Shown here piece by piece: positions 1-64,000 of a stretch of 64,000 bases of DNA. Where the stretch lies: sequence record PP695294.1, one strand, 5' to 3'. The position numbers and the translations under genes are program-made. The notes under the pieces were generated by a model. That model did no database searches and had not been told where the DNA came from. It saw nothing but the letters and a program-made list of their open reading frames with translations. The first letter of the stretch is position 1. Each line of letters begins with the position of its first letter.

Positions 1-2
1 AA

Positions 3-191
3 CCTGGTCGTTTAAAGTTTTGGGCAGTTGTGGTAATGCACACTGTGGTGCTACTGGGTATTTTCATGTCTCGCGCTACGCCTGCCTTTTGGGGCTTAGT
101 TGTTTTGGTGTTCTTAGAAGGGGTTTACTTCGGTAATCTGTGGAGCAAGCCCCCGCGTTTAAGGGACCCGGCTTATGACAGTCGTGAATAG
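3..191 (+). CDS. Partial small membrane protein (5' truncated by window edge)
   Basis: Open frame from base 3 to TAG 189-191: PGRLKFWAVVVMHTVVLLGIFMSRATPAFWGLVVLVFLEGVYFGNLWSK..., two hydrophobic segments. Not in the ORF track. Confidence 0.55.
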   Translation, partial: PGRLKFWAVVVMHTVVLLGIFMSRATPAFWGLVVLVFLEGVYFGNLWSKPPRLRDPAYDSRE

Positions 192-306
192 TGTCAACGC
201 AGCCATGATTGCAACAGGTGCGTATGATGGTGCCACCTGGACAGACCTTGGCATTACGATTATCATCTGTGCAATCGGAGCATTTCTGGCATCATGGTTA
301 TTTTAG
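175..306 (+). CDS. 43-aa single-TM membrane peptide
   Basis: ATG175 to TAG306, MTVVNSVNAAMIATGAYDGATWTDLGITIIICAIGAFLASWLF; overlaps the upstream gene end. Confidence 0.5.
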   Translation: MTVVNSVNAAMIATGAYDGATWTDLGITIIICAIGAFLASWLF

Positions 307-401
307 TGAAGTGGGTTGGGTGTATCATCTGTAGCCTGGTACTAGGAGCAGGCGCATACGCCCTAGGCGCAATCCTTGCATTGACGCAAGGTTGGTTTTA
401 A
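306..401 (+). CDS. 31-aa hydrophobic peptide
   Basis: GTG306 overlaps the previous stop (TAGTG); MKWVGCIICSLVLGAGAYALGAILALTQGWF, TAA 399-401. Confidence 0.45.
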   Translation: MKWVGCIICSLVLGAGAYALGAILALTQGWF

Positions 402-419
402 CAGGAGGGTAATTACGAA

Positions 420-698
420 GTGGGAGAAGTATCATGTGACAGTGAAACAGTCTCTGATCCCGTGGTCGTGGGTTCAGGGGCGGCCGAGCCAACCCGGCGT
501 ATCGTTCTTTCGAGTGTGGGGATGGCTATAGGGTCTTCAAAGAACCTTCTAGCAGACATCGCGGAAGTCTGCGGGCCGGATGATTTTGCAGTTTCACGCA
601 CAGTCGGGGAAGACTGGCGTGGTAATCAGAAGCGCCATGAGCGAATGTGGCGACGGAAGGTTACCTCAGCATCGCGACGTTTTCAACGACGTTGCTGA
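420..698 (+). CDS. Hypothetical protein, 92 aa, basic C-terminus
   Basis: AGGAGG upstream of the GTG start; same strand as neighbours. Confidence 0.55.
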   Translation: MGEVSCDSETVSDPVVVGSGAAEPTRRIVLSSVGMAIGSSKNLLADIAEVCGPDDFAVSRTVGEDWRGNQKRHERMWRRKVTSASRRFQRRC

Positions 699-844
699 TT
701 AAAGACACGGTTCCGATAGAGAACTGGTCTTTACCTGCAGCGGTATACACCGCTAAGCTTTACCGGTAAACTTAAGAAAACACAAACGCAATTCTTCGTT
801 ACTCGCTTTCATCGCAGGTGAAAGCTCACTTAGGAATTCAGCTC

Positions 845-1333
845 ATGGCCGAAATTGTCATTCTTTCCTCATCTTCAGATTTAACGGAAGCACAAAATAA
901 ACAGCTGTTGGGGCTGCATTATAAATTTCTGAACCACCAACGTACCATACTCCATATCGAAAAAGGTGAGATTCCGAACCTCACTCTGGAGAAACTGTTG
1001 GCGGGGAACCGTGCTTGCGTTGCTCTGGAAGGGGGCACCCCTGTTGGTTACTGTTTGTATCGCGTAATCGCTGGGGTTCTGAAGATTCGTACGATGTTCG
1101 TGTCCGAAATGGCACGCCGTCGCAAAACGATGACGCAGATTTTTGATGCGCTTGATGTGAATGAACAGTTCACCAGTGCGCATGGGGGAATATACGCTTG
1201 CCAGGAAGCTGGTATTGCGTTCTTTACCGCTCGCGGTTTTGACAAGACCGTCTCTACAGACGGACAATGGCTTGAATTTAAGAAGCAGGTTCCTGCGGAA
1301 GCAGATGAACCTTTAAGGACTGCGGTAGCATAG
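845..1333 (+). CDS. GNAT-family acetyltransferase
   Basis: VALEGGTPVGYCLY / IRTMFVSEMARRRKTMTQI (motif A-like) / QEAGIAFFTARGF (motif B). ATG845 has AGGA upstream; the track uses GTG818. Confidence 0.7.
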   Translation: MAEIVILSSSSDLTEAQNKQLLGLHYKFLNHQRTILHIEKGEIPNLTLEKLLAGNRACVALEGGTPVGYCLYRVIAGVLKIRTMFVSEMARRRKTMTQIFDALDVNEQFTSAHGGIYACQEAGIAFFTARGFDKTVSTDGQWLEFKKQVPAEADEPLRTAVA

Positions 1334-1358
1334 TCCTGTTTTAGCACTCCTTACGATT

Positions 1359-1386
1359 ATGCCTCACTATGAGTGGGGTATTTTTA
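1359..1386 (+). terminator. Intrinsic terminator after GNAT gene
   Basis: ATGCCTCACT-ATG-AGTGGGGTAT stem with G-U pairs, followed by a T-run. Confidence 0.55.
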
Positions 1387-1403
1387 CGCGAGGAGTGCTA
1401 TTT

Positions 1404-1613
1404 ATGTTTCACCGTCCTGGGTTTTCAGCTTTAAACACCGATGTCTGTTGGGCTGAGTACGAGCGGGTGAAGGAGTTCTTACCCGTAAATCCAAAACACA
1501 TCAACGTGGGTACTATCGGGCGTGTTGCGTTCGATGATACTCCGCTGAGTACGTGTATTAAAGCTGCGCTTGGTACGCTGCCAGCGTCTATAGTGTTTGA
1601 GGAATTAAAATGA
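1404..1613 (+). CDS. 69-aa protein containing a degenerate EF-Tu N-terminal segment
   Basis: GAGGAG upstream of ATG1404 (the track start 1359 lies in the terminator); HINVGTIGRVAFDDTPLSTCIKAAL vs EF-Tu [25 protein letters not shown]. Confidence 0.7.
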   Translation: MFHRPGFSALNTDVCWAEYERVKEFLPVNPKHINVGTIGRVAFDDTPLSTCIKAALGTLPASIVFEELK

Positions 1614-2128
1614 CGGACGTTCGTGTTGACATATATGGGGAAATTCATACCACGGCCGATCGTAATCGTGTTGAATGGGCGATCATCGATAACCATCGGA
1701 AAAAACCATACGATTTTTTACTGTGTGAAGAACTGGGGCCGTATGAACATCACACTGCAAAAGCGCAAGATAAGGCATTAAAGGAGAAGATGTACTCTAT
1801 TGGGCCCATGGGGCTGGAGTTGGCTAAGAAACTCGGCATCCCTGCTATTGGGATCGATGACTGGAGCGACGCAACCTACGCTAAAGATATCAAGGATAAA
1901 AAGGGAATGGCTGTAAACTTTAGCCGTTCTTTTTATATTCGTGAAACTAAAATGGTTGCAAAAATTAAAAAGTATATGGCAAAAGGGCGTTGTGCTGTTA
2001 TGCTTGGCGACTCACACTTGCGCACCACGAAAACTAAAGAGCTTGGTGATGCGTCCCTTATCTGGGAAACGTTTAAGGATAATCCTGAAGTGAAGTTTCA
2101 CAGGAGCCCTAAACGCGAGATTGATTAA
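1610..2128 (+). CDS. Putative Tiki/TraB/EreA/ChaN-fold metalloenzyme
   Basis: Ordered motifs YGEIH, LLCEE, RETKMV, VMLGDSHL; ATGA coupling to the upstream gene. Confidence 0.55.
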   Translation: MTDVRVDIYGEIHTTADRNRVEWAIIDNHRKKPYDFLLCEELGPYEHHTAKAQDKALKEKMYSIGPMGLELAKKLGIPAIGIDDWSDATYAKDIKDKKGMAVNFSRSFYIRETKMVAKIKKYMAKGRCAVMLGDSHLRTTKTKELGDASLIWETFKDNPEVKFHRSPKREID

Positions 2129-2146
2129 ATCTAAAGGAGCATTAAA

Positions 2147-2569
2147 ATGGTTACCGCTATTCGCGAAACAAAATCACTATACGATCATTTATCAGAAGAA
2201 GAAACAGCCTTATTCTACGACCTGTTACCTGAAACCAAAGCAAATGTTCAGTGGTGGTTACGTTTAGCGCTGCGTGATAAAGTTGGGGAAACGCCGGTTA
2301 GTATTCTCGCACACACGTTGGACATGACACCCATGATTGAAATCGCGATTACCCGCCCTAAATTCTGGCGGCCTGGTATGGTGCGTGAGGCGTATCTACT
2401 CCAACGCTTAGGTGTTGACCCGGAGAAGTGTTGGCGTAAGATGGACGACCATCGCTACCGTGAAGAAATTACGAATAGCCTCAACACTATGTTGGCAATG
2501 AAACGACTCGGTATCGAACACGAAGGTTTCGAGTCTGCGGTGCAAGCGTGGGTGAGAAGGAATAGCTAA
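2147..2569 (+). CDS. Hypothetical protein, 140 aa
   Basis: AAGGAG RBS, ATG start, operonic. Confidence 0.75.
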   Translation: MVTAIRETKSLYDHLSEEETALFYDLLPETKANVQWWLRLALRDKVGETPVSILAHTLDMTPMIEIAITRPKFWRPGMVREAYLLQRLGVDPEKCWRKMDDHRYREEITNSLNTMLAMKRLGIEHEGFESAVQAWVRRNS

Positions 2570-2818
2570 ATGCAAAAAACAATCATCGGAATAACGGTTG
2601 GTTCTTTCTGTGGCTTCCCTACCCCACAAACAGAACCCCAATATTTGGGCGCAGGCAAACCTGATCCGGAAGTCCGTAAGTTGCGCGAAGAAGCAAAAGC
2701 CAGAGTTCTTACTGAGCTGGAATCGTTGCTTCAGTCTCCGGTTATTTCACAATGGGGTATGGCAATAGATGTCACTAGAACTGATCGACGAGGCTATTAT
2801 CTCCCACGACCTGTTTAA
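2570..2818 (+). CDS. Hypothetical protein, 82 aa
   Basis: ATG directly after the previous stop; overlaps the macrodomain gene by 50 nt. Confidence 0.5.
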   Translation: MQKTIIGITVGSFCGFPTPQTEPQYLGAGKPDPEVRKLREEAKARVLTELESLLQSPVISQWGMAIDVTRTDRRGYYLPRPV

Positions 2819-3269
2819 CGCGCCTGAGCGCTTCAAGGTCGTTACAGTTAACTGTGTTGGTGCAATGGGAAGGGGCATTGCTTTGGCGTGCCGAGAACGC
2901 TTCCCATCGCTTTATAATGACTATCGCCAGAAATGTCGTAAAGAGCAAATCGTTATCGGTGAGGTCTATTGTTATCCTGAGGAAGGGGTAATACTCCTTC
3001 CTACTAAAACCCATTTTCGCTATAAATCGCAGATTTACTATGTCACGTCCGGCATTGATGCGCTGGCGCGACTAGGGGAAGACTTAGAAGGAGGGATTGC
3101 GATACCGCCCCTAGGGATGGCTAACGGTTGGTTACGTTACCATGAGCGATTGGAAATCTTTATACACTTACAGAAACGACTACAACACACGGAGCAGACT
3201 TATCGATTCTATTTACCGGACACACTGCTAAAGGAAGCAGAGAAAATCATCCCAAATAGTTTCAAATAG
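2769..3269 (+). CDS. DarG-like macrodomain (ADP-ribose glycohydrolase)
   Basis: DLF..., VTVNCVGAMGRGIALACRERFP, LLPTKTHFR, IAIPPLGMANGWL match DarG-type macrodomain motifs. Confidence 0.85.
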   Translation: MSLELIDEAIISHDLFNAPERFKVVTVNCVGAMGRGIALACRERFPSLYNDYRQKCRKEQIVIGEVYCYPEEGVILLPTKTHFRYKSQIYYVTSGIDALARLGEDLEGGIAIPPLGMANGWLRYHERLEIFIHLQKRLQHTEQTYRFYLPDTLLKEAEKIIPNSFK

Positions 3270-3277
3270 ATATTATC
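3267..3277 (+). promoter_or_regulatory. Candidate phage early promoter core (TAGATATTATC)
   Basis: Same core recurs at 12352, 19910 and 51589 in intergenic positions. Confidence 0.5.
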
Positions 3278-3303
3278 ATCAGGGCACATTACAAAGGAGC
3301 ACA

Positions 3304-3348
3304 ATGCCGTCCGCGCCGTCTTCCCGGATTGGGAACGGAAAAGTATAA
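3304..3348 (+). CDS. 14-aa upstream ORF / leader peptide (MPSAPSSRIGNGKV)
   Basis: AAGGAG Shine-Dalgarno 5 nt before ATG3304; stop at 3346-3348, 20 nt before the SLT start. Confidence 0.35.
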   Translation: MPSAPSSRIGNGKV

Positions 3349-3368
3349 ATCCGTTTGGAGATACATCC

Positions 3369-4091
3369 ATGTTTCGCACCATTTTATTTCTTCTGGTAGC
3401 AATGACTACGTTCAACAGCAACGCTTCTTACCAGACCACCAGTAACAAACACCAAAAAGAATTCGTCCTTATCCAGGACCAGTTCAATGAGATTAAACCT
3501 CTCATCGTCACCGCATCTCGAAAACAAGGCGTACATGCCGGGATGCTTGCGACCACCATTTACCGTGAATCCCGTTTTAATAAAAACGTGGGTAAGAATA
3601 AATCGAGCAGTGCTAGTAGTGTTGTCCAAATGACGACAGGCACTAAACGCTCCATGATACGTCTGTATGGGAAACAACTTAACATCCCAAAGAACGCAGA
3701 CCTTAATAAACCGAAGTATGCTGTACAGCTTGCTGCCGTTTACATGAAACACATCGAGGATCATCTGACAAAACAACTCAAACGCAAGCCGAGCACAGCC
3801 GAAATCGCTTTAGGCTACCGCTTCGGTGAGGGTGCTGCTGTTGCGATGATTAAAAAGAAATCACCGGTCGGGAAACGCTGGATGGCCAGCTACCGAAAAG
3901 ACGCAGCATTCTACGGTGCGAAAATGACACCACCGAAAGCTGAAACACGTCAGCTTGCTTTTGCGAAGGAAGACCACGACCAACGCGTCGCCGAACTTCA
4001 GAAAATCTGGGATACGCTGTACACCAAAATATCACCTGCGGCCGGTACATTACTGGCAAATAACACTATCATGAAAGGAGCATTGCTTTGA
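3369..4091 (+). CDS. SLT-type lytic transglycosylase with N-terminal signal peptide
   Basis: MFRTILFLLVAMTTFNSNA signal-like start; IYRESRF (catalytic Glu), ASSVVQM in place of AxGLMQ, DLNKPKYAVQLAAVYM, LGYRFGEG. Confidence 0.8.
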   Translation: MFRTILFLLVAMTTFNSNASYQTTSNKHQKEFVLIQDQFNEIKPLIVTASRKQGVHAGMLATTIYRESRFNKNVGKNKSSSASSVVQMTTGTKRSMIRLYGKQLNIPKNADLNKPKYAVQLAAVYMKHIEDHLTKQLKRKPSTAEIALGYRFGEGAAVAMIKKKSPVGKRWMASYRKDAAFYGAKMTPPKAETRQLAFAKEDHDQRVAELQKIWDTLYTKISPAAGTLLANNTIMKGALL

Positions 4092-4681
4092 CACTCGTAA
4101 CACGCCCCTGGTATCCAGGTCTTAAAACAGCCGCACAAATCACCGCCAAAGACGTTTACGAACTGATTCGCGCGGGTGCGGAACACGTTCAAACCAATCC
4201 GAACTACGTTGAGCGTCCTATCGGTGAAGTCGATGGGGAAGCTGTCGAAGCACCTGTCTACGTTGAGTACGGCGAATGGTTCGCAGAGAACCACGGTTTC
4301 TACGACGCGTTAAACGCGGCGTTTGGTGATGACGAAGACGAAGGTATCGAATTCGACTGGAACGTTAATCTGGCGCTGATGTGGATTTGTGGTTTACGTC
4401 CAGCGATTAACGAAACCGAAGCAGGCTTCGTGCTGACGTGGCGACAGTCGGCGGGTTACGATAAAGAACTCGACTTCAAACAGGCGTATATGGATGTGTC
4501 GATTGCACTGCAGAAACTGTTCTTCGGCGATCGTGCTTTCTGCCAGCTCAGCTGGTTGACCATCCTGGAAAAACTGGCAACGTGCCACAAACTGTGGCGA
4601 GCAGAAGATGCCCCAGAACATCTTTTCGTGCTCGAATATGCAGTGGTACCGAACCAGCCGTTCTTTGAGGCCGAAGCGTAA
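4088..4681 (+). CDS. Acidic hypothetical protein, 197 aa
   Basis: TTG start overlapping the SLT stop, AGGAG upstream; terminator follows. Confidence 0.75.
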   Translation: MTLVTRPWYPGLKTAAQITAKDVYELIRAGAEHVQTNPNYVERPIGEVDGEAVEAPVYVEYGEWFAENHGFYDALNAAFGDDEDEGIEFDWNVNLALMWICGLRPAINETEAGFVLTWRQSAGYDKELDFKQAYMDVSIALQKLFFGDRAFCQLSWLTILEKLATCHKLWRAEDAPEHLFVLEYAVVPNQPFFEAEA

Positions 4682-4686
4682 TTAAC

Positions 4687-4720
4687 GGTCAGACCTTCGG
4701 GTCTGACCACCTTTTATTTA
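4687..4720 (+). terminator. Intrinsic terminator
   Basis: GGTCAGACC-TTCG-GGTCTGACC followed by T-rich tail. Confidence 0.8.
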
Positions 4721-4732
4721 ATTCTTGGGTGT

Positions 4733-4999
4733 GTGTTCGTGAAACGTTTAATAAATTTTCTCTACTGGATGGAGAAACGCTATAGCCACAACATTCCGAT
4801 GATGTATAGTTTGTTATTCTCCACGGTAATGTTGGTGATCGGTGCGATCGTCGCGCATCTGATGGAACTCACGTCTCCATGGGCGCAACTCTTTCTTACC
4901 ATCTGGATGTTGTTCTCAGGCTACCACATACGTGGTTTCATAACCCGATTCTTTCGCTGGCGTAGTACCTGGCACGTCTTTAATTCCGACCGTAACTAG
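4733..4999 (+). CDS. Small membrane protein with 2 TM segments, 88 aa
   Basis: MMYSLLFSTVMLVIGAIVAHL and WAQLFLTIWMLFSGY hydrophobic stretches; basic C-terminus. Confidence 0.65.
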   Translation: MFVKRLINFLYWMEKRYSHNIPMMYSLLFSTVMLVIGAIVAHLMELTSPWAQLFLTIWMLFSGYHIRGFITRFFRWRSTWHVFNSDRN

Positions 5000-5059
5000 T
5001 TTTTTACAGCAGTAACTAATCATCTGAAAATACCATTGACTTTTATAAGGACTATTAAC

Positions 5060-6193
5060 ATGCAATTTCCAATTTCCGTAATCGAAGATATGGCTCGTGT
5101 AGTACGTGACCGTGCGTATGTGCTTAGCTACGAGGGTATTCGTGCATATTCAGAAGCTCTGATTGCACAACACGTCACTGGCACCGGTGTTATCAACCCG
5201 GATCTTTACAATGCGCTGGTCGATAACAATGTGGAGGCTTATCTGCCGCTGCCGCACCTGCGTAATAAGTTGTGCCTTTCTTCTCAAACTCTTCAGTTTG
5301 ATAACCTGCCGCCACTGAAATATTCGCCAGATGACCGTTGGGGAAGTATGCTGGGTGTAGCTTTCCAAAATTGCCACGCGCCTTATAACTGGTCTATTCT
5401 CGTTGAAGGTGTTGATGGTGTCTGGTATGCCATTGCACATTCTGACGGATTCTTCTTCGAACCAGGTGAGTTGATTAAACCAGTAAGTGCCCCACAGGGC
5501 CGTGCTAAGGTTGGGCATTGTTACATTGAATTGACTCATGTCCAGTGGACTATCGAAGACTGGCGTGCTGCCTCCGTTATCTTCGGTGACGGTAAACCAC
5601 ACTCAGTTACTTTCGAGCGTTGTGAAGCAGAGCATGTTGAAGAGACTGACAATGACGAAGTGGGAGATCGTTACGCGCCGCTGGAAGAGTGTCGTAACAT
5701 CGCGAACATCGACTGGGTGAAAGTCTTTACGGCCAACCCCGGTTTCCGTGGTCAGACTATCAACCCCGGCGAAGTAACCTGGGAAGGTTTCGTACAACTC
5801 GCAGATAAACTCGGTTATGACGTGTGGGATTATACCTACAAACGTCCATACCCGAATGCATCGGAAGATGAAGACCACGATGAAATCATTCTGGAAAACT
5901 TGGTTGATATCGAAAATGTGTTTATTGACGACGAAATCTTTGTTACCCTCGGTATCGAACGTCCAAAATCAACAACTTATCCGGTATCGGTTTCCAGTGT
6001 GATTCAGGAACTGGGCAAAATGCAGGAGCAAACCGTCGAAGTGAAAGTCGACGAAGAGCAAATGCATATCGTTACACAGGTACAGAAAACTCTGAACCTG
6101 GATAAGCTGTACGCGGAAATCCGCAAGCAGCCGAAAAAGAAACGTACTGCTGCCACAATCAAAGCAATGATGCGTGAAATTATCGGCAAGTAA
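5060..6193 (+). CDS. Hypothetical protein, ~377 aa
   Basis: Long ORF; ATG5060 with TAAGGA upstream (the track uses TTG5036). Confidence 0.8.
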   Translation: MQFPISVIEDMARVVRDRAYVLSYEGIRAYSEALIAQHVTGTGVINPDLYNALVDNNVEAYLPLPHLRNKLCLSSQTLQFDNLPPLKYSPDDRWGSMLGVAFQNCHAPYNWSILVEGVDGVWYAIAHSDGFFFEPGELIKPVSAPQGRAKVGHCYIELTHVQWTIEDWRAASVIFGDGKPHSVTFERCEAEHVEETDNDEVGDRYAPLEECRNIANIDWVKVFTANPGFRGQTINPGEVTWEGFVQLADKLGYDVWDYTYKRPYPNASEDEDHDEIILENLVDIENVFIDDEIFVTLGIERPKSTTYPVSVSSVIQELGKMQEQTVEVKVDEEQMHIVTQVQKTLNLDKLYAEIRKQPKKKRTAATIKAMMREIIGK

Positions 6194-6198
6194 TGCGA

Positions 6199-6250
6199 TA
6201 AAAAATAAAAGCCTACCTACTCCCTTGGGAGTAGGTAGTTCTTTTTTTCT
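6199..6250. terminator. Bidirectional terminator between convergent genes
   Basis: A-run, CTACCTACTCC-CTTG-GGAGTAGGTAG, T-run. Confidence 0.85.
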
Positions 6251-6874
6251 TTAATTTGTTAACCCATTATCTTTCAGGATTTTCAACATCGCATCATTCA
6301 ACGCCTGCAGTTCTTGATTCTGCTTAGTGAGTGCTGCAACTTGTTCTGTCAGAGGAACCTGCTCACGGATTTTGGCTTTACGCACAGCTTCCATTTGCAG
6401 ATGTTCTTCTTCCGTCACCGTCCCTTCGTAATCCATCGATGTGATGTCCACACGTGCATCGATTCCTAAACCGCGTTCTAAAATGCTTTTCAGGTCGTTC
6501 GTTAGCAGTGTGACGTCGACGTATTCGGGTATTAATGCCAGGTCAATAACCACCACATTGCGTCTATAATTTAACCCGTTCAGTCCGGGATACGTCTCAA
6601 TGTACGTATCAGGCAACTCGTAGACTTGACCGTCCCTCGACTTTAATGTTACAATCGAAGCTTCGACATTAGCGTCGCTGATATAGTCGTCACGAGTTAG
6701 GCCGACGGGTTTATAATACTTGTTATAAACGTCAATATTATTACGTTGGAGCTTCGGAAAGTTCTGTACCGCGTCAACACGGTAAATCACTTTATCTGGC
6801 AACGTATAAGGTGCCTTAACCTTGAACAACCCCTCAAGGTTAACCTGAGGCGTATTAGGCAACAGTTGTGCCAT
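6251..6874 (-). CDS. Probable virion structural protein, 207 aa
   Basis: AGGAGG RBS; co-transcribed with the 459-aa gene; C-terminal coiled coil; call rests on position in phiKZ-like genomes. Confidence 0.55.
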   Translation of the reverse strand: MAQLLPNTPQVNLEGLFKVKAPYTLPDKVIYRVDAVQNFPKLQRNNIDVYNKYYKPVGLTRDDYISDANVEASIVTLKSRDGQVYELPDTYIETYPGLNGLNYRRNVVVIDLALIPEYVDVTLLTNDLKSILERGLGIDARVDITSMDYEGTVTEEEHLQMEAVRKAKIREQVPLTEQVAALTKQNQELQALNDAMLKILKDNGLTN

Positions 6875-6884
6875 TTAACCCTCC

Positions 6885-8264
6885 TTAGGCTTCTGGCTCT
6901 ACCGCAGGGACATCCCAAACAGCTTTGCGGGCCAAGACACGATACTCCACGTTATCGAATTCGAAGACGTAGAAGTAAACGTTAGGATCGACGTCGTCTA
7001 CGAGCTTCACGATATCCAGCGGGGTGGAATGTGGGTGATACTCTTCCGCTGCGATTAACGCCTGGAAGAACAAGTCCAGCCACTCGGTGGTTTTCTTCGA
7101 CATTCTCGCAATATCTGCATTGTTAGTGCCGATTAATGCGTAGTCGGGAATCGTATCGTGCAGGGTCGTTTTGCGTGAATCGTTTTCAGGGCCTGCGATA
7201 ACTACAGCGTTTAGTGATTTATAGATGGACGGTAAATCCGTTACATCGGTAGTTGGAGTTGAGATTGCTCCACTATTTTTTTCCGTAATGGTTTGAACAG
7301 TCCACTCCCCAAATCGGGAGATTGCTTTGACCCAGAAATCATATGGGAGAATCGGCGAGTATAATGCCGCAACATCTTCCTCATTTGGAATCCCACGAAT
7401 TGACCAACCGGGAACAATTGTGAACTTGGTGGTCGTAAAGATTTCTGGGAACACCTTGACACCCAACGCCACAGTAAAACTGGAGTTTGCCAAAATGTAA
7501 TCACGTAACGCTTGTTTAATCCTGCTCGGGTTACGACCTGCGCGGCCGTAGATGATAACCGACATCGGTATCGGTAAGGTGGAATCAAAGTCTTCCTGGT
7601 CGTGCCAAGTATAGATGTTAGTAATCAGGCTAGTGTACGGATAACCGTCAGCTAATTCGTTAATCTTATTATGGTGATCCGGAAGGTTGAACCCTTCCAT
7701 TGCCTTTTCGACTACAGATTTCACAGCCAAGAAAGTATCAACCGGTAATATCGGCATTTGGACTTCAATTTCAAATCCGGTATAGTCCTGATTGAAATCT
7801 TCATCAGCAAACCAGAGAATAATCTGGTTATTCACATCAGATGGGTCTTCGACTTTATCTGCTGTGGTTTCAAGTTTCCAACTGACCCAACGTGGGAACC
7901 AGTTACTGTTAGTCTGAATCATCGCGCCAGACTGAACACCGCTGATGACACTATTAAATTGCCCCAACAGCAAACGCTGGAATTCAACTTCGTCGTTTCT
8001 TAAGTTGCCCAGGATAGACTGTTGGTAGATCCATTGGGAAACAGTAAGAACGTGGTCGCTAAAGACGGCCGGGGTCTTAATAGGCAACTCGTCACGTTTA
8101 GAAGTAAAAGCAACCAGTTCCACCTGCAGATTTTCTTTAGTAAAATACTGCTTGCTTTTAGCGAACGAATATGACAGCTCAGACAACTCACCTACCGGAG
8201 CGGTGTTGCCAGGGCCATTATCAATCAGAGCCGCTATTTGAATAAAGCCTTGTAAATCATACAT
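6885..8264 (-). CDS. Probable conserved virion structural protein, 459 aa (phiKZ-like tail/baseplate region)
   Basis: Long ORF; structural call from recalled synteny with SPN3US gp203-like gene. Confidence 0.55.
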   Translation of the reverse strand: MYDLQGFIQIAALIDNGPGNTAPVGELSELSYSFAKSKQYFTKENLQVELVAFTSKRDELPIKTPAVFSDHVLTVSQWIYQQSILGNLRNDEVEFQRLLLGQFNSVISGVQSGAMIQTNSNWFPRWVSWKLETTADKVEDPSDVNNQIILWFADEDFNQDYTGFEIEVQMPILPVDTFLAVKSVVEKAMEGFNLPDHHNKINELADGYPYTSLITNIYTWHDQEDFDSTLPIPMSVIIYGRAGRNPSRIKQALRDYILANSSFTVALGVKVFPEIFTTTKFTIVPGWSIRGIPNEEDVAALYSPILPYDFWVKAISRFGEWTVQTITEKNSGAISTPTTDVTDLPSIYKSLNAVVIAGPENDSRKTTLHDTIPDYALIGTNNADIARMSKKTTEWLDLFFQALIAAEEYHPHSTPLDIVKLVDDVDPNVYFYVFEFDNVEYRVLARKAVWDVPAVEPEA

Positions 8265-8288
8265 AATTAAAAACTCTCCGAGGTGAGC

Positions 8289-8798
8289 ATGATAGCATCA
8301 GTTTTCAAACTGCTTCCATTCTTACAGATGCTGTGGGAAGCATTTAAACCGGGCGAGGGGGAGAAAGTAACACGAGCCGGGAAAATAGTGACACTAGTGA
8401 TAGTGGCACTGATCGCGTTCTCTGCATTTGTCTCATATGCCTATATTGTTCAATACCACACACTGGTTAGCGTTCAATCGCGTACTCAGTATCTGGAGAT
8501 ATCCTATAAGGAGCTAAAAGAGAAGTCCGATCACGGCGAAGTGGAGAACAATAAGTTGTACGATCGTCTCTTCACGTGCCTGGGTTCTCGACCGCCATAT
8601 GATGGTACCAAATCTCCAACAGGAACAGGCACTGAGGCCGCGGTTCCGCCTGTAGAACTCAAGCCGGTAACACCGCCGGCACCGTTAAATCCGTCTAGCC
8701 CACCTGCCAAGAAATACCAGGCCGCTTCTCGCCCGGTAGGGTCGCAGGAGGCAAATGATTTCCGACAGGAGATTATCAGTACGCTTAATAATCCATGA
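8289..8798 (+). CDS. Putative inner-membrane spanin (Rz-like)
   Basis: Single N-terminal TM (IVTLVIVALIAFSAFVSYAYIV), coiled coil, a Cys, Pro-rich tail; directly upstream of a lipoprotein gene. GAGG RBS favours ATG8289. Confidence 0.65.
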   Translation: MIASVFKLLPFLQMLWEAFKPGEGEKVTRAGKIVTLVIVALIAFSAFVSYAYIVQYHTLVSVQSRTQYLEISYKELKEKSDHGEVENNKLYDRLFTCLGSRPPYDGTKSPTGTGTEAAVPPVELKPVTPPAPLNPSSPPAKKYQAASRPVGSQEANDFRQEIISTLNNP

Positions 8799-8807
8799 GG
8801 AGCATAC

Positions 8808-9287
8808 ATGAAGTTATTTTTGGTGGCGATACTGGTGCTATTGTTGACAGGATGTCCTGGGGTCATCCGTCACGTAGACCCAGATTACTCCTCAACCGGA
8901 GATTGGCCTTTTCGTCCTTTAGAACACCCACCAGTTTATGTCGGTGGGAACAGTCCTGAGGCGAAAAAGCTGGCAGGGAAAATGTTTGTTGCGGATGTGA
9001 ACGCTTATGCTTATTACGTTTATCTGTACGCTAAGTCGTTGAACAATTACGCAGAAGCTAAGGGGTGGCGCACCCCGATGGCCGCACCGCTTTGTGAAGA
9101 GTTTATTCGCCCCACTCTTCATGATATACCCACTGGGATATATCTCGACCCTGGTTCTCGTAGCCCTCAAGACATTAGTCGTGATTTGTCACGACAGATT
9201 AAGTCTCTCATTCGCGGCTATCGCGAAGACAGAGAGTCTTTTAATCGTGCCTACGAACGGCACAGAAGTAGTTGCCTTGTGCAATGA
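8808..9287 (+). CDS. Outer-membrane lipoprotein, putative o-spanin (Rz1-like)
   Basis: MKLFLVAILVLLLTG-C lipobox; +2 residue is Pro, not Asp; Pro-rich segments; two further Cys. Confidence 0.7.
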   Translation: MKLFLVAILVLLLTGCPGVIRHVDPDYSSTGDWPFRPLEHPPVYVGGNSPEAKKLAGKMFVADVNAYAYYVYLYAKSLNNYAEAKGWRTPMAAPLCEEFIRPTLHDIPTGIYLDPGSRSPQDISRDLSRQIKSLIRGYREDRESFNRAYERHRSSCLVQ

Positions 9288-9291
9288 AAAC

Positions 9292-9328
9292 TCCCTCTTA
9301 CCTTCGGGTAAGAGGGATTTCCTTTTTT
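9292..9328 (+). terminator. Intrinsic terminator
   Basis: TCCCTCTTACC-TTCG-GGTAAGAGGGA plus T-run. Confidence 0.85.
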
Positions 9329-9374
9329 ACGTTAGTAGTTAATAGTGTGATATATAATCTCGTGGAGAGTTGAA

Positions 9375-10094
9375 ATGACCTATCCTAAAATTCTGCCTGT
9401 TTTAACACCAACCGTGGTTGTTGGTACAGACTTAGAGACCCTGGCTTTACGTCCAGATGCCTACATCTTAACGTTGGCAAACGTGGCATTCGATGTTCCG
9501 ACAATGAAAATGATCGGTTCATGTTACCACAAAATCGACCCCAATGATGCAAAAGCAAAAGAAATCTTCTACATCGATCCACAAACGGTCGGTTATTGGG
9601 AAGGTAAAGGCGACCCCGAATACGCACCGAGCGAGAAAGCACGTATTGAAGCGTTTTCTGGGACCACTCCACTGCCAGAAGCACTGTGGGCGGCCAAAAA
9701 ATGGTTGGATGATCTGGGTAACGTGAAAATGGTTATCACCATGCGCGGTCCCGATTTCGATGCTCCAATTCTGATGAACGCATTCGCGCAGTGCGATATC
9801 CCGCCGGGCAAGTACCGCAAGTTTTCTATATTGGACTCTGACCGGACTGCAGAACGTATTGCATATGCGTTTGGCCTGGAACCGAACTGGCACGCAGAAG
9901 CGCACCACTGGACCCGTGGCAAAGAAGCGTACGAGCATAACGCTAGCTTTGATGCTGCGAAGGAAGCGTATTCTACGGCACGCATCTATCATTTGGCCCT
10001 GGTCGCACGCACGTACGGTTTCGAACGTATGTTAGAAGCGCATCGTGAAATGTGTACAGGTGAATACATTCCACCGCAGTTGCGAGGAGAATAA
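9375..10094 (+). CDS. DEDDh 3'-5' exonuclease (DnaQ-like)
   Basis: ExoI GTDLETL, ExoII RGPDFDAPIL, ExoIII HNASFDA. Confidence 0.85.
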   Translation: MTYPKILPVLTPTVVVGTDLETLALRPDAYILTLANVAFDVPTMKMIGSCYHKIDPNDAKAKEIFYIDPQTVGYWEGKGDPEYAPSEKARIEAFSGTTPLPEALWAAKKWLDDLGNVKMVITMRGPDFDAPILMNAFAQCDIPPGKYRKFSILDSDRTAERIAYAFGLEPNWHAEAHHWTRGKEAYEHNASFDAAKEAYSTARIYHLALVARTYGFERMLEAHREMCTGEYIPPQLRGE

Positions 10095-11608
10095 TGAAAG
10101 ACGTCGACGTAGCGGTTATTTATACCGATGGTAGTCATACTGAGTCCCCGAAAGGTTCGGGGGCTGGTATTCATGGTTATTTATTCAACAACGGAGATTT
10201 GGAAGACAGTCAGGCTTATAGCCATCCGGGTGTTTCAGAACGGATTACCACTGTTGGATACAAAAAAGTGCCGCAGGATGTGAAGTGTCCGGAGTTGCCG
10301 GACACCGTTCAATTTGTCGACGCCGTTATTCCCGTTCCGAAAGAGTTCTACTCAGATGTGGGCGAGTTAATCGCCTTCATCACGTTGTTTGAGAACGCGC
10401 CCTTCCGCGCGAAGAACTATATCATCTACGTGGATGCCAGTTACGTTGTAAACACTTTTAACGAGTGGATAGACGGCTGGCATAAACGTGGTTGGGTTCG
10501 TGCTGACGGTACTCCGCTGGCGAACAAAGAACTTATTGTTCGTATCTGGGAAATCAAACAGCAGATGAAAAAAGAAGGACGGGGTGTTAAGGTTATCAAA
10601 ATCAAAGGACACTCCGGCCACTACGGTAACGACCGGGCGGACGAATTGGCTAGAAAAGGTTCAGCTATCACAGCGACCAACGACGGCGTTCCATATCAGC
10701 CGTACTGGTCGAAGGATGAGTTGCCTGCATCCGCGGAACCCGAGCCCATCGCCGCTGGGATGAACCTTGCGGCATATCCGCCGATTTGTACGGTTAAATA
10801 TTGCTATCCGTTGGTGAACGAGGACCATCCTACTGTAAAAGTGAAAGATGAAACTTTCTATTACATGTTTGGTGGTAACCATGCAAAGAACAAGGACGAC
10901 TTGGTGTTTATTGGGAAAATGATTCCTGATGCACACTTTTCCGTAATGTTCACTAAACAACCGTGGGATAACATCTACACGATTGTAAATACCCACGCCG
11001 CCCTGGCATGGAAAGATACACCGAAGATGCGGCAGTATGATCCAATCGGTGTTGTTAACAATGAGTTCGTTAAACGTAAGAAGTTCGTTGATGTGGCAGG
11101 TGATGGATTACCGGCAGACAAGATGCATTTCAGTGGAGAAGATTCCAATGTCTGGTTCTTTGAAGACCTGGCCATCTCCAGAATGCTTCGCCCGCCCTTA
11201 TTGTCGTATCGTGCGCTGGATATTCGTGACGAACTCGCTACAACGTTGAGAGATGTTCTGCATCAGGAAAAGGGTTATGTCTTAAATGATATTACTGACT
11301 TGTTGTTCGATGACAAAGGTAAGCCTGTTAAGGAATACTACCGTAGTGTCGATAAGTCAATAACGTTAAAGATTGACTTTCCGATGGGTAAACGACCTGT
11401 CTCGGTTATTTTGACTCGCGGTATCGATATTCCATCGCGTACGGAAATCAACCGTATTAAAGAACCCGAAGGCCGTTATTACATCGCGGTGTGTCGTCCT
11501 GAAAAATACTACATCCGTTACTTCTTAATCTATATCGGTAAAGAGTATCATGGGTTGTGGTGTGCGTATTACGCAAACCGTCGCATACTGCGAGAAGAAG
11601 AGGTGTAA
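10094..11608 (+). CDS. rnhA: Ribonuclease HI with long C-terminal extension
   Basis: IYTDGS, GELIA, YVDASYVVN, W.KRGW...DG.PLANKEL, KIKGHSGHYGNDRADELA; TAATG coupling to the exonuclease gene. Confidence 0.9.
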   Translation: MKDVDVAVIYTDGSHTESPKGSGAGIHGYLFNNGDLEDSQAYSHPGVSERITTVGYKKVPQDVKCPELPDTVQFVDAVIPVPKEFYSDVGELIAFITLFENAPFRAKNYIIYVDASYVVNTFNEWIDGWHKRGWVRADGTPLANKELIVRIWEIKQQMKKEGRGVKVIKIKGHSGHYGNDRADELARKGSAITATNDGVPYQPYWSKDELPASAEPEPIAAGMNLAAYPPICTVKYCYPLVNEDHPTVKVKDETFYYMFGGNHAKNKDDLVFIGKMIPDAHFSVMFTKQPWDNIYTIVNTHAALAWKDTPKMRQYDPIGVVNNEFVKRKKFVDVAGDGLPADKMHFSGEDSNVWFFEDLAISRMLRPPLLSYRALDIRDELATTLRDVLHQEKGYVLNDITDLLFDDKGKPVKEYYRSVDKSITLKIDFPMGKRPVSVILTRGIDIPSRTEINRIKEPEGRYYIAVCRPEKYYIRYFLIYIGKEYHGLWCAYYANRRILREEEV

Positions 11609-11609
11609 C

Positions 11610-12350
11610 ATGTTGCGAGTCGTGAGTGAATCGCTCACGCTCCACACACAAAGTCTGATTAACTGTGTGGAGCAATACGGATGGATGTCGTGGATGGCAA
11701 CGAACCGTGAGTTTGGTGCTGCGCCCATGGAAGATTACGACGTGTTGTACAAGTGGGGATTTGAAGCGGCTTGTGATGTTGTGGCAGAGCTGGTTACCGA
11801 AACAATTGCGCGTTACAATGCAAGATGTGATGAACCGATGCCTAAACAAGTCCCGCCGCAAATACCTCCGCTACCGACAATCGATCGTGAGCATTGTCGA
11901 ATCTGGACAATGGAAGAGTTGTACGACGAACACGTTAGAATGCTGAAACCGAACGAGCTAATAACCGGTGCGTTGAACTGGTTCTTACATCGTTTCTGGA
12001 CAGAGTTGGTCGATGTGGCGGGTGACGAAGATAATTGTTCTCAGGTTATTTGGTACGATCGAGCGATGTTTCATCGCAGTCTTAAAGATCGTAGTCTCTG
12101 CAACCTGTATATTGTTGACCCGTGTGAAGACATTGTAAAGGTAGCAGAAGGTAACTCTTATTCCGACTTGGTGATGTCCGTGGTAGAAAAACCGATGGGT
12201 ATTTTCCTGCAGGGAGACGCTTGGGTTTTAACGGATGATATCTCGGGCTACCTGCTGGACCCGGATGACATTCACTCGGACGAACCTGATACCATCGAGT
12301 ATTTTCACTTTACAGAACAGGCAGCACGCTTCTTGCATCTCTTAAAGTAA
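11610..12350 (+). CDS. Acidic hypothetical protein, 246 aa (paralog array member)
   Basis: GAGGT RBS before ATG11610; N-terminus MLRVVSESL resembles 13541. Confidence 0.75.
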   Translation: MLRVVSESLTLHTQSLINCVEQYGWMSWMATNREFGAAPMEDYDVLYKWGFEAACDVVAELVTETIARYNARCDEPMPKQVPPQIPPLPTIDREHCRIWTMEELYDEHVRMLKPNELITGALNWFLHRFWTELVDVAGDEDNCSQVIWYDRAMFHRSLKDRSLCNLYIVDPCEDIVKVAEGNSYSDLVMSVVEKPMGIFLQGDAWVLTDDISGYLLDPDDIHSDEPDTIEYFHFTEQAARFLHLLK

Positions 12351-12351
12351 T

Positions 12352-12370
12352 CTGAGATAGATATTATCTA
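12352..12370 (+). promoter_or_regulatory. Candidate phage early promoter (CTGAGATAGATATTATCTA)
   Basis: Intergenic copy of the recurring motif. Confidence 0.6.
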
Positions 12371-12403
12371 CAGGGACGTAACCTTAAGGAGAATTTATTC
12401 ACG

Positions 12404-13138
12404 ATGCTTAAAGTCGAAGTGCCAGTGCTTTTAAACCTCACGCCCCAGTTTTTTGAAGCGTTGTTCGAAAAGCATTGGCCCGCGTTCGCGAAGAACGAAC
12501 TAAAGGATAACCCACAGTGGTATCCACTGCGCGATGAATTCAAGTACACAGCCATCAACGTCTGTATAGAAGTCTTCACTGCGTGGTTACAAGAGATGTA
12601 CGACTGCATCAACACCGAACGGTTGTTCACGCTAGAACATGTAGAGATTAATGTTGTTGACGTCTACGAAGGTTACACCTACGAAGAAGGCATTACTGCC
12701 ACGGGGTTAAGCCAACAAGACGTTGAAGAACAAATCTTTGCGTGGATCGAGTGGTTTACGGAAAAGTTGATGCTGGCTGATTTTGTCACGCAGGTGGAAG
12801 ATGTATTCATCCCAATGTACGAGCGGTTAGCTGAGATACGTCGTAACCATCGTCTGCTCGGTTACTGGTATGACACTTATACCACCTCCTCAACACTGTG
12901 GTCTTCCGCTACTGCCGCATTTGGCATAACTGATGGCGATTACGATGTCGTTCATTCCGGCCCTTGGCAGTATGGTTTCGGCACCCTGTGGCACGAGCTG
13001 ACCGATGCCATGTGTCTGGACTTTTATCTGTGTGAAGGTAAGTTTTACACGGATAACTGCGTGAGCCAAATTCCGAATGGTGCGATGGTGGTGATGTGTC
13101 GCATCCGTAAAGATGTCGCTGAGAAACTAAACTACTGA
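12404..13138 (+). CDS. Acidic hypothetical protein, 244 aa
   Basis: AAGGAG RBS, ATG start. Confidence 0.8.
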   Translation: MLKVEVPVLLNLTPQFFEALFEKHWPAFAKNELKDNPQWYPLRDEFKYTAINVCIEVFTAWLQEMYDCINTERLFTLEHVEINVVDVYEGYTYEEGITATGLSQQDVEEQIFAWIEWFTEKLMLADFVTQVEDVFIPMYERLAEIRRNHRLLGYWYDTYTTSSTLWSSATAAFGITDGDYDVVHSGPWQYGFGTLWHELTDAMCLDFYLCEGKFYTDNCVSQIPNGAMVVMCRIRKDVAEKLNY

Positions 13139-13151
13139 AGGAGTATTTAAA

Positions 13152-13529
13152 ATGACGCAAGACGAATTTGAAACGATGGTAAAACAGTATTACAAAGAAG
13201 GTGTGATTCTCTATATTGTCGAACCGGGACAAGAAGCCTGGTTAAATAAAGCAACGCTGAGTGTCGCTATTCGTGGAGAAGTGACAGTAGAGATGCGCAA
13301 TATGGCACGTCTTATTCGCGATACTGCGATTACTGGCGGTAAACTGGTGTCTCTTGCGCATTTCAGAACACAGGGTCGCGATCAGGTATCGCTGGATGCT
13401 GAAGTTGATGTCGTTGCTACTGTTGGTTTTGATTTAGATGGTCTTCCAGGCTCGAACCTTGTCGTGATTAAGAAATGGCGTGGATACGATGCAATCCCAT
13501 CGCCAGGGGTGTGGCCGGCAACCAACTAG
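13152..13529 (+). CDS. Hypothetical protein, 125 aa
   Basis: AAGGAG RBS, operonic. Confidence 0.8.
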   Translation: MTQDEFETMVKQYYKEGVILYIVEPGQEAWLNKATLSVAIRGEVTVEMRNMARLIRDTAITGGKLVSLAHFRTQGRDQVSLDAEVDVVATVGFDLDGLPGSNLVVIKKWRGYDAIPSPGVWPATN

Positions 13530-13540
13530 AGGTGGTCGCT

Positions 13541-13948
13541 ATGTTAAAGGTGTATAGCGAGTCATTGATGGACTTGCAAGAGTATCTAAAGCATGTGGAA
13601 ATTAACGGCAACCGTGGAATGATATACTCCATGGTTGTCGAGATTTTAATTAAAATCGTGCTTGTTTCATTCCACGTAGCAGAAAATGGCACTGCTGTAC
13701 CAGGAGATGTTTATAAAGGCGTTATTAAGCATCTTAGCGAGCGCTACAGTTGTTTACGTGAACCGGATATCTTTAATGAGGTGCAGCGTGTTGTGTTGCT
13801 TATCCTCGACAACCGTGAAGACTTGGCGTACAAGCTTGCGCATGAATTGGCAGACACGTCACAGCACGGTGGACAACTGAAATATAACGTTGTGGATCTC
13901 GTAGCGTGCAGATACTGGTATACGCAGCCCGAGGTAAGTAACTTTTAA
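13541..13948 (+). CDS. Hypothetical protein, 135 aa
   Basis: GAGGT RBS before ATG13541 (the track start 13475 overlaps the upstream gene). Confidence 0.75.
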   Translation: MLKVYSESLMDLQEYLKHVEINGNRGMIYSMVVEILIKIVLVSFHVAENGTAVPGDVYKGVIKHLSERYSCLREPDIFNEVQRVVLLILDNREDLAYKLAHELADTSQHGGQLKYNVVDLVACRYWYTQPEVSNF

Positions 13949-13958
13949 GGAGCATTAG

Positions 13959-14498
13959 ATGCAAATCGTAATTGACTTCGCTCTGTCGGAGTCGAGACGT
14001 CAGCTAGATGAAATTCTGTTAGGATTAAAACGAGACGTGGAATTTGAACTTCACGATGCGTTGGCCGTCCACGAAAATCGTTTGTCTGACGAAATAGGTT
14101 CGGGTGTAGATGTGGCTATCTGTGACACTGGGGATATGGTAAATCAGCTTATTGAACGTATGTTCACGCGGCTGCGTAACATTCTGAACTATCCCCATCG
14201 TTTTGAACTGGTAGAAGGGACGGACCAAATCACCGACTTATTGAGTGAAGCCTTTGATAAGGTTGGTGAATCTCTGGCGGGGTTACATCAAGAGAACCTG
14301 GGCGAGACATATGTTGCTGTGGTCATTAACGGGCAAACGTCGAACGTTACGGATACGGTAACATGGTCCGATATCGTTGACCAGCCAATCATTGACAAAA
14401 TCACCAAGTTGTATCGTGAAGCAGAAATGAAAGTGCTGGCTATCTGTCGCCGTGAGTTGTTATACCTCGGTGAGAAATACGGGAAACCTATTGAATGA
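13959..14498 (+). CDS. Acidic hypothetical protein, 179 aa (paralog of 14495)
   Basis: AAGGAG RBS; M.I.ID......R......L...KR..E..L and DKVG shared with the next gene. Confidence 0.8.
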   Translation: MQIVIDFALSESRRQLDEILLGLKRDVEFELHDALAVHENRLSDEIGSGVDVAICDTGDMVNQLIERMFTRLRNILNYPHRFELVEGTDQITDLLSEAFDKVGESLAGLHQENLGETYVAVVINGQTSNVTDTVTWSDIVDQPIIDKITKLYREAEMKVLAICRRELLYLGEKYGKPIE

Positions 14499-15037
14499 AA
14501 ATATTCATTGATTTACTCGATGACGAATTTCGTGAAATATTTCCAGCGGCGTTGTTCGAGTTTAAACGCAAGTGTGAAGACTATCTGATACCGAAGAATA
14601 TCGATCGTCAGCACCTCGCTGGGCTTATCTCTGCAGCGTATGTCAATATCGCGGTAAATGAAGTTCATCAACTCGCGCAACGTATTGCGTGTTTCGAATA
14701 CAACGACGAAGACATTGAAGACGGCTTCCTGCAGTCTAAGATGGGTCGCTTCTCACTCGAACTCAAGACCGATGAGGTTATTGATAAGGTCGGTAAAGCC
14801 TTTGATGAAATGAAGGACATCGAAATGATGATTAAGATGTCTGGACCGGAAGCAGGCCCATTGAAAGAAGCGTGGGAACATCTCAACCGCGACGAGTATA
14901 AAGAGATGTACATGGGTGAGTTCACCACCATGCTACGTCACCTCGAAGCACAGGTCTGGGAGCATATCGTTTCACGTCTGAAAGAAATACTGATTGTGGT
15001 CGAGCCAATGCAGCCTCTTGCTATCAGTAAATTCTAA
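14495..15037 (+). CDS. Acidic hypothetical protein, 180 aa (paralog of 13959)
   Basis: ATGA overlap; shared motifs as above. Confidence 0.8.
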   Translation: MKIFIDLLDDEFREIFPAALFEFKRKCEDYLIPKNIDRQHLAGLISAAYVNIAVNEVHQLAQRIACFEYNDEDIEDGFLQSKMGRFSLELKTDEVIDKVGKAFDEMKDIEMMIKMSGPEAGPLKEAWEHLNRDEYKEMYMGEFTTMLRHLEAQVWEHIVSRLKEILIVVEPMQPLAISKF

Positions 15038-15047
15038 ATCGGTCCGA

Positions 15048-15108
15048 AATAAAATAAAGCCTACCCACTCCCGTAAGGGGAGTGGGTACTGCTTACTTTT
15101 TATTTTTT
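15048..15108. terminator. Bidirectional terminator
   Basis: A-run, TACCCACTCCC-GTAAG-GGGAGTGGGTA, T-run, between convergent genes. Confidence 0.8.
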
Positions 15109-15855
15109 GTTTGCTTTCAGGGTCTTGAGGCGATCACCGGTTACGTTCAGGCATTCTGTCAGTTCATTAATCTGTTTCATAAACAGTCCGAACAGCTCAA
15201 CCCAGTCAGCACCCATGTCAGCCATTTTCACTAACTCTGCCGCCACATTAGGATGGACTTGTGAATTAGAGATAATGTCTACAGAGACGTTGATGCTTTC
15301 AACTGTACGGTCAATACCTTTCTGGAGTTTCTTAGTCACTTCCAGGTTCAGCGCTTTGGCACGATTAAACGCAACGTCAATCTCACCTGCACTGTGGTAG
15401 GTCTTTTCAATCGCACGCTGGTCGATCACATTGTTGGTGTACGACTTCGCCAGTTTTTCAACCAGGTCTTTTGGATTGATGTTTTTCAGTGGATAGTTCA
15501 GGTCTTTGAACTTAAACCCAATCGGCAGAGTTAACATGCCCAGGTCGTGTGTCATCGCGCCGAAACGTTTGTCGATGGGACTTAAAACCCCTTCCTGAAT
15601 CTTCTGGAGCACAGCCCATACAGATTCCAACCGTTCTATGTGGTCCATCACATACGTGTTGAAGCCCGGAGGTACGGGTACAAGCATTCCGGTAAAGTTT
15701 AAAAACTTCTCTTGCTGCATCCACTTGGACACATCAGACATGTCGTCATAGGTGGTCAGCGCGAGTTCCTGTTGAGAGCCGCTAAAGGCTTTAGGCAGAA
15801 TCGTGGATGCTTTGGCAACAAAGCCCGACAACGCTGCAAGTGGATTAACATTCAT
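15100..15855 (-). CDS. Probable virion/head protein, 251 aa, helical
   Basis: GAGGT RBS; structural call from recalled synteny only. Confidence 0.5.
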   Translation of the reverse strand: MNVNPLAALSGFVAKASTILPKAFSGSQQELALTTYDDMSDVSKWMQQEKFLNFTGMLVPVPPGFNTYVMDHIERLESVWAVLQKIQEGVLSPIDKRFGAMTHDLGMLTLPIGFKFKDLNYPLKNINPKDLVEKLAKSYTNNVIDQRAIEKTYHSAGEIDVAFNRAKALNLEVTKKLQKGIDRTVESINVSVDIISNSQVHPNVAAELVKMADMGADWVELFGLFMKQINELTECLNVTGDRLKTLKANKK

Positions 15856-15953
15856 TCTATCAACCTCGAATATATAAGGGATTGGGCTACATAGTAAGTC
15901 TTTTACGTATCACCCAAACCTTATGTACGAGAACTGCAAAAAGGTAACATCTG

Positions 15954-16253
15954 ATGAGAATCAAATTACTGACTCGCGCTTTAACCTCTCGTATCGAACC
16001 TGAGATTTACACCACCCCGACGAAGAAGAATACCGATGGTAGTCCGATCGTGGTTGGTAAAATCCTGAACGTGACCACACGTGCTGATGGTCAACGCGTT
16101 CTGGAAATCGAAATCGACGAACGTAACCGTAACCGCTTCAAAAGCATTTCTAACATCAATCCTAAGGATGACAACCAAGTCACCGAGTGGGCAGAAGTGC
16201 ATTTCGAAGTTTGGCATAAACGTCGTCTGTTACTCCCACTGAAAAAACGCTAA
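15954..16253 (+). CDS. Hypothetical protein, 99 aa
   Basis: AAGGT RBS; first gene of the recA-like operon. Confidence 0.7.
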   Translation: MRIKLLTRALTSRIEPEIYTTPTKKNTDGSPIVVGKILNVTTRADGQRVLEIEIDERNRNRFKSISNINPKDDNQVTEWAEVHFEVWHKRRLLLPLKKR

Positions 16254-16268
16254 TTGACGGAGCGCTAA

Positions 16269-17762
16269 ATGGCAGGTCCAGCTAAACAAGTCATGGGTGA
16301 AGTGATTCGCCCTCGTTTTAACGTATATACCATCATGGACCACGCTCTCGGTAACTACGAGCGCGGGGAAGATGGTTTGTACTACCTCAACGGTGGTTTT
16401 GCCCACATCATGGGCTTCGCAGGTCGTGGGAATACCTTTAAGTCTACCTTATTGGACTTCTGTATTTTCATGATTCTGCAACGTTATAATGCAGCCTGGG
16501 GATCGAAATACGATACCGAAGTTACGGCAGCATTAAGTCGTCTGGAAACAGGGTACATTTCCGCAGCGAAAGCAAACGGATTAGAAGTATCACCAACAGG
16601 CGGCGTGCTGGACCTGATCCACGAAGGTCGTTACAACATGGTTGGCTCGGATATCATGGCGGGTGAGGAGTATTACTCTGCTTATATCCGTGACGAAGTC
16701 GAAAAACGTTTCAAAGAGTATATGGCTGGTAAGGCACGTGAAACACCGTTCCCGGACCCAATCCGTCGCTCTGCGAAAAAGATTCTCGACCCGTGGTTGT
16801 ACTCGATTGACTCCCTGTCCGAATGGCACACCTCTTCCCTGGAAGAGAAACACGCCAAATCAGAAGTCGGTGATTCTGAACAGAACATCCTGAACGCCCA
16901 CGATGCGCTGCAGAAATCGAACATGATGAGCCGTTGGCCGTCTGCGTTTGCGCGTGGTGGTTTCTATATGGGCTTCGTTGCTCAGTTGGCCGACGATGCG
17001 GGTAAAGCAATGGCGGCAGGTGGCCGTGGTGGACCGAAGGCGAACGGTAAACTGTTGGACGATGCAGGCGATGATCTGAAGTTTGCGGGTATCCCGCGCC
17101 GTCAGTTGTCGTTCTTAACTAACTCCCTGCTGGTTGCAACCAAGTCTGGTGAGTTGAAGCAGGATCAGACTTACAACGCGAAGACCGGTGTAAACGAAGA
17201 GAAATACCCGACTGCGCGTTCGAAAGCAATGAATGCTTCGGTGAACGACCTGAAAGAAATTGTTTTCACGCAGTACCGTGCGAAGGGTGGTCACACAGGC
17301 GTTAAGTTCAAAATGGTCTTCTCGCAGGAGATGGGTCTGCTTTATCACCTCTCTCTGTGGCATTACCTGAGCGACACACTGAAAGATGAATGGGGCTACA
17401 AACGTAGTGGTGCTAATTATACCCTCGATTTGCTACCTGGTACATCTTTCATGCGTACCACGATTCGCGACATGTGTGACAGCAACCCGCGTTTGCGCCG
17501 TGCGTTGGAAATCACCGCCGCACTAGCGTACATGCAGAATAACTACCACCGACTGGAAATGAAGTACCATCTCTCACCGGCGGAGCTTTATAAAGTTATC
17601 GACGAAAAGTGGGACTGGAATGAAATTCTGGACAATACAGTGGAATACTGGATGTTCAAGGATCAGGAAGTCAAAGGTGGTAAGCGTTGCTTAACAGCAA
17701 TGTCATTACTGGCGATGGCCGTGGATGGTCTGGAACCTAAGTTCTTGACTAAGAAGAAATAA
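16269..17762 (+). CDS. RecA/RadA/UvsX-like recombinase
   Basis: Walker A GFAGRGNTFKST, Walker B YSIDSL, FVAQL; 497 aa as in phiKZ-like RecA homologs. Confidence 0.8.
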   Translation: MAGPAKQVMGEVIRPRFNVYTIMDHALGNYERGEDGLYYLNGGFAHIMGFAGRGNTFKSTLLDFCIFMILQRYNAAWGSKYDTEVTAALSRLETGYISAAKANGLEVSPTGGVLDLIHEGRYNMVGSDIMAGEEYYSAYIRDEVEKRFKEYMAGKARETPFPDPIRRSAKKILDPWLYSIDSLSEWHTSSLEEKHAKSEVGDSEQNILNAHDALQKSNMMSRWPSAFARGGFYMGFVAQLADDAGKAMAAGGRGGPKANGKLLDDAGDDLKFAGIPRRQLSFLTNSLLVATKSGELKQDQTYNAKTGVNEEKYPTARSKAMNASVNDLKEIVFTQYRAKGGHTGVKFKMVFSQEMGLLYHLSLWHYLSDTLKDEWGYKRSGANYTLDLLPGTSFMRTTIRDMCDSNPRLRRALEITAALAYMQNNYHRLEMKYHLSPAELYKVIDEKWDWNEILDNTVEYWMFKDQEVKGGKRCLTAMSLLAMAVDGLEPKFLTKKK

Positions 17763-17767
17763 GCATG

Positions 17768-17791
17768 GGCGGGGCAACCCGCCTGTTTTTT
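17768..17791 (+). terminator. Intrinsic terminator
   Basis: GGCGGG-GCAA-CCCGCC plus TGTTTTTT. Confidence 0.8.
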
Positions 17792-17809
17792 CCCCCCTGA
17801 GGATTAGCG

Positions 17810-18085
17810 ATGCGTTATCAGAAAGATATTGTAGAGCGTCTGTGTCTGGGTCTCGCTGGTATTAGCCAGGAACTTAGCACCGCGTTCCATAACGAGTTCT
17901 CAGCACCGCGACATGCACTGTCTGAATTTAGTCATCAGGTAAATGCCCATTACGGCAACCTGATTAATGATAAACCGAAGGTTGATGCGGTCGGTGTGCC
18001 TGAACACAATGAAGATATCCCGTACTGGATTGAAGACCTGGAACGTGTGGTTCTTCCAGTGCTCCGCGAGAGGATGAAAAAATGA
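17810..18085 (+). CDS. Hypothetical protein, 91 aa
   Basis: GAGGA RBS; ATGA-coupled to the vRNAP beta-C gene. Confidence 0.75.
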   Translation: MRYQKDIVERLCLGLAGISQELSTAFHNEFSAPRHALSEFSHQVNAHYGNLINDKPKVDAVGVPEHNEDIPYWIEDLERVVLPVLRERMKK

Positions 18086-18750
18086 GATTAGACCCGGCAC
18101 GGCGAAAAAAAGCAGAAGCTTATGCTTTACAGTTACTGAACTTAGTTGACCCGACCGGGATTAACGCGGAAGCTGCCAAGCGCGCTTTCTCACGAATGTC
18201 TGACGAAGAGTTCAATCGTCTGCGCGAAGGGTTGCCTGTTTACAACCCAACTGGCGGCAAGGTCAAAATTGACCATATGCGCAATATTAAAATTTGCGAA
18301 GCGATGGGACTGAACTTGTGTCAGCGCCTGTGGCTCACGGAACCGAAAACCGGTATCCTACAGCGTACCCGTTACCCCCATTTAGTCTTCCGGCTACCTG
18401 CACGTCGCCAGACGCAGATGCAAGAGAAGAAAATGGCGGTGGCGAAGAACGATAAAGTCCGCGATAAACTCTCAGGTCAGGTAGTAGGGCCTTCCAAAGC
18501 TTCGGGTGTTTCGTTTCCAGAAGCGTACATCATGTACTCGGATGGACACGACTCAACGCTCCAGGAGTTCCTGTGGGCGCGTGGTGGTAACGATACGTTA
18601 CAACGTGCGTTCTATCAATCGCTACGGCAAACCGGTAAAGGTCGCATCAACCTGGAAGGGGCTGAGCGTACCAGTTCAAAAGCGCCGCGTACATGGTCTT
18701 CGTACTTTAAAGCAATGCACATCGGTAACAACTTAGGACGCCCGGAATGA
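18082..18750 (+). CDS. Virion RNA polymerase beta subunit, C-terminal fragment (phiKZ gp149-like)
   Basis: FRLPARRQTQMQEKK...RDKLSGQVVGPSKASGVSFPEAYIM...LQEFL parallels the RpoB C-terminus (RL.H.V.DK..R....T.QP..G...G.ME...L.E.L). Confidence 0.75.
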   Translation: MRLDPARRKKAEAYALQLLNLVDPTGINAEAAKRAFSRMSDEEFNRLREGLPVYNPTGGKVKIDHMRNIKICEAMGLNLCQRLWLTEPKTGILQRTRYPHLVFRLPARRQTQMQEKKMAVAKNDKVRDKLSGQVVGPSKASGVSFPEAYIMYSDGHDSTLQEFLWARGGNDTLQRAFYQSLRQTGKGRINLEGAERTSSKAPRTWSSYFKAMHIGNNLGRPE

Positions 18751-19475
18751 GATTAGGACGCCGTTTCTTAGTCGATATCGACACAATCTTCGATACACGA
18801 ATTGGTTGGGCGAAAGTGCTGCAGCCTGATGTATTAGAGAAGCTTGATTTAGAAGTGTATCGGATGCGGTTCACGGATGCGTGGGCCGAAGTGGTAGGAA
18901 TTCAGGACTGGAATAAAAAGTTCGCGGAGCGTGATAAACGCGCGTTGCAGAACGCGCAGCCAACAGAAATGTTGCTTACGCTAAAGAACGAAGTACAGGC
19001 AATGTTAATGACGATACAGATGCACGCTCCTATCGAGCGACCTGTCTTAACGTTTAACCTGTGGCCATACGCTGATCTCGATGATGAAGAACGTCATGCG
19101 TTTTTGGAAGAACTGCGTTACTACTATAACGAAGTGCAAGTAGACGTCGTTGTTATTCCTCACAGCGATCTTACACCAGGACGACTTGCTTCGGCGTGGG
19201 ACGGTTGGATAATGTACGACTGGTACCCGTGGATAGAACAACACGCGGGCCATTTCCAGAAACCGATTCCGGATTTCACCATTACCCGACCGAGTATGCT
19301 GACCAGCGAATTAACGGAAGAAGCCATCGCGCAAATAAAAAGAGATAAGGTGAACCCCTTTAAGGAGTCCACCCGTTTTCTTGCACAATACGTCGGTACT
19401 GACGTAAAGGACACTGCGCTGTTTAGTCTTCGTCGTCATCAGCAGGACGACGACTCGCAAACGCAGACGCCATGA
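18747..19475 (+). CDS. Conserved hypothetical protein, possible HAD-like fold
   Basis: N-terminal FLVDIDTIFD resembles HAD motif I; other HAD motifs unclear. Overlaps the convergent gene by 53 nt. Confidence 0.5.
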   Translation: MRLGRRFLVDIDTIFDTRIGWAKVLQPDVLEKLDLEVYRMRFTDAWAEVVGIQDWNKKFAERDKRALQNAQPTEMLLTLKNEVQAMLMTIQMHAPIERPVLTFNLWPYADLDDEERHAFLEELRYYYNEVQVDVVVIPHSDLTPGRLASAWDGWIMYDWYPWIEQHAGHFQKPIPDFTITRPSMLTSELTEEAIAQIKRDKVNPFKESTRFLAQYVGTDVKDTALFSLRRHQQDDDSQTQTP

Positions 19476-19893
19476 TCTGGTCAACGTCAATCTTTTCGCC
19501 TACTGGTGCCAACTCACCTTCTTTCGGAGGCCGTACTGCGGCAATCTGTGGGACGGTGGGTTGGTATCCGTTATTTAAATCTTCTTCATCATCGTGACGT
19601 TTGATACCAACGCCAGCACGGGTCATTAAGAAGCCGTTTAAACTGTTGGCCAAATCTTGAGTCGCCTCAGCGCCTTTCTCAGCAGCTTTAATTTTCCGCT
19701 TCGTCATGACCTGTTTGTCGATGCCGTTGATTAGGCGTTCGATTCGGTCGACGGCTTTTAAGTCTTTGTGTACTTCACCGTCGTTCACCATATCCGTGAC
19801 GAGCTTAACGCGTAGCTGTTGTGTTTGGCGGAGAAGCGAATCTTCGTTGTCCACATCTCCGTCGAACGCTTGGTATTTCACTTCTTCGCTCAT
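19423..19893 (-). CDS. Hypothetical protein, 156 aa
   Basis: GAGGT RBS on the minus strand; helical, acidic tail. Confidence 0.75.
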   Translation of the reverse strand: MSEEVKYQAFDGDVDNEDSLLRQTQQLRVKLVTDMVNDGEVHKDLKAVDRIERLINGIDKQVMTKRKIKAAEKGAEATQDLANSLNGFLMTRAGVGIKRHDDEEDLNNGYQPTVPQIAAVRPPKEGELAPVGEKIDVDQIMASAFASRRPADDDED

Positions 19894-19909
19894 GGGATAA
19901 CCTCATCTC

Positions 19910-19936
19910 AAAAAGAACTCAGACAGATATTATCTA
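19910..19936 (+). promoter_or_regulatory. Candidate phage early promoter (AAAAAGAACTCAGACAGATATTATCTA)
   Basis: Near-identical to the 51589 copy over 27 nt. Confidence 0.65.
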
Positions 19937-19969
19937 TCCGAGACAACATCTCATAATAGGATAACACCT

Positions 19970-20500
19970 ATGCTTTTTAAATGGCTTTCAACACTCCTGC
20001 GTCGTAAGGCTGTAGAAGCTCGCAGACGCTCTTTGGAGGCTGAGTTTCATAAGAATACCCATAACACCCTACACAGAGTGATGGTGGGCTTAGAACTCAT
20101 TACAGAGCCTCTGGAATATAATGGGAAAGAATACCTTCCTTTTTCATTGCGTGGACAACTCGAATTACGTATTCGAGATTTTGACACGTTGGTGGAGCGA
20201 TTGGAATTCTTCATTTCTGAGTATAACCGTGTATCCAGTAGCAACATTCCCAATCAACGTTGGTTAGAGTTGCCTGAGGCAATCGATAGAAAAGGAGAGA
20301 GTTCAGAACCACGATGGCTTGATCATTATTTCGGTGCATCCGATCCTGAAGTCGCGCGCGATAAACTGCGCACAGTCTTCGCTATGTTAGAACTGTATCA
20401 GCGTGCATTTGATAAACAAACACCCGAACAGGATACGCTGTTTAATCAAACCGCACATATCTTCCGCGAGTTAGAAGTGATAGTGGAACACTATCTCTAA
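19970..20500 (+). CDS. Hypothetical protein, 176 aa
   Basis: AGGA RBS, ATG start. Confidence 0.75.
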   Translation: MLFKWLSTLLRRKAVEARRRSLEAEFHKNTHNTLHRVMVGLELITEPLEYNGKEYLPFSLRGQLELRIRDFDTLVERLEFFISEYNRVSSSNIPNQRWLELPEAIDRKGESSEPRWLDHYFGASDPEVARDKLRTVFAMLELYQRAFDKQTPEQDTLFNQTAHIFRELEVIVEHYL

Positions 20501-20533
20501 CTTTTAATCTATTCCCTTGTAACAAGGTGATGT

Positions 20534-21412
20534 ATGGATGATGAGAAAAAGCCGCCGCTGAATAGCACACGCGAGCAAATTTGGCACGGTACGCCACCGG
20601 CGTCAGATTCCAGCTACCCGTTAAGGAAAGCTTATTGGAATCTGGTTAAGTTGATGGGTATTAGCGACGGGATATGGAAAGACCTTATCCGTCAACATGT
20701 CAACGACCCGGAGTATCTGAAACAGTTTCGTGACAGCAAACTGACCACGATGACCGACCGCGTTAACCGGCTGAACACCTCACTTACGGGTGGTTCGGTA
20801 CGTAACCTGACAGTCGATTTTACGTGGAAACGTTTCATCGAGGGATTAGTTATCCTGGAGATGCAAACGCTAACAGTCACCCTGCTGACTAAGCGGGGAA
20901 GCTTTGACACGAAGTGTTTTGTATTCGACAGTACGTTTGTGCGTGAGGACTTCATTAAGAACTTACGTAATGAGAACAGGAAGAAACGTAAAGAGCGTTT
21001 CGAGCATCCCGCATCTTACGACGTTAACGAGTATGTCGCGAACATCGACCACACTATCGAACATGTGATGAAGCACATTCTCCTGCGTTTAATCTACAAA
21101 GTTATTCGTGGGTATAAAATCGATGGTGATAAACTGGAACGGTGGACGACGAACTACGTCAACAACCCTAAGTTGTGCCCAGGCACATCATCCAAACGTG
21201 GGGACAGACGAAACAACATGAAACAGGCGATGCGTCACACCGAGGCAATCACCTGGCGTTGGTTTCTAATAATCTTACAAGCGCTGGACGTACGTGAGTT
21301 CGAAATCACTTTCAAAGTTCGTCATCGTAGTGGTAGAGAATATGAGGTCAGCGACGACGTTCCGTTAGCGACGTATAGATTCTGGAGTTCCAATGAAACT
21401 GAACAACCTTGA
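20534..21412 (+). CDS. Hypothetical protein with internal tandem duplication, 292 aa
   Basis: Two ~95-aa units sharing VN(D/N)P...DR.N.(L/M)...TW(K/R).F...L..L. Confidence 0.75.
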   Translation: MDDEKKPPLNSTREQIWHGTPPASDSSYPLRKAYWNLVKLMGISDGIWKDLIRQHVNDPEYLKQFRDSKLTTMTDRVNRLNTSLTGGSVRNLTVDFTWKRFIEGLVILEMQTLTVTLLTKRGSFDTKCFVFDSTFVREDFIKNLRNENRKKRKERFEHPASYDVNEYVANIDHTIEHVMKHILLRLIYKVIRGYKIDGDKLERWTTNYVNNPKLCPGTSSKRGDRRNNMKQAMRHTEAITWRWFLIILQALDVREFEITFKVRHRSGREYEVSDDVPLATYRFWSSNETEQP

Positions 21413-22667
21413 TGGGATTACCAACCAGATAAGCAGCACAACGGGCGCAATAGAGAACAAAGTTAACGATGTTCAAAACCGTGTCCAGTCAACAATTGGT
21501 AATGCCGAGCGCGGTATTGAAAGTGCTCAAAATTTGTACAATAACGTAACCGCCAAAGCAGGGGAAACTTTCGACAAGATCTCCAACATTGGCAACACGA
21601 TAAGTGAAAAATTTGGTAACGTGTTCGGGGGTGGCGACCAAGTCACGGTAGGTGGTAAAAAGGCAGCAGGTTCAGCGGCTTCCGGAGTATCGCCGCCTCA
21701 ACGTGTGCCTACTTTTGCTTCCAACACGAAAGAAGCGCTGCCAGTTATCGATCCACAGAAACGCGATGTGTCCGAACCCTTTCAGAAGGTAAACCAGGAA
21801 GGGAAAACTGCACTGAGCTATCTCTCACCGGGCGGTGCAGGTAGTCTGTTAAGTAAGGGATGGGATACACTGACTGATCTTCGCGATAGCGCTTTAAGCG
21901 CGGTCGGGACAGATTATGCGTCAGTGAAAGCTCGCCTGGAGTCCACGATGAACATCGCGGGACAGCTTGCCAAACTGCCTGGTGAGGTACAGCGTGAAAT
22001 CGGTAACTACGTCGATATGGCCAATAGCGCCAAGTGGCAAGTCACCGCACTGATTGACGATGTTACGCACACGTTTGATAGCTTTAAGGACCTGGACGAC
22101 TTCTTGTCTATCGACGGGATCATTGATAGCTTTACGGGCGGGAGTGGGAATTTCTCCTCGCTGGATATCAACACCTCGTCTGCGTTGATATACGGTATGT
22201 CCACAAAGCTCAATCAATACGGTCTGCCGAATCGCATCGATCCGATGATTCAGGCTATCACCGATCCTATTGCACAACAAGCGTTGTACGGCGAACTGAT
22301 GATACAGGCTGCGGCTGCTGGCAATCTCAATTCTGTTGAGTATTACTTGCCTAAACTACAGCCAGGTCAAGGTGCTGAGATTGCAGATACTGTTATTCAG
22401 AATCTTCTGATGAACCTTAACGTTGAGCCGGGGGTGGGTTACAGCACCTACGGTCAGCGACTGTTGACGTTGTTTAATGCGCTTAATCCAAACTGGGATA
22501 TCTCTAAAACGAATCCTGGAATGGTTGAGCTTAAGCTTTACACGTACGCCAACAGTAATGCGATTCAAGCACTCCTGACCACCGAGAAACGTCCGTACGT
22601 TATCGCCGGTGGTAGTGTCCAATATCAGTCTGCCAGTACGCTGGTGCAGAGCTATTTCGCCTTGTAA
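21393..22667 (+). CDS. Probable virion structural protein, 424 aa
   Basis: N-terminal amphipathic N/Q/S/T-rich repeats; call from recalled synteny. Confidence 0.55.
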   Translation: MKLNNLDGITNQISSTTGAIENKVNDVQNRVQSTIGNAERGIESAQNLYNNVTAKAGETFDKISNIGNTISEKFGNVFGGGDQVTVGGKKAAGSAASGVSPPQRVPTFASNTKEALPVIDPQKRDVSEPFQKVNQEGKTALSYLSPGGAGSLLSKGWDTLTDLRDSALSAVGTDYASVKARLESTMNIAGQLAKLPGEVQREIGNYVDMANSAKWQVTALIDDVTHTFDSFKDLDDFLSIDGIIDSFTGGSGNFSSLDINTSSALIYGMSTKLNQYGLPNRIDPMIQAITDPIAQQALYGELMIQAAAAGNLNSVEYYLPKLQPGQGAEIADTVIQNLLMNLNVEPGVGYSTYGQRLLTLFNALNPNWDISKTNPGMVELKLYTYANSNAIQALLTTEKRPYVIAGGSVQYQSASTLVQSYFAL

Positions 22668-22676
22668 GGTACCTCT

Positions 22677-23528
22677 ATGTCGAAAGATGAAGGTAAGTTT
22701 TTGCGTAGTGCGTTGGAACGTCTACGTGTCGATGGTGCATCGGTGGATGCTTTGGCGGCTGCTTTTGGGTTTACGTTGCCCGCCTCGGTAGAAGCCACAT
22801 ATCCTGTTTTACGTCCCATCCTACCACCAGAAGAAAAGGAAGCCTTTGTACGCTATTTACTGCGTATGGGTTACCAGAGTACCTTGGTGGATATCACGCC
22901 GTCTACAGACGGTCTGAATCACTTCAACATCTATTCGCAGGGGCGAACTGAGATAGGTCGGATGGCGAGTAACTTCTATGCTCGCCCTGGTGAGTATTTT
23001 GTTACCCCCCACGGACCTTTCCGGACGCTCGAAGGTTATTATCATTACCTGCGTATTCTGGATTACTTAATGCGTGAAATTGATAACCGCACTTCGGTGA
23101 TGGAATTTGATATCATGCGACAGGCAGTGAACACCTGGCCTGATATTGAGAAGTTGCGTGCACTAGATGGCAGCGACTGTATCCGGCTAGGTCGTAATCT
23201 GAAAGCGGAAATCTACGGAGGAACCAGTTATAAGCCCGGTTCATTTACCCCGGTTACAGAAAGCCGCTTTATCCATGCGCTGGTAAATAAACTCTTTATA
23301 CTGTCGGTCGACGGGACATCGTTAGGTAATGTATTTGCAGAGATTCTGCGAGCACGTATCCCGCTTAAGCATTATTACATGATGCAAGGGCGTAAGATAT
23401 TCCCAGCACACTGGGACTGGCTACCAAATCTGATTGAGATGATAGCTGAACATATCGATCCTGAGGACAGTACGTTTGATCGAACCGAACTTTTGAAGAA
23501 ACTAGGAATCGATGATGGGACTATTTGA
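22677..23528 (+). CDS. NADAR-like protein (T4 gp30.3-like) with N-terminal extension
   Basis: DGLNHFNIYSQGRTEIGRMASNFY...HGPFRTLEGYYHYL, later LKHY; SNF...F...E motif of NADAR. Confidence 0.65.
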   Translation: MSKDEGKFLRSALERLRVDGASVDALAAAFGFTLPASVEATYPVLRPILPPEEKEAFVRYLLRMGYQSTLVDITPSTDGLNHFNIYSQGRTEIGRMASNFYARPGEYFVTPHGPFRTLEGYYHYLRILDYLMREIDNRTSVMEFDIMRQAVNTWPDIEKLRALDGSDCIRLGRNLKAEIYGGTSYKPGSFTPVTESRFIHALVNKLFILSVDGTSLGNVFAEILRARIPLKHYYMMQGRKIFPAHWDWLPNLIEMIAEHIDPEDSTFDRTELLKKLGIDDGTI

Positions 23529-24174
23529 TATTCTCAAAAACTTAGACGAGCAGCAGGAAAAAGAAGTCATTACTGTTGCGCGTGAGTCCATCTCTACGGA
23601 GAAGGAACGTGAGTATTGCATGTGGGTTAAACCCACTGAAGAAGGTTGGCAATGGCTGTTTGGTCAGACAGGTGAAACGTTCCTGGATGTCATCATGCCG
23701 GTCGTTAACGGCAAACGTCGTGTGCGGTTGTCCACCGATAAAACCGCAGTCTTAACGTTAAAACGACAAGCATCTGATGGTCGTATCGAAGAGAACTCGG
23801 ATATCGGGTTTGCCTCGGGTCTGACCTTCTACGAAGATGGCAATCTTGCACATCTCGTGCGTCGTATCAAACTCGAGCCAGGCGAGCTGGCAGAGCAAGG
23901 TGCGAAGCATTGGGATATCGACTTGTTCTTTAAACTGGCAGGTCACCCAGTTATCGAATCGCAGGCAGGTTTCGAAGACCTTGTCAACGAACTGCGCGAC
24001 TCCACTACATTCGGCGAGTGGGTAAAAGTCGAACTGGAAGTTGAGCGATTTGAGCTGACGTCTATTAAGGACGTATTGCCGTTTGCAGTAGAAGACGCTA
24101 TTCCAGGCAATCCTTCTAACCCCGATGACCAAGAAGTCATTCGGGACTACTGGGATAATGAAACCCGCATCTAA
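23512..24174 (+). CDS. CYTH / triphosphate tunnel metalloenzyme, probable head protein
   Basis: EKEREY (ExE), RRVRL, LTLKR, IEEN, WDIDLF, VELEV; ARE-S site before the domain. Confidence 0.75.
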   Translation: MMGLFDILKNLDEQQEKEVITVARESISTEKEREYCMWVKPTEEGWQWLFGQTGETFLDVIMPVVNGKRRVRLSTDKTAVLTLKRQASDGRIEENSDIGFASGLTFYEDGNLAHLVRRIKLEPGELAEQGAKHWDIDLFFKLAGHPVIESQAGFEDLVNELRDSTTFGEWVKVELEVERFELTSIKDVLPFAVEDAIPGNPSNPDDQEVIRDYWDNETRI

Positions 24175-24178
24175 GTCG

Positions 24179-24215
24179 TACCCTCTCCTTCGGGGGAGGG
24201 TATCTTCATTTTTTA
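24179..24215 (+). terminator. Intrinsic terminator
   Basis: TACCCTCTCC-TTCG-GGGGAGGGTA plus T-rich tail. Confidence 0.75.
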
Positions 24216-24232
24216 TCTTAAGGAGTATGTAA

Positions 24233-24595
24233 ATGCAAATCGGTTTTTTCTTTAATCGTCACGGAATCGTGTTTGTTTGTGGGGTTGCGGATAGCGACGG
24301 GAGACGTGTACGCACGTTAGAACTCGACGAAACATCTATGGTCGAGTGGAAAGAGAAACTTGCTCCCTTCGCAGAAGGTAAGTTTCAACTATTGCAACTC
24401 TACACGCAAGCTGCGTCGCCACGCGTGGCTTTCTCCCGACTTGGAGACGGCGAAGACACCACACACCTGGTTATCTTCAGTGGGCAGCCTGGTCGTGTAT
24501 TGAGCGAATTATTGATGGGATTCAACCCGCCTAGCAAGCCCAGGATGAATACGTACAATGTGCACGACAGTAGTCAAATTCTTATTCTTCGATAA
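24233..24595 (+). CDS. Hypothetical protein, 120 aa
   Basis: AAGGAG RBS. Confidence 0.8.
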   Translation: MQIGFFFNRHGIVFVCGVADSDGRRVRTLELDETSMVEWKEKLAPFAEGKFQLLQLYTQAASPRVAFSRLGDGEDTTHLVIFSGQPGRVLSELLMGFNPPSKPRMNTYNVHDSSQILILR

Positions 24596-24643
24596 TTTAC
24601 GGCCACGGCTGTACGTATGTAAAAGACCTCAAGGAGAACTATA

Positions 24644-25066
24644 ATGAACAATATCGCGTTTGAAAAAGGCGTTGGCTTACTTCTGAACAACACCATCATC
24701 GCTGGCACTAATAACGCTAACTGGGAAGCGTTAGCACAGCGTCTCAAAGACAAGCCTGTGAAGATTGTGGTAACGAGCGAGCTGCCGTTAAACGGCACGA
24801 TGGCAGACTGTGGTCCAATGTTTGCAGCGTTTAATGTCGACTATGATTGCGGCTCCGCTTTCTTACAAAACGCCGCGTTACGTAGCCGTCTGTACAGCTG
24901 GCGTTTGTTGGGTCCGGTAAGTAAAGCCGCTGGCCAGATGGTTAACCAGGGCACACCGATGTCGGGTGTGGAAGACCAGACTATCGCCGTTGTCGTTTCT
25001 CGCGCAACCAGCCAGCTTAACTTTGCAATCTGCTACGCGTATCGGGAGGAAGAAGTCTGTGCCTAG
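24644..25066 (+). CDS. Hypothetical protein, 140 aa
   Basis: AAGGAG RBS. Confidence 0.8.
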   Translation: MNNIAFEKGVGLLLNNTIIAGTNNANWEALAQRLKDKPVKIVVTSELPLNGTMADCGPMFAAFNVDYDCGSAFLQNAALRSRLYSWRLLGPVSKAAGQMVNQGTPMSGVEDQTIAVVVSRATSQLNFAICYAYREEEVCA

Positions 25067-25928
25067 CATCATTCAGCAAGTTCAGGCAGTCGAAGAGTGG
25101 TTTCGCAAGACAGATATTTACCAACAGAAAGCGACTGAACGTCAGTTGGTGAAGTATTACGTCACACTCGGCAGGATCTCAGCAGGTGTCGATGAACTGG
25201 ATAACCTAAAGGTGGCTGCCGGTATCGGCGAATCGATTTGGACATTTGCCGCGCTGCTACACCTCGGTCCACATTCTAACTTCGGCGATATTATCGTTCC
25301 GCTGAGTGACGCGCTATCCGTTCGTACTACAACTGGAACGAAAGAAGGGCAGCTGCAGCAACTCATGTTAATTGCGGTCGAGACCGTTAGTGTTGTTTTG
25401 CGTGAACCAGAACCTGACGCTAAGAGTTATAGCGCGCTGCTTCGTAAGTTGATGAGACAGTATCAATTGTTGGCGTGTCGTTGCGGGCTGGAGTTTGACC
25501 GTGTTGTTTTTAATGGCCATCGTAAGCTCGTTAAGACTCCCGAAACATTAAGCACGCTCGGCGAACTGCTTAAAGCAACGTTGCCGTTACCCGACAACGA
25601 TTTGGCGAAACAAACCTATCAGGCGGTGTACAAAACCAACGAGTCAGTTCACGACATTATTGTAAATTGCCTTTTGGCCACATCGAATGATTTACAAACC
25701 AAATATAACGGCGACGTCGCCATGCCGCAGCTATTGCTGCGGATGGAGGACATTATGAACGAAAAGCTGCAAGAGCTTCTCAAGGCGCACTTTGAACCGT
25801 GGATAGTAAGAAAACAAATGTTGTTCAATCGTAACCCTCGCGTTGATGTTAAGTTCGATGGTAACGCTGTAAACATTTGTGCGAACGACGATTTAAGAGA
25901 CATTTTGAATTTATTGAAAGGAAAATAA
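25059..25928 (+). CDS. Inactive MazG-like paralog (pseudoenzyme), 289 aa
   Basis: GTG25059 with GGGAGG; aligns by eye with 29290 but the acidic metal ligands are substituted. Confidence 0.6.
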
Positions 25929-25930
25929 TT

Positions 25931-26968
25931 GTGAAACAATATCTTGAGATGATGCAGAACATTCTGGACGAGGGTCATGTTAAAGGCGATCGTACTGGAA
26001 CAGGGACGCTTTCTGTCTTTGGACGCCAGATGCGTTTTGATTTGCGTAAAGGTTTCCCGTTAATCACGACTAAGAAACTCCACCTGCGTTCTATTATCCA
26101 TGAACTGCTGTGGTTCCTTAGTGGTGATACCAACACCAAATATCTGGAAGATAACGGCGTTACCATTTGGCGGGAGTGGCAAGATGAGAATGGGAACCTT
26201 GGACCCCTGTATGGTGCACAATGGAGACGTTGGAAAGATGTGAAACTGGTGCCTAAGAAAAATGCAGCTTTACTCGAGAAACTGCAAGATGCTGGATACG
26301 CGGATTATGGCGACGCGGACGATGGTTCACAAATGTTCGATGCGCGTGTACTTCTGAAAGAACACGACCAGATCTCTAAGGTGGTTGACCAACTGCGCAA
26401 CGATCCTGACAGTCGTCGTATTATTGTCAGCGCATGGAACGTGGGTGAGTTGGATCAAATGGCGTTAGCTCCATGTCATGCGTTCTTTCAGTTCTACACT
26501 CGTGAGCTGTCTATCGACGAGCGTCTTGATTGGTTTGAAAAGAACCTTCCAGATCAATTTAACGATTCCCGCTTTAGTAATGAAGCTGTAGCAGATGACG
26601 CAGTGTTCCACGTTGAGATGGACGCACTTGAAATACCTCGCCGTGTTCTTTCATGTCAACTGTACGCACGTTCCCAAGACTTCTTCCTGGGAACACCGTT
26701 TAACATCGCGTCTTACGCATTACTCGTGCACATGGTAGCACAGCAAGTTAACATGTTGCCGGGCGATTTCGTTTGGAGTGGTGGCGATGTGCATTTATAC
26801 TCCAACCATCTGGAGCAGGCCAAGCTGCAGCTGACTCGTGAACCCTTACCTTTGCCGAAACTGGTCATCAAGCGTAAACCGGAATCTATCTTCGATTATA
26901 AGTTCGAAGATTTTGAGATCCGGGATTATGTATCACACGACCCAATTAAAGCACCAGTCGCTATCTAA
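25931..26968 (+). CDS. thyA: Thymidylate synthase
   Basis: [67 protein letters not shown]; GTG start at 25931. Confidence 0.97.
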
Positions 26969-26980
26969 TTAGGAGCGTTT

Positions 26981-27517
26981 ATGGTTGACAACATCGTTCC
27001 CTTCAAGCCTAAAGCGGTGGTTGCTACGGACGAATCGCCGTTTATTCCTATCAACGGACAGAAGATCATCGAGTTTCCAGACGAACATCGTGGACAATTA
27101 CACGTTCCACAACCGGACGGTACAATGAAGGCTATCGGTTTCCCGATATCCGAACAAGAATGGTGGACGCTTCTGGCTATCCAGATGATGTCGCGTGGTC
27201 TGGGTGTGTCTACGGAACCTGTCGTTCGCATTAATACCGACCCATATATCCACGAGCAAGGTAGCTGGATGGAACGGCGTCGGACAATGGAAATACAGAT
27301 TAGCAAAGAAACGCTTTTGCAAATCGCTGAGTCCACGCCCTTTATCCTGACTTCGTCTTTTAACGGGGATATGGATGAAGACCTCTACATGCATCTTTCA
27401 GGCTTAGCAGCTGAGCACCGTATTGCGGAAGAAGAGCCTATCTATACCGAAGCGTTGATTATCCATCCGACTGGCTTAGAAGGTAATACCTTTAAACTGA
27501 TTTGGGTGGAGTTATGA
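26981..27517 (+). CDS. Hypothetical protein, 178 aa
   Basis: AGGAG RBS. Confidence 0.8.
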   Translation: MVDNIVPFKPKAVVATDESPFIPINGQKIIEFPDEHRGQLHVPQPDGTMKAIGFPISEQEWWTLLAIQMMSRGLGVSTEPVVRINTDPYIHEQGSWMERRRTMEIQISKETLLQIAESTPFILTSSFNGDMDEDLYMHLSGLAAEHRIAEEEPIYTEALIIHPTGLEGNTFKLIWVEL

Positions 27518-27765
27518 CAGACCGTCTCAGTAAAACAATTCGACTACCACAACAGCGTAATGTCCGCAAAGGCGACGTATTCACCGCGGAGGAATGGGTC
27601 GCATTAAAAGCTCTGTTCCCGGACGAAACCGATTCGCATGTCGTCCAAATGGCACTGAAAGAGTTTGCAAAGAACGCTCCTGAAATGCTGCTGCGTAAGA
27701 AAGAAGAAGAACTGAATATGCTCCGTAATAGCGTAGATGTTCTCTTTAAAACAATGGAGAAATAA
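27514..27765 (+). CDS. Hypothetical protein, 83 aa
   Basis: ATGA overlap, GGAG RBS. Confidence 0.7.
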   Translation: MTDRLSKTIRLPQQRNVRKGDVFTAEEWVALKALFPDETDSHVVQMALKEFAKNAPEMLLRKKEEELNMLRNSVDVLFKTMEK

Positions 27766-27766
27766 G

Positions 27767-28534
27767 ATGATGAAACTCTTTGCGTTCTCCGATGAATTCT
27801 ACACAGTGGAATTCGACGACTACGAATACGGGTTATTAGGGGCCGTCGACATGGAGGACGCTAAACGGCAGCTTCCCACTAGCGAAATAGAAATCATTGA
27901 GATTGGGGAAACTAATCTTAGTGGGATTTTGATGCTGGGGCGGCGACCACGCCCTGCGGAACCTGAGCAGGAAAGAGAGCAAGCGCAGGCGATTTGTCTG
28001 GTTTATGAGCCGATAGACCCTGCAGCGATAGCGAAGGTGGTCGATACACTACGGCCACAGATTGGCGTCGCGATTGAAAATTATCGCTGGGCTCGTTTCT
28101 CAGGCGACACGCCGATATTTTCGAATAAGCACTGGTTGCTGTGTATCAACAACGACACGATAATGGTACCTTTAACAGGGGAGAAGAATTTTGAAGATAA
28201 CTTCGTCCCTGGCGAAGAGTCTGTTATCTTCGAGTATACCCATGTCATCGGAAAGCCGAGCTTCTACCAAGTTCTGATTGATGTATTGACTCACGTCGGT
28301 CGAACCATCGAATACCACTACTGGGCACGCCATGCGCGTTTTAAATGGTTCTCGTTGACGTACGTCGAAGGTTGGGAACGTGTTGTTGAAAAGATTGACG
28401 GGCGCTATGAGCAGATTTGGTTCCTAAACCCGGCATTCCGTGAAGAATTACCCGCATGGGTAAAAGAAGAGGCGAGCAAGCTGACGGTTGGCTTTACTAA
28501 GCAGGGCGCGCCGTATATGGTTAACTACAAATAA
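27767..28534 (+). CDS. Hypothetical protein, 255 aa
   Basis: GGAG RBS before ATG27767. Confidence 0.8.
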   Translation: MMKLFAFSDEFYTVEFDDYEYGLLGAVDMEDAKRQLPTSEIEIIEIGETNLSGILMLGRRPRPAEPEQEREQAQAICLVYEPIDPAAIAKVVDTLRPQIGVAIENYRWARFSGDTPIFSNKHWLLCINNDTIMVPLTGEKNFEDNFVPGEESVIFEYTHVIGKPSFYQVLIDVLTHVGRTIEYHYWARHARFKWFSLTYVEGWERVVEKIDGRYEQIWFLNPAFREELPAWVKEEASKLTVGFTKQGAPYMVNYK

Positions 28535-28545
28535 GGTGAAAACAG

Positions 28546-29025
28546 ATGTCTATAACTCGGATCGATTATCGCGCCGTAGTAAAAGAACTGTCCAAAGGTC
28601 TTATCGAACTGGACTCCGATGAAGCCCGTAGCTGTGGCTTTTTACCGCATATTGCACTGAGCGAGTTCCGCACTATCCGCTATGGCGCTGGTCGTCAGAA
28701 AGGCGTTACAACACACGCTGTTGATATGTCAGCAAAGTTCCACGGCAGCGTTCTGTATCTGGTTCACAACGAAGCGTTACGGAGCGAAGTGGTGGAGAAA
28801 TTCCATGAAAAAGCCGCTGGGAACGGTTGGCTGACCGTGCACTGTAACTACTTGCCCGAGGGTTGGAAACGCGCGACGGGTGCTGGTATATCCGGCTACG
28901 AGAAATTCGGCTTGGTTATTGTCGACGAAGCGGGTTTCTTCTTCAACAAGTTCAGTTACGATAAAATCTATCGCAGTCTGGTCGACGTAGTAACGCCAGA
29001 CGTTGTGATACACCTGATTAATTAA
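28546..29025 (+). CDS. Small P-loop-like protein with degenerate Walker A
   Basis: YGAGRQKGVTT (RQxGKT-like with K to V) and LVIVDEA (Walker B). Confidence 0.55.
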   Translation: MSITRIDYRAVVKELSKGLIELDSDEARSCGFLPHIALSEFRTIRYGAGRQKGVTTHAVDMSAKFHGSVLYLVHNEALRSEVVEKFHEKAAGNGWLTVHCNYLPEGWKRATGAGISGYEKFGLVIVDEAGFFFNKFSYDKIYRSLVDVVTPDVVIHLIN

Positions 29026-29037
29026 GTAGAGGAAAAT

Positions 29038-29226
29038 ATGGCTGGAGAACTCGGTCGTGGGCAAGCCACAACGTTCATGTATCGTGATGGGTTAGGTGCG
29101 GATGTAAACATGTCTCCGGATGACGAGATGGTTATCCCTGGACTTGACCCGGACGCAGGTGTGGAAGGTGGCGTTGACCCGTCGAAAGACGACGACAACT
29201 GCACTGGTGGTGCGTGCAAGATTTAA
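29038..29226 (+). CDS. 62-aa free-standing NrdA C-terminal-tail-like peptide
   Basis: GAGG RBS, ATG start, own terminator; ends DDDNCTGGACKI-stop. Confidence 0.8.
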   Translation: MAGELGRGQATTFMYRDGLGADVNMSPDDEMVIPGLDPDAGVEGGVDPSKDDDNCTGGACKI

Positions 29227-29235
29227 AATACGTAT

Positions 29236-29272
29236 TAGGGTGTCCATATGGACACCCTACTTATTTTTTTTG
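29236..29272 (+). terminator. Intrinsic terminator
   Basis: TAGGGTGTCC-ATAT-GGACACCCTA plus T-run. Confidence 0.85.
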
Positions 29273-29289
29273 TTTAAGGAGCTATCAAA

Positions 29290-30231
29290 ATGGGCGACCG
29301 TTTCATTATCCAGATTCCGTATAACGTTATTGTTGAACCTAACCAGTACCTGGCACAGATTAATGAGCTTCTGGCTGGATTCTGCCAACGTCAGTTTGTT
29401 GAACCGTGGTCCTTTGAGAAACTGTACACCCTGTGCGTGAACAGTGAAACCGGTCACACTTACGTCGAAGGTAAAGTATTCACAGGCGACCAGAGTTTGG
29501 AAATAAATGATTTCGAAATGCCGTGGACGTTGGAAGGTGTCGAGTATCGTGGTACGGTTGATCGTCCGCGTTACGTACCTTTGTACACCATCCCACAATG
29601 TATTACTAACGTTATGGGTTGGTCTAAAGCGCGTGGTATTCTGGATAACGGCGTCTGGTATAGCCAAGCCACCAAACTCTACGAAGAAGACGGTGAAGCG
29701 GCAACCGGTATCAGTAAAAACAAACGCCGTTACATCATGGACGGTATCGGTGATGCTCTGGTCGTGTTGGTTAACTTGATGGAACTCATTAAGTTTGACT
29801 CGACCGATATCAGCACATATGTCAACGAAACGCGTTCAAAGAACCCACTTGCCGGGAACAGTCATTACCTGTTCCACAAAATGCGTTTCCATCTCACAGC
29901 AGCTGTTGATTACATCTGGGATCAAGCCGGCATCGACTCAGCTAAGCAACTCGAATATAAACACTTCGAGAACAGCGACGCGGTAATGATCGAATGTCAC
30001 TTCGCTCAGATGGTCGAATACGCCAATGCGCTGGCTAATGCGTACGATATGACCCTGGAACAGTGCTTCTCCTTGGCGTGGGATGAAATCAAAGACCGTA
30101 AGGGTTTCCTGAATGCGGACGGTATCTTCGTTAAAGAAGCAGACATGACTGCTGCTGAAATCGAAGTAAACGGTTCCCTTACTGTAAAAGATGAGGCGTT
30201 TACCGATGGCGAAGAAACTGTTCACGGTTGA
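29290..30231 (+). CDS. MazG-like NTP pyrophosphohydrolase with N-terminal extra domain
   Basis: QATKLYEEDGEA...MDGIGDALVVL and LEQCFSLAWDEIKDRKG..NADGIFVKEAD. Confidence 0.8.
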   Translation: MGDRFIIQIPYNVIVEPNQYLAQINELLAGFCQRQFVEPWSFEKLYTLCVNSETGHTYVEGKVFTGDQSLEINDFEMPWTLEGVEYRGTVDRPRYVPLYTIPQCITNVMGWSKARGILDNGVWYSQATKLYEEDGEAATGISKNKRRYIMDGIGDALVVLVNLMELIKFDSTDISTYVNETRSKNPLAGNSHYLFHKMRFHLTAAVDYIWDQAGIDSAKQLEYKHFENSDAVMIECHFAQMVEYANALANAYDMTLEQCFSLAWDEIKDRKGFLNADGIFVKEADMTAAEIEVNGSLTVKDEAFTDGEETVHG

Positions 30232-30628
30232 TTACGATGAATACGCTGATCGTTTACTGGTCAACAATATCGTCTGGGAAGACCACGGTCTAATGCCATG
30301 GCATCTGAAATTCCTAGCGGAGCGTTCAGAACAATGCGGTGGTTTGGAGTTCGTACTTACCGACACACCAATTCCGGTACCTCACATTGCGCCGGTAGAA
30401 AATTTGTACTTCTTCGATGCTAATGTGAAGTTATTACAGCAGGTACTCTATACGCATGATTGGCGTGGCGGTTGTCAGTTCCCAGAGAACGTTTTAAAGC
30501 TCTCTGAACGCTTCGGCACCGACATTGCGTACTGTCAAACGTTCCCAAAAGACTTGGGACGAAACAGCGTGGTGCTGTGGTATTACCCTCCGGTAGAAGA
30601 TATCGTAAAAGTGATTATCGAACGCTAA
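30206..30628 (+). CDS. Hypothetical protein, 140 aa
   Basis: GAGG RBS before ATG30206; overlaps the MazG-like gene end. Confidence 0.75.
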   Translation: MAKKLFTVDYDEYADRLLVNNIVWEDHGLMPWHLKFLAERSEQCGGLEFVLTDTPIPVPHIAPVENLYFFDANVKLLQQVLYTHDWRGGCQFPENVLKLSERFGTDIAYCQTFPKDLGRNSVVLWYYPPVEDIVKVIIER

Positions 30629-30684
30629 AAATAAAAGCAAACGAGTACCCCGTTAGGGGTACTCGCATTACTTATTTTTTTTTG
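30628..30684. terminator. Bidirectional terminator
   Basis: A-run, CGAGTACCCC-GTTA-GGGGTACTCG, T-run. Confidence 0.85.
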
Positions 30685-31236
30685 TTACGCTTGAGTCATG
30701 TCGGAGACGTCATAAACCAGACCGTTCAACTCAGTAACGGTGATCAGTTTACTGATATCGACACCATCGCTCGGAACTTCGGTCAAATAAACTTCAACCG
30801 TACCCGTCCACGCCAGTGACTTTCCATTGAAACGCAAATTGTGTTTCGTGGAAGACGTCATTGACTCCGTCGCATAAATCTCGCTCGCATCAATCAACCA
30901 ATTGTACTTGGCCTGTAACAACGGAACGAGGTCGGCGGCTGTATTGGCGCTACTACCGTCCACAGACAGCACCACGTTTTCAAACAGGTGGGCTACGTCC
31001 AGTCGACGGTAAGTAAGACCCATCTTACCAAACGTACCTTTCTCAACGATACCAGAAACATCGAGACTGGTGTTCAGTCTGGTGTACTGTTCTGGGTCAG
31101 GATCGGCTGCGGTGATGTGCGACGGGTTACCGAACGACAATTTATCGATGGTCACGCCCTTACCAGTCAGTCCGGGATTCTGGGACACGATAAGATCGTA
31201 AACCAACTCTTTTGCGGTCTTTCCAAATAAACTCAT
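30685..31236 (-). CDS. Virion/baseplate-associated protein (YRRLD-type jumbo-phage paralog domain), 183 aa
   Basis: LTYRRLDV motif and GKSLAWTG; co-transcribed with the baseplate and tape measure genes. Confidence 0.65.
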   Translation of the reverse strand: MSLFGKTAKELVYDLIVSQNPGLTGKGVTIDKLSFGNPSHITAADPDPEQYTRLNTSLDVSGIVEKGTFGKMGLTYRRLDVAHLFENVVLSVDGSSANTAADLVPLLQAKYNWLIDASEIYATESMTSSTKHNLRFNGKSLAWTGTVEVYLTEVPSDGVDISKLITVTELNGLVYDVSDMTQA

Positions 31237-31258
31237 AATGCGCTACCTCTGAGGTGTA

Positions 31259-33520
31259 CTATCGCGCTTGTGGTAGGAAAATGTTCGCGATTTGTCGTGC
31301 CGGTATGATATCTAACGCGGCGTTGACGATGCTGCCCTGTGACCAGGCACTTGCCCAGTTCTGCGCCCAGATAGACGCGTTGATTTTAGCCTGCGCGATA
31401 CCGTTGGTACGCTCGTAAAGCGTGGCAGCACCCAACACAGACATAAATTCACTGAACTTGTTATCATCATCAAACACACCAATATCGGTTACAATCGGCA
31501 TGTACATAACGCGTGACAGGTCACGAATAGTTACCTGTATATCACACGACAACGGCAGACCGTCAGCACGCCACCCTAACCCACCTGTACCAAACTGGAG
31601 ACTCAAGTTAGTTACCATGGCATTACGCATGGAATAACGACCACGAGAATAACACTCCAGATAGAACGGGTGCGTAAACGATTGTTTACCGGTTGCTAAC
31701 GGGCAAACTGCCGCTAACCAGAACGACAACGGGACAATCAGATCCTGGAACACATCTAAGTCGTTACCCGACCAACAGCGAAGGGGAATGCTTAGCGAGA
31801 TATCGTCACCTGAGGTGTCTGAGGAGTCCCACACTTCCGGGAAGTCAATCACTGACGAGTTGTACAGCGACATAATCCCTGATAAATGCAAGAAATCGAG
31901 TGCGCCTGTAAAGGCGGACTTCAACCCAGTAATGAGACCATCGACTGCGTCGAAACCAGTCTTACCACCAGAGAGGTTTACTTCCAAAGAACGTGCTTTC
32001 TGTGTGGCGGAGTTAACCGTGCCAGAGATTTCAGGTTCTTTGGTGGTGTTGGAGAACGAACGCCCTACGGTATCACGTCCATCAACACGCCAAGTAATCC
32101 ACTGCGAACCATTGCGTATCTCCGAAGCGATGTTCGAAGTTAACCCATCCATAGCGCCTTCTAAAATATCGATATAGTCTTTGAAGACGCTACCGACAGA
32201 TTCTTTCTGGCCTTGGTCCATCCAGTTTTCAATCTTCCCAATGTCGAGATTATTCTCATCCATTGAGTTTGCTTCGGTCTGACTTTTAGCAACCTGAGCC
32301 TGGTTCTTTTCAACCTGTGCCATACGCTCGGCAAGCTCTTTACGTTGCGCATCACCTTCGTTTTCGAAGTTTTCAGCTTTACCTCCTTGTGACTGAGCAT
32401 CCTGAATGCTTCCGTTCATCCCTGCTACCAGTTCGTCTTCTTTGTTATCGACGTTTTCAAAACCGGCATCGTACCCTTTACCGGCTTTGGCTACGTATTC
32501 AAGGTTACGTAAAGAAACCTCGTACTGCGCAGCTTTCTCCAAATGGGTTGTTGAGTACGTCGCTTCCAGATAGAAGTTTCGCAAACGACGAGCCATGTCC
32601 TCTTCGTTACTCGACTCTTTACGAATTTTATCGATGGTTTTCGCCTGGTAGTTGGCTAATGTTTGGTAGCGGTTAATCATTCGATAGATATCGAACTCAC
32701 CATCAGCTGTCCAGATTTCTGGCAGCATGGAGTACCACTCTTTGCGGTCGCCGTTGTACTTATTAGCAGTACCGCCTTTCTCAGACCCATCTACAGCATT
32801 AGCAAGCTGGAAAGTCCCTAACACACCCGTTGGTACCAATCGGCGATAAACTAACTGGGTGTTGACCATATTCTGCACAGCGCGCAGATACAAGTGCATT
32901 GTCGGTTTCACGTAGTAGTAGCGAGAAGTCTGCTTGTTCAGCACCATCTTCAACATACGTGGTGTAATTAGAATAACCGCAAAGGCAACCGTACCTACTG
33001 CGGCCCATATTGCTGCGGCGGCAACATACGTCCCCATCGCACGTAACATACCTGGGTAGTCACCTGTGCGCGCCAGATACGCTAGGTTGGAATCGTACAT
33101 ATTCGCGAAGAATGCAGCGACCCCGATATAACGAGGTTTACCGAAACGACAATGAAGATAAAAACTGTTTTGGTTAATAGCTTCGTAATAGAAAGTCCCT
33201 AAACGATAGGAACCGCGTTGGTCTTGACCTTTAACGTACTTTGAGTACGAGCCACGACCCGCATCAGGTTGTGCAAAGGCACCTGTTGAACTCGGATCAG
33301 CAAACATCGTAAACTGCGGCGGCGCATTTAACGCTTGCGAACCACCCATCGTGGTATCTTCAAACGAGAGCATCGCGTTAGAGTAACGACGCAAACCCAG
33401 GAAGCGCTCATCGCGCTGTGCGGTTGTACCGCCAAACAGGCCGGTTACCCATCCTGAATCTTTTAGTTGTCTTGCTTCCACGTAAAACCTCTCTGTAAGA
33501 TGATTAGGGGGTGTTGCCAC
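31259..33520 (-). CDS. Tail/baseplate structural protein, 753 aa (phiKZ gp182-like)
   Basis: Directly downstream of the tape measure; C-terminal hub-like beta strands (LSLQFG...DIQVTIRDLS). Confidence 0.65.
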   Translation of the reverse strand: MATPPNHLTERFYVEARQLKDSGWVTGLFGGTTAQRDERFLGLRRYSNAMLSFEDTTMGGSQALNAPPQFTMFADPSSTGAFAQPDAGRGSYSKYVKGQDQRGSYRLGTFYYEAINQNSFYLHCRFGKPRYIGVAAFFANMYDSNLAYLARTGDYPGMLRAMGTYVAAAAIWAAVGTVAFAVILITPRMLKMVLNKQTSRYYYVKPTMHLYLRAVQNMVNTQLVYRRLVPTGVLGTFQLANAVDGSEKGGTANKYNGDRKEWYSMLPEIWTADGEFDIYRMINRYQTLANYQAKTIDKIRKESSNEEDMARRLRNFYLEATYSTTHLEKAAQYEVSLRNLEYVAKAGKGYDAGFENVDNKEDELVAGMNGSIQDAQSQGGKAENFENEGDAQRKELAERMAQVEKNQAQVAKSQTEANSMDENNLDIGKIENWMDQGQKESVGSVFKDYIDILEGAMDGLTSNIASEIRNGSQWITWRVDGRDTVGRSFSNTTKEPEISGTVNSATQKARSLEVNLSGGKTGFDAVDGLITGLKSAFTGALDFLHLSGIMSLYNSSVIDFPEVWDSSDTSGDDISLSIPLRCWSGNDLDVFQDLIVPLSFWLAAVCPLATGKQSFTHPFYLECYSRGRYSMRNAMVTNLSLQFGTGGLGWRADGLPLSCDIQVTIRDLSRVMYMPIVTDIGVFDDDNKFSEFMSVLGAATLYERTNGIAQAKINASIWAQNWASAWSQGSIVNAALDIIPARQIANIFLPQAR

Positions 33521-33529
33521 CCCCTACGA

Positions 33530-36500
33530 TTAGCTTGCTTTCCGACTTACGTTTAACGACGGTGTCGGTTGGGTTATTTCCTGCCTACGTGCAGCTGAGC
33601 CAGGAGGAGGCACATTTGCCGCTTGCTGGATACTACCACCCCGTGTGTCGTTTGCCGCTCTTGGATTTGATTTCAAAATATCACGAATCTCTTTCAAGTA
33701 ATCGCGAGACTGAATCAGTACCTTGAGCTGCTGAACATCTATCGGGTCACCATTCAGCGTTGGCGTCGATGCTGTAGCATCAGAAGTTGGAGCGGCAACT
33801 GGACGAGCTGCTGCGTTAACCTGCGCTTCCGCGCCTGCTTTCACTTTAGCAACATCCGTCGCAGACAATCCTTCTGCTGCAGCTTGCGACGCTACGGTTT
33901 CGGCCGTTGTTGAGGCATCGGATGTTCCGGTACCGCCTGTGGTTGGTGTAGGTGCTGCTGGTCCTACATTACCTGCGGCGGTAGCCATTGCATCTTGTGC
34001 CGCCATGGCCCCTTTCTGCGTCAATGCGTCATCACGACGATTAGCATTATCTGCTGGCAGGTTATCTGCTGGCGACAGACTCGGGTCATTAGCGGCCGGT
34101 GCACCCATTGCTGCTGCCGGGTTGGTTGGTGAATTAGGCGACAAGCCTGCAACCATATCCTTCGTCTTGCTCGGATCGGCAGCGACTTCGTTGGCGGAAA
34201 TTGCACCCATGCGGCGGTTCAGTTCCTGAATAACCCCGTCTACGCTACGTATACGACCGTTGCTGTAGAAGACGTTGGCATTCCCTCTCAGTATTGCAGA
34301 TGTAATCCCAGGAGCACTTGATGCCGCCATATTCGGATTACGCTTCCATGCTTCCAGGAATTTCTTACCGCCGCCTGCACCCAGGAAGTGGTACAGATAA
34401 GCCACGGCTGGAGGTGGTGCTTTACCACCCAGGTCACGTTGTGCTTGTTGGATGTTGTCACGAATGAACTGTACACCCAAAATAGCATTCGCCCACGGGT
34501 CCATCTGGTTAACACGCGGAATACCAAACTTCCGCGAATACCCCTTCATCATCCCGTCCCACGTGCCGTTAACAAACTGGAACAACCCAGATGCCGAAGC
34601 ATACGGGTTTTTAGCGGTGTAGTTAAATCCGGACTCCGCCTTAGCCATTGCTAACGCCACTGCAGGTGGCACGCCCATCATGTTCGCTGCATCGGTAATC
34701 AATGCTTTGATATTCGGAACGTTCAACGCACCCTTTCTACCCAACATTTCTATCGGGTATTTTTCAGCCAGTGACTTATAATCACCGTCTTTCACATCAC
34801 TCAGGTTAATCGAAGACGAACCAGTGGTCATTGCAGCGTAGTTCCGCACACCACCAACCGCATCGACGACTTGACCTAAGTTACCCGGCACACCGCCACT
34901 CGTGCCCGATGGAATGTAGCCTGAGGCGCGAGCACCGTCAGATGACAAAGAATCTCCCGAACTGATGTTCGAGTCTTCTTCATCTTCACCGGTGACTTCC
35001 AGAGAACTGCGGTTCTTGTTACGATCCTTCCAGCGTGCACGCTTGCCATTATTTTTAATGGCTTTAATCATGTTACGCACGGCAAGGTCAGCTTCTTTTG
35101 ATAACAGCTTCAGCGTTTCCAGCTCGGCTTTGATAGACGACGGGTTCGTGTTAGCATCGCCCCCTAATGGGTTGATATTCACTTCCCACACCGACTGTCT
35201 TATACCGCCCTTCAAGCTATAAGCTGTTGACATCATCAAACTGATTTCGTACAGGTAACCGCCGGTCAGTTTCAAGTTCAGCGGATCAGCTGTTGGCAGG
35301 TAGCGTTTCACCCCAACCAAGTACGTCATGAATACCGGTAAGAAACGGTCAAAGAACCACCGCTTCAAACGATCTTCTTTCGGTGTGCCGATAGCGTCTG
35401 GAACCATTGAGGCGATTGCTTTCTTCCAATCACCTTTGTAGCTTGCGGTTTTCACGTCAATGTCTTTGATGACGTTTTTCTCGAATACCGTAATCAACGT
35501 GCGTGTGGCGTTGTCGATGGTGGTAAAACCATAAGTCTTCCAACGTACCGACTCCATCGCATTCATGTCTTTCTGGTCGAGCACCGCATTCCAGTCTACC
35601 TGAATCTGAACCTGCTCTGTTCCGTCTTCCCAACCCTCTACCTTCGCCAGATTTTTATTACGTTCGTTATCCAACTGTCCAAGTTTGTTGATAGCTTCAT
35701 CAACGCCCGCGGACTTAATCCCCTCTACAGCCGGTGCCATTCCGTACTTACGTGCTTTCTTATCGTCCATTCTGAACTTGATTGCACGCTCAACTTCATT
35801 CTGCACTTCCATAACCTCTTCACCGCTCAAAAACTCCTTCGGTGTAAAGGTTACAACGTCCCAAGCTTTCGAGAAGAAACCTTGGTTGACTTTGCGTGGG
35901 TCAGTTAACGAAGAGAACGCTTTTGCATCCTTAGTCATCTTCATTTTGTTGAAGAGTGTCTGCATGTCCTCTTTCGATACTTTCTTCGCATCGCCGACGT
36001 CAGCCAACTGGATACTGTTCGGCATCGATTTCAGTGCCGTAATCCAGCGGAGATAAATCGGAATGAAGCGCTGAAGCATAAACGCTTGGAAGGCCAACAT
36101 CTCGCCTTTTTCCTCAACGTTGATACCGAACCCTTCAGCTAACTTCTGAACGTCTTTTCCACTTAGTCCGCGGAGACTGGCTTGGCCATCTTCCGCGTAA
36201 GACACATACTCACGCAATGCGTCTTCTAAGTAACGCGCCTTCGCCCCGTCGTCCGACGACCACTTATCGTAATCACGGAAACCGTACTGAGCTAAACGCA
36301 TCTTATCCAGGTACTGGGTATAGGTAGTCGTTGCGATCTTGTACGCGGCGTAACCTGCCGCAGCGATCGCGCCACCGATAAGAATTGCCGGCCAGCCCAC
36401 TGCTGTCACGACGGCAGATGCCGCAGTTGCCACAGCGGACACCGCGGGTGCCGCCAAACGGGTTACTGCGAACTTACCAACGTTCCACGCAGCCTTACCT

Positions 36501-39500
36501 AAAAGACCTACGGGTTTTAACACGCCCCATTTCGTGATAGAACCGAGTATATTACCCACAGTTCCCAAGATACTGACGATGGGACCGATGATAGGTAAGC
36601 CTTTCACCATATCCCACAGACCGCCAGATTTCCCTTTGGAGCCCTGCGCTTTCTCTTTCTTCTCCTTACGTTTCTCACGCCAACGTTTGAAGAAGTTAAA
36701 GTAGTCGCGTTTTTCATCACCTTCAGGCGGCTTGTTACGTTTACCGAACTTCGCAAACATGGTACGAATAATGCCATCGTCGCCACCTGCACGGGATACT
36801 GATTCGCGCATGGTGTTAAACCACGACATCTCTTGCAAGCCAATCATTCGGTCCAAGCGTTCGAATAACCTTGCACCTGCTGACTTGGCGGCATTCTTCC
36901 CTTTGTTGATAACCCTCCCTGCTGCATCACGGGCGGTCTCAAGGTCTTCCTTCGCATCGCCGTAGACTTTACGGCCAGAAAGGCCACCTTTCGCGTTCAA
37001 ATGGCTGCGATAAAACTCAGCAACATCGTCATCGCGTCCAGCCAACCGACGTTCAACTTCGTAACGTGTAGCAATGTCGTGTCGTGCTCCACGATATCCA
37101 TCGAGCATATCCCCAGCCCGGCCTCGGAAACCACTGAACCAACCACGCAGGCGGTCACGTCCACGACCAAAGAACGCTTTTGTTCTTGACCAACGTCCAC
37201 CAAAACGTTCAGACAATGACGCTTTCGCACGATCATACGCCCCGCGTACTGCACGACCGATCGTACTACCGCCACCCCCGACGCCCTTCTCCATTTCCTC
37301 TGTCCAACTTTCGTCTTCCGGATCTCCCGGTAAACGTTGGTTCAACAGTTTATAGATACGGATAAGGATGTGGTTGGTTTTCTTGCCGGTTGATGAGAAG
37401 AGACTGAAACCACCACCCCCACCATCTTTACGGCCTTTCCACCAACGCGTCAGTGGGTTGTCGGTAATCATGTCTTTCAGACGATCGACACCACGTTTCG
37501 CAAAACCGAGCACTTTACCCGGTAAGCTCGTTACACGGTTGAACGCTTTCTGGAGACGTGTCTTTTCTTCGCCTTCCGGAATCTCGTTCAGCCAGTCCTT
37601 AATCTTACCAACGATGCTGCCCGCTTTTGGTGACAGGAAATCCAGGAACCGTTTCGGTAGCTTAGCCACCTTATTAAAGCCTAAACCAATCTTACTGGCC
37701 AGACCTTGGGTCAGCGCTTGGATTTTCCCGCCTTTATAGTAGCGGAGTTTACCGGCTGCGGCTAAGTCAGCGGCCGCTAATACCAGATTACCTGCGGAGT
37801 CAACAATATCACTCCCCAGTTTGATGTCGTCCAGTGTTTTCAACTGAACCATCTTACCATCAATAACCTGGTAGTATTCCCCAGCTTCCAGGCGTGCGCC
37901 CTGCAGAACAACATTACCGTGGTCATCGTAAATGTCGCGGATACCCAGTAGTCCTTTACCGAAAGAGCTTACTGCTTCAAAGCCCCCACGGACACTACCG
38001 CTGATAAGGCCACGCATCCGGGTTAAGAAACCAGGACCTTCTCCGCCACCCATTCCTGCGACTTTACCGCGTGCCCAGCCACCGAACTGGTTCAGTTTAT
38101 TCCAGGCACCCTTAACACCACGTTTCGCAAAGCCACCGATTCCTGCTGCGGTGTCGAACAACACACCACCCCAACGACGAATAAGCCCATCCTCACCGAT
38201 GATAATACGACGGCGTTTACCGCCACCGCTACCACCGCCAGGGCGAGGCGGGCCCATTTCTTCATCGCCAGAACCAGCACCCCCTGCTAACGAAGCCAGG
38301 AGAACCCCTTCTTCGTCCATACTTCTGACGTGTTCCAGAATTTTCTGGAGGGTGTCACTGTTGTTGTTACCCCGAATCGCTTCGATGATACCGTCAAAGT
38401 TATTCCGTGGTGCTTCTTCGCCACGGTTACGTTGACTCAACAATTCAACAAAGTTAGTCGAGGTTTCACCGTAGAGAACCGCGGCTAGCTGCCGAGGCGA
38501 CATTCCGCGGCCTTTACCACCGCCACGTAAAGCCGGCGGTAACGACGTGTCATCGGCACCACCACTTGCCCCTTGGTTCATTCGGCGCAGATAGTCGCCT
38601 AACGCCGAACCATTTTGCAGCTTACGTTGAATCTCCTGGTCACGAGTCAATGCACGCCCGCTGCGTGTCTTACCCATCGCCAAGTCATTAAACAAGGTAT
38701 AGGGATCGGACAGGTCTTTATCCACGCCGAAGGTGTCACTCTTCGCGTCGTAGTTAAAGATACCCGCATCACGCAACGCTCGCTCGCCGTAAATATTCAC
38801 CGCCTCGTCGATAATTGCCTGACGTTGGGTGATAGATGACTGCACTGTGGAGATTTTGCGAGCCAGTTCGTTACTTAATTCGTTGCTACCACCAGTAAGA
38901 CTGTCTGAATGCCCCTGTAACGCTTCCTTAATGCGTTCTGCAGAGTTTCCTGGCATATACCGATGAAGATGCATCGGGTCTTTCAGAATCGCTTCTACGT
39001 CGAATGCGCGGCCCTGCGAGGCACGTGACTCGATATAGTCGGCAAGATGCTGTCGATCCTTCTGCGAGAGCGTTTTGCCACGGTCAACAAAATCCACAGT
39101 GCTGTTAATGGAATTTTGGAGACGCAGGCGCTGCTCATCGTTTGCAACCGCTTTGCGTACACGGTTACCGACCACTTTGCGGTCTACGAAACCGCGACTG
39201 GTGATGTCGTATTCCAGATCGGCATGTTCGCCATAGCCACGACGAACAGATTTGTTAATCTCTGCCAGCCAGGCAGGAATAACTTCAACCAGGCTAAGAT
39301 ACGCTTTACGGTCAAACTTCGCCGAGCGACTTAACGTTTCGCCATTACGCTCATCGAGGAAGGCTTTCTCACGGTTTAACGGTTGGACAATACCGAGTTC
39401 ATTCAGTACCCGGAACAAATCCGCCAACGGTCCTTGCGTTTCGCCTGCGATAGCTGAGTTCGAGATAGAGGAAAGATTACCAAAGGTGAACGCGCCCTTC

Positions 39501-40651
39501 TGCAGGCGTTTCATGACCTCTGGATTTTTCTCCATCTCCTCACGAGTCCATTTCTGGAGTTTCTCGATTTGTGGGCCGAGTAGTTTCTTCGCAAGGAATC
39601 CGCTACCCCATGCAGTTGCTTTATCGCGAGCATTTGTTTTGCGACGTTCGGCAGTCAACGAAGAGCTGTCGCTCATGCCGAAATCGTCTTCAACACCCAT
39701 GCCGAGAACAGACTCTAACAAACCACGACCTTCGCCAAATATACCAGAAATTTTCTTCTTGGTATTTTCGCGAATCATGTCCATAAACCCGTCAGCATAA
39801 CGCAATGGGTTCATCCATTCCGCAGCCTGGCGTTTAACGTTCGCCCAACGGACTTCTGAGAAATCTTCCTTCGCGTAATCCGGCAGTGCCGTGTTCTTCA
39901 CGATGGCTTCTAAAGCAGGCGTGTTACGATCGAACTCCGACTGCTTCATCTTCACGATGTCTTGAATGGCGAACAGGGTGCGGTATTGCAATTCGAGCTT
40001 CTTACGCTCGATGTTTAAGAATACCCCACGGCTTAACCCGGTTAACAGGTTAATATCTTTCGCCATCCCAATCATGGTTTGGTGCATTGCATCCGCGCGC
40101 ATCTCTTTGATGCTGTCACGGAGCTTGTCCTCTACCATGCGATCCTGCAGCTGACGTTGCTCATCGGCGTCCTTTGGCACACCTGAGAATACGTCGCCCA
40201 GTTCACGATCCATCAATGCCTGATTCGGATCGTAGTTCTGGTAATCTAACTGGTCAGATTTTGACCACTTGTCGAAGCGTTTAGTAACTGCATCCGGCAA
40301 GTATTTCTTCATTGTCGGACCGAGTTGACGCGCTTGCATCTTCAGCGTGCGCTCGGTCTTCTCAAGCTCCCCTTTCGTATGGGCGTAAATGTCCTTTGCT
40401 GCAGCTGCCGCTGACTGATAGCCCTCGTATGCATCAGCTGCCGGCTTAGGCATCCCCTTGAGGATAACTTGGTCGCGTTTCCCTTCTGGCCAGATAGTTG
40501 ACAACGCCGACTTCCTGGCAACATTCAGGGTACTGAGTATCGGGCTTCGTTTTTTCTCGTCTTTGGGACGGGGTGGTTCACCGAAATCATCCCAGTCGTC
40601 GAGTCTATCTAAATCGATATCATCGAAACCGTCTTTGCCTCTTTTTGCCAT
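33530..40651 (-). CDS. Tail tape measure / tail-associated lytic transglycosylase, 2373 aa (phiKZ gp181-like)
   Basis: Long helical protein with G-rich and hydrophobic segments; C-terminal SLT domain AMAKAESGFN...ASGLFQFVNGTW...DPWANA...YLYHFLGAGG. Confidence 0.9.
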   Translation of the reverse strand: MAKRGKDGFDDIDLDRLDDWDDFGEPPRPKDEKKRSPILSTLNVARKSALSTIWPEGKRDQVILKGMPKPAADAYEGYQSAAAAAKDIYAHTKGELEKTERTLKMQARQLGPTMKKYLPDAVTKRFDKWSKSDQLDYQNYDPNQALMDRELGDVFSGVPKDADEQRQLQDRMVEDKLRDSIKEMRADAMHQTMIGMAKDINLLTGLSRGVFLNIERKKLELQYRTLFAIQDIVKMKQSEFDRNTPALEAIVKNTALPDYAKEDFSEVRWANVKRQAAEWMNPLRYADGFMDMIRENTKKKISGIFGEGRGLLESVLGMGVEDDFGMSDSSSLTAERRKTNARDKATAWGSGFLAKKLLGPQIEKLQKWTREEMEKNPEVMKRLQKGAFTFGNLSSISNSAIAGETQGPLADLFRVLNELGIVQPLNREKAFLDERNGETLSRSAKFDRKAYLSLVEVIPAWLAEINKSVRRGYGEHADLEYDITSRGFVDRKVVGNRVRKAVANDEQRLRLQNSINSTVDFVDRGKTLSQKDRQHLADYIESRASQGRAFDVEAILKDPMHLHRYMPGNSAERIKEALQGHSDSLTGGSNELSNELARKISTVQSSITQRQAIIDEAVNIYGERALRDAGIFNYDAKSDTFGVDKDLSDPYTLFNDLAMGKTRSGRALTRDQEIQRKLQNGSALGDYLRRMNQGASGGADDTSLPPALRGGGKGRGMSPRQLAAVLYGETSTNFVELLSQRNRGEEAPRNNFDGIIEAIRGNNNSDTLQKILEHVRSMDEEGVLLASLAGGAGSGDEEMGPPRPGGGSGGGKRRRIIIGEDGLIRRWGGVLFDTAAGIGGFAKRGVKGAWNKLNQFGGWARGKVAGMGGGEGPGFLTRMRGLISGSVRGGFEAVSSFGKGLLGIRDIYDDHGNVVLQGARLEAGEYYQVIDGKMVQLKTLDDIKLGSDIVDSAGNLVLAAADLAAAGKLRYYKGGKIQALTQGLASKIGLGFNKVAKLPKRFLDFLSPKAGSIVGKIKDWLNEIPEGEEKTRLQKAFNRVTSLPGKVLGFAKRGVDRLKDMITDNPLTRWWKGRKDGGGGGFSLFSSTGKKTNHILIRIYKLLNQRLPGDPEDESWTEEMEKGVGGGGSTIGRAVRGAYDRAKASLSERFGGRWSRTKAFFGRGRDRLRGWFSGFRGRAGDMLDGYRGARHDIATRYEVERRLAGRDDDVAEFYRSHLNAKGGLSGRKVYGDAKEDLETARDAAGRVINKGKNAAKSAGARLFERLDRMIGLQEMSWFNTMRESVSRAGGDDGIIRTMFAKFGKRNKPPEGDEKRDYFNFFKRWREKRKEKKEKAQGSKGKSGGLWDMVKGLPIIGPIVSILGTVGNILGSITKWGVLKPVGLLGKAAWNVGKFAVTRLAAPAVSAVATAASAVVTAVGWPAILIGGAIAAAGYAAYKIATTTYTQYLDKMRLAQYGFRDYDKWSSDDGAKARYLEDALREYVSYAEDGQASLRGLSGKDVQKLAEGFGINVEEKGEMLAFQAFMLQRFIPIYLRWITALKSMPNSIQLADVGDAKKVSKEDMQTLFNKMKMTKDAKAFSSLTDPRKVNQGFFSKAWDVVTFTPKEFLSGEEVMEVQNEVERAIKFRMDDKKARKYGMAPAVEGIKSAGVDEAINKLGQLDNERNKNLAKVEGWEDGTEQVQIQVDWNAVLDQKDMNAMESVRWKTYGFTTIDNATRTLITVFEKNVIKDIDVKTASYKGDWKKAIASMVPDAIGTPKEDRLKRWFFDRFLPVFMTYLVGVKRYLPTADPLNLKLTGGYLYEISLMMSTAYSLKGGIRQSVWEVNINPLGGDANTNPSSIKAELETLKLLSKEADLAVRNMIKAIKNNGKRARWKDRNKNRSSLEVTGEDEEDSNISSGDSLSSDGARASGYIPSGTSGGVPGNLGQVVDAVGGVRNYAAMTTGSSSINLSDVKDGDYKSLAEKYPIEMLGRKGALNVPNIKALITDAANMMGVPPAVALAMAKAESGFNYTAKNPYASASGLFQFVNGTWDGMMKGYSRKFGIPRVNQMDPWANAILGVQFIRDNIQQAQRDLGGKAPPPAVAYLYHFLGAGGGKKFLEAWKRNPNMAASSAPGITSAILRGNANVFYSNGRIRSVDGVIQELNRRMGAISANEVAADPSKTKDMVAGLSPNSPTNPAAAMGAPAANDPSLSPADNLPADNANRRDDALTQKGAMAAQDAMATAAGNVGPAAPTPTTGGTGTSDASTTAETVASQAAAEGLSATDVAKVKAGAEAQVNAAARPVAAPTSDATASTPTLNGDPIDVQQLKVLIQSRDYLKEIRDILKSNPRAANDTRGGSIQQAANVPPPGSAARRQEITQPTPSLNVSRKAS

Positions 40652-40681
40652 AATGTTTCTTCCAATTCAGGAGCCTAAAAA

Positions 40682-42295
40682 GTGAGAAAGCTTAACTGGG
40701 TAGATTTTTATCTACTGAACGTTAATAAGTCCCTGGTGTCGCATTTAAAACCAGTTACAACAACAGACACCTTTCAGGGACTGACGAAAAACTTTCACCC
40801 TGAAGGACTGTATTCAACCGAAATTTTTGGCCTCACAGGGAGCGAAGCACGAGACTCAACGTTCTCGTACATTGATATCAAACTGGATATCATTTCGCCG
40901 ACCGTTTGTTTGGCATTGTTCCAGCTGAAACAGCTGTACGAAGAAATCTGTTCCGGGAAGCGATTCGCTATCTGGAATGAGAAAGAAAAAGACTTCGAGC
41001 CGGCTCTGCCCAGTGATAAAGGTGCAGACACCGGCTTCAACTTCTTCCTACGCTACTACGAACAACTGACTCCGGGTCGCAACGAGTCGATGCGCCGTGA
41101 CGAGACAGTCGATTTCTTCAATAAGTTCCGTCCGGTCAGTCTCAGCCGCTATGTGCTGGTTCTGCCTGCGGGATTACGTGATTTGGTCATTCGTCAGGAT
41201 GGCCGCGACCAAGAAGAAGAGATTGGCGGACTCTACCGTCGTCTGATTTCTCTGGCGCGTGCAATCCCCGACCGCAGTACGCGAACGGAACTGACTGACC
41301 CGGTTCGCTGGAAGCTCCAACAAACCTTTAATGACATCTGGATGTACTTCTTCAACATCCAGGATGGTAAAGGTGGTTTTGCACGTCGTAAAGTGACGTC
41401 ACGTAAGTTAATGAACGGTACGCGTAACGTACTGTCTTCATTCTCAACCGGTTCCAAGGTCATGGGTCGCGAAGATGCGATTCGTCCAACGGATACCCGT
41501 ATCGGTTTGTACCAAACCCTGAAGGCATTACTGCCTGTGGCTCAATACCACATCCGTGAACGTTACCTCAGTAACATCCGGGCAGGGGACGGCAACTTAT
41601 ACGGCGTTAACACCAAAACACTCAAGCGTGAGTTCCTGGAAGTCTCCGGGCGGGTGTATGACCTTTTCACTACCGACGATGGCATCGAAACACTCATCAA
41701 CAGAATGGAAGCGCGCGAGCTTCGACATAAACCGCTGATGATTGATCCGGACCATTACGTGGCATTAATCTACCAAGACAAACGCAGCTTCAAAATCTTT
41801 TACGATATTGAAGACCTGCCGGAAGGACGTGACCGTAAGCTTGTCCGCGGACTGAGCTTAGCGGAACTCCTCTATTTGTCAGGTTACGATATTTGGAATG
41901 ACTACTTCTCGTTCATCACGCGTTATCCGGTTACGGGACGCGGTTCGACTTACTCCTCGACCATAAGATTGGAGACCACCACTTCTTCCCTCTATTTGCA
42001 TGAACTGGAAGACGATTGGGTCACGTTAAAAGAGAAGGGTGCAATTAGTTTCCCTGACCGTACCGTGAAAACCTTTGTGGAATCCATGGCACCACATCCA
42101 TCCCGATTAGGTGGATTGGGTGGTGACTACGATGGTGACACCGGCTCAGCAAACTGCCCGATGTCAACCGAAGCGCTCGAGGAAAATCGGAAGTGGGTCA
42201 GTTCGAAAAACTACTGGTTTGCAACAGACGGCAGTTTCAAAATCAATCCGGTTAACAACGTGATTAAAAGAACGACTGCTGCGCTGTTGAAATGA
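40682..42295 (+). CDS. Virion RNA polymerase beta' subunit, N-terminal part with catalytic motif (phiKZ gp180-like)
   Basis: GLYSTEIFG, VLPAGLR, RYP, LGGDYDGD (NADFDGD equivalent); GTG start with AGGAG. Confidence 0.92.
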   Translation: MRKLNWVDFYLLNVNKSLVSHLKPVTTTDTFQGLTKNFHPEGLYSTEIFGLTGSEARDSTFSYIDIKLDIISPTVCLALFQLKQLYEEICSGKRFAIWNEKEKDFEPALPSDKGADTGFNFFLRYYEQLTPGRNESMRRDETVDFFNKFRPVSLSRYVLVLPAGLRDLVIRQDGRDQEEEIGGLYRRLISLARAIPDRSTRTELTDPVRWKLQQTFNDIWMYFFNIQDGKGGFARRKVTSRKLMNGTRNVLSSFSTGSKVMGREDAIRPTDTRIGLYQTLKALLPVAQYHIRERYLSNIRAGDGNLYGVNTKTLKREFLEVSGRVYDLFTTDDGIETLINRMEARELRHKPLMIDPDHYVALIYQDKRSFKIFYDIEDLPEGRDRKLVRGLSLAELLYLSGYDIWNDYFSFITRYPVTGRGSTYSSTIRLETTTSSLYLHELEDDWVTLKEKGAISFPDRTVKTFVESMAPHPSRLGGLGGDYDGDTGSANCPMSTEALEENRKWVSSKNYWFATDGSFKINPVNNVIKRTTAALLK

Positions 42296-42313
42296 TACCC
42301 ATAAGGCACATGT

Positions 42314-45300
42314 ATGATTTTTCTGAAACAGTTTAACCAGCGCTTTACCGTGCGCAAGACCGATGAGTTCGGTCGTCCGCGTATTATCCCGCTGGAGAAG
42401 CTCCAGCTCCCACGTGGTTCCATCTACCACACCATCGATTTAGACCAGGTGGTTTTAGCACCACCGTTAACCACACCATGTTTTGGTCAGCTGGAAAAAC
42501 CGGCGATGATTCGTCACCACTTCCAGCTGCCTGAAGACGGCATTATTGGCCACCCGCGTAAGAAACCGGTTGTTGGTCAAGAGCGCCAAATCTTCCAGTA
42601 CCATCGTAACAACCGTCGTATTCGTCGCATGATTGAAGACGGCGTGGTACGTTCCGATCCGAAAGTGCTGCTCATCGAAAACTACACCCCGATGCTGCCG
42701 CATTATTTCTACCCAGATACTTTGATGTCCTGGTACGAACGTCTGCACAACATTCAGCTGCTGATAACTAACCAGATGAAAACTGACTCACGTGAGTACA
42801 TGCGTCAGAACTACTACATCATCGAACTGGGTAACGTACTGCCTTCTTTCGATCGTTTTAAAATGACGTATAACGATCGTGTTAAAACCAAACTGGAGCA
42901 CTTTAAAGACTTTAACCTGCTGTGGTTACTGGAGTTGTTCGGTTGGGTGTACGGCGATCAGCAAGCAACACTGTTTGACGGTATGGACATGAACCAGCTG
43001 TCACGTGTGAACTTTATCTTCACACACAACGGTGGTTTTACATCCATGAACATGGGTGTAATTGAAAGAATGCGTAAGTCTGCCGGTGGTCGTTTGACTG
43101 ACGTGCAGATGGGCAGAATGTTCTACCGTACACTGACTACGGTGATGACCACACCGCCGTCTACCGACTACGAAGATGACGAGTTCGTTACACCGGAAGG
43201 GGACGAACGCGTACATCTGGGAGAGGACGACGATGCTGTTGAAACCGTTGCCAGTAAACCGGAAGAAAGCCTCGATATCGTCGACGATGAAGCAACACAA
43301 AGCGACAACGTTGACGATACATTGAACGATCATGAGTTCGATGAGAAAGAAGATCTGGTCATCGAAGCGCCGAAAGAAGATGTCAAACCAACCACCATCG
43401 TCGTAGAACGCACCATCCCACACGATGCTGTGATTAAACAGGAAGTTGAGCGCCTGGCAGAAGCGGGCCGCGTCACCGCCAAAGCGTATCAGTTCCTGAA
43501 CGAATCTTCTAAACGTTTCGTAAACTTACCCAACCCGTACAATCCTAAAGAGACGTACGGCGAAGGTCTGACCATCGATCCGAAGAAACTCGAAGTTAAA
43601 GCCGAGCCTAAGAAGATTGAACGCTTAGTTACGGATGAAGCCTGGGCGGAAAATACCACCGACCAAATCATTCGTCAGTACAACCAGGAAATCTTCCCGA
43701 AAGATATTCTGGGGGCAGTAGCGTCATCTCAGCGTCTCGGTTTGGCGATTCACAATCACACTGTTGAGAAAGAGATTTCCGTTACCGGGAATATCGAACA
43801 CCACACGTTGCGTATTCAGCCGATTGGCGGAGAACCAACCACGGTACGTTTCTCAATTCCTGCATTAACCGAAGACGGTACTTGGGTTGCGAATGGTGTG
43901 GAATATACAATGCGTCGTCAGCGCGTTGATGTTCCTATCCGTAAAGTGTCCCACGATACCGTAGCGTTAACCACTGCCTACGGGAAGAACTTTGTCCGTC
44001 GCAGTGATAAAGTCGTCAATGATTACGGACGTTGGCTCACTAACGCGATTATTACTCGCGCGGTCGATCCAAAGAACACCGAAATCACTGATGCAAAACT
44101 GGCGAATGTGTTCGATCCGCTGTCTAAACTGCCGCGTCAGTACACCGAGGTGGCACGTCGTGTAGCAGCGTTCAACGCAATTGGGTACCAATGGAACTTT
44201 GACATTAAACAGAAAGCGGCATTCTTTAACGAAGGGCAACTGGCAGACGCGGACCGTGTCGAGCTGGTACCTGTGGCGAAGAAACCGCGGAGTCATGTCA
44301 TCGTCGGTATGGATAAAAACTCCCAGCTCTATCGAGTGGATAAGGATAAGACCGAACCACTGGGTACACTCGCCGAGGTCTTTGGCGTGGACACCTCTAA
44401 GGCTCCACGAGAAATGACCGAACTGTCACTGATGGGCAAATCAATCTCGCTGGGCTTTGTGTTTTCGTACTATCTCGGGTTAACCGGGATGTTGAAACAC
44501 TTTGGTATCAGTTACGAGGTTCTCTCTGTCGGACAACGTATCGATAAAGGTCAGTTCGACTCCATTATTCGTCTCCAGGATGCGAAAATTGCAATTGTCT
44601 GCGAGAACGATCAACAGAGGATGATTGTCAACGGCTTAGACCGTTACATTAAACACTTTACCACGTATACCGAGTCGGAAGTTGACCGGGAAGACATTTA
44701 TCTGAACCTGTTACGCGATGCAGATGGGCTAACACCACGCTACATCAAAGAGCTGAAGCTGATGCGGACCGCATTTGTTGACGACATGCACGCGCGTATC
44801 CTCAGGAAAATGGGCGAGCCGGAAACCTTTATCGGCTTACTGGAGCGTTCTAACGAACTGCTGCAGACGGACCACACGTTACCGGAAATTAACGGTGACG
44901 AAATGATGTTCATCGGGAACCAACGTATTTCGTATCACATCTACACCGCGATGGTGCGGGCGATGCGTAACTACAACAACGCGCCTAACTCGAATCGTAA
45001 GTTTGAGTTGACGCAGGACATGGTCTGGGGTGCAATTAACTCCGACCCGTCTGTTCTACTGGCTCCTGGTGCAAACCCGGTACAGAACATCAAAGAAAAA
45101 GATGTTGTTACCATGGGCGGTACAGGTGGTCGTAACCGCAAGACCATGGTCTACAGTACCCGTGAATTCCAACCGAGCGACCTGGGGATTGTCTCCGGTA
45201 ACACGGTCGATAACGGCGATGTAGGTATCACCGCCTTTGCAACAAACAATCCGCGTTACGACACCGTGGACGGCACGACCTTTAAAAAGGACCTCGATAA

Positions 45301-46519
45301 GCTGAAGCCAGGTGAGGCACTGTCATTTATTGATGGCTTGGTGCCGGATACCCTGATGGACGATGCTAAGCGTCAGAACTTCGTTGGGATTCAATTCGGT
45401 TCTGCGACCAGTTGTGTTGGCGCAACCACCACACCGTATCGTACCGAGCAAGAAAAGTTCGTGGCACACCGTACTTCTGTGAAGCACGCACGCGTAATCG
45501 ATAAACCAGGCAAGATTGTGGAGGTTCTTAACGACCACGTTAAAATCAAATACGACGACGGAGAGGAAGAAGCTTTCCCACTGGGCCGTTGGTTCGGTCC
45601 GCACGAAGGGACTTACTACCCACACACTCTGGTAACGAAATGGAAGCGCGGAGATAAACTCCCTGCCGGTGCCGTTATCACGTACAACGAACAACACTTT
45701 GAACCAGACATCTACGATCCAACGCAGGTCAGTTTTAAAAACGGGATACTGGCAACTGTCGCTTTGATTGAAGGGGAAGAAGTAATTGAGGACTCCAACG
45801 CCATTAGTGAGCGGTTCGCTGCTAAGGCTGAAGCCGATGTTACCAAACTCAAAGAAGTCACAATGACGTTTACCCAGAACCTGTTGGAGATGGTAAAAGA
45901 AGGGGACCACGTAGACGTGGATTCAATTCTATGCACCTTCACCGACAACCTGACCGGCGATATGAGCGGGTTCAGTAAAGAAGCAGCGGAAACGCTGCGT
46001 GAGTTAAGCTCCTTTGCACCACGCTCTGGTGTTCGTGGGTTTATCGACAAAATCGAAGTGGTTTACCACGGCGAGGTGGAAGATATGACCCCGTCTTTGG
46101 CGGAGATGGTTCGTAAATACGACCGTATACGTCGGAAGACTGCGCTGGCTCTCAAACGTGACGAGCCGAAGGACGGTCGAGTCAACGGTGATTTTCGTGT
46201 TGAGGGGGTGCCGTTAGCGTACAATAGCCTGTGTGTCCGATTCTACATCACACACCGGGTAGAGATGGCAGCAGCGGATAAGATGGTTATTGCTAACCAG
46301 CTGAAAACGACGGTTCAGGAAGTGATGTATGGAACCAACAAAACGGAAGACGGGCAGGAACTCGACATTATCTTTGGTCGTGATTCCGTCGACGCACGTA
46401 TCGTAGGTTCTATCATGCGCATCGGAACCACCAACGCTGTCGGGTATCGTGGTGGGGAGAATATCGGACGCATCTTAGATGGTGAAGACGTCCCAGCCTT
46501 GCCGGCTAAAATCAACTAA
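42314..46519 (+). CDS. Virion RNA polymerase beta subunit, N-terminal part (phiKZ gp178-like)
   Basis: NGVEYTMRRQ, TVDNGDVG, MDDAKRQNF, EDSNAISE, ADKMVIANQLKT, DIIFGRDSVDARI. Confidence 0.92.
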   Translation: MIFLKQFNQRFTVRKTDEFGRPRIIPLEKLQLPRGSIYHTIDLDQVVLAPPLTTPCFGQLEKPAMIRHHFQLPEDGIIGHPRKKPVVGQERQIFQYHRNNRRIRRMIEDGVVRSDPKVLLIENYTPMLPHYFYPDTLMSWYERLHNIQLLITNQMKTDSREYMRQNYYIIELGNVLPSFDRFKMTYNDRVKTKLEHFKDFNLLWLLELFGWVYGDQQATLFDGMDMNQLSRVNFIFTHNGGFTSMNMGVIERMRKSAGGRLTDVQMGRMFYRTLTTVMTTPPSTDYEDDEFVTPEGDERVHLGEDDDAVETVASKPEESLDIVDDEATQSDNVDDTLNDHEFDEKEDLVIEAPKEDVKPTTIVVERTIPHDAVIKQEVERLAEAGRVTAKAYQFLNESSKRFVNLPNPYNPKETYGEGLTIDPKKLEVKAEPKKIERLVTDEAWAENTTDQIIRQYNQEIFPKDILGAVASSQRLGLAIHNHTVEKEISVTGNIEHHTLRIQPIGGEPTTVRFSIPALTEDGTWVANGVEYTMRRQRVDVPIRKVSHDTVALTTAYGKNFVRRSDKVVNDYGRWLTNAIITRAVDPKNTEITDAKLANVFDPLSKLPRQYTEVARRVAAFNAIGYQWNFDIKQKAAFFNEGQLADADRVELVPVAKKPRSHVIVGMDKNSQLYRVDKDKTEPLGTLAEVFGVDTSKAPREMTELSLMGKSISLGFVFSYYLGLTGMLKHFGISYEVLSVGQRIDKGQFDSIIRLQDAKIAIVCENDQQRMIVNGLDRYIKHFTTYTESEVDREDIYLNLLRDADGLTPRYIKELKLMRTAFVDDMHARILRKMGEPETFIGLLERSNELLQTDHTLPEINGDEMMFIGNQRISYHIYTAMVRAMRNYNNAPNSNRKFELTQDMVWGAINSDPSVLLAPGANPVQNIKEKDVVTMGGTGGRNRKTMVYSTREFQPSDLGIVSGNTVDNGDVGITAFATNNPRYDTVDGTTFKKDLDKLKPGEALSFIDGLVPDTLMDDAKRQNFVGIQFGSATSCVGATTTPYRTEQEKFVAHRTSVKHARVIDKPGKIVEVLNDHVKIKYDDGEEEAFPLGRWFGPHEGTYYPHTLVTKWKRGDKLPAGAVITYNEQHFEPDIYDPTQVSFKNGILATVALIEGEEVIEDSNAISERFAAKAEADVTKLKEVTMTFTQNLLEMVKEGDHVDVDSILCTFTDNLTGDMSGFSKEAAETLRELSSFAPRSGVRGFIDKIEVVYHGEVEDMTPSLAEMVRKYDRIRRKTALALKRDEPKDGRVNGDFRVEGVPLAYNSLCVRFYITHRVEMAAADKMVIANQLKTTVQEVMYGTNKTEDGQELDIIFGRDSVDARIVGSIMRIGTTNAVGYRGGENIGRILDGEDVPALPAKIN

Positions 46520-46566
46520 TGTAGGGCGGGTCGCTCCCGCCCGGTAAATAAACTCCGGAGTTAATA

Positions 46567-46860
46567 ATGGGAATTTTAGATACGCTCAAGCAGCAGCATG
46601 GGATTCCGGTGGGCCGTAATAGCACGAATCCGGAAACGGAAGGTTATTCCCCACAGCAACGCATGAACTTTGTTGTTCTGGGCAATGCGGTTGAATTGGC
46701 CACCGAAATTATTCACGGACTGCTGAAGGGCAGCAATGGCCTGTCTGACCGCATGGGCGATCAGCGTTTGCTGAAACGAGACATCGCTGATATGGTGGGT
46801 GCGCGTATTACTGGTCGCATCCAGGATTCCATCAGCACCAAAAACGGGGGTCAGGCATGA
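46567..46860 (+). CDS. Hypothetical (probable virion) protein, 97 aa
   Basis: GGAG RBS; ATGA-coupled to the next gene. Confidence 0.75.
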   Translation: MGILDTLKQQHGIPVGRNSTNPETEGYSPQQRMNFVVLGNAVELATEIIHGLLKGSNGLSDRMGDQRLLKRDIADMVGARITGRIQDSISTKNGGQA

Positions 46861-48332
46861 TCAACTTATATTCACTTAATGCTGTCACCAACGCAATGAA
46901 ACTGGCGAAACAACACCAGGTTCGTTTGGAAGCTGACGTTGACAGTCCTGTTGGTCTACTGACAAAAGCGACTACGCAGCAGAGCGTTTTCGATACACAG
47001 ATAACCGACGAAGAGTTCTTCCAGTCTCTGCCGGATATCACTGCACTGAAAACGCCGCAGGCCGGTACAGGCGAAGCGTCTGTAATCGCGGACACGGCGG
47101 CGGGTCCAGAAACGCTGAACGTCGAAGACCACGAACCGACACTGTTCGAACTGAAACGTATGGCTATCCAACGTTGTCAGGGTATGCTTGACTTTGCCCG
47201 TAACGTTATTCAGCCGTTTGTTCAACTGGTTATCCAAAACAACCAGGGTATTGAAAACCAGGCAGTTAGCGAAGAATGGGCACTTGTGCCTGCAGGTATG
47301 GACCCGGCGTTGAACTCCCCGGTGGTACAGGCATTAATTGATTCGGTAGAAAACCCGCTGGGCAATGGTACTACGCACCCTGCAGTTAAAGCCAACGTCC
47401 CTGCCGATATCGAACTGCCAGAAACCGGCAGCAAAGCATACGACGATCTGGTTAAAGAACTGTTGAATGCGCTGGGTTGGAATATCAACGAAGCCGTTCG
47501 CAACATGCTCGAAGGGAACATGCTCTCTCCGGTAAGCGACCAGGCACCGCACAACCTGAAACGCAACATTCTGTTTATGCTGCTTTCTGGCTACTACCTG
47601 GAAATGCCGTGGAAAGACTCTGGTCTGAATAGCGGGCAGTGGAAAGCACAGATGCTGCCATTGCATTACAGCTATATCGGTTGGGTTTACGCCTACACCC
47701 AGAACATCGTTACCCGCATCAAGACCGGTAACATTGTCTTCGGATACGACAACGTTGAGAAGAAAGTGTATATCTGTCAGGAAGTGATGGACGACTATCT
47801 GGAAAAAGGTGGTAGCGTTGAAGCGTTACTGGGCGCTATCTACCAGCTGGACGAAGGTGACACCAATGTATCCACGCGTGTAGCTTCACTGTTGGAAAAA
47901 CAGAAAGACTACATCGCTGCCTGGGGCCACCGTTCTGCGATTCAGCGTGCTAAGCTCGACAGCAGTTGGGTAACACGCAATCGCCAGTCACTGAAACAAG
48001 CGTTTAACGTGGCTATCGATGCGACCGATCCTGAACTGTTCTGGCGTGGACAGGACGGTCAGGTAGCAACGCCGGAGTTCGTTAAGAAATCAACGGCAAG
48101 CTTCATCGATTCGTTCTTCACAACCGACACCACAGACATCACTGAGTTCGTTATCAAGGTCTCCGCGACTGAGGTCTTCGGTGAATACGAACTGTCCAAG
48201 CTGATGCTGGATATTCATCGTGGTATGATTGCTAACCGTCAACCTGACGAGGTGGCAACCGACTGGATGATTAACTACGTCCTGGATTGGATTTGTGGCG
48301 GTGTGGTTATTTCTGTACCGAGCAAAGTTTAA
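46857..48332 (+). CDS. Probable head structural protein, 491 aa
   Basis: Lies between the vRNAP beta and protease genes, as in SPN3US-like phages (recalled synteny). Confidence 0.6.
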   Translation: MINLYSLNAVTNAMKLAKQHQVRLEADVDSPVGLLTKATTQQSVFDTQITDEEFFQSLPDITALKTPQAGTGEASVIADTAAGPETLNVEDHEPTLFELKRMAIQRCQGMLDFARNVIQPFVQLVIQNNQGIENQAVSEEWALVPAGMDPALNSPVVQALIDSVENPLGNGTTHPAVKANVPADIELPETGSKAYDDLVKELLNALGWNINEAVRNMLEGNMLSPVSDQAPHNLKRNILFMLLSGYYLEMPWKDSGLNSGQWKAQMLPLHYSYIGWVYAYTQNIVTRIKTGNIVFGYDNVEKKVYICQEVMDDYLEKGGSVEALLGAIYQLDEGDTNVSTRVASLLEKQKDYIAAWGHRSAIQRAKLDSSWVTRNRQSLKQAFNVAIDATDPELFWRGQDGQVATPEFVKKSTASFIDSFFTTDTTDITEFVIKVSATEVFGEYELSKLMLDIHRGMIANRQPDEVATDWMINYVLDWICGGVVISVPSKV

Positions 48333-48341
48333 TAAAGAGAG

Positions 48342-49070
48342 GTGGTCGTGAGCGCCATTGAAACAGCACGTCGTGACGCGACGAAAATTCATGCAGATTT
48401 AGTGGACCAAGGCACGGCCACCATCACCAAAGGGGGATGTTACATTTACATCCCTGTTGGCTTCGTGGCTAAAGAGCTGGCGGTAATTTCTTCGCAAGTA
48501 GAAATCGTCGGTATTTTCGCTATCTCCACTGACCGCAAAACCTACGGGGTATCGAACGTCACGACGTTCATTGAAATTACCCCGTCGGCGTTTGAGGAAA
48601 TTGATGTTCAGGGTGTGCCGTATTACGAGTTCCGTTTTGACCCCGGCACGGTGGTGTTCCCCAACCGAATGCTGCAAGTGCTCTCCTCGCCAGTCTACAA
48701 CATCGCTTCGTACATCTACGACTTCGGAAACCGGCCTTTCTGGTACACCGCAGTAGATGACGCTGAGCTATTGTCTGACACTAAGACGTGGAACGGCTTT
48801 ACGGTCTTTAACGACCAGATCACCGCTGACTGTTATGCTGCCCACACACAGCGTAAGGTTGGCGACCCGCGGACGTATTTCCGCTACACCCTGAAAAAAG
48901 ACAGCGATTTGATGAATCGGGTGCAGTTTATTCCGCTGCGTTCAGGTTCATTGAACAAAACTTCCCGGTTGGCCAAGATCGCAGATGTGGAACTGAAACA
49001 GGGTATCCGTTCTGCACTCCAGGTCGATCCGGTACGTGCAGAGCCACTCGAGGATTTGTATATGAGGTAA
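48342..49070 (+). CDS. Probable virion RNA polymerase beta' middle fragment (SPN3US gp244-like)
   Basis: Size and position immediately before the prohead protease; no bacterial motif recognised directly. GTG48348 is an alternative start. Confidence 0.55.
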   Translation: MVVSAIETARRDATKIHADLVDQGTATITKGGCYIYIPVGFVAKELAVISSQVEIVGIFAISTDRKTYGVSNVTTFIEITPSAFEEIDVQGVPYYEFRFDPGTVVFPNRMLQVLSSPVYNIASYIYDFGNRPFWYTAVDDAELLSDTKTWNGFTVFNDQITADCYAAHTQRKVGDPRTYFRYTLKKDSDLMNRVQFIPLRSGSLNKTSRLAKIADVELKQGIRSALQVDPVRAEPLEDLYMR

Positions 49071-49132
49071 CTGAGGTAGGGTTATTGTACGTCCCCAATA
49101 ACCCGCTTCGGTAATAACAACTGGGGAAACCA

Positions 49133-49936
49133 ATGGAAAACTTGTCACTACGTTATAACTGCGTGGCACTCGCTGGGGTCAATAAAGGGGCAACGCTAAA
49201 GAAAGATGCGGACGGATATTACTACGTCCTGTTAGGTGCACTGAATATTTTCAACTCTGAGAATATTTACTACGCCTATAACGAGTCAAAACATGTCTTC
49301 GAGCGCTCTAACGTTTTCATGCGTAAAGTTTTGGCGGGGAATCTCTTCGGTGAAGAAGACCATCCGCAATACGAACAAGGCATGAGCGAAGCCCAGTGGA
49401 TCGAACGTAACGAATGGATCGAAACGCGTAACGTGTGTATGCACATTCGCGAAGTAGAAGTGAAGCCGACCGACCAGATGTGTAACGGTCTGCCGGTGAT
49501 GGAAATCTGGGGTTGGATTAAACCTAACCGTGAACGTGGTCCGCTTCTGGCGGAAGCACTAGAGAACCCACATCAGAACGTGTGTTTCTCACTGCGTGCT
49601 ATCGTTCGTGAAGGTCGTCTGGGTACGACAATCGTACGCCGCATCGATAAACTGGTCACCTTTGACTGGGTTATTGAAGATGGCCTGCAAATCTGTAACA
49701 AATACTCTGCGATTCAACGCGGTAGTAAAGTGGCACAGGAATCTACTCGCACTTACGTCGACCGCCCTATCAGTCGTCAAGTGTTGGAAGACATTCTGTA
49801 CAATCCGACAACGACCAGCGCTGTTGCCACTGAGTCCCGTCGTGGTGCTCTCCAGCAACTCGCGCAGGAATACCTGCAGCTGGCTCCGAAAGTGTCCAAT
49901 CTGCGGGTAATGGGCATGGGTGTAAGGAGCTGGTAA
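49133..49936 (+). CDS. Prohead protease (phiKZ gp175 / T4 gp21-like)
   Basis: GEEDHP (His77), CFSLRA (Ser153), TFDWV; C-terminal AQE203 and ATE234 self-cleavage-type sites. Confidence 0.9.
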   Translation: MENLSLRYNCVALAGVNKGATLKKDADGYYYVLLGALNIFNSENIYYAYNESKHVFERSNVFMRKVLAGNLFGEEDHPQYEQGMSEAQWIERNEWIETRNVCMHIREVEVKPTDQMCNGLPVMEIWGWIKPNRERGPLLAEALENPHQNVCFSLRAIVREGRLGTTIVRRIDKLVTFDWVIEDGLQICNKYSAIQRGSKVAQESTRTYVDRPISRQVLEDILYNPTTTSAVATESRRGALQQLAQEYLQLAPKVSNLRVMGMGVRSW

Positions 49937-49939
49937 AAA

Positions 49940-50569
49940 ATGGCAGAACATATCGACCCGTCATTAGAGCGGTGGTGTGAACGCCAGATGCCGCACGTCG
50001 CCAAAAAGTTGACGTTGCGTAAACTGACTGAACAGCCGCTGCATTTAAGCAAGTGTAAGATACCGACGTTTTCGCCGCGTATCCCACTTTCGTGCGCGCC
50101 AGATGAAGACAAGACCGTGCCCAGGATTTGCTGCTCGGTAGATTTAGAGCGAGCGATTAAGGGTGCACGTCACAACTTCTCTGCAATCGAAATACCCACA
50201 CGATTGTATCTTTACGGTTTTGATGAACGTGATGTAGCGCAGCCTTCGGTCAACCTGACGCAGGAACCGAATCGGGCGGGTGAAGTATGGATTGTACCGC
50301 ACCGCATGTCGAACTGGGATATCAAACCGATTTACCTGGGCGAGATGCGGTTGTCAGAACTTCGCAACGGTGGCCATGTTTTTGTCTATCACTTAAGTTT
50401 CGGACAAGACGTGCGCCTGTCTACCAGTCAACTGTTGAAAGCCGGCGAATTTTATCGACTGGTTATCAGCGTCAACTGGGAGCGCAGTGAAGTTAAGGTC
50501 TCGGAGGCGGTCGCCACTGCGCGTACTGCTTTTGATAACGCACTGAACGAATACGTCGTTTCACCGTAG
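49940..50569 (+). CDS. Hypothetical protein, possible ADP-ribosyltransferase-like fold, 209 aa
   Basis: LHLS / PRICCSVDLERA / LYLY / GEVWIV spacing resembles the ART core; tentative. Confidence 0.45.
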   Translation: MAEHIDPSLERWCERQMPHVAKKLTLRKLTEQPLHLSKCKIPTFSPRIPLSCAPDEDKTVPRICCSVDLERAIKGARHNFSAIEIPTRLYLYGFDERDVAQPSVNLTQEPNRAGEVWIVPHRMSNWDIKPIYLGEMRLSELRNGGHVFVYHLSFGQDVRLSTSQLLKAGEFYRLVISVNWERSEVKVSEAVATARTAFDNALNEYVVSP

Positions 50570-50624
50570 TGCCTAGTTCGTGGTCTGCAAATCACAACTA
50601 AAAACCACTACAGTAGGGGGACGC

Positions 50625-50924
50625 ATGAAGGTCGTTAACATCGCAATACCTCCGACCCTTCGTTGTTTGACGCCGGAAGAACTGAAAGCGTTAGCGATCT
50701 ACGCCATCCAAGGAAAGGCTGGTAAGGAAGTGCTTGCCGAAATCTTATCGGAACGTTTTGATACAAAACGCAAGGTTAATAACATTATCTCCGGAATCGC
50801 GTCGCTAGATATCATGGCGCTCTATTGCGACATTAAAGAGGCCGGAGTGACAATCGACTATCGCCGTACTTACTTTCTACTCACTGAGCCGTATCGTTCG
50901 AATATGGCAATAAAGCAGATGTAA
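50625..50924 (+). CDS. Hypothetical protein, 99 aa
   Basis: AGGGGG before ATG50625 (the track start 50580 has no RBS). Confidence 0.65.
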   Translation: MKVVNIAIPPTLRCLTPEELKALAIYAIQGKAGKEVLAEILSERFDTKRKVNNIISGIASLDIMALYCDIKEAGVTIDYRRTYFLLTEPYRSNMAIKQM

Positions 50925-50932
50925 TTTTTTAC

Positions 50933-51526
50933 ATGACGTTGGTTTCATGTGTTGGGGAACAAAATAAGGACAAGAAAATGTTTTATCTGGATAGCGATGG
51001 CGTTTTTGCACGCTGGCGTAAATACGTTTTATCCACACATTTTCCCGGAATGACGATTAAAGAGTTTAACGCATTACCTGAACTCCGTCGTCGTAGTTTG
51101 GTTCGTTCGATGTATCAGAACGATCCTGACTTGTTTTACAAACTCGAACCAATTGAGGGTGTAGAGCGAATCCTGGAAACGGTAGATAGACTTTGCGACA
51201 GTTGGGCAATACTCACCTCTGGGTCAGAAGATCACTACGACCACCAATTGGTTGTGGATTCAAAACAACGGTGGTTCATGAAGCACTTTGGGGTACCAGC
51301 TGACAAAGTCATCGTCACCGAAAGTTCAGGGCAGAAGAAAGCTTACGCCTCGCGAGGTAATTTGCTTGTCGACGATTATGGTCGTAACTGTCGAGAATGG
51401 ATTTTGCAAGGTGGCGCGGCAATATGGTCGCGAACTGAAGAACCGAACATTGATGGCATTTGCCTCCAGTGTGAAGCGTTCTACAATGACCCGATTAGTC
51501 ACTCGGGGACACTACTGCAAGTCTAA
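50933..51526 (+). CDS. HAD-family 5'(3')-deoxyribonucleotidase-like phosphatase
   Basis: YLDSDGVFA (motif I), ILTS (II), KQRW / KK (III), LLVDDYGRNCREW..GG.AI (IV). Confidence 0.85.
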   Translation: MTLVSCVGEQNKDKKMFYLDSDGVFARWRKYVLSTHFPGMTIKEFNALPELRRRSLVRSMYQNDPDLFYKLEPIEGVERILETVDRLCDSWAILTSGSEDHYDHQLVVDSKQRWFMKHFGVPADKVIVTESSGQKKAYASRGNLLVDDYGRNCREWILQGGAAIWSRTEEPNIDGICLQCEAFYNDPISHSGTLLQV

Positions 51527-51535
51527 GCTCCACTA

Positions 51536-51578
51536 GGCTCATCCTATCTTCGGATACGGGTGAGTCTTTTTATTTTAT
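51536..51578 (+). terminator. Intrinsic terminator
   Basis: GGCTCATCCTATC-TTCG-GATACGGGTGAGTC (one bulge) plus T-run. Confidence 0.75.
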
Positions 51579-51588
51579 TAATTGCATT

Positions 51589-51616
51589 CAAAAAGAACTG
51601 AGATATATATTACTTA
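51589..51616 (+). promoter_or_regulatory. Candidate phage early promoter containing TATATTAC
   Basis: CAAAAAGAACTGAGATATATATTACTTA, directly after a terminator; TATATTAC is the phiKZ early promoter core. Confidence 0.7.
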
Positions 51617-51672
51617 GGTGAGCGTTACACGTTAACGCTTTAATCGACTATTACCCAGAAGGAGTATTTACA

Positions 51673-52071
51673 ATGACTAACCAACTACGCCAAGACCCGT
51701 TTGTTGCCATGATGCTTTGTGCTAAAGCCGAGAGCAACGAAGCCGATTTAATTCGTCTGTTGACTGATGACGAATACCTTATCTCCGAGCGCGATAAACG
51801 TTTAAAAGAACTCTACAAGCCAGAAACCGGTGAATCGCTCGGCAATCAAGACGCCTGGAAGTTTCTTATTCTCGTTGCTGATGAAGAGTGGCGAGCAAAA
51901 AATCCCATCGTCTGTGATATTACAGACCTACCGTACAAATACGGCGGACTCATCACTAGCGACCTGCATCTTAAACCGTTCTTTGTTGGTAAAGCAATGC
52001 AAGAACTGCAAGATGTTCTTGTTACAGCAACGAACACTTTGAGACGTTTGCGCGCTGAGCAGCTAATCTGA
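51673..52071 (+). CDS. Hypothetical protein, 132 aa
   Basis: AAGGAG RBS. Confidence 0.8.
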   Translation: MTNQLRQDPFVAMMLCAKAESNEADLIRLLTDDEYLISERDKRLKELYKPETGESLGNQDAWKFLILVADEEWRAKNPIVCDITDLPYKYGGLITSDLHLKPFFVGKAMQELQDVLVTATNTLRRLRAEQLI

Positions 52072-52125
52072 TCTCTCAAAAATCACGAATCGTACAAATC
52101 CTTTGACTGTGTAGGAAGGAATAAA

Positions 52126-52515
52126 ATGAAAATCGCAGAGGGGTTAGTAGATGCGTGCAGAGACCCATTCACGCTATGGGTTCTTTGTGGCTTGCGCCGA
52201 GACGATCGTTTCGGTGAGTTTGTTCGAAATCCGGATGCTTTACTAAGCTTCGTAGAAAGCGAGGAGAAGCGTTTAGAGGAGATTAAAGAGGAAAGTAGTA
52301 CCCTTACACCAGATATGGTGGTTTATAGCCGTATGACGTCACACAGGTGGCGTACGACCCATCGGCTGAAGGGAACCTCAATGAAGGAATTGATTGAAGG
52401 GTTATCAAAGGCGCTTTCGTCTGATAACATTATCTGGCCGGTGGTGTATACCAACGAAGACCATTCTGATAACGTGAAGGTTACACTGACACGTTGCTAT
52501 CACACATTCTCGTAG
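52126..52515 (+). CDS. Hypothetical protein, 129 aa
   Basis: AAGGA RBS. Confidence 0.8.
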   Translation: MKIAEGLVDACRDPFTLWVLCGLRRDDRFGEFVRNPDALLSFVESEEKRLEEIKEESSTLTPDMVVYSRMTSHRWRTTHRLKGTSMKELIEGLSKALSSDNIIWPVVYTNEDHSDNVKVTLTRCYHTFS

Positions 52516-52549
52516 TAGTTAATCGACCATTATCGTAAGGAATATTTAC

Positions 52550-53221
52550 ATGCAGGGCACTGAACTCAACAAACTTTGGGAAAAACTGGTTCGTCAATTC
52601 CGCGACTTCTATCGTTATACCGATAGTGCGCATCGCATGGATCACATCAACTCAGTTAAATCAAATGCGATTCGTATCGCGTATATGCTTGGGCAAACCG
52701 AACACCTGAAGCTGATACTGATTGCGGTGGCAGCTCACGATATCTTCTCTACCAAAGAAGACCGTGCGTCGCACCACATCAAAGGGTATAGCTGGATACT
52801 GGATAACAAGCCAGTGCTCAAACGTAAGTATAAACTTACCGATGATGAATGTTTGACGATTGCCCATGCAGTCTTAGAACACCGCAGTTCTCACAAAGGG
52901 AACTACAACGGGATTGTCTCTGAGATAGTTGCCGCAGCTGACCGTGGTATACCGTCTGTAGATGACGTGAGCAATTACATGCACCGTTCTTATCTGTTTG
53001 CCCGTGAACAGGGTAAAAGTAAAGGCGATGCAAAATTCCATGCCGTTGGTCACGTCCAACAGAAGTTCGGACGCAACGGTGTTAGTAATGTCCCTAGTTG
53101 GTACGGTACGCTCTTCGCAGAGCGCATTCTGGAACGCAGGGATTTCGTGGAGCAGCTAGATATTAGCTATTTCACAGATACCATTATCGACGACCTCGAA
53201 GCTCGTCTTTCACACGATTAA
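52550..53221 (+). CDS. HD-domain phosphohydrolase
   Basis: AHRMDH, AAHDI, SHH, LEHR, AAADR metal-ligand pattern. Confidence 0.85.
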   Translation: MQGTELNKLWEKLVRQFRDFYRYTDSAHRMDHINSVKSNAIRIAYMLGQTEHLKLILIAVAAHDIFSTKEDRASHHIKGYSWILDNKPVLKRKYKLTDDECLTIAHAVLEHRSSHKGNYNGIVSEIVAAADRGIPSVDDVSNYMHRSYLFAREQGKSKGDAKFHAVGHVQQKFGRNGVSNVPSWYGTLFAERILERRDFVEQLDISYFTDTIIDDLEARLSHD

Positions 53222-53247
53222 TCACACTGACCTTAAGGAATATTAAG

Positions 53248-53736
53248 ATGGCTGAAGTAACTTCAATGAAAGCACTGCACAAACTGATCGCTGAACTGGA
53301 CACGCCGGCAGCAACCCTGTCCGAAGACCTGGCGCTGAACGCCGACCCGCTGGTTAAGATTTACGAAGAAACACTCCCCGTAACGAAAGTTGGGGATGTG
53401 GACTATCGCTTCACACTGGAAGACGCGGACGCTCTGCGACAGCACGACGCAAACTTCACTGAACTGTTCGGTGGCGTTGCCGGTGGTCTGATTGCTGACC
53501 GTGCGAAAGCGGATAGCGATATCGGTGCACTGGACTTAACGCTGGATATCGGTAACGCAGCATTCTCTACCGTGTTCTCTCGCCCGGTTACTGAAAACCC
53601 AACTCAGAAAGAATGGGCAGCGTCCATCTCTTACGGTTTCGGTTCTCCAAAGTCTAAAGCGTTGGAAGGCAAGCTGCGTAAAGAGTTTGCCAAGTCCATG
53701 ATGGCAACCGATGAAGAAGACGAAGACGACGAATAA
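53248..53736 (+). CDS. Acidic hypothetical protein, 162 aa, D/E tail
   Basis: AAGGA RBS; ends TDEEDEDDE. Confidence 0.8.
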   Translation: MAEVTSMKALHKLIAELDTPAATLSEDLALNADPLVKIYEETLPVTKVGDVDYRFTLEDADALRQHDANFTELFGGVAGGLIADRAKADSDIGALDLTLDIGNAAFSTVFSRPVTENPTQKEWAASISYGFGSPKSKALEGKLRKEFAKSMMATDEEDEDDE

Positions 53737-53939
53737 TGATTCCGTCCAGCCCAAAGGAACTCGCTGAGCTACTCGGGGCTAAAGTGGAATGTCATCCTAA
53801 TGTGAATCCTGCTACTGGGTTACGTTGGGATGGCACCATTGCGTCACACGAGGAAATCGGTCTCACCGTCACCTTCCCTAAACCTATGCCGAAGCCGCTG
53901 CAGTTAGAAGGGCTTGCTTCGCTATACGGTCGGAAGTAG
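53736..53939 (+). CDS. Hypothetical protein, 67 aa
   Basis: TAATG coupling; terminator follows. Confidence 0.65.
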   Translation: MIPSSPKELAELLGAKVECHPNVNPATGLRWDGTIASHEEIGLTVTFPKPMPKPLQLEGLASLYGRK

Positions 53940-53947
53940 TAAACAAT

Positions 53948-53980
53948 GGGGTGGTCTTATGACTGCCCTATTTTTTTTTT
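53948..53980 (+). terminator. Intrinsic terminator
   Basis: GGGGTGGTC-TTAT-GACTGCCCT plus long T-run. Confidence 0.8.
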
Positions 53981-53995
53981 GATTTTGGAGCTACA

Positions 53996-54538
53996 ATGAA
54001 GCAACTTAATACTCTCGGTCAGGATGATATCAAACCGATTCCATCTGATATGAAACGTGAAGACATTATTCGCCACATCAATCAGATCGGTGACGTGTTT
54101 ACGTTGTCCATGAAAGCTATACTGGAAGATGCTTTCGAAACCATTGCCGAATATCCGGTTGAAATCATCCCGCACACCATCAACGGCTACCAACGTTTTC
54201 TCGACACGATCACCAAAGGTAGTAGCGGTCGTATTATCGCGGGTTTTATCATTCGCTTTAAATGTCTGTTGCAGGTAGAATTGGGTGACGATGTACTCCG
54301 TCGGCTGGAACACGAACTCATTAGCATGTCCGCCAACGACATTCTCGCGGCAGAATCAGGGCAAGGTTATAAAGACGGGATGTCTCTCTGGAAGATTGCC
54401 CACCCTGACTTGGGTGATGTTCAACCACCGTCTGAATTCGATGTGCTCGTAACCTATCTGTTATTGCTGCAAATCAAGAACTTGCTGATTCGTGCCAATG
54501 CGCAGCGTGAAATTGATGCTGGCCAACCGAAAAAATAA
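53996..54538 (+). CDS. Hypothetical protein, 180 aa
   Basis: GGAG RBS. Confidence 0.8.
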   Translation: MKQLNTLGQDDIKPIPSDMKREDIIRHINQIGDVFTLSMKAILEDAFETIAEYPVEIIPHTINGYQRFLDTITKGSSGRIIAGFIIRFKCLLQVELGDDVLRRLEHELISMSANDILAAESGQGYKDGMSLWKIAHPDLGDVQPPSEFDVLVTYLLLLQIKNLLIRANAQREIDAGQPKK

Positions 54539-54585
54539 AACGTACCTCTCTCCAAATGGAGAGAGGTAACGCTTGTTTTTTTTTG
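54531..54585. terminator. Bidirectional terminator
   Basis: A-run, TACCTCTCTCC-AAAT-GGAGAGAGGTA, T-run. Confidence 0.85.
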
Positions 54586-54587
54586 TC

Positions 54588-55463
54588 TTAGCGCATCTGG
54601 TTGGCCATCTGCTCGTCGGAGACAGAGTTGTAGCCACCTGGGGTTGCGTTGACGTCCGGGTTGATACCATCGGTCTGCTGAGACGGAGTAAGCCACAGTT
54701 TGCGCTCGTAAGGACGCAGACCGTACAGCTTCATACGCTCCAGCTCTTTCGCAGCAGCCTGCATCGGACCCCAACCTGTCCATTGCTGGGAGGTAAAGGC
54801 GATTGACAGTTCGTTAATCTGCGGACCGGTGTTGGTTTCACGCTCACCGATATCCTGGCCGGCGGTTTCCGGAATCATGTTCGTTAACCACCACGCATTC
54901 TGCGGTTTACGCTGATATGCATCCGGTTCGATGAACAGCACGGTCATGCTGTACATATCCGGCAGGTGGTCAGGAACGTTCGGGTTGATTGCGGCCAGGC
55001 CTGGGTGACCAGTCTGGGGATCGCAAACACCGTAAACCAGCCACGCCCACAGCATGTTCTGGTACACCTTCCCGAGTTTATCCGGGGTGGTGAAGGTAAC
55101 AGAGGACAGTGCTTCCGTTACCAGACCAGCTTCATACTGGGTGCGGTTGTTACGGCCCTGTTGAGTTTCAACTGCCGCATGGCTCAGGGTTTTATCCAGA
55201 CCAGTAATCTCGGAGTGAACCTCGATAAAGGACTTGATAGCCTGACGCCACATCTGCGGGTTCGGCATGTAATCCACCCAACGAGGGAATTCCATGACAC
55301 GCGCAATGACGTTACGACGCAGACGAGAGGCGTTAGTAACGAACTTGCCAACCTGTCCAACCGGGCCGTTTTGGCCCGAGGAGAACGCGTTGACCATATC
55401 GTACTGGCCGCCGTCGACGTGCAGACCCTGATCAGGCAAAATGAGACGATCTTTGATTGCCAT
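54588..55463 (-). CDS. Tail tube protein (phiKZ gp30-like)
   Basis: 291 aa, directly downstream of the sheath gene; YSMTVLFIEPD...WWLTNMIP, LSIAFT. Confidence 0.85.
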   Translation of the reverse strand: MAIKDRLILPDQGLHVDGGQYDMVNAFSSGQNGPVGQVGKFVTNASRLRRNVIARVMEFPRWVDYMPNPQMWRQAIKSFIEVHSEITGLDKTLSHAAVETQQGRNNRTQYEAGLVTEALSSVTFTTPDKLGKVYQNMLWAWLVYGVCDPQTGHPGLAAINPNVPDHLPDMYSMTVLFIEPDAYQRKPQNAWWLTNMIPETAGQDIGERETNTGPQINELSIAFTSQQWTGWGPMQAAAKELERMKLYGLRPYERKLWLTPSQQTDGINPDVNATPGGYNSVSDEQMANQMR

Positions 55464-55466
55464 CTA

Positions 55467-57512
55467 TTAGCTCTCCCGACGGTAAACTTTGATAGTGGTG
55501 TTGAACTGGGTGAGCAGCACACCGCCTTCAGCGATCAGGTCCAGCGTCACAGAGTAACCATTGGATTTATCGTCTGCAGTGAAGTACGCCTTCGGAGTGA
55601 CGACAGCAACGTTATCGAGACGGCCTTCCAGACGTTCGATAATTTTGTTCTCAATCATCTTCGCACGTTCATCATCCGTCATGGCCGCTTCGCCAGACAT
55701 GTCCGCCCATACACGGTCGGAAACACGATAGACGTAGGTCATCATGAAGTTGAACAGGGCGTTGTTCAGTACAGAACGATCTTCGCTGTAGATTGACTGA
55801 ATCGCCGGAATGAACAAGCGATAGTAGTCGTAGGAACGGGCAGTGATCAGCGACACATCCCAGTCAGACGCATACACTTCGTTGCCTTTCCACGGCATAC
55901 TCAGGTCAGTCAGATCTTCGATAATCGTCAGTTCGCCACGGCTGAAACGATAAGCCGGTTTTGCACGACCGTCGCCTGCACCCAGGTACTTCGAGAAGAA
56001 GTTCGCCAGGGAGTAGTTCATCGGAACAGGCTTCTTGTAGGAAGAGTTCTTGATGAACGCCGATTGGCCGGTGACCATACCACGTGCAGCCGGAGTGCCG
56101 TAATAGGCAGATTCCGGTACCGCTGTGATCAATTCGATCAGGGCGATTTTTGCACTTTCTTCTGTCTGCTCATCGTTACGACCTTGGTTGTAAACGTGAG
56201 TCGCCAGCGTCAAGAAGGTGTTACGTGAACGACCGATGAAGTTCACGAGCGCAGCTTTAGTATCGAAGCTAAAGCCAGAGTCCCAGAAACAACCCAGCGA
56301 GTATTTCAGCTCGTTGTCGTAACGGACTTTACCGCCATCCGGGAACAGCAGCATTTCACGGCGAACGAGTTCGTCGTAAACGTCGTTGTTCATGGTACCA
56401 TCGCTACCACCTTGCAGGTAGTGGATGTTGGATGCGGAGAACACAACTTTACCGGTTTCAGTAGCCGGGTTTACCTGAAGACCATCGTAAGGCTGGCCCA
56501 GTAAATCATAGCCGCCAAAGATGTCAACCATATACGGGTCAGCAGGCGCATCAGTTGTGATAGCGGCCTGAGCCAAGCCCAGTACAGTTTCCAGGTTCTC
56601 GCGATACAGATAGAACTGCTCGAAAGGACCATAATCTGGCAGCTCGCCAATGTCAGGCATCGTCTGACGATATGCATCCGCAACAACAACTTCGAAGTCG
56701 AGTTGCGTTCTCATCGGCTGATAGTATGCATCGGGCTTAAAGCTAAAATTGATGCTACTCATGCCAGTGAGAGTTTTCCACACTACCGGAGAAGTCACGC
56801 CTGCCAGGGTTTCGAACCATTGCAGGGTGTAAACACGACCACCGACTTCATTTTGATAGGAGGAGGTCAGAGCCGGGCTGGATTTCTCGCTGAGTGGGAT
56901 CAGTTTGAAACCGAAACCGTTGACGTCAGCACCCGCATACGGGCCTGCGATATCGAACAACGGATACAGCTTCGATTTCGTGCCGCCTTCGCCAGTCATC
57001 GTCCCCTCGATAACCACACCTGCGCCGATGGCCGGGGTAGTTTCGTCGATTACGACAGAACGGAAGACGATTACCAAACCGTCAACTTGTTCTTTGATCT
57101 TGGGCTTGCCCGAGTTGTCGTACTGAACGATCCCGTTGCTGTCGCGTTCGTAGGACGGAACTTTCGTTTCGAGTACGTCGGCGAATACGCGAACACTTGC
57201 GGTTTTCGCATCTTCAGGGATCAAGCGCTGATACATACACTCGTTTGCGTTAGCGTTGAACATCGCCTGATAGGGCGTGTTGAACGTCGCGTAGGGGCCT
57301 CGCAAGTCAAAGACATTGCGACCAAGCAGAGACAGTGCATTATCCCCGGTTAACGGGAACGCCTCGTTGTCTACCCCGCGCGCGGCAAAGGTGAAGATCA
57401 GCGGCTTATGAATTGCGTCACCCGTAGGGGTACGCACAAGCTCGGGGACAGAGTTATCCTGCCAACCTTGCTTGTTATTCAACGGCGCGCCGTTTCGTGG
57501 AATAAAAGTCAT
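55467..57512 (-). CDS. Contractile tail sheath protein (phiKZ gp29-like)
   Basis: 681 aa; NGAP..NKQGWQDNS start, YLQGGSDGT, WDSGFSFDTK, YGTPAARG. Confidence 0.9.
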   Translation of the reverse strand: MTFIPRNGAPLNNKQGWQDNSVPELVRTPTGDAIHKPLIFTFAARGVDNEAFPLTGDNALSLLGRNVFDLRGPYATFNTPYQAMFNANANECMYQRLIPEDAKTASVRVFADVLETKVPSYERDSNGIVQYDNSGKPKIKEQVDGLVIVFRSVVIDETTPAIGAGVVIEGTMTGEGGTKSKLYPLFDIAGPYAGADVNGFGFKLIPLSEKSSPALTSSYQNEVGGRVYTLQWFETLAGVTSPVVWKTLTGMSSINFSFKPDAYYQPMRTQLDFEVVVADAYRQTMPDIGELPDYGPFEQFYLYRENLETVLGLAQAAITTDAPADPYMVDIFGGYDLLGQPYDGLQVNPATETGKVVFSASNIHYLQGGSDGTMNNDVYDELVRREMLLFPDGGKVRYDNELKYSLGCFWDSGFSFDTKAALVNFIGRSRNTFLTLATHVYNQGRNDEQTEESAKIALIELITAVPESAYYGTPAARGMVTGQSAFIKNSSYKKPVPMNYSLANFFSKYLGAGDGRAKPAYRFSRGELTIIEDLTDLSMPWKGNEVYASDWDVSLITARSYDYYRLFIPAIQSIYSEDRSVLNNALFNFMMTYVYRVSDRVWADMSGEAAMTDDERAKMIENKIIERLEGRLDNVAVVTPKAYFTADDKSNGYSVTLDLIAEGGVLLTQFNTTIKVYRRES

Positions 57513-57569
57513 GGAACGTCTCCATATATTCGTCTTAAAGACCTGATGGTCATACTAAGGATCATACTC

Positions 57570-58475
57570 ATGGCACTCGAAAACGCTTACAGCGGTAATC
57601 CCTTTAATGCACTTGACCTTACTCGCACCAAGGCAGACCTGGAATTAGCCCGTAAACTTAACCAAACTGTCTCACAGTCCGATGAAGTTCATTACGTTGT
57701 TGAGACCGCTGATGTAAAACCGTTTCCTTTGCCGATTGTTATCGGCGACGACGTTTATGTATACGCAGCCACGTTTACCACGCTGGATAAGACCAACGAG
57801 CTAAAAATACGAAACCCAGTCGAACACGCATTGCGTCTCGACCAGGCTCGCTGGGAATTGGTGTGGAAACGGAGTAATGGTAAGCTTGCTGCACTGATGG
57901 CACAGATGCCCTACCACCATGAGATTTTCAGCAAATGGGTGTCGGATGCGATTACCCACACGTTTGCACTTGCTCCATATCAAAGTGGGCAAATCAAAGC
58001 GTTGGCTGCATTGTTCTCTGTGGGACAGTTCTATAATCACGTCGAAGATGATGTGAAAGCTTTACGTTTGCAGCAGATGCTGGAGCAACAATTAGGCTTA
58101 CCTGCGGAACTGTTTGAATCAGTGACAGGCCACACAGAATATCTTTTCCCGCGTAATATCGCAGAATTCGTCGAAATGGTGCAGGCTGCAGATATCACTC
58201 CGCGGGTGCGTGACCTGAGCATTCTGTCTCTGCAGCAGATGTTGAATACCAGCTTCTTCGGGGTGAGTTATGAAAAACAACTCGCTACTAGCGCCATCGA
58301 ATATCCGCCTAGTCTCTTCGTTATGATTAAGGCTTGTCTGGATAATAACATGTTTAACCGCAGTCGGTTAGGTGGGATTGTGAAGAAGTCAGACACCGCT
58401 AAGAAACGCGATAAGTTTGAATTCACTTACAACCTTCTGTTGAATCAAAACACCAAACCACTGAACATCAAGTAA
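57570..58475 (+). CDS. Virion structural protein, 301 aa (phiKZ gp28-like)
   Basis: TAAGGA before ATG57570 (the track start 57408 overlaps the sheath gene); position in the sheath-terminase block. Confidence 0.7.
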   Translation: MALENAYSGNPFNALDLTRTKADLELARKLNQTVSQSDEVHYVVETADVKPFPLPIVIGDDVYVYAATFTTLDKTNELKIRNPVEHALRLDQARWELVWKRSNGKLAALMAQMPYHHEIFSKWVSDAITHTFALAPYQSGQIKALAALFSVGQFYNHVEDDVKALRLQQMLEQQLGLPAELFESVTGHTEYLFPRNIAEFVEMVQAADITPRVRDLSILSLQQMLNTSFFGVSYEKQLATSAIEYPPSLFVMIKACLDNNMFNRSRLGGIVKKSDTAKKRDKFEFTYNLLLNQNTKPLNIK

Positions 58476-58485
58476 GAGGCCCACT

Positions 58486-60999
58486 ATGGAGAACTGGCTG
58501 GTCGCTCACGCCGTTAAAAATGCGTGGCAGCGTCCGTACCTCGATGGGGTGTTGAACATTGCGCCTTTTCGATTAACTGAAAAGACCGGAGCGATCGGGT
58601 TTTTCAAGCACGGGCGTAATCCGATTCCTTTACCGGGCGAGGGGTGGTGGCACGCGTTTGTAATTGACAAGCTCCACCTCAACTACGGCAACTTGAGTAT
58701 CCCTCCTGAGCGCTGGAAGAAACTTACTACGTGTGTAAATAACTTCCATGCGTGGATGCAGGTGTACAACGAAGATGGGACAATTATCCCGTCGAACTCT
58801 GTGTATTTCTGGCGGACACTCTCTGGTCAGATTTACATGGCGATTCCGCAAACGGAACGCTACAAGTGGTTAGACGACACGCCGTGTTATCTGCGCATTT
58901 ATGCTGGTAATGATGGCGGCGAAAACGCTCCTGTTGTTAAACCGACGTTCATCGAACCGTATAATCCGCCGAACCCACAACAGATCCAGATCGTCTTAGA
59001 CCGTTATAATCTGTTGAAAGGCCAGAAAATCGGCTATGTCGATTTCTGGGTAAACGGAAAGATGATTGCTGATCCTAAGCCCGCGGATATCAAAGCGTGG
59101 GACGATGTTGAAATCCGTGTCGATGGGCGTATTCGTCGTGTGATTGAATACCGTTGTGGGGATTTGCAAACGTTCTACTCAACGCTTGACCAAACACGAA
59201 AATACCTGCTGCACATTCCAAAAGGGGATGGCATTTGGATTTTCAACAGCGATTGTGAAATTCAGTTGTTGTGGAAAGGCGAGGGACGTTACTACCATCG
59301 CCACCGCCATCTGGCCGTACGACAATTGACGTGGAACGATCTATCGATTCCTTCGATGCGGATTTCGAAGTACCGCACCGCGTTCAACACCCCGATGAAT
59401 GATATCGACGAACTAACGATTCGTTTATTGATACGCGACGATTTCCTTGACCTGAAGCCGCTGTATAATTCCACCCACACGCATGATCTCTATCGTCTTA
59501 GCGACGAGCAAATCATCGGTGCGATGGTGGGGGCAAACTCCAACGTACCAGAGTGGACCGCAGCAGCGCTCGAAGAATCGGCAGCGAATCGGTTAGCGGC
59601 GGCCAAACTCCGGAACATCACGCGCGATCTTTGCACTGATGCGTACGGCTACAACGCTGCTGCACGTTACAGCGCCGACACACCGCAGCGTCTGGAACTT
59701 ACCTCTGGCGGTTATCGTGGTATTTTGCCTGACCTACTGGCAACATTGTCGACTGTATACGAATACGATGCCGATGGGTTGCTGTTAGAGCATCACCGTA
59801 ATGCAGGCTACGATGTTTACATCCCTCGCAATCCGGAAGCACGAATCATTGAGGCAATTGCAGGTGAAGTCTCAGATGCGGTGAAGATTGTTGACAACGC
59901 TCCCGACTTTGAAATTGAGCCAGGTTCGAACGTTGGACTGTGGATTCGAATGGTCATCGGGGAGGTTCCAACTAACGACTACTACAAAGCCGAGGAAGGA
60001 ACGGATTATACCCGCGACGGAAATAAAATCACCTGGACCGTAGATCGGACACGACGTCACCCGACAGTGATTTACGACGACTTCCATCTGTTCTTCGAAG
60101 TGGATGTTAAGGTGTCGGAAGGTCAGATACGTATTCCGATTGTAGCACGTAACCAAGACGGGCAGCAGCGCACGCTGTGGCTACCGATGGAAACGGTTGA
60201 AGTGTGGTTGAACAACCACCCACTGGTGCACGGTATCGATTACCACACCCGCTGGCCGGAAATTGTGGTGGTTTGTAAAGCATGGATGGCGGACGGGGAT
60301 ACAAATAAAATCTCAGTGCGTTGTCGTGGCGTGACCGGTGAACTCCGTATTCCTAAACACGGTTTCGTGTCAAGCGGACTGCTGTCTAATAACAGCCAGT
60401 TTGATTGCCGTGACGACAAAGTGATTCGTGTCGTGGGTGGTGGTTCACTGTTACTGCGTGACGAAGTCGTGTTCCGTGAAGACAACACTGTAGGTGTCGA
60501 TATCGTACAAGACGGGTTCCCGTACTCAGTCGACGATCCGACTATTCCGTTACGGACGTTGGTAAGCGGCGATACTTACAAGTTGCGCGACACTGCCCGC
60601 GATTTGGACACACGCGTTGAGGCTTATTTGTCTAACTGGTTCCCAACACCACCGCCGGTTAACCCGGTACCGTTGCCGTATCTGTATCACCTCTATTCGC
60701 CAACCCTGAACAAGATCTTGTGGGACTACTTACAAGGTATTCTGATTCTACGGGAAGACGATCCGGAGTATCGTATCTCGACGTCACAGCTGGATAACAT
60801 CATGGAGCGTTATAAAGACCTCCTGCCGTTTGACCCGGCTTATATCGGTTACGATAAAGCGTTTGTGAAACTGCATCCGCATGTGAAGTACGAAACGGTA
60901 GAAATCAACGAACTTGGCTTTGCTTTCTTAGACCGCGTCAATGAACGTTATCTGAATGGCGAAGTGCAGCTTAATCAGTATCTGATAATCAAGGGTTAA
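58486..60999 (+). CDS. Virion structural protein, 837 aa (phiKZ gp27-like, tail/baseplate)
   Basis: GAGG RBS; NAWQRP start; position in the block. Confidence 0.7.
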   Translation: MENWLVAHAVKNAWQRPYLDGVLNIAPFRLTEKTGAIGFFKHGRNPIPLPGEGWWHAFVIDKLHLNYGNLSIPPERWKKLTTCVNNFHAWMQVYNEDGTIIPSNSVYFWRTLSGQIYMAIPQTERYKWLDDTPCYLRIYAGNDGGENAPVVKPTFIEPYNPPNPQQIQIVLDRYNLLKGQKIGYVDFWVNGKMIADPKPADIKAWDDVEIRVDGRIRRVIEYRCGDLQTFYSTLDQTRKYLLHIPKGDGIWIFNSDCEIQLLWKGEGRYYHRHRHLAVRQLTWNDLSIPSMRISKYRTAFNTPMNDIDELTIRLLIRDDFLDLKPLYNSTHTHDLYRLSDEQIIGAMVGANSNVPEWTAAALEESAANRLAAAKLRNITRDLCTDAYGYNAAARYSADTPQRLELTSGGYRGILPDLLATLSTVYEYDADGLLLEHHRNAGYDVYIPRNPEARIIEAIAGEVSDAVKIVDNAPDFEIEPGSNVGLWIRMVIGEVPTNDYYKAEEGTDYTRDGNKITWTVDRTRRHPTVIYDDFHLFFEVDVKVSEGQIRIPIVARNQDGQQRTLWLPMETVEVWLNNHPLVHGIDYHTRWPEIVVVCKAWMADGDTNKISVRCRGVTGELRIPKHGFVSSGLLSNNSQFDCRDDKVIRVVGGGSLLLRDEVVFREDNTVGVDIVQDGFPYSVDDPTIPLRTLVSGDTYKLRDTARDLDTRVEAYLSNWFPTPPPVNPVPLPYLYHLYSPTLNKILWDYLQGILILREDDPEYRISTSQLDNIMERYKDLLPFDPAYIGYDKAFVKLHPHVKYETVEINELGFAFLDRVNERYLNGEVQLNQYLIIKG

Positions 61000-61001
61000 T
61001 C

Positions 61002-62645
61002 ATGGCGAAGATTGCGTCCAAATTAATCGACAAGGATCGCGGGTTCGAAGTCTGGGACCCGAGTGAATTGTACGAACCAAACAAACCAACAGGTTACGTA
61101 CCTAACCCACGCGACCTCATCGTGAACGACATGACCTCCGGCTTTGACCGTGTGGTTAGCGTGAACTATTCGGTACCGTCGTGGGAAACAGAACCGTTCG
61201 GTGGCGTTGGTGTGGCAAACCAAGACGGGCGTCTTAATGGTCACTACCCACTACGCTCTGACAGATATCGCGTCTACGTGGACAGCACCAAACTTCCACC
61301 GACGATGGTTATCGATGATGCCGTCACTTTCAACGGTCCCGATATCGACGGTGTGCGTATCCTGCGTGGGTCATCTGTAAACGATGATGCGGAAATCCTG
61401 TCTGGTTATTACAAAGACGGGGTTCTGAAAAAGAACTATCTGCCGGTGCAGACTATCAGTGCGGCTGACGCAGAAACCGTGGTGAAGCAAGCGATTCCTG
61501 GGAGCTGCCTGGCCGAAGTCAGTAACGGCGAAGAGTGTACTTTCCTGGTTTACTCTGACACCGGTAACGTTGTTCAGATCGCCCACGGTCACATCATCAA
61601 GACCAATCTGGTGATGGCGCAAGAGACTCCGTCTCGCACTGTGCTAGGTATTAAACTGGTTTCACCGTTCCTGGTAGACGACAATGGTACTACGCTAACG
61701 CTGCCGATTAACATCCCGCTGGAATCTATTCCGCTGTGGTGTGACATCCAGTACAGCGACGGAACCAAACGCCTACCTATCGATGGTTCGCGTGTGAAGT
61801 TTAACGGTCTGCGTAACTCTGGTGCACATGACACGTTTTACATCGCTTCAAATGCCGGTAATGAGTTACCTTGCCAGTTAAGCTATCAGTTGGCTCGCGG
61901 TGAAACCTACGGTGGTACTGACATTGTTAAAGATACAATTGTCAAAGACTACACCGCTGTAACCGAAACAGTCGATGGTGCTTATTCCATGAAGCTGTTT
62001 GTGGTTCCGCGTTGGTTGGATGCGAACCGTGGTTATCGTCTGTCGTTCCTGCTGTACAACCTGACACGCGGCCAAGTCTACGACGCGACCGCAAACATCC
62101 AGTACACCACAGGGACTACATTCGACCCACTGTTGATGGGTGTGAAACAGCGTCTGAATGTGCAGGTGGATATCAGCAAAGTAAATCCACAATTCCGCGC
62201 ATTCATCCAGGCGCAGTCTTTCGCCATCACGTTAGTGAACCCAGGTAACGAGTTGAATACCAACTTCCTTATCGAATACCTGCCCGATGGGCTGGTCTAC
62301 GGTAATGAAATTTGGGCGGAGTTCAAATACTCTAACGTCAACTACTCCACGCTGAACCTTCGTTGTGGTTGTGCCTCTAAAGCCGAGTGGCTTAAAGCGT
62401 TGTACGAGCCGATTTATCCGCTCTACGATCGTCGTAATGAATCTGAGGCTCCCGAGCCTACACACTTTGAGGTGCATGTCGGTGGTAAGGTTTACACCCA
62501 CAGCATCGATGAGTGGTTAAATGAGCAAACGGTAGATTATCGTATCGCTCTGGACGATTCGTTAGTTATTCGCTGGATTCGTCGCACTCCTACGGATACG
62601 CTTAACCTCGCGGCTACGCCAATGCTGGCGCACCACATCGAGTAA
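61002..62645 (+). CDS. Virion structural protein, 547 aa (phiKZ gp26-like)
   Basis: Directly before the terminase gene; YVPNPRDLIV. Confidence 0.7.
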   Translation: MAKIASKLIDKDRGFEVWDPSELYEPNKPTGYVPNPRDLIVNDMTSGFDRVVSVNYSVPSWETEPFGGVGVANQDGRLNGHYPLRSDRYRVYVDSTKLPPTMVIDDAVTFNGPDIDGVRILRGSSVNDDAEILSGYYKDGVLKKNYLPVQTISAADAETVVKQAIPGSCLAEVSNGEECTFLVYSDTGNVVQIAHGHIIKTNLVMAQETPSRTVLGIKLVSPFLVDDNGTTLTLPINIPLESIPLWCDIQYSDGTKRLPIDGSRVKFNGLRNSGAHDTFYIASNAGNELPCQLSYQLARGETYGGTDIVKDTIVKDYTAVTETVDGAYSMKLFVVPRWLDANRGYRLSFLLYNLTRGQVYDATANIQYTTGTTFDPLLMGVKQRLNVQVDISKVNPQFRAFIQAQSFAITLVNPGNELNTNFLIEYLPDGLVYGNEIWAEFKYSNVNYSTLNLRCGCASKAEWLKALYEPIYPLYDRRNESEAPEPTHFEVHVGGKVYTHSIDEWLNEQTVDYRIALDDSLVIRWIRRTPTDTLNLAATPMLAHHIE

Positions 62646-62653
62646 CAAACCTT

Positions 62654-62677
62654 CCTCCACCCCTTCGGGGGTGGAGG
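62654..62677. other. Perfect stem-loop without U-tract, just upstream of the terminase RBS
   Basis: CCTCCACCCC-TTCG-GGGGTGGAGG followed by TATGGAG..ATG. Confidence 0.7.
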
Positions 62678-62689
62678 TATGGAGATTGT

Positions 62690-64000
62690 ATGATACTGCG
62701 AAAAAACGATTGGCGACACTATCCGGGGGCGATTGTTGACGACGTCACACCAAACGTGCACTTCCTTCAATTCGCCACAACACTACAAGGATTAGGTGTC
62801 CAGCATTGGTACGTCCACCTGGCATTACACAATCCCGAACTCCGTGGTGTTGATCCGTTTAGCCCGGATTTAACACTCGAACAAAAAGCGATGATTGTTA
62901 CGGAGTGTGCGGAAAACCCATGGTACTTCTTCCGTGAATGTGTCCGTGTCCCTGCGGATGGTGTAAAGAACGGGATGCCGTTTCGTCTAGACCGCGGTAA
63001 CTTTTCGATGTATTGGATTTTCTTCAACAACATCGACGCCGCTATCGAGTTTCTCCGTCAGCATGGTAAAACTGTCGGGATGTCCGCATTGCTATTGTGG
63101 CTGATGCGCTTCCTGGAGAACTCACGTACGATTCTTATCACGAAGGGTCCTGCCCTGCGTGAAGAAACTATCAACAAAATGAAACAACTGCGTAACGCGT
63201 TACCGGATTATCTCTGGCCACATCACCCGGACGATCCTGATAACCGTGAGACATTTGCATGTCTAGCGCAGGGTAACAAACTTATCACCGGCATCGGTCA
63301 AAACGATAAGGAAGCTGCGAACGGGGTAGGCCGTGGACTCACAGCCGGACGCCTGTTCTCGGATGAAGGACCGTTTACCAACAACATCCACCACATCCTC
63401 CCTGCTGCACTAGCATCGGGTACCGCGGCGCGTCGTATTAACGAAGCCGAAGGTGTTCCATACGGCAACGTCTTCGCAACAACGCCTGGGGATTTGGCGA
63501 CAGAAGAAGGCGAGTACATGTACAGCCTGATGACGTCGGGGATTTCGTGGGATGAACGGTATATCGACATTCCGACTCGTGCACAACTGATTGACATGAT
63601 TCGCAAAGGCTCTACTGCGAAGATTCCACGTATCATGTTCTACGTGAAATACAACCACCGCCAACTCGGTACCACGGACGAAGAACTCGCAGATATGATT
63701 GCGAACGCCCCAGGTACACCAGACCAAATCCGCCGTGACTTCGGTGGTGAATGGACAACCGGTGGTTACAACAAACCGTTCTCAGGCGATGATGCAAGAC
63801 GTATGAACGCCTCGCGTATTCGGGCAGCACAGAAAATTATCTCTGCTTCCAACTACGTAACGGATTGGTATTACACCGAAGAACAGATGCTGGTTAAAAT
63901 GCAAGACCGCCACATCATCGGTTTGGATACTTCCGAAGCCGTGGGACGTGACGCCATTGCCATGTCAATCGTCAACTCTGTCACTGCCGAATATGCCGGC
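62690..64000 (+). CDS. terL: Terminase large subunit (3' truncated by window edge; absent from the ORF track)
   Basis: Open frame from ATG62690 to the end (437 codons): NPWYFFRE, Walker A LRQHGKT, Walker B LFSDEG, FATTPG, nuclease IIGLDTSEA. Confidence 0.93.
   Translation, partial: MILRKNDWRHYPGAIVDDVTPNVHFLQFATTLQGLGVQHWYVHLALHNPELRGVDPFSPDLTLEQKAMIVTECAENPWYFFRECVRVPADGVKNGMPFRLDRGNFSMYWIFFNNIDAAIEFLRQHGKTVGMSALLLWLMRFLENSRTILITKGPALREETINKMKQLRNALPDYLWPHHPDDPDNRETFACLAQGNKLITGIGQNDKEAANGVGRGLTAGRLFSDEGPFTNNIHHILPAALASGTAARRINEAEGVPYGNVFATTPGDLATEEGEYMYSLMTSGISWDERYIDIPTRAQLIDMIRKGSTAKIPRIMFYVKYNHRQLGTTDEELADMIANAPGTPDQIRRDFGGEWTTGGYNKPFSGDDARRMNASRIRAAQKIISASNYVTDWYYTEEQMLVKMQDRHIIGLDTSEAVGRDAIAMSIVNSVTAEYAG

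What the first reader, a model, noticed from the sequence alone, without database searches (positions are those of the whole stretch)
29038..29226. Free-standing copy of the ribonucleotide reductase (NrdA) redox tail
Seen: a 62-aa ORF with its own RBS and a strong terminator, ending DDDNCTGGACKI-stop, with an acidic linker and an upstream RDG. Known: enterobacterial class Ia NrdA ends ...RDG...DDGCESGACKI (8 of the last 11 residues identical, from my recollection of the E. coli sequence). That CxxxxC pair is reduced by thioredoxin/glutaredoxin and swings in to re-reduce the active site. No RNR catalytic domain is attached here, and the gene sits among thyA and MazG-like genes. Inference: this is a trans-acting redox shuttle that boosts, or competitively reprogrammes, host or phage RNR for dNTP supply, or a decoy for Trx/Grx. 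I know of no described stand-alone RNR tail.
Basis: partly seen in the sequence, partly recalled or inferred. Interest (0 to 1): 0.9.

Follow-up and report, generated by a model that had tools for sequence, protein, structure and literature searches.

The report
Free-standing ribonucleotide reductase redox tail
A 62-residue phage protein ends in a near-exact copy of the flexible two-cysteine tail of the bacterial enzyme that makes DNA building blocks; it belongs to a large, undescribed family of such loose tails in phages and bacteria, and in one phage a member sits next to an enzyme gene that has lost its own tail.

Summary
ORF 29038-29226 (+) is a real gene under purifying selection, with a Shine-Dalgarno site and a terminator. 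It is gp234 of SPN3US-like jumbo phages; the window is Salmonella phage 1252. Its last 15 residues match the extreme C-terminus of E. coli NrdA at 10 of 15 positions, with both cysteines at the same distance from the end. Shuffles reach at most 6 (end-anchored) or 7 (anywhere). The phage has no class I RNR.

The gene is not unique. It belongs to an unnamed family of 38-245-residue proteins (74 representatives, over 330 clusters). Members occur in several phage lineages, nearly always beside dNTP-metabolism genes, and in chromosomes of Neisseriaceae (inside the isc operon) and Rheinheimera-like bacteria.

The module also occurs fused to a MazG-like enzyme and to a deoxyribonucleotidase. The nucleotidase fusion lies directly upstream of a phage nrdA that is 70% identical to E. 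coli NrdA but lacks the whole cysteine tail.

Best reading: a disordered, trans-acting NrdA tail that works with thioredoxin or glutaredoxin on host RNR. Whether it stimulates or inhibits is not shown. No description of it was found in the literature.

The parts
29029..29033 (+). Shine-Dalgarno-like GAGGA, five bases before the ATG
   Evidence: read
29038..29226 (+). 62-aa ORF including its stop; SPN3US gp234 (RefSeq ACQ60_gp032); acidic (pI 4.05, 13 D/E, 11 G) and predicted disordered
   Evidence: PHROG 38753 E 4e-46
29038..29133 (+). residues 1-32: variable N-terminal part, conserved only in close SPN3US/CR5-type relatives; contains the non-conserved RDG
29134..29178 (+). residues 33-47: conserved family module that is not NrdA-like; V42, E43, G45 and D47 are at least 90% conserved in 50 sequences
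29179..29223 (+). residues 48-62: NrdA-like redox tail. Cys55 (29200-29202) and Cys60 (29215-29217) are followed by two residues and a free C-terminus. C55, G58, A59, C60, K61 and I62 are invariant in 50/50 sequences
29236..29269 (+). intrinsic-terminator-like hairpin (29236-29259) and T-run
28546..29025 (+). 159-aa conserved upstream neighbour (PHROG 2586, function unknown); adjacent to the peptide gene in most jumbo-phage relatives
25952..26968 (+). thymidylate synthase gene, start of the syntenic block
29290..30231 (+). MazG-like nucleotide pyrophosphohydrolase gene directly downstream
   Evidence: (PHROG 7855, E 6e-144)

Best explanation
The ORF encodes a small, acidic, intrinsically disordered protein whose free C-terminus reproduces the redox tail of class Ia NrdA: two cysteines four residues apart, then two residues and the carboxylate. 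The phage has no RNR, so the partners must be the host's: Salmonella NrdA, and the thioredoxin or glutaredoxin that normally recharge NrdA's own tail.

Proposed mechanism (inferred). The reduced Cys55/Cys60 pair enters the NrdA active site as the enzyme's own tail does and reduces the disulfide left after each turnover. The oxidised peptide is then re-reduced by Trx or Grx. The peptide would act as a second, diffusible shuttle beside the tethered tail, raising dNDP output for a 243-kb genome. The conserved non-NrdA module (residues 33-47, and the acidic motif seen in relatives) would provide non-covalent docking in place of the covalent tether.

Shown: the sequence identity of the tail, its specificity to NrdA and this family, the absence of RNR in the phage, the gene context, the fusions, and one lineage with a tail-less NrdA beside a tail-bearing gene. 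Inferred: binding, electron transfer, and the sign of the effect.
For: Tail match of 10/15, end-anchored and far above shuffles. The motif occurs only in NrdA and this family among 189 hits. Purifying selection: 13 synonymous against 2 non-synonymous codon differences versus phage CR5, in 22 codons outside the motif used for the search. Of 74 whole-library representatives, 63 end in Cx4CK[I/L]; 9 of the other 11 lack the tail altogether and look like frameshifted copies, 1 reads on past the motif and 1 has a different cysteine spacing. AlphaFold2 with 50 sequences gives mean pLDDT 54.8 and no secondary structure, as expected for a flexible tail. No nrdA or nrdB in SPN3US or phage 1252.

Context in unrelated phages. 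Jumbo phages: thyA or dCMP deaminase ... peptide ... MazG. Oral-metagenome phages of about 60 kb: peptide, dNMP kinase, ThyX, dUTPase. Podovirus-like contigs: next to ThyX.

Fusions of the whole module: to a 5'-3' deoxyribonucleotidase (P0243) and to a MazG-like enzyme (P0253).

P0243 lies between DHFR and nrdA-nrdB on several contigs, three of which were examined. That NrdA is 70% identical to E. coli NrdA and stops at the position aligned to residue 740, so it lacks both tail cysteines. Only 46 nt follow before nrdB, and no tail is encoded there in any frame. Tail-less NrdAs are rare: 7 of the 120 closest proteins and 0 of 80 IMG/VR relatives.

Literature. The class I tail is a double-cysteine shuttle (PMC9669993). 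A second reductant acting directly on the active site while the tail is recycled raises RNR activity up to 3-fold (PMC4078304).
Against: Salmonella NrdA has its own tail, so a supplement is not obviously needed. The bacteria that carry the family (Neisseria, Rheinheimera) also keep tailed NrdAs. Only one lineage pairs a tail-less NrdA with an adjacent family member. A second tail-less phage NrdA (L236) has no tail donor on its short contig. None of the 26 family loci recovered from IMG/VR has an RNR gene within 10 kb. The position between iscS and iscU in Neisseriaceae is not explained. A whole-library profile search does not retrieve NrdA at E <= 0.001, so the likeness is confined to 11-15 residues. 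No expression or binding data were reachable.
Confidence: 0.45

Rival explanations
1. Competitive mimic or decoy. The free tail occupies the NrdA active site, or titrates thioredoxin and glutaredoxin. It would damp or re-route host RNR or host thiol-redox capacity rather than boost it, in the way small disordered RNR inhibitors such as yeast Sml1 do.
For: The same tail identity and specificity apply. Host and bacterial NrdAs already have tails, so competition is the simplest consequence of an extra copy. In Neisseriaceae the gene lies in the isc operon, which would suit a brake on an iron-dependent enzyme when Fe-S supply is stressed (inference).
Against: A phage with a 243-kb genome and no RNR of its own needs host dNDP synthesis. 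A pure inhibitor would not be expected fused to a gene directly upstream of a tail-less nrdA-nrdB pair. The gene travels with dNTP-producing enzymes.
Confidence: 0.25
2. Docking tag or adaptor. The module mainly tethers phage dNTP enzymes (MazG-like, nucleotidase, the PHROG 10453 protein) to host NrdA, making a dNTP-synthesis complex like that of T4. The cysteines serve binding rather than electron transfer.
For: The whole module is found fused to the C-terminus of three different proteins: P0243, P0253 and the ORF L175:79-1143. The N-terminal part is free to vary, while the C-terminus is always free.
Against: Most members are stand-alone proteins of 40-60 residues with nothing to tether. Both cysteines and their spacing are nearly invariant, as expected for redox chemistry. 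Some fusions may simply reflect loss of a stop codon between neighbouring genes.
Confidence: 0.12
3. Unrelated chemistry: a RiPP precursor (leader plus cysteine core), or a metal, Fe-S or sulfur-carrier peptide, whose likeness to the NrdA tail is convergent.
For: One UniRef entry names the Neisseria member an FxLD family lantipeptide. Many relatives have an acidic F/L-x-L-D-like motif upstream of the cysteines. The Neisseria gene lies between iscS and iscU. SPN3US encodes two radical SAM proteins.
Against: No NCBIfam or Pfam model, including lanthipeptide models, matches any of 12 members at E <= 10. No modifying enzyme is a shared neighbour across the contexts, and the radical SAM genes lie about 60 kb away. 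The tail is identical in 8-10 of 11 positions to NrdA tails of the same host clades, including the two residues after the second cysteine and the free end.
Confidence: 0.1
4. A split nrdA, or a dead remnant of a captured nrdA 3' end in this phage.
For: Split nrdA genes exist in phages (Aeh1; PMC2988022).
Against: No other nrdA or nrdB piece exists anywhere in phage 1252 or SPN3US. The gene has its own start, SD site and terminator, and is under purifying selection across genera. blastn finds no DNA similarity to E. coli genomes.
Confidence: 0.02

Closest known systems
C-terminal redox tail of class Ia RNR alpha (E. coli NrdA Cys754/Cys759)
   Same: Same spacing (C-x4-C-x2-end), and the same flanking acidic residues and terminal residues. 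10/15 identity to E. coli NrdA and up to 10/11 to other NrdAs. Predicted disordered.
   Different: Not attached to any catalytic domain. Preceded by a conserved module absent from NrdA. Encoded by a phage without RNR.
Split nrdA of Aeromonas phage Aeh1 (genes in pieces; PMC2988022)
   Same: An RNR alpha function distributed over separate polypeptides in a phage. The L201 phage (tail-less NrdA plus an upstream tail-bearing gene) is the closest parallel.
   Different: Aeh1 is split inside the catalytic domain by a homing endonuclease, and both halves sit at the nrdA locus. Here only the tail is free, it is usually far from any nrdA, and in L201 it is fused to another enzyme upstream of nrdA.
GrcA (YfiD), the stand-alone glycyl-radical domain that can substitute for the damaged C-terminus of pyruvate formate-lyase (my own knowledge, not tested here)
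   Same: A small free-standing copy of the functional C-terminal piece of a large radical enzyme, able to act in trans.
   Different: GrcA is a folded domain of a different enzyme family. No sequence relation.
Small disordered RNR regulators of yeasts (Sml1, Hug1, Spd1) (my own knowledge)
   Same: Short, disordered proteins that act on the large RNR subunit. Sml1 interferes with regeneration by the C-terminal tail.
   Different: Eukaryotic, no cysteine tail, and inhibitors. No sequence similarity was found by any search here.
Dedicated RNR redoxins (NrdH, T4 NrdC)
   Same: Accessory proteins, some phage-encoded, that feed electrons to RNR.
   Different: They are folded thioredoxin-fold CxxC proteins. 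This protein has no detectable fold or Pfam domain.

Membership tests
Class Ia RNR alpha subunit (NrdA) | Catalytic barrel (Ribonuc_red_lgN/lgC), with or without an ATP-cone | tested here: not met
   No Pfam, NCBIfam or PDB-sequence match. The protein has only 62 residues.
Class Ia RNR alpha subunit (NrdA) | Disordered C-terminal tail with a cysteine pair near the free end | tested here: met
   C-x4-C-x2-end as in E. coli NrdA, 10/15 identical.
Free-standing NrdA-tail-like small proteins (PHROGs 38753, 14561, 24014; unnamed) | Small protein or C-terminal module ending in C-x4-C-K-[I/L] at the free C-terminus | tested here: met
   63 of 74 library representatives, and 50 of 50 in alignment A3.
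Free-standing NrdA-tail-like small proteins (PHROGs 38753, 14561, 24014; unnamed) | Conserved non-NrdA module just before the tail (window V42, E43, G45, D47) | tested here: met
   at least 90% conserved across 50 sequences from phages and Neisseriaceae. Weaker in the Rheinheimera-type members.
Split nrdA (genes in pieces) | The remainder of nrdA is encoded elsewhere in the same genome | tested here: not met
   tblastn of E. coli and L201 NrdA and NrdB against all of phage 1252 and SPN3US found nothing.
RiPP precursor (for example FxLD lanthipeptide) | Match to a precursor model and a co-located modifying enzyme | tested here: not met
   (no model match). (no shared modifying enzyme nearby).
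Thioredoxin-fold redoxin (NrdH, NrdC, Grx) | Thioredoxin fold with a CxxC active site | tested here: not met
   no domain, no predicted secondary structure, and C-x4-C spacing.
Functional RNR tail in trans | Reduced by Trx or Grx, and reduces the NrdA active-site disulfide | not testable with these tools
   Only indirect evidence: a tail-less NrdA next to a tail-bearing gene.

The most novel reading that the evidence does not exclude
The family is a general, so far overlooked accessory of class Ia RNR: a soluble tail in trans. It would be indispensable where NrdA has lost its own tail (the L201 and L236 phages, and the L235 bacterium). It would be used by RNR-less phages to drive host RNR harder. 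In Neisseriaceae, including the pathogenic species, it would be wired to the IscR-controlled isc operon, coupling Fe-S or iron status to dNTP synthesis.
Probability: 0.3. Interest if true: 0.9.

Novelty: new variant of a known kind. Interest (0 to 1): 0.8.

Why it matters
RNR re-reduction by the flexible tail is one of the least visualised steps of a textbook enzyme. A natural, soluble, conserved tail with its own docking module would be a ready probe for how the tail meets the active site and the redoxins. It would also be a new way for phages without RNR to manipulate host dNTP supply. It would show that an enzyme's tail can be detached, moved between genes and exchanged between phages and bacteria. 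The presence of the gene in the isc operon of Neisseria species hints at an unknown link between Fe-S homeostasis and DNA precursor synthesis.

Tried and rejected
1. Named-hit tests. Pfam, NCBIfam and PDB-sequence searches with the whole ORF and with its last 25-32 residues gave nothing. The likeness to NrdA is too short for library-wide significance, and a profile of 50 members against 1.84 billion proteins returned only family members.

2. DNA similarity to E. coli genomes: none.

3. The idea that the acidic motif upstream of the tail mimics the NrdB C-terminal peptide that binds NrdA. A position-weight matrix from 77 NrdB tails scored 169 family members no better than their shuffles (z = 0.25). 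Not supported.

4. Split gene in this phage: rejected.

5. RiPP precursor: no support.

6. A tail donor next to the second tail-less phage NrdA (L236): not found on that 5.6-kb contig.

7. Fold of the conserved 159-aa upstream neighbour. A profile against the PDB gave no hit. Single-sequence AlphaFold2 gave pLDDT 29.7, which is unusable, so no fold search was run.

8. Expression data. The SPN3US infection proteome paper (PMC6384053) is not held, and gp234 is not mentioned in the SPN3US papers that are held.

9. A literature search for the motif letters returned only surnames.

Slips, declared as required. Notebook entry 3 also holds a degenerate pattern summarising the family, and entry 2 holds fragments of its upstream motifs; both come close to a consensus.

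Full report
WHAT IS THERE. The window is Salmonella phage 1252 (PP695294.1, 100% identity), a jumbo phage about 97% identical to SPN3US across the 3.5-kb stretch compared (genus Seoulvirus). It is annotated as a hypothetical protein in all records, for example SPN3US ACQ60_gp032. That is gp234 in the original SPN3US numbering, a correspondence I worked out from the gene order and partly from memory. GAGGA lies five bases before the ATG. A 10-bp hairpin with a T-run follows the stop codon. The gene lies in a co-oriented block: thyA, three ORFs of unknown function, a 159-aa ORF (PHROG 2586), the peptide gene, then a MazG-like gene.

IS IT A GENE? tblastn finds it in 72 phage records, nearly all of them jumbo phages of Salmonella, Escherichia, Proteus, Erwinia and Cronobacter (one weak hit at E 7 lies in a microvirus). 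Residues 33-62 are conserved and the N-terminal half varies. Against phage CR5, the 22 codons before the last eight differ at 13 synonymous and 2 non-synonymous positions. So the + frame is translated and under purifying selection. The protein is acidic (pI 4.05). AlphaFold2 with a 50-sequence alignment predicts no secondary structure (mean pLDDT 54.8), which fits a disordered protein.

IS THE LIKENESS TO NrdA REAL? I fetched E. coli K-12 nrdA through an accession shown by papers and read its C-terminus. BLASTP aligns ORF residues 48-62 with NrdA 747-761: 10 of 15 identical, no gap, both at the very end. The two cysteines fall on Cys754 and Cys759, each followed by two residues. Shuffles never come close.

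A degenerate DNA pattern for the shared motif plus a stop codon was scanned through one genome per species and through IMG/VR. All 189 hits are either NrdA C-termini or short ORFs of the present kind. The motif is therefore a signature of the NrdA tail and of this family only. Library-wide sequence tools do not link the two, because the shared part is only 11-15 residues long.

NO RNR IN THE PHAGE. The RefSeq annotation of SPN3US lists thyA, DHFR, dTMP kinase, MazG and an HD protein, but no RNR of any class. tblastn with E. coli NrdA and NrdB, and with a phage NrdA and NrdB, finds nothing else. It was run against all of SPN3US and all of phage 1252, searched in pieces. The split-gene idea fails for this phage.

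A LARGE, UNNAMED FAMILY. A profile search among small proteins found 332 clusters, and every source name shown for them is 'hypothetical'. An exhaustive profile search of 1.84 billion representatives found 74 proteins of 38-245 residues. Of these, 63 carry the match, ending in C-x4-C-K-[I/L], at their extreme C-terminus. Nine lack the tail and look like frameshifted copies, one reads on past the motif, and one has a different cysteine spacing. In a 50-sequence alignment, C55, G58, A59, C60, K61 and I62 of the window protein are invariant. D52, D53, G57, V42, E43, G45 and D47 are at least 90% conserved. So the family shares more than the NrdA-like tail.

Members occur in the following places:
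- SPN3US-like, Erwinia and Cronobacter jumbo phages.
- Uncultured phages of about 60 kb from human oral samples.
- Contigs of about 155 kb and podovirus-like contigs.
- Erwinia phage PhiEaH1.
- Chromosomes of Neisseriaceae and of Rheinheimera, Alishewanella and Arsukibacterium.

CONTEXT. In jumbo phages the synteny thyA ... peptide ... MazG is conserved, and in one genus a dCMP deaminase is nearby. In the 60-kb phages the peptide gene is followed by a dNMP kinase, ThyX and a dUTPase. In podovirus-like contigs a 123-residue member sits next to ThyX. Unrelated phages therefore place it among deoxynucleotide enzymes.

In Neisseriaceae it lies between iscS and iscU. In Rheinheimera-like bacteria it is divergent from an amidohydrolase gene. 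These bacteria keep NrdAs with full tails.

FUSIONS AND A TAIL-LESS NrdA. The whole module is found fused to the C-terminus of a MazG-like enzyme (P0253), a 5'-3' deoxyribonucleotidase (P0243) and a PHROG 10453 protein (L175).

P0243 is encoded between DHFR and nrdA-nrdB on several contigs, three of which were examined. That NrdA contains an intein and is 70% identical to E. coli NrdA. It stops at the position aligned to residue 740, so the last roughly 21 residues, with both tail cysteines, are missing. nrdB starts 46 nt later, and no frame there encodes a tail.

Tail-less NrdAs are rare: 7 of the 120 closest proteins, and none of 80 IMG/VR relatives. A rare tail-less enzyme gene directly preceded by a gene carrying this module is the strongest evidence that the module can serve as the enzyme's tail in trans.

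The other tail-less NrdAs are less informative. One phage-like contig (L236) shows no donor, but it is short. One bacterial chromosome (L235) comes from the same sample series.

HOW IT MOST LIKELY WORKS. Established knowledge: in class I RNR the disordered double-cysteine tail reduces the active-site disulfide and is itself reduced by thioredoxin or glutaredoxin (PMC9669993; PMC4078304). Domkin and Chabes showed that a second reductant acting on the active site while the tail is being recycled raises activity up to 3-fold.

I therefore propose that the phage protein is a diffusible extra tail for host NrdA, recharged by host Trx or Grx, with residues 33-47 acting as a docking element. This is inference. 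The same facts allow a competitive mimic, and the fusions allow a docking-tag reading. The isc location in Neisseria remains unexplained.

NOVELTY. The nearest precedents are the NrdA tail itself, the split nrdA of phage Aeh1 and, conceptually, GrcA. I rate it a new variant of a known kind, of high interest, with the mechanism unproven.

Noticed in passing
L201:1215-6180 (also L202, L203): Phage contigs with the order DHFR, nucleotidase fused to the tail module, an intein-containing nrdA that lacks its cysteine tail, then nrdB.
   Followed up: yes
L235:932-5196: Bacterial chromosome with nrdA-nrdB-ferredoxin next to a type I-C CRISPR-Cas locus. Its NrdA ends without any cysteine pair. It comes from the same sample series as the tail-less phage NrdAs. 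Whether this organism has a free tail gene is unknown.
   Followed up: partly
L020:500-625 (-), L149:3167-3292 (+), L043:7771-7896 (-): In Neisseriaceae the 42-residue family member lies inside the isc operon between iscS and iscU. It is present in over 200 sequence variants, including N. meningitidis records. One UniRef entry calls it an FxLD family lantipeptide, which no current model reproduces.
   Followed up: partly
L175:79-1143 (+): In one 237-kb jumbo-phage contig the homologue of window ORF 27767-28534 (PHROG 10453) is fused in frame to the tail module, and the 159-aa gene is missing.
   Followed up: partly
L200:217-954 (P0253): A MazG-like pyrophosphohydrolase with the tail module at its C-terminus, seen on a single 1.2-kb contig only.
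   Followed up: partly
window 28546-29025 (+): The conserved 159-aa upstream neighbour has Walker-A-like and Walker-B-like motifs but no Pfam or PDB match. The single-sequence structure prediction failed.
   Followed up: partly
SPN3US record 140024-142139 (L004:40024-42139); phage 1252 record about 92325-94560 (outside the window): Two adjacent radical SAM domain proteins next to tail-fibre-like genes. No link to the peptide was found.
   Followed up: no
phage records LR535901-LR535913 (SPFM phages): In nine SPFM records the ORF is matched in two or three pieces, and the annotated proteins look rearranged. These are probably assembly or frameshift artefacts of those records.
   Followed up: no
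L236:191-919 and 965-4246: A second tail-less, intein-containing phage NrdA. It and the unrelated upstream 242-aa ORF end in the same four residues. The reason is unknown.
   Followed up: no
window 29022-29219 (-): A 65-aa ORF on the opposite strand overlaps the gene. The substitution pattern supports the + frame only.
   Followed up: partly
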